64,000 nt of DNA, from contig CAVWUW010000031.1 in NCBI GenBank assembly GCA_963758275.1, positions 183,745 to 247,744 of the forward strand, read 5' to 3'. Of the stretch, positions 1 to 64,000 are shown in pieces (position 1 is the stretch's first letter; each line of letters begins with the position of its first letter). The translations under genes and the position numbers were made by a program. Under the pieces are notes generated by a model that worked only from the letters and a program-made list of their open reading frames with translations, was not told where the DNA came from and searched no databases. This stretch comes from Terriglobia bacterium. Its GTDB lineage: Bacteria; Acidobacteriota; Terriglobia; Terriglobales; Acidobacteriaceae.

Positions 1-1
1 G

Positions 2-2602
2 CAGGCCGATTTGGATTATTGGAAAAAGCAGTTGGAGGCCGCACCAGAGATTTTGGAATTGCCGGCAGATTATTCCCGGCCGGACAAACCGAAGTTCGAT
101 GGAGCCGGTGAATATTTCGAACTAAACCAAACTGTAGTTAAAGGGCTCAAGGGCCTGGGCAGGCAAGCGGGAGCAACATTTTATATGTCAATGCTGGCGG
201 CCTACAGTGTGGTGCTGCATCGCTATAGCGGGCAAGATGAGGTTTTGATTGGGACGCCGGCAGCAAACCGCGAATACGAAGAATTGCACGGACTGATTGG
301 GTTGTTCGTCAACATGCTGGTGATCCGAGTGAATTTGAGCGGGAACCCCTCATTTCCGGAGTTGCTGAAACGGGTGCGGGATACGGCATTGGAAGCCTAT
401 GTACATCAGACTCTGCCCTTTGAGCTTCTGGTGGAAAAACTCAGGCCGGAGCGCAACCTGAATAGAAATCCGCTGTTTCAGGTGGCTTTCAGCTTTGTGG
501 GCAGCACGGCCGATGCCGAGGAGCGTTCAGTATCCTGGCCGCCATTCACCGAATTAAATAATTTCACCTTCAAGTTTGATATGGGAGCTATTGTTTTTCA
601 GGACTCGTCACGCTGTCGAATAAACCTCGGCTATAACCCGGAACTGTTCAGCCGGGACACATGCACTCGTTTCAAACAGCATTTTCACAACTTGCTCGGC
701 GAGATCGTCGCCGACCCGCAGGCGGGAATATCAACCCTTCCCATGCTTCTGTCCGAAGAGCGGCAGATCACGTGTGACTGGCAGAACACCCAGACGGAAT
801 ATCCCCGAGAAAAACGAATCGAAGAGATCTTCCAGGCGCAGGTGGAAAAAGCACCCAATGCCCCAGCCTTGCTGTATCACTCGACGACATTTACTTATCA
901 GGAACTGGATGATGCTGCCGGCCGTGTTGGGCGATACTTGCGCCAACTGGGTGTTGGTGCCGAAACGGTAGTTGGCGTATGCATGGAGCGGTCCTGGCAA
1001 CTGGTAGTGTCTTTACTCGGGGTCTTGAAAGCGGGAGGGGCATATCTGCCGCTGGATCCAGGCTATCCGACGGCGCGATTGCAGTTCATGCTGGAGGACA
1101 GCAAAGCTAGGGTGGTCTTGATGCAAACGCCCCTGATGGACACCTTGCCTTGGCAGTCACTAGAGTGCTGCCGATTTGTAAGGTATGAAGACATAGTGGA
1201 AACAGCAGAAGGCTCGGCACCGCTTCATTCAACCCCGGACAACCTCGCCTACATCATTTATACGTCTGGATCCACCGGCGCGCCTAAGGGCATTGGAATT
1301 CCTCATCGTGCTGTAACTCGACTCGTATGCAATACAAATTATGTGGGGTCTGGGGCGAACGATCGGATTGCGCAGGCTTCCAATCCCTCTTTTGACGCGG
1401 CAACATTTGAGATTTGGGGGAGCCTGCTGAACGGCGGCTGTGTTGCAGGAGTAAGCAGGGAAGAATCGCTTACTCCGAAGTTACTGGCCTCTCGAATCCG
1501 AGAAAGCAAGATGACTACCATGTTTCTTACGACCGCTCTGTTCAATCAATTTGCGGCGAGCGACGAAGCAGACGCGTTGGGGGAGCTGAAGTACCTGCTG
1601 TTCGGCGGAGAGGCCGTGGATCCAAAGTGGGTTCAAGAAGTACTCAAGCATTTTCCACCGAGAAACCTGTTGCATGTGTATGGTCCCACCGAGAATACAA
1701 CCTTCTCTACATGGCGGCGGGTTCAGTCTGTGCCCTCTGGAAGCACAACCGTGTCCATTGGTGCGCCAATCGCGAACACGGAGATCTATGTCCTGGATAA
1801 GAATATGATGCATGTGGCTACCGGCGTGACAGGAGAACTTTACGTGGGAGGAGATGGACTGGCGAGAGGTTATGTAAACCGGCCGGAACTTACTGCTGAA
1901 AAATTTCTTCCGAACCCGTTCGGTCTTCGCGGCTCAGAGCGGCTGTACCGTACCGGCGACCTAGTGAAATACAGGAGTGACGGCAACATTGAGTTTATCG
2001 GGCGTGCGGACCAGCAGGTGAAGATTCGCGGTTTTCGAATTGAACCGGGTGAGGTCGAATCGGTTCTGCGAAAACACGCGAAAGTCAGAGACAGCATAGT
2101 ACTGGTGAAAGATTATGAAGGAGACAAACGCCTGATCGCTTACGCGGCGGTGGAAAAAGGGGCTGAGAGACGGGACCTGCGACAGTATCTGAAAGACCGA
2201 TTTCCGGACTACATGGTTCCCTCAAAGCTGGTGCTGCTGCAAGAGTTACCACTGACTGAAAACGGAAAGGTTGACCGGCAAAAGTTGATCGACGGAACTA
2301 CCACGGACGACGATGAGGAGCAGCAAGAACAGCAGTATGTCGCGCCACGTAATCAACTGGAACGAACGATTGCGGAGATATGGAGCGACATGCTGGGAAC
2401 CGAGAAAGTGGGGGTCTACGACAATATTTTCGACCTTGGCGGACATTCGTTGCTCCTCATGGCGATCCATGCGCGCATGAAAAGACAAGTACCGCATGCA
2501 GTCCACCTATCAGTAAAAGATTTGTTTCTTTATCCCACAATCGATTCTCTAGTCGACTTTATGGGCCAGGAAGAAAGTGAAAGCGCATTTCTTCAACGCT
2601 GA
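2..2602 (+). CDS. Non-ribosomal peptide synthetase, 5' end outside the window: (partial C)-A-T
   Basis: The reading frame is open to the window edge. It shows C-domain C-terminal motifs (DYWKKQL, LPADYSRP). A-domain cores are LAYIIYTSGSTGAPKG, YGPTE, YRTGDL, GRADQQVKIRGFRIE and NGKVDR. The carrier motif is FDLGGHSLL (Ser codon 2447-2449). Confidence 0.95.
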   Translation, partial: QADLDYWKKQLEAAPEILELPADYSRPDKPKFDGAGEYFELNQTVVKGLKGLGRQAGATFYMSMLAAYSVVLHRYSGQDEVLIGTPAANREYEELHGLIGLFVNMLVIRVNLSGNPSFPELLKRVRDTALEAYVHQTLPFELLVEKLRPERNLNRNPLFQVAFSFVGSTADAEERSVSWPPFTELNNFTFKFDMGAIVFQDSSRCRINLGYNPELFSRDTCTRFKQHFHNLLGEIVADPQAGISTLPMLLSEERQITCDWQNTQTEYPREKRIEEIFQAQVEKAPNAPALLYHSTTFTYQELDDAAGRVGRYLRQLGVGAETVVGVCMERSWQLVVSLLGVLKAGGAYLPLDPGYPTARLQFMLEDSKARVVLMQTPLMDTLPWQSLECCRFVRYEDIVETAEGSAPLHSTPDNLAYIIYTSGSTGAPKGIGIPHRAVTRLVCNTNYVGSGANDRIAQASNPSFDAATFEIWGSLLNGGCVAGVSREESLTPKLLASRIRESKMTTMFLTTALFNQFAASDEADALGELKYLLFGGEAVDPKWVQEVLKHFPPRNLLHVYGPTENTTFSTWRRVQSVPSGSTTVSIGAPIANTEIYVLDKNMMHVATGVTGELYVGGDGLARGYVNRPELTAEKFLPNPFGLRGSERLYRTGDLVKYRSDGNIEFIGRADQQVKIRGFRIEPGEVESVLRKHAKVRDSIVLVKDYEGDKRLIAYAAVEKGAERRDLRQYLKDRFPDYMVPSKLVLLQELPLTENGKVDRQKLIDGTTTDDDEEQQEQQYVAPRNQLERTIAEIWSDMLGTEKVGVYDNIFDLGGHSLLLMAIHARMKRQVPHAVHLSVKDLFLYPTIDSLVDFMGQEESESAFLQR

Positions 2603-2684
2603 GGCCTCACGGGTTTCCGTTCTACTGAGCCCAAGTAATTCAAGCTGGCAAACGGTTCTTTCGGGCGTACTCGACATCTAGGCT

Positions 2685-5600
2685 ATGGGAAATAATTCAA
2701 AAACAGAGCGGAATGCATCAGACGCAAAAGAGCAAAGCGCCCACGGGAGCCTTTCCTCGATAGCCCTACCCCGCCGTCCTGCTGGAGCACGAGTTCCCCT
2801 GTCATTCAGCCAAAGGCAACTGTGGTTTATTCAGCAAATGATACCGAACACTCCAGCCTACAACGTGCCTTGGGCGCTGAAGTTGGAGAGGGAGGTTGAT
2901 ATCACGGTCTTGCAGCGCGCGGCGAACGAGATCATCCGGCGACACGAGGCGTTGCGAACACGGTTTGGTGCGTCAGATGGGGAGCCGGTGCAGTTGATCG
3001 AGCCGGAGCTGCATATCACCATTGAACGAGAGGATCTGAGCGGCATTTCTGTCGAAGAGCGCCAGGGCATTCTGCGCAGAAGACTTGGGGAAGAAGGACG
3101 GAAACCATTCAAGCTGGAACGGCTACCCTTGCTCCGTATTCGCCTTTTCCAATTGGGTGGCGAGCAGGTGCTTCTCACAGTAGTTCATCACATCCTCTTC
3201 GACGGCTGGTCTCTTGAAATCTTTTACCGCGAACTTGAGGCGCTGTACACGGCTTATCGGCAAGGTGAAAGTTCTCCGCTTCCCGAGTTCTCCATCCAGT
3301 ACAGTGACTACGCTTATTGGCAAGCGGAGTCGTTAAGACAAGGTGAACTGGAAGAGGGCATCGAGTACTGGAAAAAGCAACTGACGGGAACCCCATGGAG
3401 TTTAGAACTGCCAGCGGATTATCCGCGACCCGTAACGCCGAGGTTCGAAGGTGCAAGTATTGACTTTGAGATAAGTGAACCAGTCACAAGATCGTTGAAA
3501 GAGTTGAGCCGCAAATCTGGTGTAACACTGTACATGACCCTCCTGGCGGCCTACGCCGTGTTGTTGCAACGATATACCCGCCAGGAACAGATACTGATTG
3601 GAACCCCTATCGCTAACCGCTCGTTGGAAGAGCTGCAGCGTCTGATCGGCTTCTTTGCCAACACGTTGGTGATGCGGGTGGACTTGAGAGGAAATGTCAG
3701 GTTCACGGAGCTGCTGAAGCGGGTCAGAGAAAGTGCATTGGGTGGATATGCCCATCAGGATGTGCCATTTGAGCTGCTGGTGGAGCGACTTAAGCCGGAA
3801 CGCAGCTTGAACCGCACCCCATTGTTCCAGACCATGTTTGTAATGCAGAGCAGTTCACATTTGAGTGGTGGGGGATTCTTAAGCGGATATGCGGTCAACA
3901 CGGACCTACCCGTTGCCAAATTCGATCTTTCACTTAGCATGAGAGAGCGACACGGGAAGTTGTCGGCAGAGTTTAATTACGACATCAGCCTGTTTGCCGC
4001 AGACACAATAAGAAGGCTTCAAAACAATTTCATTTTTCTTTTGGAAGAATTGTCCAAAGCCGGCCCGCTTCGTTTAAGTGATCTGACCTCTATGCTCTCG
4101 TCGGGAGAACGGGATGAGATCAGGCATTGGAACTCTACCGACGTTTGCTATGGAAGAGGAGAGCGCCTGCATGTTCTCTTCGAAAAGCAAGTTCAGGCCG
4201 CTCCGGAGCGGCTAGCGCTGGTTTGTGAACAGGGGAACCTGACATATCGTGAAGTCAATCGCCGTGCGAACCAACTTGCACATTACCTTCAGAAGCAGGG
4301 AGTCGGGCCAGAATTGTGCGTCGGCGTCTGCATGGAGCGATCATGGGAGATGGTGGTGGCACTTCTGGGAATTCTGAAAACGGGGGCTGCATATCTGCCC
4401 CTGGATCCGGAATATCCAACTGAGCGGCTGCACTGGATGCAGCACGATGCGCGCGTCAATGTGGTGCTGACACAAGAAAAGTTTTCTCACCGTCTCGACC
4501 GCAGCAAAGGAACCAGGGTGATCCCGCTGGACACGTCGTGGAGTTTTGTGTCGCAGGAACGGGACCACGACTGTTTGGCAAGCGTCAGTGGAGAAAACGT
4601 GGCTTATGTGATCTACACCTCCGGTTCCACCGGCAAGCCTAAAGGTGTAATGAACCGCCATCGCGGCATCTGCAACCGTCTTCTCTGGATGCAGCAAGCA
4701 TACCGACTCCATGAGAGCGACCGTATTCTTCAGAAGACGCCCTACAGCTTTGACGTTTCGGTGTGGGAATTCTTCTGGCCATTGATAGCCGGTGCCCGTC
4801 TTGTCATAGCAAGGCCCGGTGGTCATCGTGACAGCACATACTTGCGAGACGTCATTAAAAAGGAAGGGATCACTACAATTCACTTTGTGCCTTCCATGCT
4901 TAAGTCCATGCTGGAAGACGAAGGTTTGCGCGGCTGTCGAAGTCTCAGGAGCGTGATTTGCAGTGGAGAGGCCCTGGGCCTTGGCTTAAAAGAACAGTTT
5001 TACCGGCAATGCCAGGCTGGATTGCACAACTTGTATGGCCCCACAGAAGCTGCGGTTGATGTCACCTTCTGGGAATGTGAGCGGGAAACGACGCGTTCTG
5101 CCGTGCCTATCGGGAGGCCCATAAGCAATACGCAGATCTACCTGCTGGATCAGAATCTGATGGAAGTTCCGGTATTGGCAACCGCTGAGCTGTGCATCGG
5201 CGGCGAAGGTCTCTCAAGAGGCTATCTGAACAGACCGGATTTGACGGCAGAAAAATTCCTGCCCAATCCCTTTGGCGAGAAAGGTACCCGACTCTACCGC
5301 ACGGGCGACTTGGCCCGCTTTCTTAACGACGGCGCCGTCGAGTACCTGGGCCGCATGGATAATCAGGTGAAGGTCCGTGGCAATCGAATTGAACTTGGGG
5401 AAATCGAAGAGGTACTGAAGCAGCACGCGTTAGTTCAGGATGGCGCAGTCATAGCCCATGAAGAGACCGGCGGAGAGAAACGACTCATTGCCTACATAGC
5501 GACGAAAAAAGACGTCAGCGTGAGGGCGCAGGACCTGCGGGCCTATCTCAAAGATCGGCTTCCGGACTTCATGATACCGGGCGCCTTTGTATTTGTTGAG

Positions 5601-8600
5601 AAAATGCCACTGAGTTCAAACGGCAAGCTTGACCGCAAAGCCTTAACTCAACTCGAAGCTGCCCACTTGCAGGAGTCGCGGAGCTATATTGCCCCACGCA
5701 ACATACTCGAAGACAAAATTGCGCAGATATGGGCAAAGGTGTTGCAGGTCGAGCAAGTGGGCGTAGACGACCATTTTTTTGATCTTGGCGGCCACTCGTT
5801 GCGCTTGATGCAGGTCCACTCAGAACTCAAGCAGAAGCTGCAGATTGATATTCCCGTCATCGATCTATTCCGTGTTCCCACAGTATCAGCGCTTGCAAAC
5901 TACATAACCGCGGTTAAGGACGTTACAAAATCTGGTGAGCCTACGGCGAATTTTCGAACCCAAGCCGAAGATACTTCCATTGCTGTAATCGGCATGGCAG
6001 GGAGATTCCCGGGCGCCCGCAACATCGAGGAGTTCTGGGAAAATATCAAAAATGGAGTGGAATCAGTTTCATTCTTCTCTGATGAAGAACTTTCGGATGT
6101 GCCGGATGCCGTGCGGGGCGATCCAAACTTTGTAAAGGCCGCCGCAGTCCTGGAAGACGCTGACTTTTTCGATGCCGATTTCTTCGGGTTTCGACGTCGC
6201 GAAGCGGAAACAACGGACCCGCAGCAGCGGGTCTTTCTTGAATGCGCATGGGAAGTGCTGGAACGAGCAGGCTACGATTCAGAGCGCTATCCGGGAGCAA
6301 TCGGGGTGTTCGCCGGGATGGCCACAAGCAGCTATTGGTTCAATTTATGTAGAAATCCGGAAGTTCTGGAATCCGTGAACAGCTTTCAATTGACAATTGG
6401 CAATGACAAGGACCACCTGCCTCTACGGGTTTCCTATAAGCTGAACTTGAAAGGTCCGAGCATAAGCGTGCAGACCGCGTGCTCCAGTTCGCTGGTGGCG
6501 GTGCATTTGGCCTGCCAGAGCCTCCTGGATGGCGAATGCAAAATGGCCATGGCGGGTGGAGTTTCGATCAGGGCCGTACAAAAAACCGGCTATGTTTACC
6601 AGGAGGGTGGAATAAGCTCTCCTGATGGCCACTGTCGCGCATTTGATGCTGATGCCGCCGGCACGATATCGGGGAACGGAGCGGCAGTAGTGCTTCTTAA
6701 GAAGCTTAAGGATGCGATCGCCGACGGAGATCATATTCATGCGATCGTTGTGGGATCGGCTATTAATAATGATGGGGCATTCAAAATTGGGTATACGGCC
6801 CCCAGTATCGATGGCCAGGCCGATGTCATTGCGCGCGCCCAGGCCAGAGCAGGAGTTCCTGCCGATACCATTACCTATGTTGAAGCTCATGGAACGGCAA
6901 CCCCTCTGGGAGACCCAATTGAAGTGGCGGCGCTTACCCAGGCTTTCCGGTTGCAAACGAATAAGACACAATTCTGCGCCATCGGCTCAGTCAAAACTAA
7001 TATAGGCCACCTTGATGCAGCCGCCGGCATAGCCGGTTTTATCAAAGCGGTCTTGGCGCTTGAAAGCGGTTTGCTCCCGCCCAGCCTGAATTTCAGGAAG
7101 CCCAATCCGAAAATTGATTTCTGTGCGAGTCCCTTCTTCGTCAATTCGAGATTCCAGAAATGGGAATGCGCTTCCGGGCCGCGTCGGGCCGGGGTGAGCT
7201 CGTTCGGTATTGGCGGCACGAACGCTCACGCGGTTTTGGAAGAGGCTCCTCAGCAGGAACCCGACAACCGCGAGTCGCAACCGCAACTGTTGCTCCTTTC
7301 CTGCAGGAGTGACGCAGCTCTGCAAAAAACTACTCTCAAGTTAGCTGAGCATCTGAAAAGTCATCCGGAACAGTGCATCCTAGACGTGGCCTATACGTTG
7401 CAGGAGGGGCGCAGGGAATTCGCCTTCCGTCGGGCAATTCTTTGTCAAAGCAGTGCTGATGGCATAAGAGCAATGGAGTCTGGCGATACGCAGAGGATCA
7501 TCACTGGAAAGTCAGAAACAGCGTCTCTCCCAGTTTACTTCCTCTTCCCCGGCCAGGGCGCGCAGTATGTCAACATGACGCGTGGGCTATATGAATCCAT
7601 TCCTGTGTTTCGCCGGGAGGTGGACCGCTGTTCGGAAATTCTTCGGTTACAGCTGGGATTCCATCTGGAGACTCTGCTTTACCCTGGAGAAGGCAGCCCC
7701 GAAGATCTCGAAGAGAAAATGCGGCAGACGGCGAACGCGCAGCCTACTCTCTTTGTGATCGAGTATGCATTGGCATCCTTGTGGATGGAGTTGGGAATCC
7801 GGCCACAGGCGATGTTGGGCCATAGTCTGGGCGAGTATGTGGCTGCATGCATGGCGGGCGTGATGTCTCTGGAAGACGCTTTGCGGCTGGTAACCGTTCG
7901 TGGGCAGCTCATGCAAAACATGCCGCCAGGCGCAATGCTGACGGTTGCCATGCCACATCACAGGGTAGCCGAACTGTTGAGCAATCATAAAGATGTTGCT
8001 CTTGCGGCAGTCAACGCAGAGGAGTCATGCGTAGTCTCTGGATCCGAAGAAGCGATTGTCCGACTGGAAACACAACTCGTAGAGCAGGGTTTTGAACCGC
8101 AACGCCTCCGCACGTCGCATGCCTTCCACTCGCCAATGATGACGCCAGTGGCTGAGTCTCTCAGGCATGTGTTGACCGGGATCAAGTTCAAAAGCCCCTG
8201 CATCCCTTTTCTGTCGAACCTGACTGGCGGATGGATTACACCGGAACAAGCCTCCAGCGCAGAATATTGGATCAAACATCTGCTTCACACCGTGCGTTTT
8301 TCGGATAATCTGCGTCATTTGCTCAAGGAACCCGGCGGTACTTTGCTGGAAATGGGACCAGCCACTTTAACTGTCCTGGCCAAGAGATATCCTGAGCGAC
8401 GCTCGGAGACCAGGCTACTCGCGTCTATCAAATCGAGAGCAGAAAAGGAGTCTGAATACTTGTCATTCCTGCACTCCGTGGGAACATTGTGGGCTGATGG
8501 CAGGCAGCTTCTCTGGCACATTTTGCCGCGTCACGGGAAGTGCAAGCGGGTGATACTGCCTACCTATCCGTTTGAAAGGCAGCGATACAACGTTCCTATA

Positions 8601-8840
8601 CCGGCACAGACGATACAAAGTTCAGTTACTGAGAGCACGGCCGAAAGTGCGCCTGGCCCGACATTCTTCGGGAATGTCGAGGCAGCTTTCATCGCAACCT
8701 GCAAGCCCCGCGCCCAGTGCGGGGACAATGGAAAGTGGCAAGACGAACAAGCCTCAACTCTTTCTGCCCAACAATTAGTGCTTCAACAGCTTGATGTTGT
8801 AGCCAGGCAGTTGGAGTTACTGCGTAAACGCGTTCCATAA
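2685..8840 (+). CDS. Hybrid NRPS-PKS: C-A(Ser-like)-T-KS-AT(malonyl-type), with no ACP in this polypeptide
   Basis: C motif HHILFDGWS lies at 3186-3206. A cores are AYVIYTSGSTGKPKG, YGPTE and NGKLDR. PCP motif is FFDLGGHSL (Ser 5796-5798). KS motifs are TACSSS (Cys 6480-6482), EAHGTATPLGDP and NIGHLDAAAG. AT motifs are GHSLGEY (Ser 7824-7826) and HAFH (8118-8129). The post-AT motif YPFERQRY is followed by a helical tail, and no GxDS carrier motif occurs after the AT. Confidence 0.95.
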   Translation: MGNNSKTERNASDAKEQSAHGSLSSIALPRRPAGARVPLSFSQRQLWFIQQMIPNTPAYNVPWALKLEREVDITVLQRAANEIIRRHEALRTRFGASDGEPVQLIEPELHITIEREDLSGISVEERQGILRRRLGEEGRKPFKLERLPLLRIRLFQLGGEQVLLTVVHHILFDGWSLEIFYRELEALYTAYRQGESSPLPEFSIQYSDYAYWQAESLRQGELEEGIEYWKKQLTGTPWSLELPADYPRPVTPRFEGASIDFEISEPVTRSLKELSRKSGVTLYMTLLAAYAVLLQRYTRQEQILIGTPIANRSLEELQRLIGFFANTLVMRVDLRGNVRFTELLKRVRESALGGYAHQDVPFELLVERLKPERSLNRTPLFQTMFVMQSSSHLSGGGFLSGYAVNTDLPVAKFDLSLSMRERHGKLSAEFNYDISLFAADTIRRLQNNFIFLLEELSKAGPLRLSDLTSMLSSGERDEIRHWNSTDVCYGRGERLHVLFEKQVQAAPERLALVCEQGNLTYREVNRRANQLAHYLQKQGVGPELCVGVCMERSWEMVVALLGILKTGAAYLPLDPEYPTERLHWMQHDARVNVVLTQEKFSHRLDRSKGTRVIPLDTSWSFVSQERDHDCLASVSGENVAYVIYTSGSTGKPKGVMNRHRGICNRLLWMQQAYRLHESDRILQKTPYSFDVSVWEFFWPLIAGARLVIARPGGHRDSTYLRDVIKKEGITTIHFVPSMLKSMLEDEGLRGCRSLRSVICSGEALGLGLKEQFYRQCQAGLHNLYGPTEAAVDVTFWECERETTRSAVPIGRPISNTQIYLLDQNLMEVPVLATAELCIGGEGLSRGYLNRPDLTAEKFLPNPFGEKGTRLYRTGDLARFLNDGAVEYLGRMDNQVKVRGNRIELGEIEEVLKQHALVQDGAVIAHEETGGEKRLIAYIATKKDVSVRAQDLRAYLKDRLPDFMIPGAFVFVEKMPLSSNGKLDRKALTQLEAAHLQESRSYIAPRNILEDKIAQIWAKVLQVEQVGVDDHFFDLGGHSLRLMQVHSELKQKLQIDIPVIDLFRVPTVSALANYITAVKDVTKSGEPTANFRTQAEDTSIAVIGMAGRFPGARNIEEFWENIKNGVESVSFFSDEELSDVPDAVRGDPNFVKAAAVLEDADFFDADFFGFRRREAETTDPQQRVFLECAWEVLERAGYDSERYPGAIGVFAGMATSSYWFNLCRNPEVLESVNSFQLTIGNDKDHLPLRVSYKLNLKGPSISVQTACSSSLVAVHLACQSLLDGECKMAMAGGVSIRAVQKTGYVYQEGGISSPDGHCRAFDADAAGTISGNGAAVVLLKKLKDAIADGDHIHAIVVGSAINNDGAFKIGYTAPSIDGQADVIARAQARAGVPADTITYVEAHGTATPLGDPIEVAALTQAFRLQTNKTQFCAIGSVKTNIGHLDAAAGIAGFIKAVLALESGLLPPSLNFRKPNPKIDFCASPFFVNSRFQKWECASGPRRAGVSSFGIGGTNAHAVLEEAPQQEPDNRESQPQLLLLSCRSDAALQKTTLKLAEHLKSHPEQCILDVAYTLQEGRREFAFRRAILCQSSADGIRAMESGDTQRIITGKSETASLPVYFLFPGQGAQYVNMTRGLYESIPVFRREVDRCSEILRLQLGFHLETLLYPGEGSPEDLEEKMRQTANAQPTLFVIEYALASLWMELGIRPQAMLGHSLGEYVAACMAGVMSLEDALRLVTVRGQLMQNMPPGAMLTVAMPHHRVAELLSNHKDVALAAVNAEESCVVSGSEEAIVRLETQLVEQGFEPQRLRTSHAFHSPMMTPVAESLRHVLTGIKFKSPCIPFLSNLTGGWITPEQASSAEYWIKHLLHTVRFSDNLRHLLKEPGGTLLEMGPATLTVLAKRYPERRSETRLLASIKSRAEKESEYLSFLHSVGTLWADGRQLLWHILPRHGKCKRVILPTYPFERQRYNVPIPAQTIQSSVTESTAESAPGPTFFGNVEAAFIATCKPRAQCGDNGKWQDEQASTLSAQQLVLQQLDVVARQLELLRKRVP
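5970..7250 (+). other. Ketosynthase domain (Cys-His-His present)
   Basis: Runs from IAVIGMAGRFPGA to GTNAHAVLEEAP and carries the active-site motifs TACSSS, HGTATPLGD and GHLDAAAG. Confidence 0.9.
7533..8390 (+). other. Acyltransferase domain, malonyl-CoA-type motif
   Basis: Motifs FPGQGAQY, GHSLGEY and HAFH are present. HAFH is the malonyl-type signature; the methylmalonyl-type is YASH. Confidence 0.85.
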
Positions 8841-8914
8841 TCCCTCAATACGTACTTTCCCAAGATCTCGAACGATCAATCACGCCGTCATGGTTGGCAA
8901 GGAGTTGCATCTGT

Positions 8915-11900
8915 ATGTCATCAACAGCTTCTAGTCGGCTGCAAGATCCGGGCCGGAAGCAGCGGATCACGAGCGCTTTGACCCAAATGCTCGCGAAACT
9001 CTTCGGCAAGAATGCCGCAGAGTTGGATGTCAACGCGTCCATGATTGATCTGGGCGGCGATTCTCTGTTTTTTTTGCAGGCATCGAACGCAATTCGAGAA
9101 AACTTTAACATCAAGATTCCATTCAGGCTCCTGCTGGAAGAACTGTCAACGATCGATAGTCTGGCTGATCATCTTGACCAGAAGCTTACTCCTGATGCTG
9201 TGGCCGGTATCGCGGAGAGTTCCAGTTCTCCGATCCAGGTTCAATCCCTGGCTGCGGAGCTGGCTTTGAGTCCGGTAGTACCCGTGGCGCAGGAGCAGGT
9301 TGTGAGTCAGCGGATCAAACAATCTATTGTTGCGCAGCAAATGGATGCCGGGAGCCAGGCAACGAATGCTAACGCAGAGGGAGATCCCATCTATCAAATA
9401 TTTGCCCAGCAACTGGCGCTCATGTCGCAACAAATTGCCATCCTTACAGGCCAGCCTAATACAAGCGCGCAACATCTTCGGAGTCCTCAGCCTTCTTTGG
9501 GCTCCGGGGTGCAACCATCTTTACCGCTTCTCGCTTTGGCTCAAGCACAACTGTCCCCGGTTGGGGCGGCTTCGTCCAGAGACGAAGTTAACCTGCGTTC
9601 CTCTTCAGAAATCGAACCTGAGGTTTATGTCCCCTATGAGGCGATTCAGCCTGAGGCCGCAAAATCTTTGACAGAGCAGCAGCGAAAATATCTTGCAGGC
9701 TTGATTGAGCGCATTAATCGCTGTACGGGAGAGTCCAAGCGGATTACTCAGGAATATCGGAAGTACCACGCGGACAACCGAACTGCCGCAGGCTTCAGAA
9801 TGCCCTGGAAGGAGATGTTCTATCCCCTGGTCGTGGAGCGGGGGCAAGGGTCCCACATATGGGACGTGGATGGAAATGAATATATCGACATGACCATGGG
9901 CTTTGGCGCGCTGCTGTTTGGGCACTCCCCGAAGTTCATTATGGATACGCTGGCAAAGCAGTTGGACCTCGGCATCAGGCTGGGACCGCACTCCAGAGAA
10001 GCAGGAGAAGCCGCGCATCTCATCTGTGAGATGACTGGCGTGGATCGCGTTGCTTTCTGCAACTCCGGAACTGAAGCGATCATGACTGCGCTACGTTTGG
10101 CGCGCACTGTTACCGGCCGCTCCAAGATTGCTCTCTTTGAAGGGTGTTATCACGGCACCTTCGATGGGATCCTCGTGAAAGGGGAAAGAAAGCCGGATGG
10201 AAGCCTACAAGCTATTCCTCTGGCGCCGGGTGTGCCTGGGCACATGATCGAGAACGTGCTCATGCTCAAGTATGACGATCCTCAGTCTCTGGAAATCTTG
10301 AGAGCGCGCGCCGGCGAGCTTGCTGCGATCCTGATTGAGCCTCCAAGGAGCCGCCGGCCGGATGTGCAACCCAGGGAGTTCCTGCTTGAACTGCGCCGTA
10401 TCAGCGAGACCTCAGGAGCTGCTCTCATTTTTGACGAGGTCGTCACCGGATTCCGTTTCCATCCAGGCGGGGCGCAAGCCCTGTTCGGAATTCGCGCCGA
10501 TCTGGTTACCTACGGGAAGGCGCTTGGAGGGGGGCTGCCCGTCGCCGCGGTTGCGGGGAAATCCAAGTTCATGGATGCGGTGGATGGCGGGATGTGGCAG
10601 TACGGAGATGGGTCTTATCCGGAATCAGAGATCACGTTCTCCACCGGAACCTATTTCAAGCATCCGCTGATCATGCCCGCTGTGGTTGCCGCTCTCAAGT
10701 ACATCAAGGAGAGCGGTTTCCAGTTGCAGGAATCACTCAACGCAAAGGCCAAATATGCAGCCGACGAGTTGGACGCCTTCTTCAAAGCCAAAGCCTTTCC
10801 TTTGAGAGTTGCACAAATCGGATCTCTATTCCGCCTCCTTCACGGCCCTGAACTGCGATACATGGACCTTTTCTACTATCACCTCCTGGAGAAGGGGATC
10901 TATGTTTGCGAGACTCATAACTGTCTGGTTTCCACTGCTCACAGTGACTCTGATATGGAAGTAATGATCCGGGCAGCGAAGGAGAGCTTGCTTGAGATGC
11001 GAGAAGAAGGATTCCTACCCGCTACTTCTTTGACATCCACAGGCTCCCCTGCGCATCGGGCAAATGGCACCGGTCCTACCGGCACGAGCACCCCTATCCG
11101 GGTGCCCTTGACGGAAGCGCAACGCCAGATCTGGGCTGTATCGCACATGGGAGAAGGAGACTCGCGTGCTTACAACCTGCCTCTTGCGGTTCAATGGCGG
11201 GGTGAATTAGACGTTCCACTGCTCCGGAAAGTGATTAACCATGTGGTCGAACGGCATGAGGCATTCCGCGCGACGTTCAGCTCTGATGGTGACTTCCAAA
11301 CGATATCGCCGACGACGATTGAGGTTCCCCTGGTGGACCTTTCCGGCCTGAAACCGGAAGAACAGCAGGCCCAGGCGGAACAGTGGCGCACGTTGGACGC
11401 GACCCGGGTGTTTGATTTCGTCTCCGGACCGCTATTGAGCCTGCGATTGCTCAAGTTCAAATCGGATCTGCATACCCTTCTGATTACGATGCACCATATC
11501 ATCAGCGACGGGTGGTCCCTGGGCATGTTCATCAACGAAATGCAGCAAATCTATTGCGCTGAACTGGGTGGAACAAGCCTGGAACTAGCTCCACCCAAGT
11601 CTTTTGCTGAATATGCAACGCACAAGGCACAGCAGGAAAGCCAACTGGCCAATTCTGAGGCAGAGAGGTTCTGGCTCACTGAATTTCCGAATTCGATTCC
11701 TCCGCAGCGTCTGCCTGCCGATGCTCTGGGGCAGGGAGAATCCGGAATTCTTGGAACCCAGAAAAGGCTGGTCATGACATCCACGGCAATGACCGAATTG
11801 AAAGAGATCAGCCGGCGGTACAGTTGCACGAGTTTCATGGTCTTTTTGGCCGTCTGCAAAATCTTTATTTACTACCTGACCAAACAGGAAGAGGTAGTCA

Positions 11901-12502
11901 TCGGAGTTCCGACCGCCGGACAGAGCCTTCCCGATGGCGGATATCTCGCGGGTTGCTGCGTCAACCTGCTTGCATTCCGCACACACATGAACGCCGAGTT
12001 GAGCTTCCCGCAACTGGTGGTCATGTTGCGGCAGAAACTCGTGAAAGCTTATGAACATGAGGATTATCCGTTCAATCTCCTTTTGAAGCGCTTGCGAACC
12101 ATGCACCCGCAGCGGCCTGAGCCCGCCATTTCGGTGATTTTCAACCTCGACCGGGCGCAAACCAAGAAGAAGCGCGAAGACTTTGACCTGACCGTGATGA
12201 CCAATCACAATCAAACTTCAAAGTTCGATTTGACTGTGGATGTGACTGAAACGCAAGACTCTCTCATCATTGACTTCGAATATAAGAGCAATCTGTTTAC
12301 CAGTGAGCGGATCACCTGCTGGATGGGGCTGTTCGAGAAACTCATCCAGGAAATCAGCAAGCGCCCGGCCCAGACCATCCGCGACTACTTTGCTGTTTTA
12401 CAGGAAGAAGAAGCCCGCCAGAATGCTCTGGCTGCACAGGAACTCAATCGCCAGGAATACCAAAGGTTTGCAGCCAGCAGACGTAAAGTCGTTGCAAGCT
12501 AA
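8915..12502 (+). CDS. ACP - PLP-dependent class-III aminotransferase (AMT) domain - C domain protein
   Basis: ATG 8915 lies downstream of AAGGAG; the ORF track offers TTG 8894 as an alternative start. ACP motif is DLGGDSLFF (Ser 9062-9064), followed by a Q/S/P-rich linker. The GSA-aminotransferase-like core shows GFGALLFGH, FCNSGTEA, IFDEVVTGFR and TYGKALGGG (Lys codon 10517-10519). The C domain carries HHIISDGWS (11492-11512). Confidence 0.9.
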   Translation: MSSTASSRLQDPGRKQRITSALTQMLAKLFGKNAAELDVNASMIDLGGDSLFFLQASNAIRENFNIKIPFRLLLEELSTIDSLADHLDQKLTPDAVAGIAESSSSPIQVQSLAAELALSPVVPVAQEQVVSQRIKQSIVAQQMDAGSQATNANAEGDPIYQIFAQQLALMSQQIAILTGQPNTSAQHLRSPQPSLGSGVQPSLPLLALAQAQLSPVGAASSRDEVNLRSSSEIEPEVYVPYEAIQPEAAKSLTEQQRKYLAGLIERINRCTGESKRITQEYRKYHADNRTAAGFRMPWKEMFYPLVVERGQGSHIWDVDGNEYIDMTMGFGALLFGHSPKFIMDTLAKQLDLGIRLGPHSREAGEAAHLICEMTGVDRVAFCNSGTEAIMTALRLARTVTGRSKIALFEGCYHGTFDGILVKGERKPDGSLQAIPLAPGVPGHMIENVLMLKYDDPQSLEILRARAGELAAILIEPPRSRRPDVQPREFLLELRRISETSGAALIFDEVVTGFRFHPGGAQALFGIRADLVTYGKALGGGLPVAAVAGKSKFMDAVDGGMWQYGDGSYPESEITFSTGTYFKHPLIMPAVVAALKYIKESGFQLQESLNAKAKYAADELDAFFKAKAFPLRVAQIGSLFRLLHGPELRYMDLFYYHLLEKGIYVCETHNCLVSTAHSDSDMEVMIRAAKESLLEMREEGFLPATSLTSTGSPAHRANGTGPTGTSTPIRVPLTEAQRQIWAVSHMGEGDSRAYNLPLAVQWRGELDVPLLRKVINHVVERHEAFRATFSSDGDFQTISPTTIEVPLVDLSGLKPEEQQAQAEQWRTLDATRVFDFVSGPLLSLRLLKFKSDLHTLLITMHHIISDGWSLGMFINEMQQIYCAELGGTSLELAPPKSFAEYATHKAQQESQLANSEAERFWLTEFPNSIPPQRLPADALGQGESGILGTQKRLVMTSTAMTELKEISRRYSCTSFMVFLAVCKIFIYYLTKQEEVVIGVPTAGQSLPDGGYLAGCCVNLLAFRTHMNAELSFPQLVVMLRQKLVKAYEHEDYPFNLLLKRLRTMHPQRPEPAISVIFNLDRAQTKKKREDFDLTVMTNHNQTSKFDLTVDVTETQDSLIIDFEYKSNLFTSERITCWMGLFEKLIQEISKRPAQTIRDYFAVLQEEEARQNALAAQELNRQEYQRFAASRRKVVAS
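8960..9190 (+). other. ACP domain that completes the KS-AT module of the preceding protein
   Basis: LGGDSL carrier motif in a four-helix-sized segment at the N-terminus of the protein. Confidence 0.8.
9640..11010 (+). other. Aminotransferase (AMT) domain of the MycA/McyE type
   Basis: Class-III aminotransferase motifs with the putative PLP lysine in YGKALGGG. The domain sits between an ACP and a C domain. Confidence 0.8.
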
Positions 12503-12514
12503 GGAGCAATAATT

Positions 12515-13565
12515 ATGAGTCAGTCAGAAAGCGCCGTGCGGGTGCGTTCCCCGTTTACCGCCCGCCGCAAGTCTGTGGGCAGTTTTTCTGAATGGACCAG
12601 GAAGAGCTATCTCCAGTCAGAAGATGGCCCGGTAGTGATTGCGGCTGTTGATGGACCTTGACCTGATGGCGTGGACCCAGCAGAATACGTCGTCGCTTAA
12701 AGACATGATCGAAAAACATGGGGCTGTGCTGCTGCGTGGCTTTGCTGTGAAGACGGTTGAGGCCTTCCGCAACTTCGTGCTGGCGCTATCCCCCAACATG
12801 CTGGAATACAAGGAGCGTTCTTCGCCCCGTCATAAAGTCCAGGCGGACATTTACACTTCCACCGACTACCCCGCCCATCAACGCATTTTCTTTCACAATG
12901 AGAATTCATATCAGTTCATATGGCCGATGAAGATATGCTTTTTTTGTTCCCTGCCGGCAGAGCACGGCGGAGAAACGCCCATCGCCGATGTTCGGAGGGT
13001 TTATCGGCGGTTATCGCCTAAGACGATCCAACGCTTCGAAGAAAAGTGCTGCATGTACGTACGAAACTTTGATGAGGCCCTGGGTCTTTCCTGGCAGGAA
13101 GTATTTCAGACCAGCGACCGGCTTCAGGTGGACGGGTACTGTAAAGATAACGGCATTACCTGTGAGTGGAAAGAAAACAACGGATTGCGCACCCGCGCAA
13201 TCCGTCCAGCAGTTGCGGTTCATCCCAGGACCGGTGAACGGGTGTGGTTCAACCACGTTGCGTTTTTCCACATCTCCACCTTGGATGCGTCGATACGCGA
13301 CGGACTGCTGGCGGCCATGCCTGAATCCGACTTGCCTGCCAATAGCTATTACGGAGATGGCTCTTCCGTTGAAGAGGATGTGATCGAGGAAATTCGCTCC
13401 GCCTATCGTAGTGAATCCGTCAGCTTCCCCTGGCAAAAGGGTGACATCCTTGCTGTTGACAACATGCTTACCGCGCATTCCCGCAATCCGTTCGTGGGAG
13501 AAAGAAAAATCCTGGTCGGGATGGCCGAACCTTATTCACGCCGGCAAGACCTGGAAGCTCTCTGA
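12515..13565 (+). pseudogene. TauD/TfdA-family (SyrP-like) Fe(II)/2-oxoglutarate amino-acid beta-hydroxylase, with its frame broken by an apparent 1-nt insertion near 12656
   Basis: ATG 12515 has a strong SD (AAGGAG). It encodes MSQSES...SYLQSEDGPVVIAAVDGP and then stops at 12659. The +1 frame continues as (L)DLMAWTQQ...KHGAVLLRGF...YKERSSPR...IYTSTDYPA...FFHNENSY (His 12894, Glu 12900). That sequence is typical of the NRPS-associated TauD clade, including the N-terminal extension. Skipping the C at 12656 restores ...AAVDGLDLMAW.... The ORF track only reports 12639-13565. Confidence 0.8.
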
Positions 13566-13604
13566 GTCATTACTTATCCCTGCGGATCTTTTACCGGAGT
13601 TAGC

Positions 13605-16600
13605 TTGAATACCCAAGTAATGGGAGGTTATCGCCTCTCTCCTCAGCAACAGCATTTATGGCGGCTGCAGGAAACGCATCTGGATTATCCGCATTCCGTT
13701 TCTGCGGTCCTGATGTTTGAAGAGGTCCTGGACGCCGTCCGCATTCAACGGGCACTTGTCAAGGTAATTGACCGTCATGAGATCCTTCGCACGGTATTTC
13801 GTCCATTGGGAGCGCTTCAATTCCCGGTGCAAGTGATCCGTCCTGATGCTGACGTATGGCTTCCAGCGGCAGATTCAAGTGAAGGTGTCGAAGCGAGCGA
13901 CTGGTCTTTGCAATTAGACAAGATTTACCGCGACTTCCGTGGCCGTACCTGGGATGTGCAAAATGGGCCCTTGATTCAGGCGCGCATTGTGAGCTTGCCA
14001 GCTTCGAGACAGGCAGTCCTGATCAGGCTTTCCAAATTTTGCTCAGACAAAGCCGGTTTGCGTAACGTAATTCTCCAGATGCTCCAGATTTATAAGGGGA
14101 GCACCTTACACGGGCCAGAGCAGCCTCCCCAATACGCTGATGTTTCAGAATACCTCAATGAAGTGCTTGAATTAGAAGATACCGCCGTGGGACGGCAATT
14201 TTGGAACCGGTGGAGAGCTGAGCTGCTTCCACCGCTTCGGCTGGCTACTCATCCGGTCAGTGATGACGAGACAGATGAAGGCTGCTTGCGTTGGAATCTT
14301 GATTTCGAGACAGTGGCCAGGGTAGAAGAATTGGCTGCTCACACGGGAACGGCTGTCACGGACATTGTCATGGCAGGGTGGCAAGTTGTGCTTGCCCGTT
14401 CCTTGCGACAGGAAGAGTTCACTCTGGGAATCGTATGCAGCGGCAGACGACTAGAAGGTCTGGAGAACACTCCAGGATTATTTGAGAGGACACTCCCCTT
14501 ACCCTGCCGTATCACCCGCGAACAACCCTTCAAAGAACTCGTCCGGCACGTGGCCAGGAACACCGAGCAGCTCGCGCAGTGGCAGGATTACTTCAGTTAT
14601 GGGGCTATCGGCGAAAACACCACAGCGCCTATCGCTTTTGAATACTGTGCATTACCACCGCTGCCTGCAGATGATCTTACAATCGCGGCATTCACGATTG
14701 ATGAAAGTTTGTATCCGCATCAGCTCAAGCTGTCGTGCTTCTGGAATGTCAAATCACCCTTGCTTCAAATCTCATACCAACACGGTGCTTTGTCTGAGAG
14801 GGACGTCGCTGCGCTCGGCGACCAGTTGAGCGCTCTCCTGTTGAATGCGGCAGCATCTCCATCGGCCCCTGCCGGAAAACTCTCAACCCTCAGCCCCGCC
14901 GCAAAAGATTTCTTGTTGCACCAGCTGAATAGGACAGAGGTCATGTACTCAAGCGTGCCTTTTACCCACGCGCGCTTTGAATTGCAGGCGCGCCAGAGTC
15001 CAGCCCAGCCAGCCCTAGTTGCAGGCGAAATGACTCTCACGTATGGGGAACTTGATGAGAGGGCCACGCGCTTGGCTGATGTCCTCAAATCACGTGGCAT
15101 AGGGCCGGAGAGCGCCGTGGTTGTCTCTATGGAACGCTGCCCGGAGTTGCTCATTTCACTCTTGGGGATTCTGAAATCGGGAGGCTTTTATATTCCACTT
15201 GATCCGGGGTATCCAGCCGAGCGCCTCGCATTTGTGCTGCGGGACAGCAGGGCAGCGTTGGTGTTAAGCAAAGCGGAGTGGAATTCCCGGTTCGCAGCCA
15301 GTCAAGTACCAATTCTCAACCTTGATGATGACTGGATGCGGGAAGAAGTGAGCGGTAATACCAAAGCAAAGTTACATCCCCATAATCTGGCCTACACAAT
15401 TTATACATCCGGATCCACAGGCCAGCCAAAGGGCGTTGCCGTCAGCCATGCTGCGTTGGCGAACTATCTGAGCTGGTGCGAGCAAAAGTATGATTTGGCC
15501 AAAGGTCGCGGCGTAATTGTGCATTCACCCATAGGGTTCGATCTCACAGTTACAACCCTGCTCGCGCCGCTCTCGGCGGGACAAACGATCATTCTGGTTG
15601 AGGGGGAAGACCCAACGGAGGGCCTGGCCCGCTTGTTACGTAGGGATGCGCACTTGACGTTACTAAAAATTACGCCGGCACATTTACAGGCGCTCAGTCA
15701 GATGCTCGATCCGAAGGAACTTTCAGGGGCAGTGGATACCGTAATCATTGGCGGCGAGGCGCTTCTCAGTAATCATGTCGGAACCTGGCAAGTCGAATCG
15801 CCTCAAACGCGCCTGATCAACGAATATGGTCCCACTGAAACCACGGTGGGCTGCAGCATCTACGAGATGCCGCGGTCTTCTCTTACTAGCGGGCCGGTTC
15901 CAATCGGCAAACCCATCGCGAACGCGAAGCTCTATGTTTTCGATGCTGAAATGCAGCCTTTGCCAATCAAGTCTGTGGGTGAGTTGTATGTCGGTGGTGT
16001 CGGCCTGGCCAGGGGCTACCTCGGGCAGCCTGCCCTCACGGCAGAAAGATTTTTGCCGCATCCCTTCTCCACCAGCCCGGGTGGACGGTTATACAAGACC
16101 GGGGACATGGCCCAAGTCGATGCCGATGGCACGCTGCATTTTCTGGGGCGAGCAGACGATCAGATCAAGCTCCGCGGTTACCGCATCGAACTGGGAGAAA
16201 TCGAATACATTCTTCGGCAACATCCTGGCGTTCGTGAAGCGGCGGTCGTTCTCAAGGACTGCGGAGATCAAAAGCAGCTTGTCGCTTATGTTGCGCTCAC
16301 AAAGCCTGTTGCGGTCACAAAGCCCGGCCAACCTGCGATTGCCGGTCTGCAGAACTTCCTCCTGAATAAGTTGCCGGAATACATGGTCCCCACGCAGATG
16401 ATTGTGCTTGATCAGTTGCCTCTCACTTTTCACGGCAAGGTTGATAAGCGTTCTCTGCCAGGTCCCAACTTGCAGTCGAGCAACTTACAGCCCAAATATG
16501 TTGCTCCCCGCAACGCGAAGGAGCAAATACTGGCCGATCTCTGGGCCAGGGCCCTGGGCCTGGAGCGTGTAGGGGTTCGTGACAATTTCTTTGAACTCGG

Positions 16601-18185
16601 CGGGGATTCCATCATCAGCATTCAGATTGTTAATCGAGCAAAACAGCTGGGGCTAGCCTTTACACCCAGGCAGCTATTCCATCACCGGACCATTGCTGAG
16701 CTTGCAGAAGTCGTCAAGACTGATTCGGACGCCGCTCCCATTCCAGCAAAGGTGCTCCAGAGTGACGTAAAGCTCACGCCAATACAGAGATGGTTCTTTG
16801 AGCAGAACTTTGCTTGCCCACACCATTGGAACCAGGCAATGCTCTTCGAGGCGCACGAAGAGATTGACGCTGCGCTGCTGGGAAAGGCATTGAGCGCGGT
16901 GTTGGAGCAGCATGATGCGCTGCGACTGCGGTTTGGGGCGACGGGGAGCATAAGGCCTTCATTGGTGGCAGAAGCTGGTGTCCCACACATTACCGTGCTG
17001 AACTTGACGCGGGTCGCGGTGGAACAGCATTCAGAACTTCTGGAAAAGTTTGCCGCGGATATCCAATCTGGACTCGACCTGTTCCAAGGACCCGTGATGC
17101 GGGTTGGATTGGTGCGAATGCATGGTGCGCGTGATCGAATACTATGGGTGGTTCATCACCTCTCCGTTGATGTTGTGTCCTGGGGCATCCTGCTTGCAGA
17201 TCTTACCGCGGCTTACCGCCAACTCAAGCAGGGGGCGGCAGTTCATCTTCATCCCAGGACTTCTTCTTTCCAGGAATGGTCGCTAAGGCTGCATCAACAC
17301 GCAGATTCTGAAGATATAAGACGGGAAGCGCATTATTGGCTTTCACCAGCTCGCCGCAATTGCGCAAAGCTTCCTGTTGATTTCCCCAAGGGTCAGAATC
17401 TTGAATCGTCCGCGCAAATCCTGTGGTGTTCGCTGAACAGCCAGGAAACCAGCGGTCTCATGCAGCAGGTTCCCAGGGCACATCACACCATGATCAACGA
17501 CGTGCTGCTAACTGCCCTGATGCAATCGTTCTATAACTGGACTAATGAGAGAAGTCTTACCCTGGATCTTGAGAACCACGGCCGCGAAGAGCTGTTCGAG
17601 GACGTGGACCTTTCCCGAACCGTCGGCTGGTTCACCTGCATCTTCCCAGTCACACTGGGCTTAGCTTCCCCTTATGACTGCGTGCAAAATCTTCGGGCCG
17701 TAAAAGAGCAGATCAGATCGATTTCAAACGGTGGGGTTGGCTACGGCCTGCTGCGGCACATCACGAACGACCCCGAGGTTCACAATGCGCTACAGCAACT
17801 ACCGCAGCCTGAGATCAATTTCAATTATCTGGGGCGGTCAGGGCAGAAGATAGATGATAAGCCGTTATTCGCGAGCTGTGACGGTGTGCTGGGCCCCTCG
17901 CGCAATCCATGTGCCCACCGGGCCTATCTTTTGGAGGTTACTGGCGGTGTAAACCGCCAGGGGGAACTCCGAATGGCTTTCATTTACAGTCGAAACCTTC
18001 ATCGAGAAACCTCAATCCAGAAGCTGGCCGATGGTTTTGTGGAAGCCCTCCGCGAAATCGTGCGCAGCTCTTCCGACCAACCTGTCGTCCCCTCCCTGGT
18101 GGATCTCTCTATGACCCAGCTCAACAACAGGGACCTGAACCGTCTAGTTGAAGAACTGAGCAGGAGCGAAGAAACCGGTGAATAA
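13605..18185 (+). CDS. NRPS: degenerate C-like (interface-type) domain - A(Asn-like) - T - E
   Basis: The N-terminal C-family fold (YRLSPQQQHLWRL...) has SKFCSDKAG in place of HHxxxDG (14031-14057). A cores are AYTIYTSGSTGQPKG, YGPTE and HGKVDKR. The carrier motif FFELGGDSI (Ser 16608-16610) is the form usually seen before an E domain. The E-domain motif HHLSVDVVSW lies at 17154-17183. Confidence 0.93.
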   Translation: MNTQVMGGYRLSPQQQHLWRLQETHLDYPHSVSAVLMFEEVLDAVRIQRALVKVIDRHEILRTVFRPLGALQFPVQVIRPDADVWLPAADSSEGVEASDWSLQLDKIYRDFRGRTWDVQNGPLIQARIVSLPASRQAVLIRLSKFCSDKAGLRNVILQMLQIYKGSTLHGPEQPPQYADVSEYLNEVLELEDTAVGRQFWNRWRAELLPPLRLATHPVSDDETDEGCLRWNLDFETVARVEELAAHTGTAVTDIVMAGWQVVLARSLRQEEFTLGIVCSGRRLEGLENTPGLFERTLPLPCRITREQPFKELVRHVARNTEQLAQWQDYFSYGAIGENTTAPIAFEYCALPPLPADDLTIAAFTIDESLYPHQLKLSCFWNVKSPLLQISYQHGALSERDVAALGDQLSALLLNAAASPSAPAGKLSTLSPAAKDFLLHQLNRTEVMYSSVPFTHARFELQARQSPAQPALVAGEMTLTYGELDERATRLADVLKSRGIGPESAVVVSMERCPELLISLLGILKSGGFYIPLDPGYPAERLAFVLRDSRAALVLSKAEWNSRFAASQVPILNLDDDWMREEVSGNTKAKLHPHNLAYTIYTSGSTGQPKGVAVSHAALANYLSWCEQKYDLAKGRGVIVHSPIGFDLTVTTLLAPLSAGQTIILVEGEDPTEGLARLLRRDAHLTLLKITPAHLQALSQMLDPKELSGAVDTVIIGGEALLSNHVGTWQVESPQTRLINEYGPTETTVGCSIYEMPRSSLTSGPVPIGKPIANAKLYVFDAEMQPLPIKSVGELYVGGVGLARGYLGQPALTAERFLPHPFSTSPGGRLYKTGDMAQVDADGTLHFLGRADDQIKLRGYRIELGEIEYILRQHPGVREAAVVLKDCGDQKQLVAYVALTKPVAVTKPGQPAIAGLQNFLLNKLPEYMVPTQMIVLDQLPLTFHGKVDKRSLPGPNLQSSNLQPKYVAPRNAKEQILADLWARALGLERVGVRDNFFELGGDSIISIQIVNRAKQLGLAFTPRQLFHHRTIAELAEVVKTDSDAAPIPAKVLQSDVKLTPIQRWFFEQNFACPHHWNQAMLFEAHEEIDAALLGKALSAVLEQHDALRLRFGATGSIRPSLVAEAGVPHITVLNLTRVAVEQHSELLEKFAADIQSGLDLFQGPVMRVGLVRMHGARDRILWVVHHLSVDVVSWGILLADLTAAYRQLKQGAAVHLHPRTSSFQEWSLRLHQHADSEDIRREAHYWLSPARRNCAKLPVDFPKGQNLESSAQILWCSLNSQETSGLMQQVPRAHHTMINDVLLTALMQSFYNWTNERSLTLDLENHGREELFEDVDLSRTVGWFTCIFPVTLGLASPYDCVQNLRAVKEQIRSISNGGVGYGLLRHITNDPEVHNALQQLPQPEINFNYLGRSGQKIDDKPLFASCDGVLGPSRNPCAHRAYLLEVTGGVNRQGELRMAFIYSRNLHRETSIQKLADGFVEALREIVRSSSDQPVVPSLVDLSMTQLNNRDLNRLVEELSRSEETGE
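13620..14900 (+). other. C-family domain with a degenerate active-site motif (candidate interface domain)
   Basis: The length and N-terminal motifs are those of a condensation domain, but both catalytic His residues are absent (SKFCSDKAG). Confidence 0.7.
16750..18110 (+). other. Epimerisation domain
   Basis: Shows TPIQRWFFEQ, HHLSVDVVSW, and a preceding GGDSI carrier motif. The next protein starts with a DCL-like YPLVPLQRGLLF. Confidence 0.85.
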
Positions 18186-21100
18186 TTTGTGGAATGTTGA
18201 GGGGGTTTATCCCCTGGTTCCTCTCCAGAGAGGGCTGCTGTTTAACAGTCTCTATTCTCCGGGTTCGGGTGTCTATGGCCAGCAATTGCGGATGACCATT
18301 TCAGGTCCGCTTGATCCCGCAATAATGAGAAAGGCATGGGAAAAGATTATTGAGCGGCATTCCAGCCTGCGCACCTCCTTTATATGGGAGCGCCAGGAGG
18401 AGCCTGTCCAGGCGGTAAGGCGGCGCGTAAAGCTGCCCTGGCAGGAATTGGATTGGCGGCCGTTCAGTGGAACAGAACAGCGCGAGAAGCTGGAGGCTTT
18501 CCTGCGTGCAGACAGGGAAAAGGGCTTTGATTTCACCCGTGGCCCGCTGCTGCGAATTACATTGATACGAACTGGCGATCAAGCTTACGAACTGACGGCG
18601 ACCAGTCATCACATCATTCTCGACGGCTGGTCAAATTTCATTGTGGTCAAGGAGTTGATATCTCTTGTCAGGAGCCTCCATGAAGACAAGGAAAATGACG
18701 GATTGGCCGGACGGCCGCCAGCCTATCGAGATTACATACGGTGGGTTCAACAGCAGAATCCCGCCTTGGCCGAGTCTTTTTGGCGGAAGTCCCTCCAGGG
18801 CATCACTGAGCCGACCCTTATCCCAGGCATGCAGCCGGGCCATGTCCACGGTGACGCAACCCGGCAACGAAGCTGCGAGTTGCGGCTTGAACCTCAGGTA
18901 AGGGAACGATTGCAGGAGTTTGCCACAACCTGCGGTATCACGCTTACCACCGTGCTGGCCGGGGCCTGGGCTTTGCTCCTGGGTTGTTGCAACAATCGGG
19001 AAGATATAATTTTCGGGCTGACAGTCCACGGTCGTCCACTCTCCCTCCCCGGTGTGCAGGAGATGGTCGGGCTTTTCATCAACACCCTGCCTTTTCGAAC
19101 CGCCGTTAATCCCGAGTCGAATTTGTCCGACTGGCTGCAAGATTTCCAGTTCCACTTGCTGGAATTACAAGAGCACGCTTACAGCGACCTGGTCAAGGTG
19201 CATCAGTGGAGTGACATAGGTCCTGGACGGCCGTTGTTTGAAAGTATCTTCGTCTTTGACAATTACCCTAAGGAACGCGCCGCTTCAGCCGATACAAATA
19301 AATTCTTATTTCAGAATGTTCATTCCATTGACACCGGCAGCTTTCCCCTTGCCATTATTGCCGCTGCGGATGAAGATCTATGTCTTGGAATGACCTATGA
19401 CAGCGCCCGAATCGATGAGCTTTATGCAAAACGCCTTCTTTACCGCTACGGCGCAGTTTTAGAAAGAATCCAGAAGTCGCCTGTTCAGAAGCTGTGGGAG
19501 ATAACAGCGCTCTCTCACGCTGAATCTGCACAACTTGCAGGTGAGAACAATAAGACACATCGTGATTTCGGAAGGCCGATTTGCTTGCACCAGATGTTCG
19601 AAAGGCAATCCGCCGCGTCACCGGAAGCCATTGCGCTTACTTTGGGAGAGCAACAGTGGACCTATCGAGACGTGAACGAACGCGCCAACCGGCTTGCCCT
19701 CCACTTGCGCAGGAATGGGGTACGGCCCGAACATCGGGTGGGCGTTCACCTGGAATCTTCGGCAGACACAGTGCTGGCAATTCTGGCAGTTCTTAAAGCC
19801 GGCGGAGCGTACGTGCCACTGGATGCAGGATATCCGCAGGAAATCCTCAATCACATGGTTTCCGATGCCGGCGTGCAAATAGTTATTACTGAGAAAAAAC
19901 TTTCTGCAAACCTGCCCTCGGGAGTGGCCGGGCTCGTGGAACTCGGCACGGAGGAGAATGAAATTGACGTCGAGTCCGGCGACAACTCGAGCGCCGACGT
20001 CTCCCCTGCTAATCTGGCTTACGTAATCTACACCTCCGGATCTACGGGGTTACCCAAAGGCGTAGCTGTTACGCACCGCAATGCTTTCAGCGTCATTCAA
20101 TGGTTTATTCACGCCTTCTCCGTGAGCTCTTCAGACAGAATGCTGCTCGGGGTTTCGACTTCTTTCGATCCTTCAGTGGCTCAAATATTCTCGGCCTTGT
20201 GTTCTGGCGCAGAACTGGTGTGCATGAAACCCGCCCCTCATGATGCACCTTACATCCTGAGCATTATTGAAAAGAAACAAGTGACCGTGATGGATTTTCC
20301 GCCATCAGTGCTTTCTCTTCTGCTCAGCGACGCAAAGCCCGAACAGTTCAGGTCCGTGCGGCGTGTGTTGGCGGGTGGCGAGCCTACGCCGTCAAATCTG
20401 CTGTCAAGGCTCTTTTCAAAGCTTCCGGTTCCTTTCTCTAACCTTTACGGCCCTACAGAAACATGCATCAATGCCAGTTGCTGGACATGCACGGCAGATT
20501 CCTTTGCTCCGCCGGTTTCAATTGGCCGCACTATTGCGAATGCGAAGATCGGTTTGCTGGATCGGTGTCTTCAACCCGTGCCAGTTGGCGTTCAGGGTGA
20601 AATTTTCATTGGTGGCGACGGTGTGTCTCGCGGATATCTCAACCGCCCGGAACTGACTGCGGAGAAGTTCATACCCGATCCCTATTGCAGCACACGCGGA
20701 GGCCGTCTGTACCGAACTGGAGATTTGGCCCGTTACCTCGATGATGGGAATATCGAATTTCTCGGTCGTGTGGATTCTCAGGTCAAGATCCGCGGAGTGA
20801 GGATCGAATTGGGGCAAGTGGAGGCTGCGGCCAGAGAACATTCGGCTGTGCGTGAAGCTGCCATCGTGGTGCGAGAGAACCGCGACAATGAACCCCTGCT
20901 TGCAGCCTACGTATCTACTCGTCAACCACTTCTCGATCGTGAACTCAAAGCATTTCTCAAGACCAGGCTTGCTCAGCCCATGGTTCCGTCGATCATCATG
21001 TTTCTGGACCAGTTGCCCAGGCTGCCTAACGGCAAGGTCAACCAGAAGCTCCTGCCTGCCATCGATCTGGAATCCGGCGGCAAGACACAAAGGGCTCCGC

Positions 21101-24100
21101 GTAATGAATGGGAAGGATTGCTGGCTACAATCTGGGCCAATGTGTTAAGCCGTGACAGAGTGAGCGTTGATGACAACTTCTTTGCGCTGGGGGGGCATTC
21201 CCTTACAGCCATTCGCATTGCGTCAAAGGTGCAGGAGGCGTTTGGAATAGAGTTCCCGATTCGGTTGCTATTCGAAAAGCCAACTATTGCGGAGCTGTGC
21301 GAAGAAGTTCAGGCATGTGCACAGAGAGTTCCCACTGGGGGCTTCGCTGCTGTGTCACCACGGTCGCACGATAGCAGAGTTCCCATGTCCTTTGCGCAGC
21401 AAAGGCTTTGGTTCCTGGATCGCCTTGCTCCAGCTGAGCCTTTCTATAACCTGCCGGAAGCTTTACGACTTCGCGGAACTCTGGACCTTGCGGCTTTAGA
21501 CGCAGCTCTGGCGGAAGTATTGAGGCGGCATTCGGTCCTGCGCACAACGTTTGGCGTGGAAGAGGGCGAACTGGTGCAGGTCATATCGGATGGCGACACT
21601 CCCAGGCTTCAGGTCGTCGATTTGGCCGAACTCAAACCGGAGCAGCGGGACACAGAAGCAAAACGGCTAGCTGAACAGGAGGCAAGACGTCCATTCGACA
21701 TGGAACAAGGACCGTTGCTGCGTAGTGAGCTTCTCAAACTGGATAATGAAGATCATGTCCTCCTGCTGACTTTTCATCACATCGTCGCAGACGGTTGGTC
21801 CGTCAGCATTGTTGGGAAGGAACTTTCCGCGCTGTATGGGGCATTTCATCACGGAGCCCCAAGCCCTTTGGATGAGTTGCCGATCCAGTATGCCGACTTC
21901 GCAGTTTGGCAGCAGGAACGGTTCACAGGAGCCATGCTGGACCAGAAGCTGGATTATTGGAAAAAGCAACTTGCGGGTGCCTCTGGCGTGCTGGAAATAC
22001 AGACTGACCTGCCCCGGCCCGCGACCCAGAGCTTCCAGGGAGCCAGTTGCGAATTTTACCTTTCCGTGGAAACAGCGCGGCTGTTGAAGCGCCTGGGACT
22101 TCAAGAGTCGGCTACATCATTCATGATGCTGCTCGCTGCGTTCAACGTTCTGTTGTACCGGTACAGCGGACAGGCTGACATCCTGGTTGGGGCGCCTGTT
22201 TCCGGTCGAGATTACCCGGAACTCGAGAACCTGGTTGGCTTATTCGTGAACACGATTGTCCTGCGCACTGATCTCTCAGGCGAGCCGGGCTTTCGCGAGT
22301 TGTTAAGCAGGGTGCGCTCCACGACGATCGGTGCCTACTCCAATCAGGAAATACCTTTCGAAAAAGTAATCGAAGAGGTAAATCCCGCACGGGACCTCAG
22401 CCGGTCTCCACTGTTTCAGGTAATGTTCAGTTTCCAGCAGGGAGGCGCGCAAGCTGCGCGAGATTTCGGGAACCTCCAGATGAGCCCCTTCGGTGTTAAT
22501 GCTGGAACGTCAAAGTTTGATTTGGAACTTCTGATCACCGAAACCGATCAGGGTTTCGACGGCATTTTGGAATACAACACAGACTTGTTTCTGCCGGAGA
22601 CCATCGCAGCTATGGTCCGACATTTCCGGAACATCCTGGAACAGGTTGCACGCCATCCTGATTGTCCTGTCTCCCGCTTATGTCTTCTCGATGAGAAGGA
22701 ACGCCGGGAAATCACAGACCATTTTAGCGCCGGCCCAACTAGAGAGCTGCCGAAACTCTGTTTCCATCAGCTTTTTGAATCGCAGGCCGAAAAGACTCCT
22801 GATGATCCGGCGGTCATTGCGGAAGATGGTTCATTGACATACCGTGAGTTGAGCGCCAAGGCCAATTCGGCTGCCCATGCATTGCTGGAAAAAGGCCTGA
22901 CCCGTGAATCCATTGTCGCGGTGCTGTCTGATCGAGGATCAACCCTGCTTTGTTCCATGCTGGGAATCTGGAAGGCGGGGTGCGCCTACTTGCCCCTTGA
23001 TCCCCGGTATCCGGCCAGGCGGCTGGCGCAGATGCTGGAGCAAGCACGCGTGGAGACGGTGATTGTAAGTCCGGCATGGAAGGAAACATTGCTGCAGGCC
23101 ATCGCCGAAGCGCAAAGAAGGCTAAGCATAAACGTTCTCGACAGCGAGATATTGCTGGCTGACGCGGCAAGAGACAATCCTGTTCTGGATTGTGTTCCCG
23201 AAGACCTCGCCTACGTGATCTTTACCTCGGGATCAACGGGCATGCCCAAGGGCGCTATGGTTGAACACAAGGGTATGTTGAATCACTTGTTCGCCAAGGT
23301 GGAAGACCTAAACTTGAGGGCAAAAGATGTAGTGGCGCAGACAGCGTCACAGTGCTTTGACATATCTATCTGGCAATTCCTGTCGGCGTTGATGGTTGGC
23401 GGACGGACTTGCGTTTGGCCTGATGCAATCGCATACAATCCGGCACGCTTGCTGGAAGAGCTCGAAAAAGCGGAAGTTTCGATCCTTGAAGTGGTGCCTT
23501 CACTCTTGCGGCTCATATTGGATGAGGTCGACCGTGCGCCGCAGCAGTACTCGTTGCGCTTATTGCGATGGCTGATACCAACGGGCGAAGCCTTGCCGGC
23601 GGAATTGGTTCGCAGGTGGCTCGAACACTATCCTGCTATTCCTATGGTGAATGCTTACGGTCCCACGGAATGCTCTGACGATGTGACGCATTGCCCCATC
23701 TATGCTGGCCCGCCCATGCATGCGACCTCCGTTCCCATCGGGAGGCCTGTCCGCAACATGTCTCTCCATGTTTTGGACGCCCACATGCAGCTTCTGCCGG
23801 TGGGCGTGCCCGGAGAACTATTTATCAGCGGAGCTGGTGTAGGACGAGGTTATATACACAATCCTGAAACAACGGTCCTGGCGTTTTGTCCCAATCCAAT
23901 TTCTGCCGATGCAAATCAGGTGCTCTATCGTACGGGGGACCGGGTCCGGTTTTTGCGCGATGGCAAACTGGATTTTCTTGGACGAGTAGATCACCAGGTA
24001 AAAGTGCGCGGGTTCAGAATCGAATTGGGAGAGACAGAATTCAGGCTGAGGAAGCATCCGGGTGTGCGAGATTGTGCCGTGGTTGACACAAAAGACGCCG

Positions 24101-25398
24101 AGAACAACACCCAACTTGTTGCTTATGTAGTGTTGGACGAACAGTCGCCCCCTTCGGTCGAAGAACTGCGCAAGTTCCTGAAGCTCAGTGTTCCCGAATA
24201 CATGGTTCCTTCTCTGATCCTGGTTTTAAAGGCGTTGCCTCTGACTGCTTCCGGCAAACTGGACCGCAAGGCGCTGCCGAAACCGGATCTCGACATGGTT
24301 GCCCGATCGCCATTTGCCGCGCCCCAAACCCAGATTGAGCGGCGCCTCGCGCGCATCTGGGAAAGCGTGCTACACATCAGTTCAAGTGGCATTCATGACA
24401 ACTTTTTCAACCTTGGCGGCCATTCCATACTGGCTTTGCGCCTTATGGGAGAAATTCAGAATAGATTTGGACGCAAACTGCCGCTCACTACATTGTTTCA
24501 GCACGGAACCATCAAAGAACTGGCAGCCATACTGGAAGATACGTTCTCGCAAGCGCCCTCTTCACCATTGATTACAATGCAGTCTTCGGGCACTAACCCT
24601 CCCATCTTCTTTGTTCACGTCGGCAGCGGAGAAGTGATGTGCTATCTCGACCTGGTTCGTCACCTTGGCAGGAACCAGCCATTCTACGGATTGCAGGATC
24701 CGAATCTGTACTCAGACTCCGTAGTAGAGATGTCGCTTGAAAAAAGGGCTGCTCTGTACCTGGACGCCGTACGTTCAGAACAGCCTCGAGGCCCGTATTT
24801 CCTGGGCGGCTGGTCGTTTGGCGGCCTGACTGCCTTTGAAATGGCCAGGCAGCTTCGCGCGCGCGGAGAAACGGTGGGGCTGCTGGCGCTGCTTGACACA
24901 GGTTCGCCTGATTTCCTACGCCAAAAGAGTGATCCTGACGATGACGCCGCCCTGCTCGGTATTATCGCCAGGGAGCTTAATGTGCGGGTTCGCGATGCAG
25001 ATCTGCGCCGGCTAAGCCTTGAGGAAAAATTCCAGTTTGTGGCTGAGCGGATGAAAGACGTGGGCCTTCACTGGGTGGATTCCGAAAGCTTCCTGGCCCG
25101 CCAACTGGCCATTTTCAAATCAAGAAACCGGGTAATTAACCAATATTATCCATCGCCTTACGATGGGACGATTACTTTCTTTCGCGCCAGCCGGGAGTAC
25201 GTTGAGGATCCGTCTGGACCCGAGATTACCCGCGATCCCACCAGGGGTTTCGAAGCACTAACAACGCAGCCGATTGATCTGCATATCATTCCTGGAAATC
25301 ACCACCAGATAGCCCACGAACCGGGTGTGCAAGCGCTTGCCGCGGCGTTATCCGGATCTATGGACAAAGCGTTGCGGGCGTTTGACCTGCAACAGTAA
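18178..25398 (+). CDS. NRPS termination protein: C(DCL-like)-A-T-C(LCL-like)-A(Dab/Dap-like)-T-TE
   Basis: The GTG start overlaps the stop of the preceding gene (GTGAATAA). C motifs are HHIILDGWS (18607) and HHIVADGWS (21775). A cores are AYVIYTSGSTGLPKG and AYVIFTSGSTGMPKG. Carrier motifs are FFALGGHSL (Ser 21199) and FFNLGGHSI (Ser 24424). The TE shows GGWSFGG (Ser 24814-24816). Confidence 0.95.
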   Translation: MNNLWNVEGVYPLVPLQRGLLFNSLYSPGSGVYGQQLRMTISGPLDPAIMRKAWEKIIERHSSLRTSFIWERQEEPVQAVRRRVKLPWQELDWRPFSGTEQREKLEAFLRADREKGFDFTRGPLLRITLIRTGDQAYELTATSHHIILDGWSNFIVVKELISLVRSLHEDKENDGLAGRPPAYRDYIRWVQQQNPALAESFWRKSLQGITEPTLIPGMQPGHVHGDATRQRSCELRLEPQVRERLQEFATTCGITLTTVLAGAWALLLGCCNNREDIIFGLTVHGRPLSLPGVQEMVGLFINTLPFRTAVNPESNLSDWLQDFQFHLLELQEHAYSDLVKVHQWSDIGPGRPLFESIFVFDNYPKERAASADTNKFLFQNVHSIDTGSFPLAIIAAADEDLCLGMTYDSARIDELYAKRLLYRYGAVLERIQKSPVQKLWEITALSHAESAQLAGENNKTHRDFGRPICLHQMFERQSAASPEAIALTLGEQQWTYRDVNERANRLALHLRRNGVRPEHRVGVHLESSADTVLAILAVLKAGGAYVPLDAGYPQEILNHMVSDAGVQIVITEKKLSANLPSGVAGLVELGTEENEIDVESGDNSSADVSPANLAYVIYTSGSTGLPKGVAVTHRNAFSVIQWFIHAFSVSSSDRMLLGVSTSFDPSVAQIFSALCSGAELVCMKPAPHDAPYILSIIEKKQVTVMDFPPSVLSLLLSDAKPEQFRSVRRVLAGGEPTPSNLLSRLFSKLPVPFSNLYGPTETCINASCWTCTADSFAPPVSIGRTIANAKIGLLDRCLQPVPVGVQGEIFIGGDGVSRGYLNRPELTAEKFIPDPYCSTRGGRLYRTGDLARYLDDGNIEFLGRVDSQVKIRGVRIELGQVEAAAREHSAVREAAIVVRENRDNEPLLAAYVSTRQPLLDRELKAFLKTRLAQPMVPSIIMFLDQLPRLPNGKVNQKLLPAIDLESGGKTQRAPRNEWEGLLATIWANVLSRDRVSVDDNFFALGGHSLTAIRIASKVQEAFGIEFPIRLLFEKPTIAELCEEVQACAQRVPTGGFAAVSPRSHDSRVPMSFAQQRLWFLDRLAPAEPFYNLPEALRLRGTLDLAALDAALAEVLRRHSVLRTTFGVEEGELVQVISDGDTPRLQVVDLAELKPEQRDTEAKRLAEQEARRPFDMEQGPLLRSELLKLDNEDHVLLLTFHHIVADGWSVSIVGKELSALYGAFHHGAPSPLDELPIQYADFAVWQQERFTGAMLDQKLDYWKKQLAGASGVLEIQTDLPRPATQSFQGASCEFYLSVETARLLKRLGLQESATSFMMLLAAFNVLLYRYSGQADILVGAPVSGRDYPELENLVGLFVNTIVLRTDLSGEPGFRELLSRVRSTTIGAYSNQEIPFEKVIEEVNPARDLSRSPLFQVMFSFQQGGAQAARDFGNLQMSPFGVNAGTSKFDLELLITETDQGFDGILEYNTDLFLPETIAAMVRHFRNILEQVARHPDCPVSRLCLLDEKERREITDHFSAGPTRELPKLCFHQLFESQAEKTPDDPAVIAEDGSLTYRELSAKANSAAHALLEKGLTRESIVAVLSDRGSTLLCSMLGIWKAGCAYLPLDPRYPARRLAQMLEQARVETVIVSPAWKETLLQAIAEAQRRLSINVLDSEILLADAARDNPVLDCVPEDLAYVIFTSGSTGMPKGAMVEHKGMLNHLFAKVEDLNLRAKDVVAQTASQCFDISIWQFLSALMVGGRTCVWPDAIAYNPARLLEELEKAEVSILEVVPSLLRLILDEVDRAPQQYSLRLLRWLIPTGEALPAELVRRWLEHYPAIPMVNAYGPTECSDDVTHCPIYAGPPMHATSVPIGRPVRNMSLHVLDAHMQLLPVGVPGELFISGAGVGRGYIHNPETTVLAFCPNPISADANQVLYRTGDRVRFLRDGKLDFLGRVDHQVKVRGFRIELGETEFRLRKHPGVRDCAVVDTKDAENNTQLVAYVVLDEQSPPSVEELRKFLKLSVPEYMVPSLILVLKALPLTASGKLDRKALPKPDLDMVARSPFAAPQTQIERRLARIWESVLHISSSGIHDNFFNLGGHSILALRLMGEIQNRFGRKLPLTTLFQHGTIKELAAILEDTFSQAPSSPLITMQSSGTNPPIFFVHVGSGEVMCYLDLVRHLGRNQPFYGLQDPNLYSDSVVEMSLEKRAALYLDAVRSEQPRGPYFLGGWSFGGLTAFEMARQLRARGETVGLLALLDTGSPDFLRQKSDPDDDAALLGIIARELNVRVRDADLRRLSLEEKFQFVAERMKDVGLHWVDSESFLARQLAIFKSRNRVINQYYPSPYDGTITFFRASREYVEDPSGPEITRDPTRGFEALTTQPIDLHIIPGNHHQIAHEPGVQALAAALSGSMDKALRAFDLQQ
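24590..25395 (+). other. Type I thioesterase domain (chain release or cyclisation)
   Basis: Shows PIFFVHVGSGEV, GWSFGG (a GxSxG motif) and a C-terminal GNHHQI region. Confidence 0.85.
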
Positions 25399-25430
25399 AT
25401 ACAATTGCGCAACGCCGAGATGTCCACCTC

Positions 25431-26804
25431 ATGAGTCAACCAGTTCAAGACGTTGTCGCCGGCCAGAATTTTGCCGGAGCCGAAAACCGCCGCAAAGGAT
25501 TGACTACCTTTTTAACGGTTTGGCTCGGGCAGACCGTCTCGATTATAGGATCGGGACTTACCGGTTTTGCACTGGGAGTTTGGGTGTACCAGCGGACAGG
25601 CTCGGCCACGAAGTTCTCTCTGATTGTGCTTTGCACTGTAACTCCCGGAATTTTTCTGGCGCCTTTTCTAGGCGTGATCGTCGACCGCTACAGCCGGCGC
25701 TGGATTATGATCCTCAGCAACATAACTGCGGCCATCAGTACGGTTGTGATGGCGGCGCTTTATCTACAGGGTAACCTGCAGCTATGGCACATCTGCGCGC
25801 TGATGGTGCTTATTTCCATCAGCAGCAGTCTGCTTAGTCCCTCATATACGGCCAGTATCTCTTCCATTGTTTCCAAAGACTTTTTAGGGCGTGCATCGGG
25901 GATGGTCCAGTTCGGGGCCGCGGCTTCTGACATGATTGCTCCACTCCTGGCCGGATCTCTCATCGTTGCGATTCATGTTCATGGCATCCTGATCATCGAT
26001 TTTGCGACTTATCTGTTCGCTGTGTTGACGTTGATAGTGGTCAGTTTTCCTGAGCCGCCACGCAAGAGTTCGTCATCGGACCTAAAGATGTCAATGCTGT
26101 CCGAGGTATCCGTGGGAATGCGTTATCTGAGGGCGCGGCCCGGACTGCTGGCGCTGATTGGTTTCTTTACCATGACCAATTTTGTCCTCGCAATGGACAA
26201 TATTCTGATACCGCCCATGGTGATTAGCCTGGGCGGCGCCACGGTTTACGGAATAGTGGCCGGAGTCGGCGGAACAGGGATGCTTCTTGGCAGCGTGACG
26301 ATGAGTATTTGGGGGGGGCCGAAAGAACGCATTCGGGGCGTTTTTCTGTACGGCTTGGTATTGGGCTCCGCTTTAATCCTGGAGGGTCTGCGTCCTAACT
26401 CCTGGCTCATAGCAGCAGCAGCATTCATTGCCGCGTTGGTGGTGCCCCTCGCCAACGGCTGCGCTATTCCTATCCTGCAATCCAAAACGGAACCGGCGCT
26501 GCAAGGAAGAGTATTCACGACCATGCGTTTTCTCGTAGGCTGCTCGGTGCCCTTTTCGTACGTGCTGGCGGGAAGATTAACTGACAAAGTTTTTGAACCC
26601 TTGATGGCGCCCAATGGAGGATTGAGCAACAGTTTGGGAAGAGTTCTGGGGGTAGGGTCTGGAAGAGGAGCCGCTTTGCTGCTGCTGATTTTAGGGACGC
26701 TCACTCTCCTCCTCACTCTCAGATTCTTGTCTTATCAGCCACTGCTGAGAGTTGAATCTGAAATTCCGGATGCCATTGGCTTAGAACCGGCTACATTTCA
26801 ATAA
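25431..26804 (+). CDS. MFS transporter (EntS-like exporter type common in NRPS clusters)
   Basis: 457 aa with about 12 hydrophobic segments. The N-terminus TVWLGQTVSIIGSGLTGFALGVWVYQRTGSA ... VDRYSRR is typical of this MFS subgroup. It lies 32 bp after the TE-containing NRPS gene. Confidence 0.85.
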   Translation: MSQPVQDVVAGQNFAGAENRRKGLTTFLTVWLGQTVSIIGSGLTGFALGVWVYQRTGSATKFSLIVLCTVTPGIFLAPFLGVIVDRYSRRWIMILSNITAAISTVVMAALYLQGNLQLWHICALMVLISISSSLLSPSYTASISSIVSKDFLGRASGMVQFGAAASDMIAPLLAGSLIVAIHVHGILIIDFATYLFAVLTLIVVSFPEPPRKSSSSDLKMSMLSEVSVGMRYLRARPGLLALIGFFTMTNFVLAMDNILIPPMVISLGGATVYGIVAGVGGTGMLLGSVTMSIWGGPKERIRGVFLYGLVLGSALILEGLRPNSWLIAAAAFIAALVVPLANGCAIPILQSKTEPALQGRVFTTMRFLVGCSVPFSYVLAGRLTDKVFEPLMAPNGGLSNSLGRVLGVGSGRGAALLLLILGTLTLLLTLRFLSYQPLLRVESEIPDAIGLEPATFQ

Positions 26805-26822
26805 ACGATCCAGGAGGATACA

Positions 26823-27056
26823 ATGCACGACGAACAGGAAGATAAAACTATTTATAAGGTAGTTGTAAACCACGAAGAACAGTATTCCATCTGGCCGGCG
26901 CACCGCGAGAACGCGCTCGGATGGAGAGATGAAGGAAAAGTGGGCCCGAAAGCCGAATGTCTCGCTCATATCAAAGAGATATGGACTGACATGAGACCGC
27001 TCAGTCTGCGCAAGACCATGGATAACGCGCGTCCCGTGGGAACTGGAAACTCATAA
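26823..27056 (+). CDS. MbtH-like protein
   Basis: 77 aa with the signature [26 protein letters not shown]...[15 protein letters not shown]. An AGGAGG SD precedes the start. Confidence 0.95.
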
Positions 27057-27070
27057 GAGGTCAAATCTGT

Positions 27071-27850
27071 ATGCCGGCTGTAACTACTTCTTTGCAAGCG
27101 GGCAAACGGACTTGGGTGAAAATTCCCCGGCATGCTAGTTCTTCCAAGGTACGCTTGTTTTGCTTCCCTTATGCCGGAGGACGCTCCCAGGTCTTTCGCG
27201 AGTGGGTAAACGCGTTTTCAACTGGCATTGAGGTTTGCCCGGTGCATCTTCCCGGCGAAAACATTAGGGAACCCTGCCTTACCGCGGTTGACGAGCTGGT
27301 TCCCATGTTGGCTGAGGGGTTAAGGGCTTACTTTGACAAGCCTTTCGCGTTCTTCGGCCACAGCATGGGCGCCATCATTGCCTTCGAACTTCTGCGCTTT
27401 ATGCAACGGAACCATGGACCCAGGGCTGCGCATTTGTTTGTCTCTGCACGGAGCGCTCCCGGCGTGCCGAACACGAACAAGCCTCTTCATGATCTGCCAG
27501 AACCGGAGTTGATCGCCGAATTGAAACTGTTGAATGGCACTCCGCGCGAAATTCTGGACAATGCAGACGTCCTTGACCTTTTGCTGCCAAGGATCCGTGC
27601 AGACTTCCAGTTGAATGAGACTTACTCCTATCTACCTGGTGAAGTCCTTGACTGTGGGATCACCGCTTATTGCGGAACTGAAGACTCGCATGTGCTTCCC
27701 GAAGAGATGCTTACATGGCGCAATCAGACGAGCGACGCCTTCACTTTGAATCTCCTGCCGGGTGATCATTTCTTTCTGCAAACGCAGCAGGCTGAGCTTC
27801 TGGCAAGCATCTCAGGCTCGCTGGCAATGGATCTGGCGCGGGCAGAATAA
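27071..27850 (+). CDS. Type II (editing) thioesterase
   Basis: Shows FCFPYAGG, GHSMGA (a GxSxG motif) and C-terminal PGDHFF, at about 260 aa. Confidence 0.9.
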   Translation: MPAVTTSLQAGKRTWVKIPRHASSSKVRLFCFPYAGGRSQVFREWVNAFSTGIEVCPVHLPGENIREPCLTAVDELVPMLAEGLRAYFDKPFAFFGHSMGAIIAFELLRFMQRNHGPRAAHLFVSARSAPGVPNTNKPLHDLPEPELIAELKLLNGTPREILDNADVLDLLLPRIRADFQLNETYSYLPGEVLDCGITAYCGTEDSHVLPEEMLTWRNQTSDAFTLNLLPGDHFFLQTQQAELLASISGSLAMDLARAE

Positions 27851-27930
27851 GCTCGGCTGCAGCAGGCAAATCAGTCCTTCTCACACATTCAGGAAAGGCC
27901 ATTGCCGTCTTGCTGCCGATTAGACTAATC

Positions 27931-28926
27931 ATGTACGAAAATATTATCGATACCATTGGAAATACTCCGCTAGTACGGCTGAACCGCATTATTCCTGAAA
28001 ACAAATTTCGCCTTTTTGCGAAGTTTGAAGCGGCCAATCCCGGCGGCAGCCTTAAGGACCGGCCGGCCGCTTACATCATCCGGGAAGCGCTCAAAGCAGG
28101 CATTATCAGTCCGAACAGCACAATCATTGAATCCAGTTCGGGGAACATGGGTATCGGCCTTGCGCAGGTTTGCGCTTACCACAAACTTAAGTTTATTTGT
28201 GTCATTGATTCCAAAACCACGCTGCAGAATCGTGCCGTTCTGAAAGCCTATGGAGCTGAAATTGATCTCGTCGCCAATCCCGATCCTACTACCGGCGAGT
28301 TCCTGCCTAGTCGCCTGAAGAGAGTCGCTGAGCTGCTGCAAATCATTCCAGAGAGCTTTTGGCCAGACCAGTACTCGAACTTGAGTAATGCGAGGGCGCA
28401 CTATCGCACGATGGATGAAATCGCGACAGCGCTGGAGGCCCGAATCGATCATATTTTCTGCGCCACCAGCACATGCGGAACACTGCGGGGTTGCAGCACC
28501 TTTATCCGCGAGCAGGGGCTCGCCACCCGCATCTGGGCGGTAGATGCAGTAGGCAGCGTATTGTTTGGCGGCCCCTCTGCGCGCAGGCTCATTCCGGGAC
28601 ATGGAGCCTCTGTGGTTCCCCGCTTGTACCACCCCGGCTGTGAAGACCGGCATGTTCATGTAACCGATCTCGACTGCGTTCTGGGTTGCCGCCGCCTAGT
28701 GGCCAGAGAAGCGATCCTGGCTGGCGGGTCTTCAGGCGCAATCGTGGCCGCCATTGACAAGGTGCAGAGCCAATTGAAAGACAACTGCACATGCGTTGCA
28801 ATTCTGCCCGATCGCGGTGAGCGCTACCTGGACACAATTTATTCTGATGAATGGGTCGAACAACATTTTGGCGATGTTCTTAAGCAAGGATCAAAGGAGC
28901 CATCATGGGCGTCAATGACATACTGA
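27931..28926 (+). CDS. sbnA: SbnA-type PLP enzyme (N-(2-amino-2-carboxyethyl)-L-glutamate synthase; first step to L-2,3-diaminopropionate)
   Basis: The start MYENIIDTIGNTPLVRL is followed by NPGGSLKDRPA and SSGNMG. The C-terminal ILPDRGERYLDTIYSDEWV closely parallels my recollection of S. aureus SbnA (ILPDRGDRYLDLVYSDTWL). The ORF-track start at 27910 is probably too early. Confidence 0.88.
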   Translation: MYENIIDTIGNTPLVRLNRIIPENKFRLFAKFEAANPGGSLKDRPAAYIIREALKAGIISPNSTIIESSSGNMGIGLAQVCAYHKLKFICVIDSKTTLQNRAVLKAYGAEIDLVANPDPTTGEFLPSRLKRVAELLQIIPESFWPDQYSNLSNARAHYRTMDEIATALEARIDHIFCATSTCGTLRGCSTFIREQGLATRIWAVDAVGSVLFGGPSARRLIPGHGASVVPRLYHPGCEDRHVHVTDLDCVLGCRRLVAREAILAGGSSGAIVAAIDKVQSQLKDNCTCVAILPDRGERYLDTIYSDEWVEQHFGDVLKQGSKEPSWASMTY

Positions 28927-29969
28927 TTCTGAGATCGGCCGAGATTCAGGAGATCCTGCGCGGGCGCGAACGCGAGGTCATCGAAGAGGTAAGGCTTGCG
29001 TATCTGGCCCACGGGGCTCGTCAGACCTTTCTTCCTCATTCCTCGTTTCTGACGTTCCCTGGCCAGCCTGCAGACCGCATTATCGCGCTACCAGCCTATC
29101 TTGGAGGGAACCCGCCAGCCAGCGGCTTGAAATGGATATCCTCATTCCCGGCCAATACCTCAAAGGGGATGGATCGCGCTTCGGCCGTGCTCGTTCTTAA
29201 TTCCTTGGTTACCGGCAGGGCTGAGGCGATCATGGAGGGATCTGGAATAAGCGCGCAACGAACTGCCGCGAGCGCGGCCCTTGCGGCGCAAGCTTTGCAC
29301 TCAAGACCAGCACCTGACTCCATGGGACTGGTAGGCTGCGGGTTGATCAATTATGAAATTGCTCGTTTTACCAAGCTGGTGTTCCCAGGTCTGAAAAAGA
29401 TGGCGCTGCTTGATCGCGTTCCGGGAAAAGCTGAGTCGGCGGCCGTTTTGTACGAAACCATGTTTCCAGAGGTGACTGTAATCGATCGCATGGATCTCCT
29501 GTTTAAGAGCTGTGAAATCATCGCATTCGCAACTACGGCGGCCACCCCTCACGTTACGGGCCTCGTCGCACGTCGATCCGGATGTACCATCCTCAACGTT
29601 TCTCTTCGGGATTTGTCTCCTGAGATAATTCTGGCCGCAGACAATGTCGTGGATGACCCGGATCACGTCTGCAGGGCATCAACCTCACTGCATTTGGCCG
29701 AGCAAAAGACCGGTAACCGGGCATTCATCCGTTGCTCTTTGAGCGACATTCTGGACGGAACGCAGCCCGCGCGTGGCGGCGAGGAGCAAACTTTGATTTT
29801 CAGTCCCTTCGGCCTTGGCATTCTGGATCTTGCAGTGGCTCGTCTGGTGATGCGCGTGGCACGCGAGAAGCAACAGGGCATTCGTATCACTGATTTTCAT
29901 CCCCACCCGCAGAAGGAGGCGAATAGCCACGGGCTTTCCGAAGCAGCCCGCCATGAAACGTCAGTATGA
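28905..29969 (+). CDS. sbnB: SbnB-type NAD-dependent dehydrogenase (ornithine cyclodeaminase/mu-crystallin fold; second step to L-Dap)
   Basis: An AGGAG SD precedes the start, which overlaps the end of sbnA. ADRIIALPAYLGG, SGLKWISS, DRASAVLVLNS and GCGLI parallel the SbnB motifs ADRIIAMPSHIGG, SGIKWIGS and ERASGVIILND. Confidence 0.85.
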   Translation: MGVNDILILRSAEIQEILRGREREVIEEVRLAYLAHGARQTFLPHSSFLTFPGQPADRIIALPAYLGGNPPASGLKWISSFPANTSKGMDRASAVLVLNSLVTGRAEAIMEGSGISAQRTAASAALAAQALHSRPAPDSMGLVGCGLINYEIARFTKLVFPGLKKMALLDRVPGKAESAAVLYETMFPEVTVIDRMDLLFKSCEIIAFATTAATPHVTGLVARRSGCTILNVSLRDLSPEIILAADNVVDDPDHVCRASTSLHLAEQKTGNRAFIRCSLSDILDGTQPARGGEEQTLIFSPFGLGILDLAVARLVMRVAREKQQGIRITDFHPHPQKEANSHGLSEAARHETSV

Positions 29970-29976
29970 GGGGATC

Positions 29977-30762
29977 TCAGTCTTGCGTGCTGATGGTTAC
30001 GTTTCCGTGCAAAGTAGACATCTCCAACTCGGGACCGGCTCCGTTTGTTTTACCTCCGGCTTGAGTTACTGCCAGGCCTTTCAACTGTACGGGACCGCTT
30101 CCGGTAATTACGGTATCCCCGCTTCCAGACGGCCGAAAAACAACATTTCGTGGCAGCTTCAAACGGATGTTCCCGTTCTGGGTCTTGATGGATAGCGAGC
30201 CAGTCCACAATTTGCCCATGGCCAAGTCCAGTGATCCATTTCCTGTCCGCGCTGAGGTTATCGTCTCAGTGGTGGAGATGTCGATGTCGCCGTTTACGGT
30301 GGTTGCATCAACGCGGCTTTGCACAGAACTAGCCCTCACGGTCCCATTGAGATTGCTTGCAACAAACGCAACGCCCGCAGGTAGTTGCAATTTGAAATCA
30401 ACGCGCACGTCTTTCGGCAAAGATGCACTTCCACAGGGCTTGACCACCTTTTCCCCATCGGGCGCCAAACAGATGAAGATGCCCTCCGCGTTCTCGGAAA
30501 GCGCAACTTTGACTTGGTCTGAGCCAGGTCCAGTTTTGGTTGCTTCCACCTGCAACTCGCTGTTCGGCGATAAGGAAGCATTGATAGATCCGTTCACCCC
30601 GTGTACCACCACTGTTTTTCCAGAAGCTATCGCAGAATGCCAGTGAAACACCTGATCCTCCTTACCTTGTGCAGCGAGAGACTGACCAACAGCAAGTAAT
30701 GAAAGGACAGTAATGAGCCGAGTAATTCCACCACCACAGCAGCGTAGATGCGCGTTGGCCAT
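29977..30762 (-). CDS. Secreted beta-rich protein, DUF4097-like (putative adhesin fold)
   Basis: Has a signal-peptide-like N-terminus and repeated NGSI/NGDI/NGNI/HGNV strand motifs. It is convergent with sbnB across a 7-bp gap. Confidence 0.6.
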   Translation of the reverse strand: MANAHLRCCGGGITRLITVLSLLAVGQSLAAQGKEDQVFHWHSAIASGKTVVVHGVNGSINASLSPNSELQVEATKTGPGSDQVKVALSENAEGIFICLAPDGEKVVKPCGSASLPKDVRVDFKLQLPAGVAFVASNLNGTVRASSVQSRVDATTVNGDIDISTTETITSARTGNGSLDLAMGKLWTGSLSIKTQNGNIRLKLPRNVVFRPSGSGDTVITGSGPVQLKGLAVTQAGGKTNGAGPELEMSTLHGNVTISTQD

Positions 30763-31145
30763 AGGCGGTTAATTATAAAGTGATAGGGGCAGGAATGACA
30801 ATCAGCCAAATAGTCAGGTAGAGGTCAGTTTGAATTTTAAGCGCTTGACACAACGTCATCCTTAAGGCGTGAGCGAGCCCGCGTTTACATCAGCGGGCGA
30901 GTAGCCCTGAGGGACCTTGTGCCTTGGCAAGAATTCGGTATGCACGCCACCAGATCTCTCGCCGCTGCTCCGGCGCTCTGCCCATTCACGCGCAAAGGCG
31001 GCGCGCAAATGGGAACCCAATGCGCGCCGTCGCAAAACACGACTCGAGACGAAGTGTTTGAGTATTGGATCAATCTAACCTCCTACAGTCATTCCAAACT
31101 GAACCACTGATAGCTGTTATCTGACTGCGTTTTCCGGATTAGGTC

Positions 31146-31685
31146 ATGAACTCCATGGACTGTAACCAGCACGATTTCAAGAGGGCGTGTTCACGATTTC
31201 CCACCGGCGTAACTGTGACCACAGTCATTGGCCAGAATGGTTTGCCCTTTGGAATCACCGTAAGCTCGTTTACCAGCGTGTCTTTGTCTCCTCCTCTGGT
31301 GCTCATATGCATTGACCATCGGTCGCCCGTACTCAGGCATGTTGCTATCGGCAAGCACTTTGGTGTGAACGTTCTGGGAGAGCACCAGCAGGAGCTTTCA
31401 ATCAAATTTTCCCGCGATTGCAATGATCGCTTTACGGATGTTGAGTGGTACGCAGGGCGGACGGGTGTGCCTTTGCTTTTTGATGTGCCCGCGAGTTTTG
31501 AGTGCGAAGCAATTCAGAGCGTGGTCGCCGGAGATCATTTCATTGTTTTGGGAAGGGTTTTGCACGTCAGTTCCAGAGACGGGTCTCCGCTCACCTATGT
31601 GAATCATTGTTATGGAAGTATCTCCAATCCCACGCCATACAACATGAGCGGGCAACTTTCTCCGGCAGGGCCTAAAGGTCACTGA
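31146..31685 (+). CDS. Flavin reductase (split-barrel NAD(P)H:flavin oxidoreductase)
   Basis: FKRACSRFPTGVTVTTV...GITVSSFTSVSLSPPLVLICI...FGVNVL is typical of the flavin reductase domain. It lies 76 bp upstream of the halogenase gene. Confidence 0.85.
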   Translation: MNSMDCNQHDFKRACSRFPTGVTVTTVIGQNGLPFGITVSSFTSVSLSPPLVLICIDHRSPVLRHVAIGKHFGVNVLGEHQQELSIKFSRDCNDRFTDVEWYAGRTGVPLLFDVPASFECEAIQSVVAGDHFIVLGRVLHVSSRDGSPLTYVNHCYGSISNPTPYNMSGQLSPAGPKGH

Positions 31686-31761
31686 ACGGGTTGAATAGCA
31701 CAGATGGAACCAATTATCAGAGTGATGAATCAAGCAAATGTCACATTATTAAGGAGGAAAT

Positions 31762-33366
31762 GTGCAGCGTAATTTCAGAGTAGTGATTGTGGGGGGCGGG
31801 TCGGCCGGGTGGATGACAGCCGCATACCTTAGCAAGGCATTGGACCAGGGAGTGGACATTCAACTGGTCGAGTCCTCGAACATCGGGACGGTGGGGGTTG
31901 GAGAAGCGACCTTTAGCACAGTCCGCCTTTTCTTTGACTTTCTGGGGTTGCAGGAAGAGGACTGGATGCATCACTGCAATGCCAGCTACAAGTTGGCGAT
32001 TCGTTTCGTGGACTGGAATGCGGAGCGGCGCCATTTCTACCATCCTTTCCAGAGGTTCGATTCTGTAGAAGGAATCAGCATCATTGAATGGTGGCTTAAG
32101 TTTAAGAGAGATACTGCGCCCTTCGATTACTCGTGTTTCTCCGTACCCGCTATTTGCGATGCCCAGAAATCGCCGCGCTTTGAGAATGGCCACGTTTTCG
32201 ATAGTAAGGTAGACGGATATCTTTCCTCTGACGATCCCAACAAGGCACTCCTCCTGGAAGAGCTGAAGATACAGCACCCATTCGCGTATCACTTTGACGC
32301 CAGCTTAATTGCGAAGTTCATGTCTGGGTATGCGCAGGGCCGCGGAGTACGCCGGGTGATTGATGATGTACTGGAAGTAAAACACGCGGAGAATGGATTC
32401 ATCAGCAGCATCCGTACCGAAAACTATGGCGACATTGAAGGCGACCTGTTTATTGATTGCACCGGTGTCCGCGGCCTTCTCATCAACAAAGCTCTGAACG
32501 AGCCGTTCATCTCCTTCTCCGAGTCTTTGCCTTGCGACAGCGCTATAGCCGTTCAGGTCCCGAGCTATCCGGAGGCCGAGGGTATGAATCCATATACGAC
32601 TGCCACAGCGCTTTCCGCCGGCTGGGTCTGGAATATACCCCTGTTTAACCGGACCGGCACCGGATACGTTTACTGCAGCGCTTTCCAGTCCGCGGAGGCG
32701 GCCGAGCAGGAGTTCAGGCAGCACTTGGGAAAGCGCAACGAGGGCTGCAAAGCCAATCACATAAAGATGCGGATTGGAAGAAACAGAAATTCCTGGGTGA
32801 AGAACTGCGTGGCAATCGGCCTAGCAAGCGGCTTCGTCGAGCCTCTCGAATCCACAGGCATTTTCTTCATTCAGCACGGAATCGAGCAACTGGTGACTCA
32901 TTTCCCCAGGAAAACATATGATGAAGAGAGCATAAAAAGCTACAACCGGGCTGTGGCAGACGTGATTGATGGCGTTCGAGAGTTTCTTACCTTGCATTAT
33001 GCCGCGAGCACCAGAAATGACACTGCGTTTTGGAAAGCCACCAAAACCGATTTCGTCATACCACCGGAGCTCACGGAACGGCTCAAATTATGGAAAAAAC
33101 GCCTGCCGACGAACAGGAGCATCAATCCGCGATATCACGGCTTTGAAGCCTACTCTTACAGCGTGATGCTGTTGGGCCTCGGCCATAGGCCGGAATCGAG
33201 TTTACCTGTTCTGGATCACAGGGACAATGGTCGTGCTTTGGCCGCCTTTGAGGCCATCCGGCGGGACACGCGAAGACTAGTCCAAACACTGCCGACTTTA
33301 CACAACTATCTGGGCCAGCGATACCGGCAGGACAAGGACTACGAACTCGCTCTTGCCGTTCCTTAA
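31762..33366 (+). CDS. Flavin-dependent halogenase of the tryptophan-halogenase (PrnA/RebH) family
   Basis: The GTG start follows AAGGAGG. Motifs are VIVGGGSAGW, GVGEATF, ASYKLAIRFVDW (Lys codon 31990-31992, equivalent to the catalytic Lys), GWVWNIPL (WxWxIP) and FVEPLESTGI (catalytic Glu region). Length is 534 aa. Confidence 0.9.
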   Translation: MQRNFRVVIVGGGSAGWMTAAYLSKALDQGVDIQLVESSNIGTVGVGEATFSTVRLFFDFLGLQEEDWMHHCNASYKLAIRFVDWNAERRHFYHPFQRFDSVEGISIIEWWLKFKRDTAPFDYSCFSVPAICDAQKSPRFENGHVFDSKVDGYLSSDDPNKALLLEELKIQHPFAYHFDASLIAKFMSGYAQGRGVRRVIDDVLEVKHAENGFISSIRTENYGDIEGDLFIDCTGVRGLLINKALNEPFISFSESLPCDSAIAVQVPSYPEAEGMNPYTTATALSAGWVWNIPLFNRTGTGYVYCSAFQSAEAAEQEFRQHLGKRNEGCKANHIKMRIGRNRNSWVKNCVAIGLASGFVEPLESTGIFFIQHGIEQLVTHFPRKTYDEESIKSYNRAVADVIDGVREFLTLHYAASTRNDTAFWKATKTDFVIPPELTERLKLWKKRLPTNRSINPRYHGFEAYSYSVMLLGLGHRPESSLPVLDHRDNGRALAAFEAIRRDTRRLVQTLPTLHNYLGQRYRQDKDYELALAVP

Positions 33367-33795
33367 CAGAGTCTCCCTACCCGCGCTCTGTTCATGTTCG
33401 TGGTGCTGGCATTCCGCGATAATTTGGGGAGATTTTGTTTCGCCGGAACCGGCAATTCCTGATCGTCTACTTTGCCCTTGTCATCTTGCCATTGTTTGTT
33501 CTGGGCGCTGTTCTCAAGCGAGGTCGCAGGCTCACGCCTCCTTCTTCATTGAACGGCGCCTGGAACTTCAACCATCAACGCGACGGAGTTGGCCGCATTG
33601 CCCTGTCCGGCAGGCGTCACAGACCTCCCCCAGACAAGTTGTTGCGCGTCTGAAAAGTTCAGGTGCACCGGTTCGAGTTGGCCTCACGCGGTAGCTCCTA
33701 CGCCAAGAGAGAGGCGACATACGCATAGCTAGCGCTGCTTGCCGCGTGCTAAAACATTTTGAGTCCTTGGATTACACATATAATCCAATCACCAA

Positions 33796-34863
33796 CTAGT
33801 GGAGTGTCGCAGTGAATTCGTTAGTGCGTAGGCGGCGGGAAGGGTCAGAGTATTTCCACTGGATGGGGCGAGCGTTGGCTGAATAGGCGTTGTCATAGCG
33901 GCGGAGTTTGCGAGCCACATCGGGCACCGAAGTGAAGACGCCGCGGGCAATGACTTCACGCTCGATCTTGGCAAACCACAACTCGACTTGGTTGAGCCAA
34001 GAGGAATAGGTCGGGGTGAAGTGAAACTGCACCCGTGGATGGCGCTGGAGGAAGTCGCGAACGAGTTGGGTTTTATGGGCGGAGAGGTTGTCGAGGATGA
34101 TATGAATCTGCTGCCGGGGCGGGCACAATGCCACCACTTCTTCCAGGAAGGTCACGAAGTCGCGACTGGTGTGGCGTGCAGCCGTTTTCCCGTGGACACG
34201 GCCGGTCTTGGTGTCTAAGGCCGCGTATAGAGAAAGCGTGCCGTGCCGGTAGTACTCAAAACCGTGGCGTTCGGCGCGTCCTGGCGACAGCGGCAGAACG
34301 GGATCGAGACGATCCAGAGCCTGAATCGCGGTTTTTTCATCGACCGAGAACACGGCCGCGTGCTGCGGTGGATTCAGGTACAAGCCGAGAATATCGGCCG
34401 CTTTGCTCTCAAACTCAGGATCGTCGCTGGCCATGTAACGTTCCAGACGGTGAGGTTTGAGGCCGGCTTCTTTCCAGACTCGATGCACGGCGTCCTTACT
34501 CACCGCGAGGGCGGTCGCCAGTTTACGGCAACTCCAATGGGTGGATCCGTCGCTGGGTTTCTTCCGGGTGGCGGAGAGAATGCGGGCCCGCAAAGCCGGA
34601 GTCAGAACTGTGGCCTTCTGACCAGGATGATAGGTATCGAGTCCATCGAGCCCAGATTTCAGGAAGCGTTGTTTCCAGCGGATGATGGTCGGCGCACTGG
34701 TTTGCAACCGGCGTTTGATGCTGTTGAAGGAAGCTCCTTCGGCCAGCATCAGGATGAGCTTGGCGCGAAACACATAACCCGCTCGCAAGGAGCGCGACTG
34801 GGCAATGCTGTCCAGTTCAGAACGTTGATCGTGGGTAAGGACGATTTCGCTGCTGGTCGCCAT
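33796..34863 (-). CDS. IS630-family DDE transposase
   Basis: The N-terminal HTH region is SLRAGYVFRAKLILMLAEG...APTIIRWKQRF. The DDE_3 core shows FSVDEK, IILDNLSAHK and SWLNQVELWF. The stop codon TAG is formed by the target TA plus the flanking base. Confidence 0.9.
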   Translation of the reverse strand: MATSSEIVLTHDQRSELDSIAQSRSLRAGYVFRAKLILMLAEGASFNSIKRRLQTSAPTIIRWKQRFLKSGLDGLDTYHPGQKATVLTPALRARILSATRKKPSDGSTHWSCRKLATALAVSKDAVHRVWKEAGLKPHRLERYMASDDPEFESKAADILGLYLNPPQHAAVFSVDEKTAIQALDRLDPVLPLSPGRAERHGFEYYRHGTLSLYAALDTKTGRVHGKTAARHTSRDFVTFLEEVVALCPPRQQIHIILDNLSAHKTQLVRDFLQRHPRVQFHFTPTYSSWLNQVELWFAKIEREVIARGVFTSVPDVARKLRRYDNAYSANARPIQWKYSDPSRRLRTNEFTATLH

Positions 34864-34913
34864 ACCAGCTTAGAAGCCTAACAGCTAGTAATGGTTACTT
34901 CGCGACAGACCAC
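33799..34913 (-). mobile_element. IS630-family insertion sequence (about 1.1 kb) with a TA target duplication in a CTAG site
   Basis: The imperfect terminal inverted repeats are GTGGAGTGTCGC... (33799-) and ...GCGACAGACCAC (-34913). TA flanks both ends (33797-33798 and 34914-34915), inside C-TA...TA-G. Confidence 0.85.
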
Positions 34914-34917
34914 TAGC

Positions 34918-35480
34918 ATGCTTTACGGACCGGAACACAAGACGCGAACCCGCGATCGTACTGTACGAAACGCTGCTCGCAAGCTCCGTGCTGAGGGGCT
35001 GAGCGGCCCGGCCGTGGGCAGCGTAATGAAAGCTCCGGGCTGACCGTGGGCGATTTTACAGCACTTTCGGAGCAAGGACGAATTACTCGCCGAAGCCATT
35101 GCTCAGGGATTCTCCGAATGTAGCGCCAAGATCCGTTCCTCTCTACAAAACGTTCCGCGTGAAGGCAGGCGGAAGCAAATCGTTGGTGGTATCTCTCGAG
35201 CGAGCACTGTGTTCGTCCTGAGACTGACTGCCCGGTTGCGACTTTGGCGCCGGAGATCGCTCGGGCTAAATTTAGTGTCCGAAAACGAATTGCCGGCTTG
35301 ATGAAAAGACTGGGTGGAGTTCATGCCGGGAGCGACAGCAGCAGAGCGGGAACGAAACTTCTTCGTCATTTTCACCGCGATGGTGGGTGCCATGTCCATC
35401 GCTCGCATATGTACCGAACCTGCCGATAGGGAAAAAGGTCTTGGCGAGTATGCGGGACCATCTTTTGCACAGTTTCTGAT
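34918..35480 (+). pseudogene. TetR/AcrR-family regulator pseudogene (several frameshifts)
   Basis: Recognisable TetR segments appear in three different frames. They are MLYGPEHKTRTRDR.VRNAARKLRAEGLSGPAVGSVMKAPG*, ILQHFRSKDELLAEAIAQGFSE and FTAMVGAMSIARI. The ATG lies 2 bp from the IS630 target site. Confidence 0.65.
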
Positions 35481-35542
35481 ATTTTTTTGCGATCGTTGGA
35501 TTATGTTCATAATCCTATCGAACACGCAGATGAAAGGATCCT

Positions 35543-36049
35543 ATGAATCTCAGAAATCGCACCATTCTCATCACCGGGGGCTCCGCCGGAATCGGACTTG
35601 CGTTCGCTCTGAAGTTCGCCGACCACGGGTAACGAGGTCATCGTGACTGATTCGTCGCCAGGAGTGCCGGACGAGGTGAAGGCGAAACACCCGAAGCTTC
35701 ACACCATCGAGAGCGACGTGGCAGATCCCGCGCAAATCATCGCCCTCGCGGCACGCGTGAAAGCAGATTACCCCAACTCGACGTGCTGATGAACAACGCG
35801 GGCGTCATGCTCTACAAGAACCTCAAGGTTCCTCCGATCGACCTCGCCGGGTTGATGGAGGAGGTGAACATCAATGTGGGCGGCGTCATTGGTATGACCT
35901 TCACCTTTATCGACATCCTCACCGCCGACAAAGGCACGGTGATTAACGTGTCTTCCGCCCTTGCATTCGTGCCGCTGCCAGCCCTGCCAATCTACAGCGC
36001 CACCAAGGCGGCAGTTCACGCGTACACCCAGTCGCTCCGGTTCCAATTA
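35543..36049 (+). pseudogene. Short-chain dehydrogenase/reductase pseudogene (frameshifted and 3'-truncated)
   Basis: MNLRNRTILITGGSAGIGLAFALKFADHG runs into a stop at 35630. Homology continues in the +1 frame (NEVIV...HTIESDVADPAQIIALAARVKADYP). It then returns to the original frame at about 35774 (QLDVLMNNAGVM...NVSS...YSATKAAVHAYTQSLRFQL). Homology ends about 36 bp before the tRNA. Confidence 0.75.
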
Positions 36050-36084
36050 GATTGCGCGGAAACTGACAAAAATAGCCCTTGGCT

Positions 36085-36171
36085 TGGTGCCGAAGAAGGG
36101 ACTCGAACCCCCACACCCTTGCGGGTACATGGACCTGAACCATGCGCGTCTGCCAATTCCGCCACTTCGGC
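36085..36171 (-). tRNA. tRNA-Leu (anticodon CAG), with encoded CCA
   Basis: The reverse complement is GCCGAAGTGGCGGAATTGGCAGACGCGCATGGTTCAGGTCCATGTACCCGCAAGGGTGTGGGGGTTCGAGTCCCTTCTTCGGCACCA. It has a 7-bp acceptor stem, an anticodon stem CATGG/CCATG with loop TTCAGGT, a long variable arm and a TTCGAGT T-loop. Confidence 0.93.
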
Positions 36172-36451
36172 AATGAAATACGCGCCAGATGATGACCCGG
36201 CGCGGCGACGGGAACTACATCTTTATTGTAACGAGAATGCCGGGAGTGTCAAACCGGAGCGCGCAATGGCCGCAAGCCGCCGCCATCAAGAAAAGAGAGC
36301 AGCGCGGGCGGAATAAGAGTGCTGTTTGCTACACATTTGAACTCGGTGAACTCAAGCAGATTCTCCAGCTTGGGGTTTATGCTTGGGCTTCTCTACTGTT
36401 TTCCCCTGCGTTTTCCGCAACTTTGCGCGTGCTATTCTGCAGCTACTACCA

Positions 36452-37773
36452 TGCGCACATTCTTGATCTTCGTTTTCTTCCTTTTTGTTGTTCCAGTTGC
36501 CATTCTGTGGACCATGTCTGCGACTCCGGCAGTGAGCCTGCCGGCGTCAGTGACTGCGTTCGGCCAGGCCACCCCGCTGACCGTGCATGTGGCCGATCCG
36601 CACGGAATAAAGGAAGTCTCAGTGGTGGTGGAGCAAAATGGTGCGGAGTATGCGGCCGGTGAAGTGAAGCAGCCGACGCGCCGGTTTCGCTGGCAACGAG
36701 ACGTCGCCGACAAAGACTGGAACTTCACAGTGGGCGCAAAAACCACGCCACAGTTAAAGGACGGCAAAGCCCGGCTGATCGTCACAGCGGTATCAAACGA
36801 TTTTCGGGCAAAGACGGCGAGTGTCGAACGCGAAGTCGAGGTTGTCACGCGTCCGCCCATGGTTAGCGTGGACTCTGACCAGCACTATCTTTACCTGGGA
36901 ATGGCAGACCTGGTGACCTTCAATGTTTCCGGTTATTCCACAGAATCGGGCGTGAAGGTGGGAGATGAAAGGTTTCGCGCATGGCCCATGCCTGACGGAA
37001 AGCCCGGCTATTTTTCACTCTTCGCCTTTGCGTGGAACATGCCGAACGGAACGCAGCCGTTGGTCTATGCTGCCAATCCGGGCAGCGAAGTGACCGGCTC
37101 CATGGTTTACCAGTTCCCCAGGAAAGAACAGCCGGTTTACCGTGTGCGAGACCTGCAACTGGACGACGCGTTTGTACAAAAGGTTGTCAATGAACTCGAT
37201 CCCAACGGGTCAGGCGACCTTGCGGATCGATTTGTGAAGATCAACAAGGAAATGCGGATTGCCAACAACAAAACGCTTTTTGACCTTCGGCTGAAAACGG
37301 AACCGAAATTTCTATGGTCGCAACCCTTCCAGAGACAACCCGGGTCAAAAGCAGAGGCGAACTTCGCTGATGTGCGAAATTACATTTACAAGGGCAAGAA
37401 GATCGATCAGGAAGTTCACCTTGGCTACGATCTTTCCAGCACCCAGCATGTGGGAGTGCAGGCAGCGAACGACGGCCGCGTTATCTATGCGGCGCCGCTC
37501 GGCATTTACGGCAATTGCATTGTGCTGGACCACGGCTACGGGCTGCAGTCAGTGTACGGTCACATGAGCGAAATTGATGTTCATGAAGGTGACATGGTGA
37601 AACGCGGGCAGGTCATGGGCAAGAGCGGTACCACAGGAATGGCCGGCGGCGACCACATCCATTTCAGCATGCTGCTGGAAGGGGTCCAGATTGATCCCAA
37701 GGAGTGGTGGGACCCGCACTGGATTAAAGACCACATTGCAAAGCGCGTAGATCTGCCGGGATTCGCAAACTGA
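36452..37773 (+). CDS. M23-family metallopeptidase (LytM-type)
   Basis: The hydrophobic N-terminus is MRTFLIFVFFLFVVPVAILW. The C-terminal domain reads LDHGYGLQSVYGHMSEI...GKSGTTGMAGGDHIHFS. The ORF-track start at 36319 is probably too early. Confidence 0.85.
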
Positions 37774-38308
37774 GCTTGCGGCCGATAGAGCTGCTGCCAG
37801 AATCTGGCAATCGAAGCGAAGCTACTTTCCGTTGCGGATGGAGCCACAGTTGCATTGCGTCAGGCGCTTGTTGTGCCTGCCGGATGCGCAGCGATCGGGT
37901 CTGGGAATAATGGCTGCCCGGCCCGCCCCGCATCATGATCCTTTTTAATGGTGGTTTCTTTATGGCTGGCCCCAAAAACATGGGTTTGGATTCAACTATT
38001 GCATCGATGAGTTCGTCCTTCATCCTTCCTTTCCTTTTATGACCCTCCTCTGAGCGGAAGTAAGGCCAATTAAGATAATTAATAATGAGTCAAACTCGCC
38101 TTCTCAAAGCGAATATGGACGCTTTTATTTCGCCGCTTGCAGATTTCTGTTTCACTCTTCTCAAGTTGGGCAATGAGCAGCCGCAGCTCTCGTTTCCCGG
38201 CAAATCAGGCTACCCGCTGTTTGCTCGTATCATCTGAGTAGGAGAATCATTGTGAGAAAGCGGCGCTGGTGAGAGAACACCGCGCTGTACGCGAGGTAGA
38301 GGTGAAGT

Positions 38309-38875
38309 ATGTTGCGCCATAGGCTGGCTCTGTATGTAGCTCTTTTTGTTACCTGTGCGTGGGCCGCTCTCGTTGCCCAGACAGCCACGACAGTTCCGTC
38401 AGGTACTGACATTAAGGTTCGGACTGACAACCAAATCACGGCTGACGCCAACAACGTCGGCAAAACATTTACGGGAAGTGTCACTGAAGACGTGGTGAAC
38501 AATGGCGCCACGGTGATCCCCAAGGGATCTCCTGCCACGCTCACAACCATGAAGAATGGAAGCAAAGTAGCGGTCGATCTCACGGAAGTCACGGTGGGCA
38601 GCAGGAAATATTCGATTGAAGCGGGTTCCTACAAGGAAGGTAGCGTAGGAGCGAACAAGACCACGGCGAAATATGCCGGTGGCGGAGCGCTGGCAGGCGC
38701 CCTGATCGGGGCAATCGCCGGTGGCGGAAAAGGCGCAGCCATTGGAGCACTGGCAGGCGGCGCAGCGGGCACTGGAACCCAGGTACTGACCACCGGGAAG
38801 AGCCTGAATATTCCTGCCGAGACCGTTCTGACCTTCAAGACGGCTCAGGATCTGCAACTACGTCCTCAAAGGTAA
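38309..38875 (+). CDS. Secreted protein with a C-terminal glycine-zipper segment
   Basis: Has a signal-peptide-like N-terminus and the stretch [33 protein letters not shown]. Confidence 0.6.
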
Positions 38876-39036
38876 GCCGTAGTCAGCGAGACAGACAAAA
38901 ATCTGACTGCAATTCAAGCCTCGCTTCATGCGGGGCTTTGGTTTTGGCTGCGAGGTCGCGGGAGTTATCAAGAGATAGACAACGTACGATTTTGGCAATC
39001 GCTTGGGTTTCATCTAAACTTACTTCTTCAGCAAGC

Positions 39037-39750
39037 ATGGCCCACCTCCTCGACAATCCCACATGGACAGCGCTTACAACTCTGCAGGCCGGGTTGGCTC
39101 TGGTTGCGGGCCCTGCGCGCCGCTTCCCGCCGGATGTTTGCCCGCATGGCGCATTTTCTGAACCCACGCAGGACGCCTGGAATGCTTTATCGCGTCTGGC
39201 GCAGCAACCCGTTACCCTTTTCTCCATACACCCATTGGAAATTCCTCCGGGATGGACGATTACAAGAAGCGTGGAGCTTTATGAGATGCTTCAGGACGAT
39301 GGCGACTGGTTGCGGGAAAGCGGGCGAAACGACCTGGGCGGAAACCGGATTGAAGACCTGACTCCGGCTGATCTGCCGCAGATGACAAGCTTGTATGAGG
39401 CAACCCGGCCGGGACGCACAATCTCTCCACGCTTGCATGTCTTGGGAGGTTTTGTGGGAATAAAGCGCGAAAACCAACTCGTCGCCATGGCATGTCTGCG
39501 GCTGCATTGTCCCGGATACCGTGAAATCAGCACAGTGGCCACTCGCCCCGGACAAACCGGCCGGGGTTACGGAACGGCGCTGGTCACAGAACTGGCCCAG
39601 CGCATCCTTGACCGCGGCGAGACTCCTTTTCTTACAGTTCGGACTGACAATACGCGCGCCATTGAAATCTACCGCCGCCTGGGCTTCCGTGAGCGTATCC
39701 AACTCTATTCCACCACGCTCCGCTTTGACGGCGCTCCGGTTGCAGGATAA
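39037..39750 (+). CDS. GNAT-family N-acetyltransferase
   Basis: The C-terminal half carries the acetyl-CoA motif VATRPGQTGRGYGTALV and ends RAIEIYRRLGF. ATG 39037 is preferred over the upstream ORF-track start. Confidence 0.7.
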   Translation: MAHLLDNPTWTALTTLQAGLALVAGPARRFPPDVCPHGAFSEPTQDAWNALSRLAQQPVTLFSIHPLEIPPGWTITRSVELYEMLQDDGDWLRESGRNDLGGNRIEDLTPADLPQMTSLYEATRPGRTISPRLHVLGGFVGIKRENQLVAMACLRLHCPGYREISTVATRPGQTGRGYGTALVTELAQRILDRGETPFLTVRTDNTRAIEIYRRLGFRERIQLYSTTLRFDGAPVAG

Positions 39751-39812
39751 CCTTGCCTCCGGCCCTTGCGCCGTAAACAACTGAGTGGACATTTTTATCT
39801 TCGGTCTCACCT

Positions 39813-40361
39813 ATGAATGCAAAAAAGAAATGCCCATTGCTTTATCAAACAGAAATTATTGCCGCGTTGCTCGTTGTGGCCTTCATGAGCGTATCTCTGG
39901 TGGGGCAAAAGCCTGCAGATGACCCAGTGAAAAAGCTGGGAGCATTCCTTGGAAAATGGCAAACGGAGGGGACTTTTTCCAAGGGAGGCAAAGTGCATTC
40001 CGAGCTGGAGTGCCGCTGGTCTCCGCAAAACGGCTATCTGATTTGCGAACAGCAGGTAACCATGGGCACTGCTGTTACCCGGCAACTCACTCTATACAGC
40101 TACAACGCAAGCAAGGCTGAGTACGGCTACGCGAGTTTTCAGGGCGACGCGCTCGCGCCTTCTGTGGGAGTCATACAAATTAATGGGAGTGAATGGCTCT
40201 ACAGCTCAAGCGTGGAAAACAACGGCAAAAAGGCGCTGGTGCGCACCACGAATGAGTTTACGGATCCTAAAACGGAAGTCTTTAAAGTGATGTTGTCAGA
40301 CGACGGCGGCGTCATCTGGAAACCGGTGCTGCAAGGCGCAGCACACAAGGTAGCAGACTGA
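39813..40361 (+). CDS. Hypothetical secreted protein
   Basis: An intact 182-aa ORF with a hydrophobic N-terminal segment. I recognise no motif. Confidence 0.45.
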   Translation: MNAKKKCPLLYQTEIIAALLVVAFMSVSLVGQKPADDPVKKLGAFLGKWQTEGTFSKGGKVHSELECRWSPQNGYLICEQQVTMGTAVTRQLTLYSYNASKAEYGYASFQGDALAPSVGVIQINGSEWLYSSSVENNGKKALVRTTNEFTDPKTEVFKVMLSDDGGVIWKPVLQGAAHKVAD

Positions 40362-40368
40362 GTCACCT

Positions 40369-40770
40369 ATGCCGCCAAGAAAACCCTCGCGCAAGCCCAT
40401 GAACGGCGGGAAGCAGCCGATGTTTCCACGAATCCGGGCAACGATCCTCAAGATCCCGCGAGGCAAGGTTGCCACTTATGGAACGGTCGCCAAAGCTGCC
40501 GGATATCCCGGCGCAGCGCGCCAGGTGGTATGGGCGTTAAGGCAGTCGCACGGACTGCCGTGGCATCGAGTGCTGGCGACTGGCGGACGAATCGCTCTTC
40601 CGGGCGAGTCTGGCTTCGAGCAGCGCCTGCGCCTGGAAGCCGAAGGAGTCCAGTTCAATGGGTCGCGGGTGAACATGCAATTTTGTGAATTTTTGTTCGG
40701 AAGGAAGCCGGCGAAATCAACATCACGGGGTCAAAAAGCTTCTCCAAGTACGAAAAGTAGAAAACGATGA
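40369..40770 (+). CDS. Alkyltransferase-like protein (ATL/YbaZ type; MGMT DNA-binding domain without the acceptor Cys)
   Basis: IPRGKVATYGTVAKAAGYPGAARQVVWAL....GLPWHRV...G.I.L..........L.AEGV, with PWHRV in place of the PCHRV of active O6-alkylguanine transferases. Confidence 0.85.
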   Translation: MPPRKPSRKPMNGGKQPMFPRIRATILKIPRGKVATYGTVAKAAGYPGAARQVVWALRQSHGLPWHRVLATGGRIALPGESGFEQRLRLEAEGVQFNGSRVNMQFCEFLFGRKPAKSTSRGQKASPSTKSRKR

Positions 40771-40779
40771 GCAAGAGAA

Positions 40780-40801
40780 CAGGCCGCCTTGCAGCGGCCT
40801 G
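40780..40801. terminator. Possible bidirectional hairpin between convergent genes
   Basis: CAGGCCGC-cttgca-GCGGCCTG forms a perfect 8-bp GC-rich stem. The U-tract is weak on both strands. Confidence 0.35.
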
Positions 40802-40837
40802 GTACTTGTCAGGATGAACGGTGACACTAAATTTGAA

Positions 40838-41857
40838 TCAGGCTGCTGCGGGCGCAAGTGAACGCTGAGCCGCCTGGTGGATAAACTTCTTCATTACGTT
40901 GGCCCACATAACCTTCTTGCGGGCTGCACTTTCCTTCACATTGCGGCCCTGGGCAAACATGCCGAGCAGCGCCTTCATCTTCAGGACGCGCAAAACAGCA
41001 GATTCGGATTGGCTGATGCCATAAGAATCAAGGAAATTTTCCTGGATCTGGCTGGTGATGGAACGGTTGCAGAAAGGATATTTCTCCAGCGCTTCCACCG
41101 AGGCCAGGAATTGGGCAAGATCTTCAAAGGAATTCCCACGCCGCTTCATGCGCGCGAAGTCACAAAAGCCCACTCCGTTTTCCGTAACCACCACGTTCAG
41201 TGGAGTAAAGTCCCCCAACACGGAAGAACTGGGCAATGACTTTTTGGTGCGGGCGAGCACATTCTTCGTACCATTGAGAATTACGCTGACTGACCGCTGA
41301 TCCAGTCCTTCATCCATGCAGCTTTGGCAGAGCTTCTCCAGGGTGGTCAGGAGCGCGACACCATCGAACGGTTCCGGCATCTCCGCAGTCGCTTTATGGA
41401 AGCTCTTGAGCCACTCTCCTGCGCGACGCGCCACCAGTGCAATGCTGCCATTGTCAGCAAAGCCGGGTAGCAGAGCCGCTTTCATGATGATGGATTGCAG
41501 CGGCAATCCGGCGATCTTTTCCGTAACGACGGCGCCGAATTCGCTGAAATCACCAAGCGCTCGCGGAACGCCGCCGATCTTCTTCTTCTGTGTCGCCTGC
41601 TGCACAAACTGAAGATTGCCATTCTCCTGGCGAGCAACGGCTTTGGTATTGCCGCCACACTTCCCTGAGCGGTAAACCTTGATAGCAATACGTTCGCTGC
41701 CCTGGGCGAAGTCAGCGCTGGCGTCATAAATAAAATGGTCGTTCTTGGGAGTGTGCCCGACAACACGAAGATTCCGTAACTCACCGCGATCCGGATACAG
41801 CTCTCCCGCGCTCTCGCGCAGGCGAACAATGACCTGGTCTAAAACAGTTTCTGGCAT
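40838..41857 (-). CDS. Kinase-like phosphotransferase (APH/protein-kinase-like fold)
   Basis: 339 aa. LGDFTPLNVVVTENGVGFCDF resembles the HGD..N...(I)DF catalytic and Mg-binding loops of the APH family. Confidence 0.55.
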   Translation of the reverse strand: MPETVLDQVIVRLRESAGELYPDRGELRNLRVVGHTPKNDHFIYDASADFAQGSERIAIKVYRSGKCGGNTKAVARQENGNLQFVQQATQKKKIGGVPRALGDFSEFGAVVTEKIAGLPLQSIIMKAALLPGFADNGSIALVARRAGEWLKSFHKATAEMPEPFDGVALLTTLEKLCQSCMDEGLDQRSVSVILNGTKNVLARTKKSLPSSSVLGDFTPLNVVVTENGVGFCDFARMKRRGNSFEDLAQFLASVEALEKYPFCNRSITSQIQENFLDSYGISQSESAVLRVLKMKALLGMFAQGRNVKESAARKKVMWANVMKKFIHQAAQRSLAPAAA

Positions 41858-42106
41858 TCCTGCTCCTGACTTTTTGATGTATCTGCCGCGCTTCCTGGAA
41901 ACGCGAAATGAGAGTGGCGACCCAGATACACAATACTCCGCCTTAATCAGTGTTGCAGTTTGGGTGCCACACTCGTTACGTGATCTCCTTGTAAGTTGTG
42001 CAAGGGCATGCAGTTACAAGAAAGACAACAAGGAGAAGAATTTACCCTGTGAATTAACGTACCTACATTCGGCAGATGAAGTCTGAGATGTTCCGCTTAG
42101 TTACTC

Positions 42107-42703
42107 TTAGTAAAACAGATATTTGCGCCACTTCAGATCGGAACGTCCAATCATCCGCATGATGTGCCGGCTGGTGTGCAGCGTGAAGGGCCGCGGCTCC
42201 TTCAGCAGCTTCATGTCCGTTTCGGTCAAAAGATGGTTTCCCTTCCGCCGATTGCAAGGATGGCAGCAGGCAACCAGATTTTCCCAGGTTGAAGAGCCCC
42301 CGCGGGAGCGCGGAACAACATGGTCCAGCGTCAATTCTCCCGACGAAAGCAAAATCCCGCAGTACTGGCAGGTGTTGCGGTCGCGCAACAGGATGTTCTT
42401 GCGTGATAAGGCGCGGGTCTGGTGCGGAATGCGGCGGTATTCCAGCAACCGGATCACGGATGGAACACGCATGGCCACGCGCGCGGCGTGCAGCAGATGC
42501 CCGTTCTCCTCTTCCGGCATGGCCAGGCCCTTAAGCACCAGGACAATGGCTCGCCGGGCGGCACAGATGTTGATGGGCTCGTAGGACGCATTGAGCACCA
42601 GCACGGGAGTCTGCATAAGCAGGTTTTTGCGCGGCGCAGGCGGCGGTTCCTGCGGCAGTTCAGAGTGATGGCGCTTGTTTCGTGCCCTGTCCCGTTCCTG
42701 CAT
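42107..42703 (-). CDS. HNH endonuclease
   Basis: Motif CQYCG...[33 protein letters not shown]. The start is placed at the Met just downstream of the comF stop, with the Met at 42616 as an alternative. The ORF-track start at 42832 overlaps comF. Confidence 0.85.
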
Positions 42704-42720
42704 GGCCCTTGGTTTCCTCT

Positions 42721-43479
42721 CTACTGAGCGATGGCGGCAAAGACCTGCCCGCTCTGTACTTCTTTGGTGGCCCGCGCTACCGTGGCCACAAAAACTTCTT
42801 TTGCTCCCGCTCGCAGGAGCACCCGCGCACATTCGCCTGCGGTTGTTCCGGTAGTCATAACATCATCGATCAATAAAATGCTTCGCCCCTGGATCGCCTC
42901 ACGCCGGACCACGGCAAATGCTCCGCGGACATTAGCGCGACGCTGATGGCGCGTGAGTCCGGTCTGGGAGGCAGTCTCCCGCTGGCGAACCAGAGAAGTG
43001 GTATCTAATTGGATGCGTGTAGAAGCTGTCCGGCTAACCAGCGCACGCGCAATCTCTTCCGCCTGGTTAAAACCACGCGCCCGGCGCTTGCCACTCCAAA
43101 GGGGCACGGGGATAATCAGCAGGCCCTCCGGCAAAGTGGTGTCAGCTAGTACCCCGTTGAGCAACTTTCCCAGAAATCGTGCCGCCGGCTTGATGTGGTG
43201 ATACTTCAAAAGATGAACAAGGTCGCGCAGCGGACCGGCATAGGCTCCGTAGGAAATTGCCTTCCGATACGGCGGCGCTGCACGGCGGCAGAGCCCACAA
43301 AGAGGTAGCAGCTCAGTTGAATGTTCACCGGTAAACAACTTCTCGCCGCAAGTTCGGCACAGAACTCCATTTAAAGGAGTTATCGCGGCAACGCATGAAT
43401 CACAGACTGGGAGCGCAGAAATATTGGTAAGAGGAAGATGGCAGATGCGGCAGTCGGAGGGAAACAGGACACAGAACAA
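42721..43479 (-). CDS. comF: ComF-family protein (phosphoribosyltransferase domain with N-terminal Cys-rich zinc finger)
   Basis: N-terminal CRICH...CDSC...CRTCG...CGLC, plus the PRTase loop [16 protein letters not shown]. Confidence 0.85.
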
Positions 43480-43876
43480 GCTTTCAGCCGCGGACTTCAG
43501 TGTCCTCTGCGCCCGGCTTAGGTCACCACTACTGAAGACGCCCCTCCTTGGAAACTCCGACCAGGAAGTACTTGTGGGCTAAGTATAGCTTGGGTGTTCG
43601 TCCGGAAGCAATGAAATGTGTGTTAAACCAAGCACCGGTGATCGTCGACATTCGCGGGATCGCCGTGAGTGGAATGTGGTTGCTGTTCCCTCCCGCGCCT
43701 CGCTGCTTCCACCACCAATTGAGCACGACGGACATAGCCCATAAAGAGGAACCTGTGGATTGAAAGTATGGGAAGGGTTCACTCACCAGGCTCGGGATTA
43801 GAAGCCAATTTGTAATGCTGGCTGCGATGTGCTAACTTGCGTCGAATCAGCGCACTATCCACACAAGGAGAAAACT

Positions 43877-46106
43877 GTGGCCGAAACACGAGAAGCCATT
43901 AACCTTGAAACAAAGTTTCAGCCGTATGTACCGGCAGATGAGATTCGGCCGGAATTTACATTGCGTGCCATCTTCTTTGGCGGCCTTTTCGGCATTCTGT
44001 TCGGCGCAGTCACGGTGTATGTGGGTTTGCGCGCGGGATTGACGGTCTCCGCTTCTATTCCGATCGCCGTTCTCTCCATCAGTGTTCTGCGCGCCATGGG
44101 TAAGGCGAGCATTCTGGAAAACAATATCGTGCAGACCACCGGTTCGGCCGGTGAGTCGGTGGCCGGCGGTGTGATCTTCACCCTGCCCGCGCTCATCTTT
44201 CTGGGCTTTCCATTGGAATATGCCCGCATCTTCCTCCTGGCGTTCATTGGTGGATGGCTCGGCGTGCTGTTCATGATCCCGTTGCGCCGGCAATTGATTG
44301 TGAAAGAGCACGGCAACCTTCTTTATCCTGAGGGCACGGCGTGCGCGGATGTGCTGATCGCAGGCGATAAGGGCGGATCGTTTGCCGGCCGCGTCTTCGC
44401 CGGACTGGGGCTGGGAGCGCTGTACACGCTATTCCAGAACGAAAACATGTTTGCGCTCTGGCCAAGCACGCCGACATATACGCCATCGTGGTTCTCAGGG
44501 TCGTCGATCCGAGCCAACACGACCTCTGAATATCTGGGTGTGGGATACATCATTGGTCCGCGCATCGCCGGAGTGATTTTTTCAGGCGGCGTTTTTGCCT
44601 GGCTGGTAGTAATGCCCGCTATCAAATTCTTCGGGTCACATGTGACGGGCGCGATCTTTCCTGGAACTATTCCCATTTCCCAGATGAGTCCCTGATCAAC
44701 TCTACGGCGCGTATATCCGACCCATGGGGGCCGGAGCGGTGGCAGCGGCAGGATTGATTACTCTGCTGCGTACGATTCCCACGATTGTTGGCGCATTGCG
44801 AGCTGGAATGAAAGATCTGGCTGCGGGGGCGGCTGGAGTTGCCGGCCAGCGCCGCACTGAAAGGGATATCAACCTGAAATGGGCGCTCTTGGGAGCCGTC
44901 GTTCTTATGGTCATCATGTGGGGCCTGCTGACCTTCTTCCCCATTAAGAACGCAGAGACCCACGGACTCAACAATATTTTTGCCGCCGTGCTGGTGGTGA
45001 TCTTCGGTTTCTTGTTTGTGACCGTGTCTTCCCGCATCACTGGGCTGATCGGCAGCTCTTCAAATCCAATCTCTGGGATGGCCATTGCCACGCTGATGGC
45101 GACCTGCGCCATGTTCCTGGTTATGGGCTGGACCGCTACAGCGTATTCGGCTCTTGCTATCACGATTGGCGGCGTGGTGTGTATCGCTTCGGCGAATGCC
45201 GGCAACACCTCTCAGGATCTGAAAACAGGCTTCCTCGTAGGCGCCACACCTGCGAAACAGCAGCTTGGACTGATGGTAGGCGCCACGGTTTCAGTATTTG
45301 CCATTGGCTTGACCCTGGGTCTGATGAACACGGCATTGGAGGAGTTCCGTCCGGCAAACATTGCCATTGATGTGAATAACCTGCCTACAGGGGTAACTCC
45401 ATATTCGGGCAAGTTCGATCGGCAGATGGTTCCTGTGGGGCAGGCCAAAGGACCTGACGCGCAGGCGTCGCCGGCAACGCAGGCGGAGTCTGTGAAGGGC
45501 ATGGCTCTTTATACGTCCATCAATTCACCGACAGTCCCGAACGGTTACTACTTCTACAACCCGCAGACGCAGAAATTTGAAATCCAGTGGATCCAGGGCA
45601 TAGGCAGCGCGCGAGCAGCTGCTCCGCAGGCCCAGCTCATGGCAACCGTTATTAATGGCATCCTCCAGCGCCGCCTGCCGTGGGGACTCATTCTGCTTGG
45701 CGTGTTCCTGGTGATTGCGGTTGAGCTGCTGGGCATTCGTTCGCTTTCTTTCGCTGTGGGTTTCTACCTTTCTATTGCCACAACGCTGGCCATTTTTGCC
45801 GGTGGCGTAGTCCGCTGGATTGTGGAATACAGCGCCAAGCGCGCGGGAGAAAAAGTGGAAGAGAGCGAAGTGAGCCCGGGAGCGCTTTATTCCAGCGGTT
45901 TGATCGCCGCGGGCGGCATCGTGGGACTGGCGGGCATGGTGATCAAGGTCATGGAGGCCAAGGGCTGGCTGCCGGAGAACTCTATTGCCTGGGGCCAGAA
46001 AATACCCGCTCTGGCCAACAGCAATGTGCTTGCCGTGATCATGTTCTGCGTCCTGGGCTATTCGCTCTATTACTTCGCGCGTAAGCCGCTGCAGACGGAA
46101 AAATAG
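43877..46106 (+). pseudogene. OPT-family oligopeptide transporter, split into two ORFs by a 1-nt frame disruption at about 44693
   Basis: The GTG start follows AAGGAG. EFTLRAIFFGGLFGILFGAVTVYVGLRAGLTVSASIP and ENNIVQTTGSAGESVAGGVIFTLPAL are typical OPT motifs. The first frame stops at ...ISQMSP-TGA (44693-44695). The +1 frame continues as PDQLYGAYIRPMGAGAVAAAGLITLLRT..., the expected next OPT segment. Confidence 0.85.
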
Positions 46107-46147
46107 ATTCGCGGCTTCGCGCCACCCAGATCGGAAGTTCAGGAACC

Positions 46148-46852
46148 ATGTCCATCGCAGAAAACATCGCGCAGGTTCGCGCGCGCATTGCCGCAGCAGC
46201 GGCACGCGTGCGACGCCGCGTTGAAGACATTACGCTGATGACGGTGAGCAAGACCGTGGAGCCGGAGCGGATTCGCGAGGCTTACGCAGCGGGGTTGCGA
46301 GTATTCGGCGAGAATCGGGTACAAGAATTCGAGAAAAAGGCCCCAGCGCTTGCCGATCTGAAGGAAGCCGAGTGGCACCTGATTGGCCACCTGCAAAGCA
46401 ATAAAGCCAAAAAAACTGTGGAGATTTTTCAGGCAGTGGACAGTGTGGATTCCCTTCATCTCGCCCAGAAGCTGAATGATACGGCAAGGCAAATGGGGAA
46501 GGTGCTGCCCGTGCTGATTGAGATCAAAGTAAGCGACGAGGAGAGCAAGTCCGGCATTCCGGTGGGATCGCCGGAAATGGAGAATTTACTGGCGGGCGCG
46601 GCCAAATTGGACCACATCCGGGTGCGCGGGGTGATGACCGTTCCTCCGTTTACTGAAGATCCGGAAGGCGCTCGCGTTTTCTTCCGCCTGCTGCGCGATT
46701 GCCGCGACCAGATTGCTGCGCGCAGGCTGCCTCGCATTGAAATGAACGTCCTTTCCATGGGCATGTCGCACGATTTTGAAGTCGCCATTGAAGAGGGATC
46801 GACCTGCGTGCGGGTCGGTACGGCGATTTTCGGGGCCAGGCCAAAACCGTGA
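46148..46852 (+). CDS. yggS: YggS-family pyridoxal-phosphate homeostasis protein
   Basis: Shows LMTVSKT (PLP Lys), FGENRVQE, WHLIGHLQSNK and LSMGMSHDF. Confidence 0.9.
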   Translation: MSIAENIAQVRARIAAAAARVRRRVEDITLMTVSKTVEPERIREAYAAGLRVFGENRVQEFEKKAPALADLKEAEWHLIGHLQSNKAKKTVEIFQAVDSVDSLHLAQKLNDTARQMGKVLPVLIEIKVSDEESKSGIPVGSPEMENLLAGAAKLDHIRVRGVMTVPPFTEDPEGARVFFRLLRDCRDQIAARRLPRIEMNVLSMGMSHDFEVAIEEGSTCVRVGTAIFGARPKP

Positions 46853-47199
46853 AAACGACGGACCGTATCTTTGCCTGCATCCTGCTGCTGCTCGGGTGCG
46901 TGCACTGCGCCCTGACCTTTGCGGTGCACAAGATCTTTACCCTCGAGGCGATCTGGTTTGTTAGCGGCGGCCTGGTCCTGATTTTTGGCGCGTTGCTGAA
47001 CCTGGTGCGCATTGCCAGGCCGGATGACAAGCTGCTCGCCCGGGCCAGCGCGCTCGCCAATCTGCTCTTGTTCGCCCTGTTCGGGATCGCAATGCCATGG
47101 CTGCTGCACCGTCATCTAAAACAGAATCCGCAGGTGATTGTGGTCGCCATCGCGGTCGCAGCGGAGTTCGGTTTCTCGCTAACGCAATGTTCCCGGTAA
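46849..47199 (+). CDS. Small integral membrane protein (hypothetical)
   Basis: The GTG start overlaps the yggS stop (GTGA). Three to four hydrophobic helices. Confidence 0.5.
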   Translation: MKTTDRIFACILLLLGCVHCALTFAVHKIFTLEAIWFVSGGLVLIFGALLNLVRIARPDDKLLARASALANLLLFALFGIAMPWLLHRHLKQNPQVIVVAIAVAAEFGFSLTQCSR

Positions 47200-47483
47200 A
47201 CGAAACCGCGAAAGGCGCAACTTTCGCCGTCAAGGTCCAACCTCGCGCGCGCAAAAACGCCATTACGGGAATTGTTGGTAATGCCCTGAAGCTGGCGTTG
47301 ACCGCGCCGCCGGTGGAAGGCAAGGCCAATCAGGCAGTGATTGAATTCTTTGCCGATTTTTTTGAAATTCCCCGCTCCTCGGTTAGCATAGCCAGCGGCG
47401 AAACCAGCCGAAACAAGTTGATACGGGTGAGCGGAATCAGCGCGCAGCATGTTCGCGAGCGCCTTGCTGCCGCGCAACCCTGA
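47187..47483 (+). CDS. yggU: DUF167 (YggU) family protein
   Basis: FAVKVQPRARKNAI.G..G..LKLALTAPPVEGKANQAVIEFFADFF......V.I.SGETSRNK is the family signature. Confidence 0.85.
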   Translation: MFPVNETAKGATFAVKVQPRARKNAITGIVGNALKLALTAPPVEGKANQAVIEFFADFFEIPRSSVSIASGETSRNKLIRVSGISAQHVRERLAAAQP

Positions 47484-47499
47484 TTTACAGGAGAAACCT

Positions 47500-48792
47500 T
47501 TGTCTTTCTCACAACGCCTGCAGGAAGTACGGACGGGATTTGAGCGGCCGTTCTGGGTCGCAAACGTTACGGAATTGTTTGAGCGGCTTTCCTACTACGC
47601 GGCGTTTGCCGTAATCGTGCGTTATCTGCATGAGAACCTCAAATTCTCCACCACAGAGGCAGGGACCCTGGCAGGGCAGTTCGGCACATGGGTGTGGGTG
47701 CTGGCGATCTTTGGCGGCACAGTTGCAGATCGTCTGGGCTTTCGGCGAGCGCTGTCTCTCGCCTACCTGATCTTAACGGCGGCATATTTCACCATGGGAT
47801 CTCTGGGAGCGAACTGGCTGGCGCCGGTGCGGAATGCACTCCCGCTGGCGGTTTTTGTCACGATTGTCATGGTCCTGCCGGCTCTCGGTATTGCCATGGT
47901 GAAACCGTGCGTGGTGGGGACCACGGCGCGGGCCTCGCAGGAAAATGTCAGGTCTCTGGGATATTCCATCTATTACACTCTGGTAAACATCGGTGGTGCA
48001 GCCGGGCCTTTGACCGCTTCATGGGTCCAGGGCCACATGAGTGTTGAGAATGTTTTTCGTGTGGCGGCTGTCAGCGTTTTCATCATGTTCTTTGGTGTGC
48101 TCCTGCTCTTCAAAGAGCCAAAGAAGGCGGGTGAAGTTCAGGTCACCAGCATCGCCCAGACCGTCAGCAATTTCGGCACTGTGGTTTCGAATCCGAAGTT
48201 CATGCTGTTCATAGCGATTTTCTCCGGATACTGGATTGTCTACTGGCAGGAGTTTTTGAGCCTGCCCATCTATGTTCACGACTACGTGAACCCGAATACC
48301 GATACCGCCCGGATGCTCACGACAGGTCCGATCCTGGTGATCAGTCTGACAGTTGCCATCAGCATTATGTTGCGCAAAATGCCAGCGTTCCGGGCCATTA
48401 CGCTGGGCACGCTGGTATCAGCCCTGGCATGGTTATGGTTGATCTTCCACCCCAGTGTGCTTTCTGCTTATCTCACGCTGGCTGTTGTCGCGCTGGGCGA
48501 GATCATTCTTTCACCTCGATATTACGAATACGTCTCTCTGCTCGCCCCGTCCGGACAGCAGGGAACATACATGGGATTTGCCTTCCTACCCATTGGAATC
48601 GGAGCATTCATCGGCGGGCCGTTGGGTGGGGCTCTGTTGCACCATTTTGGCGAGGTGCAGCACCGGCCCGCCCTCTTCTGGTGGTGTTTCACCGCAATTG
48701 GCGTGGCAACGGCGGTTCTGCTTTGGATCTACGACAGAGTATTTAAGCCCTCGGCGGAACAGGCGGGCGGAGCTGTGGCAAAGGTGGCATAG
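47500..48792 (+). CDS. MFS transporter of the POT/PTR2 (proton-dependent oligopeptide transporter) type
   Basis: A TTG start lies 6 nt after AGGAG. The N-terminal FWVANVTELFERLSYYAAFAVIVRYL resembles the POT signature ExxERFxYYG. The protein is multi-pass. The ORF-track start at 47449 overlaps yggU. Confidence 0.8.
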   Translation: MSFSQRLQEVRTGFERPFWVANVTELFERLSYYAAFAVIVRYLHENLKFSTTEAGTLAGQFGTWVWVLAIFGGTVADRLGFRRALSLAYLILTAAYFTMGSLGANWLAPVRNALPLAVFVTIVMVLPALGIAMVKPCVVGTTARASQENVRSLGYSIYYTLVNIGGAAGPLTASWVQGHMSVENVFRVAAVSVFIMFFGVLLLFKEPKKAGEVQVTSIAQTVSNFGTVVSNPKFMLFIAIFSGYWIVYWQEFLSLPIYVHDYVNPNTDTARMLTTGPILVISLTVAISIMLRKMPAFRAITLGTLVSALAWLWLIFHPSVLSAYLTLAVVALGEIILSPRYYEYVSLLAPSGQQGTYMGFAFLPIGIGAFIGGPLGGALLHHFGEVQHRPALFWWCFTAIGVATAVLLWIYDRVFKPSAEQAGGAVAKVA

Positions 48793-48921
48793 CAATCCTG
48801 AATCACCAGCCATACTGGGCAGTTCCGGATTGATGCTCCAGAAAACAAAAGCAGATCCTCCCTGATCGAGGGTGCGAAATCCCAACGGTCAAAACAATTT
48901 CGGCAGCGATCAAATCCGCGC

Positions 48922-49338
48922 CTAGTCGAACTCGACCGATGGGTAGGCCTCAACGTAGTCCTCTCCGTTGCAGCCATAATAGACAACGTTTCGCGCCGTA
49001 AAATTCACTTCATAGCGGAGGACTCCCGCGCGCCATGACGCGGCCAGAAACTCGGGGAACGTGCTTTCCCCGGCCTGATCGCTTCGCAACGCTCGTATCA
49101 GGGCATCGCGGTCGAATGCGGGTACGTCCACTACACCGGAGATCAAAGGAGTTGACTGGGCCACCACCGGCCCCTCGTCCGTCAAGTAGAGACTTAGGCA
49201 CGCGGGCAAGAACCAGATGTTTTTCTTTACGCCTGCACGCCGCAGTGTTTCGGCCAGATAGGGAAAGCCGCCGGCCTTGGGCCGGATTGCCATCGCCCGT
49301 TTTTGGGCAGCTTCCAGATTCTCTGTTGCTTTGCTCAT
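48922..49338 (-). CDS. DUF1398-family protein
   Basis: The ATG follows AAAGGAG. The GGFPYLAETLRRAGV ... TFPEFLAASWRAGVLRYEVNF..R.VVYYG pattern matches the family. Confidence 0.65.
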   Translation of the reverse strand: MSKATENLEAAQKRAMAIRPKAGGFPYLAETLRRAGVKKNIWFLPACLSLYLTDEGPVVAQSTPLISGVVDVPAFDRDALIRALRSDQAGESTFPEFLAASWRAGVLRYEVNFTARNVVYYGCNGEDYVEAYPSVEFD

Positions 49339-49515
49339 GGAGTCTCTTTCTCCTTTTTGTAATTTACTCCATCGCAGCTCCACGACGGGGACAGGCCCAG
49401 CAACGGATGATAATCAGCAATGTGGCTTGAAATCTGAATGACATTACCACATTCGCAAGCACCAAATTACGCATGGGGAAGCTTGAGTGTGATTTAATAG
49501 AGTATTCACACCTCC

Positions 49516-50679
49516 ATGGACTTGAAAGCAATCCAGGCAGCCCTGCACGAGCGCAACTTTGACGCGTGGCTGTTCTACGATCATCACCATCGCGACCCCA
49601 TCGCCTATAAAGTCCTGGGCATACCAGAGAGCCTGATGGTCACGCGGCGCTGGTTTTACGTGATCCCGCGCGAAGGCGAGCCAGTGAAACTGGTGCATCG
49701 GATCGAGGCCGGGCACCTGGATTCGTTGCCCGGCAGCAAGCGGCAATACTCATCCTGGCGCGAGCTGTGGGACAACCTGCAGGCCATGCTGGTGCGCTTT
49801 CGGACGGTGGCCATGCAGTATTCGCCCAACAACGTGATCCCATACATCGGGCTGGTGGACGCGGGCACCGTGGAACTGGTGCGGAGTTTTGGCAAGGAGA
49901 TTGTCAGCTCCGGAGACCTGGTGGCGCGTTTCGAAGCCGCCTGGACCGAAGAACAGATTGCCAGCCATTTCGCCGCGCGCGATTCAATTGACGCCATCAT
50001 CCCCGAAGCTTTCAAAGAAATTGGCCAGCGAGTCCGCAGCGGAAACGTAACCGAATACGAAATCCAGCAGTGGTTTGCGCGGGCATTTGAGCGCGAAAAC
50101 ATCATTACAGAGGACCTGCCCATTGTGGCGGTGAACGCCAACAGCGGCAATCCGCATTACGAGCCCAAAGCGGAAGGCTCTGCGCAGATCAAGCCGGGCG
50201 ACTTCGTGCTGCTGGACGTCTGGGGCAAAAAGAACACGCCCGGAGCGGTTTATTACGACATTACCTGGACGGGCGTGATCGGCACGCCTAGCGACAAGCA
50301 GGTGGAAATCTTCAACGTTGTGACCGGCGCGCGCGATGCGGGAGTAAAGAAGGTCCAGGAAGCCTACACGAGCAAGCGCCGTATCGCCGGCTGGGAAGTG
50401 GACCAGGCGACGCGCGAATTCATCACAACTGCCGGCTACGGAGAATTTTTTGTGCATCGCACCGGGCACTCCATTGGCGAGCATGTGCACGGCAATGGCG
50501 CCAACATGGACAACCTGGAGACCAAAGACGAACGGGAAATCATCCCGAATACCTGTTTCTCGGTAGAACCCGGGATTTACCTGCCCGAATTTGGCGTACG
50601 CAGCGAAGTGAACGTGCTTATCCGCAACGGCAGCGCTGAAGTTACAGGTAAAATACAACGCGAACTGGTTTCGATTTAA
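49516..50679 (+). CDS. M24-family metallopeptidase (Xaa-Pro aminopeptidase-like)
   Basis: The pita-bread domain shows DFVLLDVWG, YYDITWTG, HRTGHSIGEHVHG and CFSVEPGIY. Confidence 0.85.
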   Translation: MDLKAIQAALHERNFDAWLFYDHHHRDPIAYKVLGIPESLMVTRRWFYVIPREGEPVKLVHRIEAGHLDSLPGSKRQYSSWRELWDNLQAMLVRFRTVAMQYSPNNVIPYIGLVDAGTVELVRSFGKEIVSSGDLVARFEAAWTEEQIASHFAARDSIDAIIPEAFKEIGQRVRSGNVTEYEIQQWFARAFERENIITEDLPIVAVNANSGNPHYEPKAEGSAQIKPGDFVLLDVWGKKNTPGAVYYDITWTGVIGTPSDKQVEIFNVVTGARDAGVKKVQEAYTSKRRIAGWEVDQATREFITTAGYGEFFVHRTGHSIGEHVHGNGANMDNLETKDEREIIPNTCFSVEPGIYLPEFGVRSEVNVLIRNGSAEVTGKIQRELVSI

Positions 50680-51107
50680 TGGCAGACACACAGACAAGCA
50701 CTACCTCACCCCAGACCCGCACCGCAGCGCCCACAACAGTTTCGACCATGGCAGTTGTGGCCCCGGCCATTGCATGGTTCATTCCAGGAGCGGGCCACCT
50801 GATCCAGAAGCGCTGGCTTCGCGGACTTCTGTTGCTGATCTGCGTGGTCGCGATGTTCGTATTTGGGCTTGCTATGGATGGCAAAATCTACAAATCCAAT
50901 ACCGGTGACCTGCTGGATATTCTAGGATTCATCAGTGATCTGGGCACGGGCGCGCTGTACATCCTTGGACGCATGCTGGACTGGGGCGGAACTGCCATCT
51001 ACATTGCTGCCGCCGATTACGGAACCAAGTTCATTGCGGTAGCCGGACTTTTAAACATCATCAGCGCAGTGGACGCTTACCACATTGCCATTGGGAAGAA
51101 ACCGTGA
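50679..51107 (+). CDS. Hypothetical membrane protein
   Basis: The start overlaps the preceding stop. The N-terminus is T/P-rich and is followed by three hydrophobic helices. Confidence 0.5.
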   Translation: MADTQTSTTSPQTRTAAPTTVSTMAVVAPAIAWFIPGAGHLIQKRWLRGLLLLICVVAMFVFGLAMDGKIYKSNTGDLLDILGFISDLGTGALYILGRMLDWGGTAIYIAAADYGTKFIAVAGLLNIISAVDAYHIAIGKKP

Positions 51108-51292
51108 TCCTGGCCCTTCAACTCTCTCATTTTTCAGCCGCTTTCCTGTTTGCCCTCTTTTCATCCGTGGTGTTCGGAATCTGCTTCCGCAACAACGTCA
51201 GAGAAATGGTGCGCTATGGCGCATATTGCTTTGGCGTGTTCATGATCGGAATGTGGGTGGCCGGATGGGTGATGTGGCTCATACACCATTGA
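51104..51292 (+). CDS. Small hypothetical membrane protein
   Basis: GTGA overlap with the upstream gene. Two hydrophobic helices in 62 aa. Confidence 0.4.
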   Translation: MILALQLSHFSAAFLFALFSSVVFGICFRNNVREMVRYGAYCFGVFMIGMWVAGWVMWLIHH

Positions 51293-51293
51293 G

Positions 51294-51324
51294 TAATTGG
51301 GTCAGTTGGTAAGTGGGTAATTTG
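51294..51324. repeat. Left arm of the octamer-periodic inverted repeat flanking the four-helix-bundle gene
   Basis: TAATTGGG TCAGTTGG TAAGTGGG TAATTTG. It pairs with 51688-51726 and the inner 10 bp are perfect (GGGTAATTTG/CAAATTACCC). Confidence 0.8.
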
Positions 51325-51678
51325 AGCGCCTCCCAACAGCTTCGTGACCGAACCAAGAAGTTCGCAATAAGAATTGTCCGTCTTTTTCAGGCTCCTCCAA
51401 AATCAACCGAAGCGCAGGTTCTCGGCAAGCAATTGCTTCGCTGTGGCACTTCCGTCGCTGCAAATTACCGGGCAGTGTGCCGCGCCAGATCGAAGGCAGA
51501 ATTCATAGCCAGGATCGGCGTGGTTGCGGAAGAGGCGGATGAGAGCGTGCTTTGGTTGGAGCTTCTTGAGGACACTCAAATCCTCGCCAGCAGGCAATTG
51601 CAAGACATATCCAAGGAAGCTCGCGAGTTGGGAGCCATCTTCTCAGCGTCACACAAGACGGCCAAAAACAACAGATAG
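51313..51678 (+). CDS. Four-helix-bundle protein of the 23S rRNA intervening-sequence protein family
   Basis: QLLRCGTSVAANYRAVCRARSKAEFIARIGVVAEEADESVLWLELL matches the family pattern (R..tSi.aNi.E....s..dF...l.ia.gS..E...wl.l). The start codon lies inside the left repeat arm. Confidence 0.85.
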   Translation: MGNLSASQQLRDRTKKFAIRIVRLFQAPPKSTEAQVLGKQLLRCGTSVAANYRAVCRARSKAEFIARIGVVAEEADESVLWLELLEDTQILASRQLQDISKEARELGAIFSASHKTAKNNR

Positions 51679-51687
51679 GCCGCTGGT

Positions 51688-51726
51688 CAAATTACCCAAT
51701 CACCAACTTATTCACTTACCAACTTG
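51688..51726. repeat. Right arm of the octamer-periodic inverted repeat flanking the four-helix-bundle gene
   Basis: CAAATTACCCAATCACCAACTTATTCACTTACCAACTTG. Its reverse complement reads CAAGTTGG TAAGTGAA TAAGTTGG TGATTGGG TAATTTG. Confidence 0.8.
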
Positions 51727-51727
51727 A

Positions 51728-52564
51728 TCATTTCGGCTGTGGTGATGGTTGCGGCGCTCCCGGCGGCACCTGCTTCCCATAGATGATCCGGCTCTTCACA
51801 CCAAAGCGCTTGTAATTCGTATACTTCACAATCTCTCTTACATGCACCGGCCCGGCGCTGAAGTTCAGGTCGTCATCGGCTTTGGTGTAAGTGGGAAACC
51901 AGTATTCGCCGTCGATCTGTTCGCGGTAGGTTACGAACTTGGGCGTGAGATTTTCATTTCCTTTTTTTCGAATGTCAGGAACGTTCTTGCCGCAGGTCTT
52001 CACGATCTGGAAATCACGATTGTCCACCCAGATGCGACCCTGGAAATAGCGCTTATCTTTCTGGATCTTTTTGGGAGCCAGGTCGAAAACATAAGTGTCG
52101 AGCTCATCCACGTGCTGTTGCCCGGCGTATAGAACATCGTATTCAGGCAGATCGTCGGTAGTCATGACGAAGGGCAGGCGGTTACGAAAATCGTCAAAGT
52201 CTTCTTTGGTCATCATGATCCGCTGCAGGGTATTTTGCGGGGCATAGGTTACCTGCTCAATGCGGTTTCCCTTATCGTCATAAAGAATGTCTTCTTTCTG
52301 GCGGAACTCCCCATCCATGGTGTTGCCATCAAGCGTCTGCACCACAATTTCCTGGGTGTACGTGTAATGATTACGGGCTTCCTTAAAAATGGCTTCTTTG
52401 GCCGCGAACTTCTGGATGATTTCCTGCGGAGTTATGCCCGTGGGCTGGGCCGTTTTGAGGGGACCGTTGCCTTCTTCACAGTTGGTTTCCGCTCTCAGAT
52501 GACCAGGAATGCAGGCAAAAAAGACGAGTAAACAGGCGCAAAAGAAGAGCCGCAGATAGTTCAT
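51728..52564 (-). CDS. Secreted protein, paralog A; LolA-like (outer-membrane lipoprotein-sorting protein family) fold suspected
   Basis: Signal peptide MNYLRLFFCACLLVFFACIPGHLRA. The rest aligns along its full length with the neighbouring gene. The DTYVFDLAPK...RYFQGRIWVD pattern is reminiscent of LolA-like proteins. Confidence 0.5.
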   Translation of the reverse strand: MNYLRLFFCACLLVFFACIPGHLRAETNCEEGNGPLKTAQPTGITPQEIIQKFAAKEAIFKEARNHYTYTQEIVVQTLDGNTMDGEFRQKEDILYDDKGNRIEQVTYAPQNTLQRIMMTKEDFDDFRNRLPFVMTTDDLPEYDVLYAGQQHVDELDTYVFDLAPKKIQKDKRYFQGRIWVDNRDFQIVKTCGKNVPDIRKKGNENLTPKFVTYREQIDGEYWFPTYTKADDDLNFSAGPVHVREIVKYTNYKRFGVKSRIIYGKQVPPGAPQPSPQPK

Positions 52565-52732
52565 AAGGATTTGTCTTTTGATCAGGGAATTTCCTGTGTG
52601 GTTAGATGCAACCCAGGCAGGAGAGAGTTGTTGAGAAGAGCCAAAGCCTGTGGCACTTAACAATTCAAAACAGAAATCGCCTCGCTATGGACTAATGTGA
52701 GTTGCTTAGCCAGAGGAGCTGTCAGCTCGCAA

Positions 52733-53587
52733 TCATTTTGATGCCGGCTTGGATTGCTGATCCGCCTCACCACCGTAAGTAATTTTTGTTTTCACTCCGA
52801 AGCGCTGGTAATTGGTGTACTTGATGACCTCCTTGATGTGGACGTCATTGGTGCTGAAATGCAGCACGTCATCAGCGGTGGTGTACGTGGGAAACCAGTA
52901 TTGGCCATCGATCTGTTCGCGGTAAGTGACGAACTTGGGAGTAAGGTTTTCCTGGACGTTCTTTTTCTTCTTTTTTGCCGTGGTTTCCATGCGTGTTTCG
53001 GGGACGGTCTTGCCGCAGGTTTTTACGATTTGAAGATCTTTGTTGTCCACCCAGAGGCGCCCCTGAAAATAGCGCTGGCCCTTTTCGATGGTCTTGGGCG
53101 CCAGGTCAAAGACATATGTATCAATCTCATCCACGTGCTGCTGGCCGGCATAAAGCAGGTTGTATTTGGGAAGATCTTCCGTGGTCATGACAAAGGGCAT
53201 CTGGTTACGGATGTCCTCGTAATCTTCCCGGCTCAAGGAGATTTGAGTGAGCGAGGACTGGGGAGCAAATTTTACGTTCTCTATACGATTACCTTTATCG
53301 TCATACGTAATGTCCTGCACCAACCGGAACTCGCCCGTGACAGAATTGCCTTCCAGTTGCTGAATGGTAACGTCCTGGGTAAAGGTGTAATTGTTGCGGG
53401 CCTCCTTGAAGATGGCTTCACGGGCGGCAAATTTCTGGATGATTTCCTGCGTAGTGATGCCGCTGGGCTGGTCTTGACGAAGAGGACCGGCCCCGGCTTC
53501 ACAATTGGTCTCGGCAGAAACGGCCAGCGGCGAAGCTAAAAGAAGAAGGACAAGCCCGGCGTTCAGGACGAGTCTGGACAGAGTCAT
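52733..53587 (-). CDS. Secreted protein, paralog B of 51728-52564
   Basis: Shared blocks are ETNCE.G.GPL, QEIIQKFAA.EAIFKEARN, YDDKGNRIE, PFVMTT.DLP.Y..LYAGQQHVDE.DTYVFDLAPK and ENLTPKFVTYREQIDG.YWFPTYT. It carries an extra Lys-rich insert (TAKKKKKN). Confidence 0.5.
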   Translation of the reverse strand: MTLSRLVLNAGLVLLLLASPLAVSAETNCEAGAGPLRQDQPSGITTQEIIQKFAAREAIFKEARNNYTFTQDVTIQQLEGNSVTGEFRLVQDITYDDKGNRIENVKFAPQSSLTQISLSREDYEDIRNQMPFVMTTEDLPKYNLLYAGQQHVDEIDTYVFDLAPKTIEKGQRYFQGRLWVDNKDLQIVKTCGKTVPETRMETTAKKKKKNVQENLTPKFVTYREQIDGQYWFPTYTTADDVLHFSTNDVHIKEVIKYTNYQRFGVKTKITYGGEADQQSKPASK

Positions 53588-53708
53588 AGCAGGTTCCCTT
53601 CATCAACAAGGCGGCAGGCCAATGAATGTGCCCGGCTTTTCGTTTTCCAGCGCTGCTGGCCTCAAGCACGAAAAGTCATTTAAACTGGCGTGCTCTCCAG
53701 GAGGCCTG

Positions 53709-55775
53709 ATGCGCGGTTCGAAGTTTGCATTGCTTATTGTACTCACCTTGGCAACTATTCTTGCGGCGGCGAGCCAGACCGCCCCGAGCACGGCGAAACA
53801 CCCTTTTACCTTCAAGGACATGATGACGCTCAAACGCATCGGGTCTCCGTCGCTCTCGCCGGACGGCAAATGGATACTGTTTACCGCGATGGATGTGAAC
53901 CTGAATGAGAACAAGCGGACGAACCACATCTGGGTTGTTCCGATTTCCGGCGGTGATGCACGGCCACTGACCTCCGATCCCGCTGGTGAATCGGGAGCGC
54001 GCTGGTCACCGGACGGGAAGAAGTTTCTTTTTGTGACCGCGAAGGGAGGTAGCCAGCAGGTCTGGGTGGCTGAGTTCAACCCGGCAACGGGCGATATCAA
54101 CGGAAGTCCCGCTCAGATAACTCACATCTCAACCGAGGCAGACGGGGCAATTTGGTCTGCCGACGGGAAGAACATCGTCTTTACTTCTGAAGTTTATCCG
54201 GGCTGCCGCGACGATCTTTGTAACAAGTCCAGTGAAGAAGCTCAGGCAAAATCAAAGGTAAAGGCCCTGATCTTTACCCGGCTGTTCTATCGCCACTGGA
54301 ACGCCTACACGCACTTAAAGCGCAATCACCTCTTTGTGGTGCCGGCCGAGGGAGGCACGGCCAAAGACATCACGCCAGGTGATCATGACGTTCCGCCGTT
54401 CAGTTTGGGCGGGCAGGATTTGTATACGATGTCACCGGACGGCAAGGAAGTGGCGTTCACCAGCAACATTGATGAAGTGGAGGCTACCAGCACCAACAAT
54501 GACGTTTTTGTGGTGCCGATCAGTGGAGGCGAACCGAAAAAGCTGAGTACGAGTCCTGGCGGCGATTCCACGCCGGTCTATTCGCCGGACGGAAAGTGGC
54601 TGGCGTGGCGCATGCAAGTGCGGCCCGGGTATGAGAGCGACCGGTTCCGTCTGGTGATTTATGACCGCAAGGCGGGGCAGATTCATAACCTGACGGAAAA
54701 CGTGGACCGGTGGGTGGAGGCAGTTGCATGGTCGCCGGATTCGAAGACTATCTATTTCACATCAGAAGACAAAGGCGAAATACCGATCTACAGCATTGAC
54801 CTCGATAAACCAAACCAGGTTCACGAGGTGCTGCGCGGCTCGAACGACGAACTGCAAGTCTCCGGCGATGGCAAGATGATGGTCTTCAGCCGCATGTCAG
54901 TGCAGGAGCCGAACGAAATCTTCAAGCTTGCAATCGGAAGCAAAGAGCCGGTCCAACTCACCCACCTGAATGATCCAGTACTGTCACAGATCATGATGCC
55001 GCCAATGGAGTCATTCTGGTTTACGGGCGACACTGGCACCAAGGTGCAGGGATTCATCATCAAGCCGCCCAACTTCAACGCGCAGCGGAAGTATCCGGTG
55101 AAGTTTCTGATTCACGGTGGGCCGCAGGGACAATGGGGCGACGAATGGTCGTATCGCTGGAATGCGGAGTTACTTGCTGCCGATGGCTACGTGGTGATCA
55201 TGATCAATCCGCGCGGCTCGACTGGATACGGGCAGGCGTTCATTGACGGCATCAACGGCGATTGGGGCGGCAAACCATATGTAGACCTGATGAAGGGACT
55301 CGACTACGCTGAGCAGAAATATCCGTTTATCGCCAAGGACCGTGAGTGTGCCTTGGGGGCAAGCTACGGCGGGTACATGATCGACTGGCTGCTGGGCCAC
55401 ACCAACCGCTTCAAGTGTCTGGTGTCACACGATGGCATGTTCAATGCTGAATCTGCGTACGGATCAACGGAGGAATTGTGGTTTCCGGAATGGGAGTTCA
55501 AGGGAACTCCATGGACGAACCGCGAGGGATACCGTAAGTGGTCGCCGCATGAGTATGCCAGCCAATTCAAGACGCCAACGCTGGTCGTACACGGACAGCT
55601 TGATTACCGGTTGGATGTCTCGGAGGGATTTCAGCTCTTTACCACGCTGCAGCGGCTGAAGATTCCGTCCAAGATGCTGTATTTTCCTGACGAAGGACAT
55701 TGGGTACTGAAGCCGCAGAATAGCCAGCTCTGGTACAACACGGTGAATGGATGGGTGGCGCAGTGGACGAAGTAA
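53709..55775 (+). CDS. S9-family serine peptidase (beta-propeller plus alpha/beta-hydrolase; prolyl oligopeptidase/acylaminoacyl-peptidase type)
   Basis: The ATG follows AGGAGG. It has a signal peptide and repeated SPDGK propeller motifs. The catalytic region reads GASYGGYM ... HGQLDYR ... DEGHW. Confidence 0.9.
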   Translation: MRGSKFALLIVLTLATILAAASQTAPSTAKHPFTFKDMMTLKRIGSPSLSPDGKWILFTAMDVNLNENKRTNHIWVVPISGGDARPLTSDPAGESGARWSPDGKKFLFVTAKGGSQQVWVAEFNPATGDINGSPAQITHISTEADGAIWSADGKNIVFTSEVYPGCRDDLCNKSSEEAQAKSKVKALIFTRLFYRHWNAYTHLKRNHLFVVPAEGGTAKDITPGDHDVPPFSLGGQDLYTMSPDGKEVAFTSNIDEVEATSTNNDVFVVPISGGEPKKLSTSPGGDSTPVYSPDGKWLAWRMQVRPGYESDRFRLVIYDRKAGQIHNLTENVDRWVEAVAWSPDSKTIYFTSEDKGEIPIYSIDLDKPNQVHEVLRGSNDELQVSGDGKMMVFSRMSVQEPNEIFKLAIGSKEPVQLTHLNDPVLSQIMMPPMESFWFTGDTGTKVQGFIIKPPNFNAQRKYPVKFLIHGGPQGQWGDEWSYRWNAELLAADGYVVIMINPRGSTGYGQAFIDGINGDWGGKPYVDLMKGLDYAEQKYPFIAKDRECALGASYGGYMIDWLLGHTNRFKCLVSHDGMFNAESAYGSTEELWFPEWEFKGTPWTNREGYRKWSPHEYASQFKTPTLVVHGQLDYRLDVSEGFQLFTTLQRLKIPSKMLYFPDEGHWVLKPQNSQLWYNTVNGWVAQWTK

Positions 55776-55780
55776 AGCTG

Positions 55781-55814
55781 ATCGGGTGATCCGGTGAGCG
55801 GGGGATCGGGTGAT
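55781..55814. repeat. Solo octamer-periodic array immediately after the S9 peptidase stop
   Basis: (TG)ATCGGG TGATCCGG TGAGCGGG GGATCGGG TGAT. The 11-mer GATCGGGTGAT occurs twice. The 8-nt phase and GG positions match the arrays at 51294 and 57741. Confidence 0.6.
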
Positions 55815-55832
55815 TTTTGTTAGAATCGCACC

Positions 55833-56531
55833 GTGCTTAGACCTGCGCTCGTCATTATCATCTTAATCTCGCTGCTCGGCCTTGCTTTTGCGCAAGAGCA
55901 GGGAAAGAAGCCGGATTCTCAGAAGCAGCCACCCATCAAGGTGAACGTACTGAATGTATGCACGCCTGGCACGGATGAGCAGGCGGTGCTGAAGAGCGCG
56001 CTGTCCAAGGCAAAAGGGAAGCCGGCATTTGCCGGCGATTTTGAAATCGCTCGCGGCATGGCCACTCTGAAGGATGCTCCTCCTTCAAAGTATGTGCGTC
56101 TGCGCCGCGACATGGCGTCACAATCTCCGTGGTTGACCGCGCAATATTCCATCAGCCGGGACGATAAAAACACGGTTGAAACGCTGGTGCTGCGGATGCG
56201 CGATCCCAAAGATTTCTACGAACTTTCCATTGAAGACCGCGTATCTTCTGAAGCAGCTTCGCCCGGCGCGGTGCTGAGTTCGGATACGCCGGCGTCGCGA
56301 ATCAGGGTTGAGCGGCTGGGCAAGAGTTCTGTCGCGCTGACACACTGCGAAGAGGTTGATCAGAGTGTGTATGCATCGCTGTTTGCTGAGGCATCGGGGA
56401 TTATGTCGCAGTACAGAAAAGATCTGGGGTTGAGGACGGAGTTTCGAGAGGATATTGAGTGGCTTTCTGGGACGAAAAGGCCGGTTGCGAGCAGCAGCGG
56501 GCGGAAGAAGGCGGTTGGGCAGAAGAAGTAG
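55833..56531 (+). CDS. Hypothetical secreted protein
   Basis: Intact 232-aa ORF with a signal-peptide-like N-terminus. I recognise no motif. Confidence 0.45.
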   Translation: MLRPALVIIILISLLGLAFAQEQGKKPDSQKQPPIKVNVLNVCTPGTDEQAVLKSALSKAKGKPAFAGDFEIARGMATLKDAPPSKYVRLRRDMASQSPWLTAQYSISRDDKNTVETLVLRMRDPKDFYELSIEDRVSSEAASPGAVLSSDTPASRIRVERLGKSSVALTHCEEVDQSVYASLFAEASGIMSQYRKDLGLRTEFREDIEWLSGTKRPVASSSGRKKAVGQKK

Positions 56532-56764
56532 GAAGGGTGGTCCGGCGTGGAACATACGGCCTCAAGTGTTCAGGCATCTTTTGGGTGGTCAAGCAAACGG
56601 AAATACATAGATCCTTCGACTCCCGCTCGCAGATGCTCGCGGTCGGTCAGTCAGGATGACAAACTCGTGGTATTGGCGCTTCTTGAAGAGCTTTAAAAAT
56701 CTTGCAAATCCGGTCAGTTACAGGGCTGAAACTAAATCGATGTTATTGAATCTAATTTAGAGCT

Positions 56765-57703
56765 ATGGAAAATTCCATTCGCGATACTGTGATCCTGGGT
56801 ACCGGCTGCTCCGGCCTGACTGCGGCCATCTACACCGGGCGCGCCAACCTGAAGCCGCTGGTGATCGAAGGGCATGAGCCGGGCGGGCAGCTTTCCATCA
56901 CTACGCTGGTGGAGAATTTCCCTGGATTTCCAGAGGGCATCCAGGGGCCGGAACTGATCGAGAACATGCGCAAGCAGGCCGCGCGTTTTGGCGCGGAGTA
57001 CCTGCCGGGCCATTTGGTGCGCGCTGATTTGATGAAGCGGCCGTTCACTCTGGATTTCGGCGGAGGAAAAACGATACAGGCACGCACGCTGATCATCGCC
57101 AGCGGAGCTTCGGCGCGCTGGCTTGGGCTTCCCAATGAGCACAAGCTGATCGGGCATGGGGTTTCATCCTGCGCAACGTGCGACGGATTTTTTTTCAGCG
57201 GCAAGCCGATTGCGGTGATCGGCGGCGGCGATTCGGCCATGGAAGAGGCGCTCTTTCTGACGCGATTTGCCACCAAGGTCACAGTCATTCATAGGCGTGA
57301 TCACTTCCGGGCCTCCAAGATCATGCTGGACCGGGCCCGCAAGCACGAGAAAATTGAGTTCCTCACGGACACCATTGTGGATGACGTGCTGGACGTGAAC
57401 CAAAAAGAGGTCACAGCCCTCAAGTTGAGGAATAGTAAGACAGGCAAAGCCTGGGATTTTCCCACCAGCGCCATGTTCCTGGGCATTGGACATGAGCCCA
57501 ACGCCAGGATGTTCAATGGCGTTCTTGATATGGACCAGGACGGCTATCTCAAGACACGCGACTTCGTGTTCACCAATGTCCCGGGCGTGTTTGCCTGTGG
57601 CGACGTGCAGGACCGCCGCTATCGGCAGGCTATCACGGCGGCTGGATCAGGCTGCGCCGCGGCAATGGAAGTGGAGAAGTTCTTGGAAGAACACGGAAGA
57701 TAA
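56765..57703 (+). CDS. trxB: Thioredoxin-disulfide reductase
   Basis: Shows GTGCSGLTAA, the redox-active CATCDG, GGGDSAMEEA and GVFACGDV, in 312 aa. Confidence 0.95.
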   Translation: MENSIRDTVILGTGCSGLTAAIYTGRANLKPLVIEGHEPGGQLSITTLVENFPGFPEGIQGPELIENMRKQAARFGAEYLPGHLVRADLMKRPFTLDFGGGKTIQARTLIIASGASARWLGLPNEHKLIGHGVSSCATCDGFFFSGKPIAVIGGGDSAMEEALFLTRFATKVTVIHRRDHFRASKIMLDRARKHEKIEFLTDTIVDDVLDVNQKEVTALKLRNSKTGKAWDFPTSAMFLGIGHEPNARMFNGVLDMDQDGYLKTRDFVFTNVPGVFACGDVQDRRYRQAITAAGSGCAAAMEVEKFLEEHGR

Positions 57704-57732
57704 GGTTCACCGCGGAGGCGCGGAGGCACGGA

Positions 57733-57832
57733 GAAATTTCGTAATTGGGTAATCTGGTAATTTAGTAATCGAAACAACTTGGCACATTTTTTCAAATTAC
57801 CCAATTACCAAATTGCACAATTACCAAATTTC
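57733..57832. repeat. ORF-less 100-bp imperfect palindrome built from the same TAATnnGG octamers
   Basis: The left arm is GAAATTTCG TAATTGGG TAATCTGG TAATTTAG TAATCG. The right arm is CAAATTACCCAATTACCAAATTGCACAATTACCAAATTTC. This gives a stem of about 37 bp with about 7 mismatches and a loop of about 20 nt, between trxB and the proline dehydrogenase gene. Confidence 0.8.
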
Positions 57833-57868
57833 TATGATTGATCCCACCTGTGATCACCCCGGAGCGCC

Positions 57869-58786
57869 GTGCTGAGGGCGGCGTTCATTTCCCTTTCTGA
57901 GAGCCGCTCCATCCGATCGGCGGCAGAAAAGACCTGGGTTGGCCAGCGGCTGTCACGGCGTTTTGTCGCCGGTACCACAGTGGAAGATGCGCTGGCGGCC
58001 ACACGGGCCATGAACCGGCTGGGGCTGGGAGTGAGCGTCGACAACCTGGGCGAGAACGTCACCAACGCCGATGAAGCGCGCCACAGCGCTCAGCTTTACC
58101 ACCAGATGCTGGACCGGATGGCCGAGCAGGGCGGCGACGCCAATGTAAGCCTGAAGCTCACACACATGGGGCTGGATGTGGATGAGGCAATGGCTTACGA
58201 AATCACGTCGAGTCTGGTGCAGCATGCCGTGCGACTCAAAAGCTTTGTGCGTGTGGACATGGAAGGCTCGCCTTACACGCAACGCACACTCGATTTTGTC
58301 CGGCGCCTGCACGCCATGCCGGAGAACGGCGGCCATGTGGGGGCGGTGATCCAGGCTTATCTTTTTCGCAGCGAAAAAGACATTGAGCGACTGATGGCAG
58401 ATCGCATCCGCGTGCGACTCTGCAAGGGTGCTTACAAAGAGCCGCCGGAGATTGCGTTTAAGGAAAAAACGGACGTGGATGCCAACTACGTGAAGCTGAT
58501 GAAGATGCTGCTCAAGAGCGGCGTCTATCACGGGATCGCCACGCATGATGAGAACATGATCGGGGCGACCATTGAGTTTGCGCAGAAAGAAAGGATCCCG
58601 GCATCAGCCTTTGAATTCCAGATGCTCTACGGCATTCGTCGCGATTTGCAAGTCAAGCTGGTGAAAGAAGGATGGCGCTGCCGGATTTATATTCCGTTCG
58701 GAACGGAATGGTATCCCTACCTGATGCGGAGACTGGCGGAGCGGCCGGCGAACGCGATTTTCATTTTGAAGAATTTGTTCCGGTGA
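57869..58786 (+). CDS. Proline dehydrogenase (monofunctional PRODH type)
   Basis: Shows GLGVSVDNLGE, VRVDMEGS, RLCKGAY.EP, ATHD and YGIRRDLQ..L...G...R.Y.PFG..WYPY..RRL.ERP.N. Confidence 0.85.
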   Translation: MLRAAFISLSESRSIRSAAEKTWVGQRLSRRFVAGTTVEDALAATRAMNRLGLGVSVDNLGENVTNADEARHSAQLYHQMLDRMAEQGGDANVSLKLTHMGLDVDEAMAYEITSSLVQHAVRLKSFVRVDMEGSPYTQRTLDFVRRLHAMPENGGHVGAVIQAYLFRSEKDIERLMADRIRVRLCKGAYKEPPEIAFKEKTDVDANYVKLMKMLLKSGVYHGIATHDENMIGATIEFAQKERIPASAFEFQMLYGIRRDLQVKLVKEGWRCRIYIPFGTEWYPYLMRRLAERPANAIFILKNLFR

Positions 58787-58855
58787 GTTTTACCGCGGAT
58801 TGGCGGCGGATAAGCGCAGATAAGATAGCCGCGAATCAACGCGAAGGGTCGCGAA

Positions 58856-60019
58856 TCATTTCTTTCTCAATTCTTCCAGCGAGTATTTTGTTCCGCGCCA
58901 GGTGACGCCGCGGTCTCTGATGGCCGCGAAGGCTGAGCCCACGATGGCCACGGCAGTCAGGACGGCGCTGATTGGGTTTAGCAGAAAGGTAATCGCTGGC
59001 ACGCCCATAGCTTCAGAGCTCTGGCAATAACGTGCTGCGATCAGGGCCACGGCGACAGCAAAGGGCAGGCGCGACCACCCCGGCGCGATGAACACTCCCA
59101 TAAATGGCCAGACGTTCAGGAAGAGAACTGCTAAGCAGGCAGCAATGACGAGGCTGAAACGGAATTGTAGAAAGGCAAACAGATTCTTCTCGAGATTGCG
59201 CACCAGGCCCATCGCACCATGAATCCAGCGCAGGCTGACGAGATCGCGCCCGATCACAACATCCTGACGGAAGCGCGCTTTCTTGATGGCCTCCCCTAGT
59301 TTGAGATCATCCACAATTTCAAGGCGCAAAGCAGCGAACGTGCCGATGCGTTCATATGTTTGGCGGCGTACCAGGTTGAAGGCTCCGGCGCCCATGAAGT
59401 CGCGTGCCTCCTGATCGCGGACCTTCCACGGCCGCATGACAAAGCCGGCAGCAATCTGAGGAAAAGAGATCATCATGCGTTCACCCCAGGAATGCATGTG
59501 AACGGTGGGAATCAGAACAAGGTGGTCCAGCGAGTTCTTCGTGGCATAAAACATGGCGCGCCGCATGGCGTCGGCGCGGAAAACGCAGTCGGCATCCGTG
59601 AACAGAATCCACTCGCCTGCTCCCTGCTGCGCACCCAGGCACATGGCGTGGGTCTTGCCCAGCCAGCGCGGCGGGAGCTCGCGAACATGGATAACGCGCA
59701 AGCGCGACTGCGATGCGGGCGCCGCGGCGAGGCGGTCGATGATGGCTCCGGTTGAATCGGTGGAGCGATCATTGATGGCGATAATTTCAAGTTGTGGGTA
59801 TTCAAGCGCCAGCAGAGAACGCAACGCCTCTTCAATCTCTGCTTCTTCGTTCCGCGCAGGAACCACGATGCTGAGCGAAGGGAAATTCATTTCGGCAGAA
59901 GGATTCCACTCCGGCCTGGTAATGTCAGCAATGAGATGCCGGTGCAGCGCGGTATCGATGACCGGTACGAGCCAGATCAATGCAAGAGCGACGCCGGAAA
60001 TCCAGCAGAACCAAATCAT
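58856..60019 (-). CDS. Family-2 glycosyltransferase (membrane-anchored)
   Basis: Shows LSIVVPARNEE, INDRSTDSTG and FTDADCVF (a DxD motif), with C-terminal hydrophobic helices. A 4-bp overlap with the upstream MFS gene suggests an operon. Confidence 0.8.
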   Translation of the reverse strand: MIWFCWISGVALALIWLVPVIDTALHRHLIADITRPEWNPSAEMNFPSLSIVVPARNEEAEIEEALRSLLALEYPQLEIIAINDRSTDSTGAIIDRLAAAPASQSRLRVIHVRELPPRWLGKTHAMCLGAQQGAGEWILFTDADCVFRADAMRRAMFYATKNSLDHLVLIPTVHMHSWGERMMISFPQIAAGFVMRPWKVRDQEARDFMGAGAFNLVRRQTYERIGTFAALRLEIVDDLKLGEAIKKARFRQDVVIGRDLVSLRWIHGAMGLVRNLEKNLFAFLQFRFSLVIAACLAVLFLNVWPFMGVFIAPGWSRLPFAVAVALIAARYCQSSEAMGVPAITFLLNPISAVLTAVAIVGSAFAAIRDRGVTWRGTKYSLEELRKK

Positions 60020-61245
60020 GCTTCCTGGGGTAATGCGCGGGACTGGAGACGCGGAGCGAAGCGAGCGCCATAGAGAAAGAACACGGCCGAAAGCGCCGCA
60101 GCCACAAATGCGGCGGTAAAAGCAATGCGCAGCGAGCCGGTGCGGTCAGAGATCCAGCCGATCATGGAAGGTGAGAATGCGTCGCCCAGGGCGTGAATGA
60201 CAAACGTGTTAACAGCAAGAGCGGTGGAGCGAATACCCGCGTTCACGGAGTTGACAACGGCAGTGTTGGACGGGCCGGTGCCGATCAGGAGCATGAACAC
60301 AGCAGCAAAAATGGCGATAAAGAGAAATCTTCCTTCCGCGTAGATGGCGGCAATCATGAGAGGCACGGCGACGAGCATGGCCATGCCGGAAAATTTGTAA
60401 TAGGCGCCGACATCGCGCACCAGCATGCGGTCTCCAATCCAGCCGCCAAGGGCGGTGGCAACCACGCCGTTTACAGCAGCGATCAGGCCGAACATGATGG
60501 CGGCCTTGGAGAGCGACATGTGGTGGACACGAACGAGAAATGTGGGCATCCAGACCTGGAGGCCGCCAACAGCGAAGGTGTACATGGCCATGCCGAGACT
60601 GGCGGTGATGAACGCAGGATTGCGGAAGAGTCCGGTAAAGGTGGAGCGCTGCGGCGATGGATCAGCAGCTTCAGTGCGGCCACGCTCGGGCTCGGGCAAA
60701 AACCAGAAGACCAGCGCGAGAAGAAACCCCGGAATGCCGGCCAGCATGAATGGCACGCGCCAGCCATGATGCTCGCCCAAAGGGCCACTGAGCGCAATAC
60801 CCAGAGCGCTGCCAACGGGCAGGCCAAGATAAAAGATGGAGAGCATGCGGCCACGGCGTTCAACGGGAAATGAATCCGCCACCAGCGCAGGCGCAATGGT
60901 GGCATAGCTGGCTTCACCGATGCCCACGATGGTGTGACGAACCAGGAGTTCAGTGTAGCTATGGACAAGCCAGGTGAGCAGGGTAAAGCCACTCCAGATC
61001 ACGATGCCAAACAGCACGATGTTCTTTCGGGGGAATCTGTCACCGAACCAGCCGACCATCGGCGCAGCAAACATGTAGCAGAAGAAAAAGGCGCTGGTGA
61101 GAATGCCGGTTTGCACGTCATTGATGTGGAATTCCTTCTGGATCAGAGGCTGGACGCCTAATAACGCATTGCGATCAATGTAATTGAGCAGATTGAGTCC
61201 GGTGAGGACCGCCAGCAAGGTATAAGGATACGTTTGGCGCGGCAT
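60016..61245 (-). CDS. MFS transporter (Spinster-like subgroup)
   Basis: N-terminal LLAVLTGLNLLNYIDRNALLGVQPLIQKEF...GWFGDRFPRK, with about 12 TM segments. Confidence 0.85.
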   Translation of the reverse strand: MPRQTYPYTLLAVLTGLNLLNYIDRNALLGVQPLIQKEFHINDVQTGILTSAFFFCYMFAAPMVGWFGDRFPRKNIVLFGIVIWSGFTLLTWLVHSYTELLVRHTIVGIGEASYATIAPALVADSFPVERRGRMLSIFYLGLPVGSALGIALSGPLGEHHGWRVPFMLAGIPGFLLALVFWFLPEPERGRTEAADPSPQRSTFTGLFRNPAFITASLGMAMYTFAVGGLQVWMPTFLVRVHHMSLSKAAIMFGLIAAVNGVVATALGGWIGDRMLVRDVGAYYKFSGMAMLVAVPLMIAAIYAEGRFLFIAIFAAVFMLLIGTGPSNTAVVNSVNAGIRSTALAVNTFVIHALGDAFSPSMIGWISDRTGSLRIAFTAAFVAAALSAVFFLYGARFAPRLQSRALPQEA

Positions 61246-61424
61246 TCGGTTGCGCCATTATACCGGGTGACGAAAACCTTACCGCTGATTACACTGATTC
61301 ACCTGATTCACAATGATCTGGCTTGCTCGATTCGGACCTGCGGCTTTCTTCGGCACTCCATTTCTGTTCGCGTCCTTTCAGGTGAACTCGCAGAATACCC
61401 GGGTCGCATAGTCCATTGACCCGC

Positions 61425-61451
61425 AAAAAAGGCGGCCGATAAAGGCCGCCT
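61425..61451 (-). terminator. Rho-independent terminator of the BNR-repeat gene
   Basis: On the minus strand, AGGCGGCC-tttatc-GGCCGCCT forms a perfect 8-bp stem and is followed by TTTTTT. It lies 33 nt after the stop codon. Confidence 0.7.
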
Positions 61452-61483
61452 CAGTGAGCAATTGCAGCAGTCGGAGTAAGAAG

Positions 61484-63256
61484 CTATTGCAGCGTGCTGC
61501 CACCTGTCTGTTTTACGAAGAAGGTGCGAGCAGCGCCGGTTGGACTCGTAGTGTTCTTGTCGTCGGAATAGATGATCAGGGCTTCGCCATTCAGTCCAAC
61601 GTCCGGAGCAAAGTATTCAGCCAGATTGCGCGTGCCAGCGGCACAGGCTAGTCCCTGATTGCAGATGGGACCAACGTGTATCACGCCGGTGGCGGCGGCC
61701 TGGGTGATGGTTGGAATTGCCTTCGTGGCATTCGCCGATTGAGCGTTGAAAACCTGCCAAGATGCGGTTGTGCTGTTGGCATCAGCGGCGCTGGTTCCCC
61801 AGAAGGCGATGTTCACGTGTCCGGGAGCGCCGGCGCTGATCCAGGGTCCCATGGCCGTCTTGGTGGCTGCCCCATTGTTGACGCGCACCGGAGTGGTCCA
61901 TGAAGCACCCTGGTTGGTAGAGGCAGTCAGAAATACGTTGGCGCCGTTGGAGAACACAACAAAAACATTGCTGGCGCTATCCACGGCTACCACGGGAAAG
62001 ATGTTTGCCAGGTTCGTTCCTGCGGGAGCAGCGAAGACCTGTTTCAGGATCCACGTCTTACCGCCATCGGTTGAGGCCGCGAGCCAGATAATGTTTCCGT
62101 TGGAGCCGATAAACACCGTGTAGACGTTTCCGTTGTTCTGGTCCACGGTGATGTTGCCCTGGTCGCCGGGCTGGATACCAGCTTCAGGGGTGGTGACAAG
62201 CGCAACCTGCGGGAAAGTGATTCCGTTGTCAAAAGACTTGGCGACGAAGAGACTCACCGTACCGTTGGTATCGGCGCCAAGCTGCTTGGTGGTCAGGTAA
62301 AGTTCGCTGTTGCCGTGGGGGGCGATCCATTGGCGGTCCACCAGGGGCAGGTCACTGGAGAAAGGATTCGATACCCAGGTGGTGCCTCCGGTGAAGGAAG
62401 TGCTCTGGGTGGCCGACCCGAGCCATAGAGAACTGGCGTAGACAACTCCTGAAGGGCTGACCGCAATGTCCTCGTCGCCACCGCCCAGACCAACGCCATC
62501 TGCGCCCAGAGCGGAGCCTATTTGCAAACCATCCGGCTGGCCGAGATAGCTGAACGTGTTGCCTGAGTCGGTGGATTTCCAAACGTCAATGCCGCCCGGA
62601 ACTCCTTGAATAGCGGCGACATAGTAATTGCCGAGCACGTCATGCACAATGCGCGGCTCCACATCCTGATCTGAAGAAACTCCAGTACCGCCGTTGTTCA
62701 GCAGATCGATAGGCCGCTGGAGCTCCTGGGGTGCGCTAAACGTGAGATTGCTCTTTTTATAACGGGCATTGCCGGTGCCCAGAGTCGGCTCAGGTGCAAC
62801 GATGGCGGATCCGGTATAAGTGGCATTGGCCACGGTAAACCCAACCACCTGAACGGTGTAAGTACCGGAGGGGAGCTGGCCGCAGTCGGCATCCTCGAAG
62901 GTGGTTTGGCCCTGGCCGGAGGAGCAAATCGTGTTGCCGGAGCCGTCATTCACGTTCAAATCGAAATCATTGGTATTGCTGGCCCAGTTGATCTTCACAT
63001 GCACGGCATACGTGGGATTCGAAGAATAGAAGGTGGACGGGACGTTCACGATGAGAGTGAATGTGTCACAGGTAAGCGTGCTGCAGGCGGCCGGGGTTGC
63101 GGTTGCGCCGGTAAAGGGGCCGCCACTGAAGGAAACGGATGACGTTTGTCCGGCGGCCGGGGTATTCAGATTACCGCTGGACGGTGTAGCGGCGAAAGCT
63201 GGACAGGCTGCGAGCGCCAAGATCAGGGCCAGCCCAAGGACTTGTTTGATATTCAT
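61484..63256 (-). CDS. Secreted BNR/Asp-box repeat protein (sialidase-like beta-propeller) with an N-terminal beta-sandwich domain
   Basis: Has a signal peptide and four Asp-box motifs: STDSGNTF, SFDNGITF, STDGGKTW and STNQGASW. Confidence 0.7.
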   Translation of the reverse strand: MNIKQVLGLALILALAACPAFAATPSSGNLNTPAAGQTSSVSFSGGPFTGATATPAACSTLTCDTFTLIVNVPSTFYSSNPTYAVHVKINWASNTNDFDLNVNDGSGNTICSSGQGQTTFEDADCGQLPSGTYTVQVVGFTVANATYTGSAIVAPEPTLGTGNARYKKSNLTFSAPQELQRPIDLLNNGGTGVSSDQDVEPRIVHDVLGNYYVAAIQGVPGGIDVWKSTDSGNTFSYLGQPDGLQIGSALGADGVGLGGGDEDIAVSPSGVVYASSLWLGSATQSTSFTGGTTWVSNPFSSDLPLVDRQWIAPHGNSELYLTTKQLGADTNGTVSLFVAKSFDNGITFPQVALVTTPEAGIQPGDQGNITVDQNNGNVYTVFIGSNGNIIWLAASTDGGKTWILKQVFAAPAGTNLANIFPVVAVDSASNVFVVFSNGANVFLTASTNQGASWTTPVRVNNGAATKTAMGPWISAGAPGHVNIAFWGTSAADANSTTASWQVFNAQSANATKAIPTITQAAATGVIHVGPICNQGLACAAGTRNLAEYFAPDVGLNGEALIIYSDDKNTTSPTGAARTFFVKQTGGSTLQ

Positions 63257-63298
63257 TCTTTTCCTCCGGGACGAGTACGATGAATTAGGCGAGTTGCT

Positions 63299-63319
63299 GT
63301 TAGTAGTGCTACTACTAAC
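63299..63319. promoter_or_regulatory. Candidate operator: perfect 9-bp inverted repeat upstream of the BNR gene and downstream of a TetR gene
   Basis: GTTAGTAGT-gct-ACTACTAAC, 43 bp upstream of the ATG at 63256. Confidence 0.3.
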
Positions 63320-63382
63320 CTCAATTCAGGAGAAGATGGCAAATTTGCCGGGGTAAGTTGCCTGTGGCGGAAACGGCTAGGG

Positions 63383-63985
63383 TCAGATGGTTGATTCGGG
63401 AGCGGGTTTAAGCAGCCGGGAGACAAAAAGATCAAAAATTGCCCGGATTTCTTCCGAGGTGGAGGAAAAATGGAAGTTGGCGCGCCGGGCCAGAACCTGG
63501 TCGCGAAGCATGCTTTCAAACATCCCGACCAGCGCCGACGTTAAAGCGGCTGGAGAGACTTTTTCCGCGAGAGGGGTATTGGCAATCAGCGCGGTAATCA
63601 CCTGCTCGACAGCAGCACTGAAGCGCAGGTACCCGGAGGTAATCAGGATGTCAGAACCAGAGCCGGCTTTGCGAATGCGGCGACCTTCAAACAGCATCAG
63701 CTCTTTTAGCGCCTGATCGCGCTCCAGAGTCTGGAGCACCAGCTCAAAGATCATGCGGAGTTTGTCCGCGGGTGAAGGCAGGACCTGGACGGCTTGCGAG
63801 ATGAAGTCAAGGTTTTGCCAGCCTTGTTCGAATATGGCTTCGAGCAGACCCTCTTTGCGGCCAAAGTGCTTGATTAGTTGTGATTCGCTGGTATTGGCCT
63901 GGCGGGCGATGACGGCCGTAGAGGTATTTTCAAAACCATGGATCGAAAAGAGGACCTTCGCCGACTTCAAGAGTCGATCCCGCAC
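63383..63985 (-). CDS. TetR/AcrR-family transcriptional regulator
   Basis: The N-terminal HTH reads RLLKSAKVLFSIHGFENTSTAVIARQANTSESQLIKHFGRKEGLL, in 200 aa. Confidence 0.85.
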   Translation of the reverse strand: MRDRLLKSAKVLFSIHGFENTSTAVIARQANTSESQLIKHFGRKEGLLEAIFEQGWQNLDFISQAVQVLPSPADKLRMIFELVLQTLERDQALKELMLFEGRRIRKAGSGSDILITSGYLRFSAAVEQVITALIANTPLAEKVSPAALTSALVGMFESMLRDQVLARRANFHFSSTSEEIRAIFDLFVSRLLKPAPESTI

Positions 63986-64000
63986 CGGGATCGGGGGAGG

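Follow-up and report, generated by a model that had tools for sequence, protein, structure and literature searches.

A four-helix-bundle gene within a periodic inverted-repeat hairpin between protein genes: a candidate counterpart of 23S rRNA intervening sequences in Candidatus Angelobacter

A 64,000-nucleotide stretch of Terriglobia bacterium DNA (the window; contig CAVWUW010000031.1, positions 183,745 to 247,744) contains a gene of the 23S rRNA intervening-sequence (IVS) family that lies between two protein genes and is enclosed by inverted arms built of short tandem repeats. With a probability of about 0.5, we read it as an IVS-type cassette outside rRNA: a functional Avd-like gene in the loop of a ~37-bp hairpin, which would be transcribed by read-through from a host operon and whose stem would serve as a substrate for RNase III. 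ORF-bearing IVSs of 23S rRNA genes have been recognised from the early 1990s onward; examples come from Leptospira and Coxiella burnetii. In the literature we found no paper that connects PF05635 genes with flanking repeats at sites other than rRNA.

Table 1. Features of the cassette locus and of a related hairpin (positions in the window)
Feature	Position	Strand	Details
M24 peptidase gene	49516-50679	+	PF00557, E 3e-38
DUF6677 gene	50679-51107	+	PF20382, E 1e-40
sm62, 62-aa membrane-like ORF	51104-51292	+	stop TGA 51290-51292
Left arm	51293-51324	+	four octamers GTAATTGG GTCAGTTG GTAAGTGG GTAATTTG
PF05635 / TIGR02436 four-helix-bundle gene, 118 aa	51322-51678	+	start TTG 51322-51324, stop TAG 51676-51678
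Right arm	51687-51726	+	T, then CAAATTAC CCAATCAC CAACTTAT TCACTTAC CAACTTG
LolA-like lipoprotein gene, convergent	51728-52663	-	PF17131, E 9e-6 (below the Pfam cut-off); stop 51728-51730
LolA-like paralog	52733-53587		beyond the convergent LolA-like gene
ORF-less hairpin, octamer family of the cassette	57735-57830	.	AATTTCGTAATTGGGTAATCTGGTAATTTAGTAAT, ~20-nt loop, CAAATTACCCAATTACCAAATTGCACAATTACCAAATT

The gene and its arms occupy the entire 435-nt gap separating the stop codons of sm62 and the LolA-like gene, which is where the first-pass annotation had put the cassette: between a small membrane-protein gene and the end of a convergent gene. The right-arm octamers are those of the left arm reverse-complemented, and the right arm ends 1 nt short of the convergent gene's stop codon. 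That the ORF is bracketed by reverse-complementary arms was borne out by 82% complementarity over 33 nt (51293-51325 and 51687-51719), with a register-shifted alternative pairing (51304-51324 and 51704-51724) that is 86% complementary; next to the loop, where 10 bp of perfect pairing had been claimed, there are in fact 12 (TGGGTAATTTGA / TCAAATTACCCA). The Smith-Waterman arm score of 37 at the locus exceeds every score in a sample of 400 random positions in the genome (mean 16.5, sd 2.7, max 33). When the RNA of 51285-51735 was folded, the arm stem closed both the minimum-energy and the centroid structures, and the fold energy was -164.3 kcal/mol against -133.8 +/- 5.7 for shuffled controls (z = -5.3).

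Each arm is itself a degenerate tandem array of octamers, as had been described from the letters, with a lag-8 self-identity of 0.69 on the left and 0.57 on the right. These values lie below the threshold of Tandem Repeats Finder; in clade relatives, the homologous arms are clean octamer arrays. The octamer periodicity originally noticed therefore stands, and the word TrAnnnGG given for it is replaced by the better-fitting consensus ATYGRGTN, of which it is a rotation. We write the octamer unit of the cassette as GGTAATTG; the heptamer AGCAATC is a non-cognate unit. Read in the family register, the left arm becomes ATTGAGTA ATTGGGTC AGTTGGTA AGTGGGTA ATTTG, so that its first unit holds the sm62 stop codon and its last triplet is the start codon of the cassette gene. 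The left array begins 0 nt past the upstream stop, and the median gap in the family is also 0 (IQR -5 to +4, n=79).

The encoded protein matches both family profiles, PF05635 (57.2 bits versus a cut-off of 33.8, E 2e-15) and TIGR02436 (81.8 bits versus a cut-off of 24, E 4e-23), in agreement with its first description as a 23S-IVS-type four-helix bundle of 121 aa. That length came from a mechanical ORF call starting at GTG 51313; the clade alignment favours TTG 51322-51324 instead, giving 118 aa, and since both candidate starts fall within the left arm, the claim that the start codon lies inside that arm holds with either. Among relatives, most start with GTG, L104 with ATG, and L086 and L093, as here, with TTG. 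An AlphaFold2 model (pLDDT 95.5; helices 3-22, 29-52, 58-84 and 90-116) was matched by Foldseek to 2rld (TM 0.84) and 2gsc (0.80), with five chains matched in each entry, and to the Avd protein of diversity-generating retroelements (DGRs; 0.73-0.74); the sequence match to 2rld has an E of 1e-19 with the protein and 1e-27 with the profile. A motif GxxRxxxSxxxNxxE has been published for the family (PMC3936711). The corresponding region of the subfamily reads R40-x-G42-x-S44-xxx-N48-xx-A51, in which R, S and N are invariant or nearly so and a nearly invariant A replaces the final E. Substitution patterns (pN 0.14-0.22 versus pS ~0.8; dN/dS 0.03-0.08 in closer pairs) indicate strong purifying selection on the protein.

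Upstream, the M24 peptidase, DUF6677 and sm62 genes have stops and starts that overlap or abut, and transcription probably enters the cassette from them. A scan of the junction between sm62 and the cassette gave no sigma-70-like promoter, and in 36 of 40 cases the upstream neighbour was co-directional with the cassette gene; we infer that the cassette lacks its own promoter and is co-transcribed with the host operon. An intrinsic terminator would be a G+C-rich stem with a T run behind it; the arms are A/T-rich, GATCATTTCGG comes after the right one, and a terminator scan found none formed by the arms. In the mechanism we propose, read-through from the M24-DUF6677-sm62 operon would transcribe the cassette, and the arms would pair in the read-through RNA to give a long duplex in which the start codon is buried. 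RNase III, a gene for which is present in the genome, would then cut the duplex, releasing an mRNA for the cassette gene and insulating the host message. That the stem is an RNase III substrate is probable by analogy with the homologous 23S IVS of Coxiella burnetii.

In the Coxiella IVS, an S23p ORF accompanies a 28-bp stem and tandem heptamers GACAGAT, and RNase III cuts at the first heptamer (PMC4990558). As in 23S rRNA IVSs generally, the PF05635/S23p ORF here sits in the loop of an inverted-repeat stem, which at the locus is at least 20 bp. The cassette and the Coxiella IVS also share short tandem repeats in the arm just ahead of the start codon, a size of ~430 nt and, probably, the lack of a promoter of their own, and the Coxiella element has been proposed to be selfish or once mobile. 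They differ in that the locus units are octamers and those of Coxiella heptamers, in the state of the ORF (decaying and probably untranslated in Coxiella, intact and maintained by purifying selection at the locus), and in that RNase III excision, demonstrated in Coxiella, is inferred for the locus. The flanks of the locus are protein genes, and there was no Rfam family match in 50500-52500. Avd proteins (PDB 4dwl; RT-Avd-RNA complex 8ub7, in whose entry title Avd is a chain of a solved DGR reverse-transcriptase ribonucleoprotein) share the fold at a sequence identity of only ~12%, and no reverse transcriptase or template/variable repeats adjoin the cassette gene among the neighbours within 2 kb.

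The hairpin-plus-ORF design outside rRNA, first suggested from this one locus, turned out to be a property of the family rather than a local oddity, inverted periodic arms being present at all seven PF05635 loci of the genome. Across Candidatus Angelobacter, 103 of 114 PF05635 loci lie between inverted arrays with a unit of 7-9 nt (versus 3/400 random positions), and among the 80 closest relatives elsewhere, 67 have such arrays, 62 of these with period 8; every genome compared was metagenome-assembled. Repeat period and unit follow the protein clade, and the locus subfamily is octameric, with a core ATTG that is kept throughout the subfamily. Complementarity is specific to the cassette's own arms (median score 44 within versus 10 between cassettes). 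Compensatory changes, which favour the proposed stem, were seen at 4 of 22 pairs, and sense-strand G.U outnumbered A.C (103 versus 68), a modest wobble bias counted without correction for shared ancestry. Farther afield, Bacteroides thetaiotaomicron gave a family match among the control genomes, a phage collection yielded a single match (31% identical), and a PADLOC look-up returned none. Genes annotated 23S_rRNA_IVP inside cas operons have been read as cas-associated, with flanking repeats unmentioned (PMC3936711); there too, a single small family gene stands among co-directional operon genes, and a Pseudanabaena plasmid copy between csx2 and cas1 has inverted periodic flanks.

For periods 7, 8 and 9, the arms measure 36.5, 38 and 38 nt (about 37 nt at every period) and hold 5.2, 4.75 and 4.2 units (mode 5), so that, as far as sequence comparison goes, what is constant is the length of the arm and not the number of its units. 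Avd forms a pentamer, and we considered one repeat unit per pentamer subunit; the fall in unit number at steady arm length (36.5-38 nt) speaks against this and for a length-constrained duplex. Two other ideas about the arms also failed. Stop codons in all three frames are present in the locus arms, and the same holds for 71-86% of period-8 arms read inward, weakly for period 7 and never for period 9. Stems did not decay at convergent sites, where no gene lies downstream, but were equal or better (median score 52 versus 38).

Comparison of related genomes supports the suggestion that the gene-plus-arms block has been inserted, swapped and flipped as one unit among related soil bacteria, in line with the first-pass proposal of a mobile cassette. 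At the sm62-LolA site the cassette is found in two species, and the site is gene-free in 22 genus relatives, so that conservation in place across distant relatives was not observed; upstream synteny is preserved in 22 genus genomes, the LolA-like gene is retained as convergent neighbour in 13 genus relatives, and several gene-free relatives hold other periodic hairpins at the site. In the orthologous cassette (L148, one further species), 31 of 32 nt of the left arm are identical and the right arm is ~80% identical, with differences that are mostly C/T transitions; drift of the right arm and not the left suggests that pairing at the locus may be under relaxed selection. At the dprA-topA site, close relatives differ in cassette type: flanks are 85-100% identical and cassettes 35-65%, identity breaks exactly at the arm edges, and cassette type shows a Spearman correlation of 0.05 with TopA distance (325 pairs). 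At another site the cassette is present in both orientations, as expected of inversion in place.

Several of these observations would also fit a hairpin that acts in DNA, its arms being terminal repeats or a cruciform recognised either by the four-helix-bundle protein or by a recombination or transposition activity from a gene elsewhere. In that case the stem in RNA would be a by-product, the cassette transposase-less or mobilised in trans, and the ORF-less hairpins described below MITE-like derivatives. Such an element would fit the replacement of whole blocks up to the arm edges, inversion between arms, the different hairpin types of relatives at one site, the dispersal of ORF-less hairpins with the cassette's unit and an ATTG core conserved far past the needs of pairing. 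The cassettes and their hairpins share with REP/BIME-RAYT systems and MITEs dispersed intergenic hairpins, a gene between inverted repeat copies (as in RAYTs) and non-coding derivatives. We nevertheless consider a hairpin acting in DNA unlikely. No target-site duplication is visible at the cassette junctions, because the arms abut both stop codons, and no recombinase was found with the cassette. Copies of >90% identity at truly different loci are absent, apparent near-identical copies having proved to be neighbour-ORF mis-assignments, so recent transposition was rejected; MITEs and IS elements share the inverted repeats, whereas the duplication and near-identical copies are lacking here. A RAYT/Y1 transposase as mobiliser was likewise rejected: the genome has 13 PF01797 matches, and of the eight Y1 transposase copies examined, none lies between two GGTAA-type octamer arrays. 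Unlike REP/BIME-RAYT elements and MITEs, the locus has no Y1 transposase, its arms are internally periodic, and unit sequence varies from cassette to cassette within one genome. The co-orientation with the upstream gene and the G.U excess would also be unexpected of an element acting purely in DNA. Separately, one GGTAA-type array lies ~1 kb downstream of the C27 Y1 copy in L143, and a different repeat, CACGGAGA, lies beside that copy.

A second alternative, which we hold to be improbable as well, is that the arms belong to the host's ordinary intergenic hairpins, which pervade the genus as insulators, protein-binding sites or REP-like stabilisers of mRNA, with nothing selfish or mobile about them. 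The gene would then be a passenger landing in such loops, or a regulatory gene of the host with a product that binds these repeats genome-wide. Hairpins of this kind are indeed common. One with the octamer of the cassette (Table 1) lies past the stop of ORF 56765-57703, and the genome has at least 8 dispersed short-loop ORF-less octamer hairpins with loops of 16-62 nt. Each of the 61 genus genomes has periodic arrays, with 5-503 AGC-heptamer and 0-299 GGTAA-octamer matches (about 0-10 with reversed-pattern controls), most of them without a gene. They are abundant even where the cognate protein clade is absent, with up to 299 matches in clade-lacking genomes, so a dependence of ORF-less arrays on the cognate clade was rejected, the association being weak (median 55.5 versus 31, p = 0.02, ancestry uncorrected); the sole genome without a PF05635 gene has 0 octamer and 31 AGC-heptamer matches. 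ORF-less elements have kept their arms while their loops diverged, and the long-loop ones at the sm62-LolA site (G019, G021 and G012) do not appear to be decayed genes, their interiors being unrelated to each other and to the family. Since the units are far commoner as ORF-less hairpins and persist without the cognate clade, the arms may be host elements, and a cassette and a host hairpin with an acquired gene both fit arms that belong to a genus-wide, mostly ORF-less hairpin family. Against host hairpins, an armless gene is almost never found in the genus, unit and period track the protein clade, gene and arms are replaced jointly, and the homologous 23S rRNA cassettes are regarded as selfish (PMC4990558).

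That an ordinary small gene has a chance inverted repeat in its flanks, as the degenerate arms, their 82% pairing and their escape from Tandem Repeats Finder might suggest, is refuted by the random-position survey, by a layout common to all paralogs and ~90% of genus homologs, and by the ortholog and 8 further clade relatives with arms like those of the locus.

Conservation of the ATTG core points to a sequence-specific partner that reads the repeats as well, and this partner may be the encoded protein. A broader and frankly speculative extension of the cassette reading is that four-helix-bundle proteins might be the sequence-specific partners of bacterial 7-9-nt tandem repeats, with a separate unit for each clade (at this locus, ATTG every 8 nt). 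Hairpins with a gene would be the autonomous form and the ORF-less ones their non-autonomous progeny or their RNA or DNA targets, in a hairpin-based mobile or RNA-processing system that lacks a conventional transposase and of which the rRNA IVS would be one landing place. Intergenic heptamer arrays have been described in Xanthomonas (GGGAATC, 70-75 inverted pairs) and Nostoc (GGGGAYT; PMC4692102), and heptanucleotide elements in Geobacter (PMC2700814). Those arrays have ~4-5 units, often form convergent inverted pairs able to fold into stem-loops, and are transcribed; the papers associate no gene family with them and suggest G-quadruplexes or sites for regulators (PMC4692102, PMC2700814), whereas the arrays at the locus are A/T-rich octamers around a specific gene.

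The present analysis adds the fixed arm length of ~37 nt, the start of the array at the upstream stop, the subfamily-wide octamer core and the breaks in identity at the arm edges. To our knowledge, no function is generally accepted for the heptamer-type intergenic repeats of cyanobacteria, Xanthomonas and Geobacter, and the cassette class links a protein family of puzzling role to such unexplained short tandem repeats of bacteria. Should the cassette reading hold, the element would be widespread and housed mostly in core operons, between their protein genes (nuo, pheST, dprA-topA, tldD-pmbA and murF-mraY), with the rRNA IVS as only one of its landing places, and short tandem repeats would gain a candidate protein partner. 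The class could be approached in cultivable hosts, given the family match in Bacteroides thetaiotaomicron and relatives on cyanobacterial plasmids, and it would provide a natural case of a gene expressed from, and perhaps self-excising from, a host polycistronic RNA.

The open reading frame (ORF) between the two arms, which the first-pass annotation had assigned to the four-helix-bundle family known from intervening sequences (IVSs) of 23S rRNA, indeed matches the PF05635 and TIGR02436 profiles. Its start codon lies within the left arm, as had been proposed; because alignment with nine clade relatives sets the start at the arm's last triplet, the protein is 118 aa long. Within the clade, most start codons are GTG, that of the relative at locus L104 is ATG, and those at L086 and L093 are TTG, as here. 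The AlphaFold2 model is a confident four-helix bundle (pLDDT 95.5), closest to BT_0352 (2rld; TM 0.84) and the Xcc0516 pentamer (2gsc; 0.80), and Avd chains of the diversity-generating retroelement reverse-transcriptase ribonucleoprotein (8ub7, 4dwl) align at TM 0.73-0.74. PADLOC gave no match for the protein. Comparisons with clade members (pN 0.14-0.22, pS ~0.8, saturated) and with closer pairs (dN/dS 0.03-0.08) indicate strong purifying selection.

The arms had been described as reverse complements that pair perfectly nearest the ORF, and both statements hold: complementarity between 51293-51325 and 51687-51719 is 82% across 33 nt, and the loop-proximal 12 bp are all matched. Because the arms are periodic, a second, register-shifted pairing exists. 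When RNA of 51285-51735 was folded against shuffled controls (z = -5.3), this stem closed both the minimum-energy and the centroid structures, and the local-alignment arm score of 37 was equalled at 0/400 random genomic positions (mean 16.5, maximum 33). The cassette wholly fills a spacer of 435 nt: sm62, the upstream 62-aa ORF, ends in a TGA directly before the left arm, and a single nucleotide separates the right arm from the stop codon of the convergent LolA-like gene. Searches at the cassette found neither a sigma-70-like promoter nor a terminator built from the arms, and no Rfam family matched the locus. The LolA-like tandem paralogs that converge on it have a Pfam match under the curated cut-off.

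Locations of the cassette and related features (unprefixed coordinates are window positions; C, contig of the same genome unless preceded by G002, another genome; L228, locus from a relative)
Feature	Location	Details
Stop codon of sm62	51290-51292	TGA
Left arm	51293-51324	...CAT TGA / GTAATTGG GTCAGTTG GTAAGTGG GTAATTTG / AGC GCC ...
Start codon	51322-51324	TTG
Right arm	51687-51726	AGA TAG gccgctggt / CAAATTAC CCAATCAC CAACTTAT TCACTTAC CAACTTG / a TCA...
LolA-like tandem paralogs	51728-53587	311 and 284 aa, 64% identical
Array of another clade's unit	55779-55814	4.5 copies of TGATCGGG
ORF	56765-57703	
Second octamer array	57711-57733	three units of CGCGGAGG
ORF-less octamer hairpin	57735-57830	loop ~20 nt, between the two ORFs
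ORF	57869-58786	
Broken family genes	C8:327369-327685; C8:324029-324326	two fragments each, different frames
PF05635-like open frame	C29:5857-6500	287 aa
AGCCNTT array	C10:377058	
CACGGAGA / ACAGAGGA arrays	e.g. C2:99302; C24:178014; C15:266468; C27 near 6645	
AGCTTCT run	G002:C24:88747-88882	~20 units
Plasmid pPg_04 copy	L228:1330-2020	Pseudanabaena galeata

The association of gene and arms is general. The genome (5.8 Mb, 32 contigs) holds seven PF05635 loci, five intact and two broken, and a survey of their flanks, as the first-pass annotation had suggested, found inverted arms of short tandem units at all seven, the unit differing from locus to locus; for example, it is TCAGCAN between pheS and pheT, GCAATTR before a pmbA-type gene (in the tldD|pmbA spacer) and AATTTNN downstream of nuoD. 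Both broken genes keep inverted periodic arms, of the GGCTTTT type (dprA-topA) and the CGGGATAN type, and represent this cassette class in stages of decay. PF05635 was found in 60 of 61 sampled genus genomes. Among 114 family ORFs (100 fetched loci plus those of the genome itself), arms reached the threshold score of 28 at 103, against 3/400 random positions and 8/297 other ORFs at the same loci, where overlap with opposite-strand cassettes is possible; all genomes compared are metagenome-assembled, and counts across relatives are not independent. Arm complementarity had a median score of 44 within cassettes and 10 between them.

Two further arrangements were observed. The open frame on contig C29 has its PF05635-like match at the N-terminus and is flanked by GTGGAC-type inverted arrays of 8-9 nt, the right one of which may fall within the frame. 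In genus relatives (loci L082, L083, L086, L113 and L114) the nuo operon carries two cassettes: the first, with arms of heptamers or octamers, separates nuoD from nuoE, and the second, with nonamer arms (ATTGCCAAN), separates nuoE from nuoF; this genome has only the former, and an AGCCNTT array lies near the expected place of the latter.

The arms follow common rules: units are clade-specific, arm length is near-constant, the left array begins at the stop codon of the upstream gene, and cassettes are co-oriented with the upstream gene. Arms are heptameric in the canonical PF05635 subfamily; in the subfamily of this cassette they are octameric in most clades and nonameric (ATTGCCAAN) or heptameric in some. 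Arms are present in 67 of the 80 species representatives closest to the protein (57-88% identity; mostly Terriglobia, plus a small number from other classes and phyla), with period 8 in 62. Their unit consensus is A-T-T/c-G-R-G-T-N, with frequencies at positions 1-4 of A 0.93, T 0.90, T 0.81 and G 0.79, under a register rule biased toward positions 2-4 and not position 1. The ATTG core is conserved despite saturated synonymous sites, which argues that constraint on the arms exceeds base pairing. RNAalifold of 13 clade hairpins gave 22 consensus pairs, 4 with compensatory double changes, at variable unit positions. Arms measure 36.5, 38 and 38 nt at periods 7, 8 and 9 (5.2, 4.75 and 4.2 units), and this near-constant length with varying unit number suggests that a duplex of fixed length is favoured; it speaks against one repeat unit per pentamer subunit. 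The gap from the upstream stop to the left array has a median of 0 nt (IQR -5 to +4; 90% ≤15 nt; n = 79 with a co-directional upstream gene), and 36 of 40 cassettes with reliable neighbours are co-oriented. Arm mismatches would be G.U in sense RNA in 103 cases versus A.C in 68 (44 cassettes versus 22), a modest excess with shared ancestry ignored.

Comparison of single sites between genomes shows that arms and gene change as one block. The dprA-topA spacer holds a cassette in 26 genomes (identities confirmed), with AGCTNCT, AGCCNTT, AGTACTT, GGTACTT or GGCTCTT units in different sub-clades. Distances of the cassette protein there (p-distance up to 0.56) are unrelated to those of TopA (≤0.24; Spearman 0.05, 325 pairs). 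Where close relatives have unlike types (five pairs), nucleotide identity is 85-100% in the flanks, 35-65% between the outer arm edges and again 90-100% beyond them; one pair has an imported left flank. At a DUF948-like|penicillin-binding-protein site, clade relatives of the cassette are bounded by one pair of stop codons and occur in either orientation, the expected product of recombination between inverted arms. Searches turned up neither cassettes of near-identical sequence at truly different loci nor a target duplication or a linked recombinase, and, of the genome's 13 Y1-transposase genes, none of the eight examined is flanked on both sides by cassette-type arrays.

Conservation in place, which the first-pass annotation had singled out for checking, was not seen: the M24-DUF6677-sm62 block is conserved in 22 genus genomes, with the LolA-like gene as convergent neighbour in 13, and the family gene is at the site in 0/22. 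Their spacers of ~100-260 nt often contain other periodic hairpins. Three have GCAATTR-type arms around ~110-170 nt, the arms kept and the interiors unrelated to one another and to the gene family; further relatives have TTTTGGT, TTAGTAC or TCAGC arrays. A separate periodic hairpin family, with CGCGAAT-containing arms of period ~10, occupies the spacer in four genomes (L013, L018, L019, L028). Ca. Angelobacter SMAG_U8875 (L148) carries an orthologous cassette at identical junctions (protein 88% identical, flanking proteins 86-95%). Presence in two species and absence from those 22 genomes thus points to a single gain in a small lineage, or to loss from the closest relative sampled, which has a rearranged spacer. 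The left arms of the two orthologs differ at 1/32 positions and the right arms at ~8/39, mostly C/T, so that pairing here is either eroding or tolerated as G.U. Some close relatives, including L198 and L223, have single in-frame stops (often TGA) in otherwise well-conserved genes, possibly recent pseudogenes, sequencing errors or recoding.

Arrays also occur without an ORF. The genome has at least eight short-loop hairpins (16-62 nt) of GGTAANTN octamers like those of the cassette arms, one of them in the window, as well as hairpins of units that bracket family genes in other genus genomes. Matches to GTAANTNRGTAANTNRGTAA number 0-299 per genus genome, 57/61 having at least one (reversed-pattern control ~0), and each of the 61 contains (AGCNNNN)3AGC, at 5-503 copies; array counts are weakly higher with the cognate protein clade (median 55.5 vs 31, p = 0.02 uncorrected). 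Two repeat families adjoin at the window hairpin, and the unit at 55779-55814 (GATCGGGT type) is one that, in other genomes, makes up the arms of a different clade within this protein subfamily. The AGCTTCT run, far longer than the ~5-unit arms, repeats the unit of one dprA|topA cassette type and resembles the dprA 3' end (AGCTTCTAG). The CACGGAGA / ACAGAGGA octamer arrays occur as inverted pairs around 100-140-nt loops; because one has a Y1-transposase (PF01797) gene immediately downstream, the family may represent a REP/RAYT system apart from the cassette arms.

Read-through from the upstream operon would transcribe the cassette, and an RNA duplex of ~37 bp could then form and hide the start codon. 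By analogy with rRNA IVSs, RNase III, whose gene is present in the genome, may cleave this duplex; the ATTG core may have a sequence-specific reader, possibly the encoded protein. In Coxiella, the 23S IVS encodes the same protein family, with a 28-bp stem and tandem GACAGAT heptamers before the start, and RNase III cuts at the first repeat (PMC4990558). Inverted heptamer pairs with no gene named have been described in Xanthomonas (PMC4692102) and heptanucleotide elements of four to five units in Geobacter (PMC2700814), and family genes wedged into cas operons were reported with repeats unmentioned (PMC3936711); full-text literature searches found no published link between gene and arms outside rRNA. 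Like the cassette, a copy between csx2 and cas1 on Pseudanabaena galeata plasmid pPg_04 lies in inverted periodic flanks. This relative, 56% identical and carrying the annotation 'four helix bundle protein', has several tandem ~35-nt TCTTCC-rich repeats upstream and their complement downstream. P. galeata is a cultured host in which tests of the cassette class would be possible.
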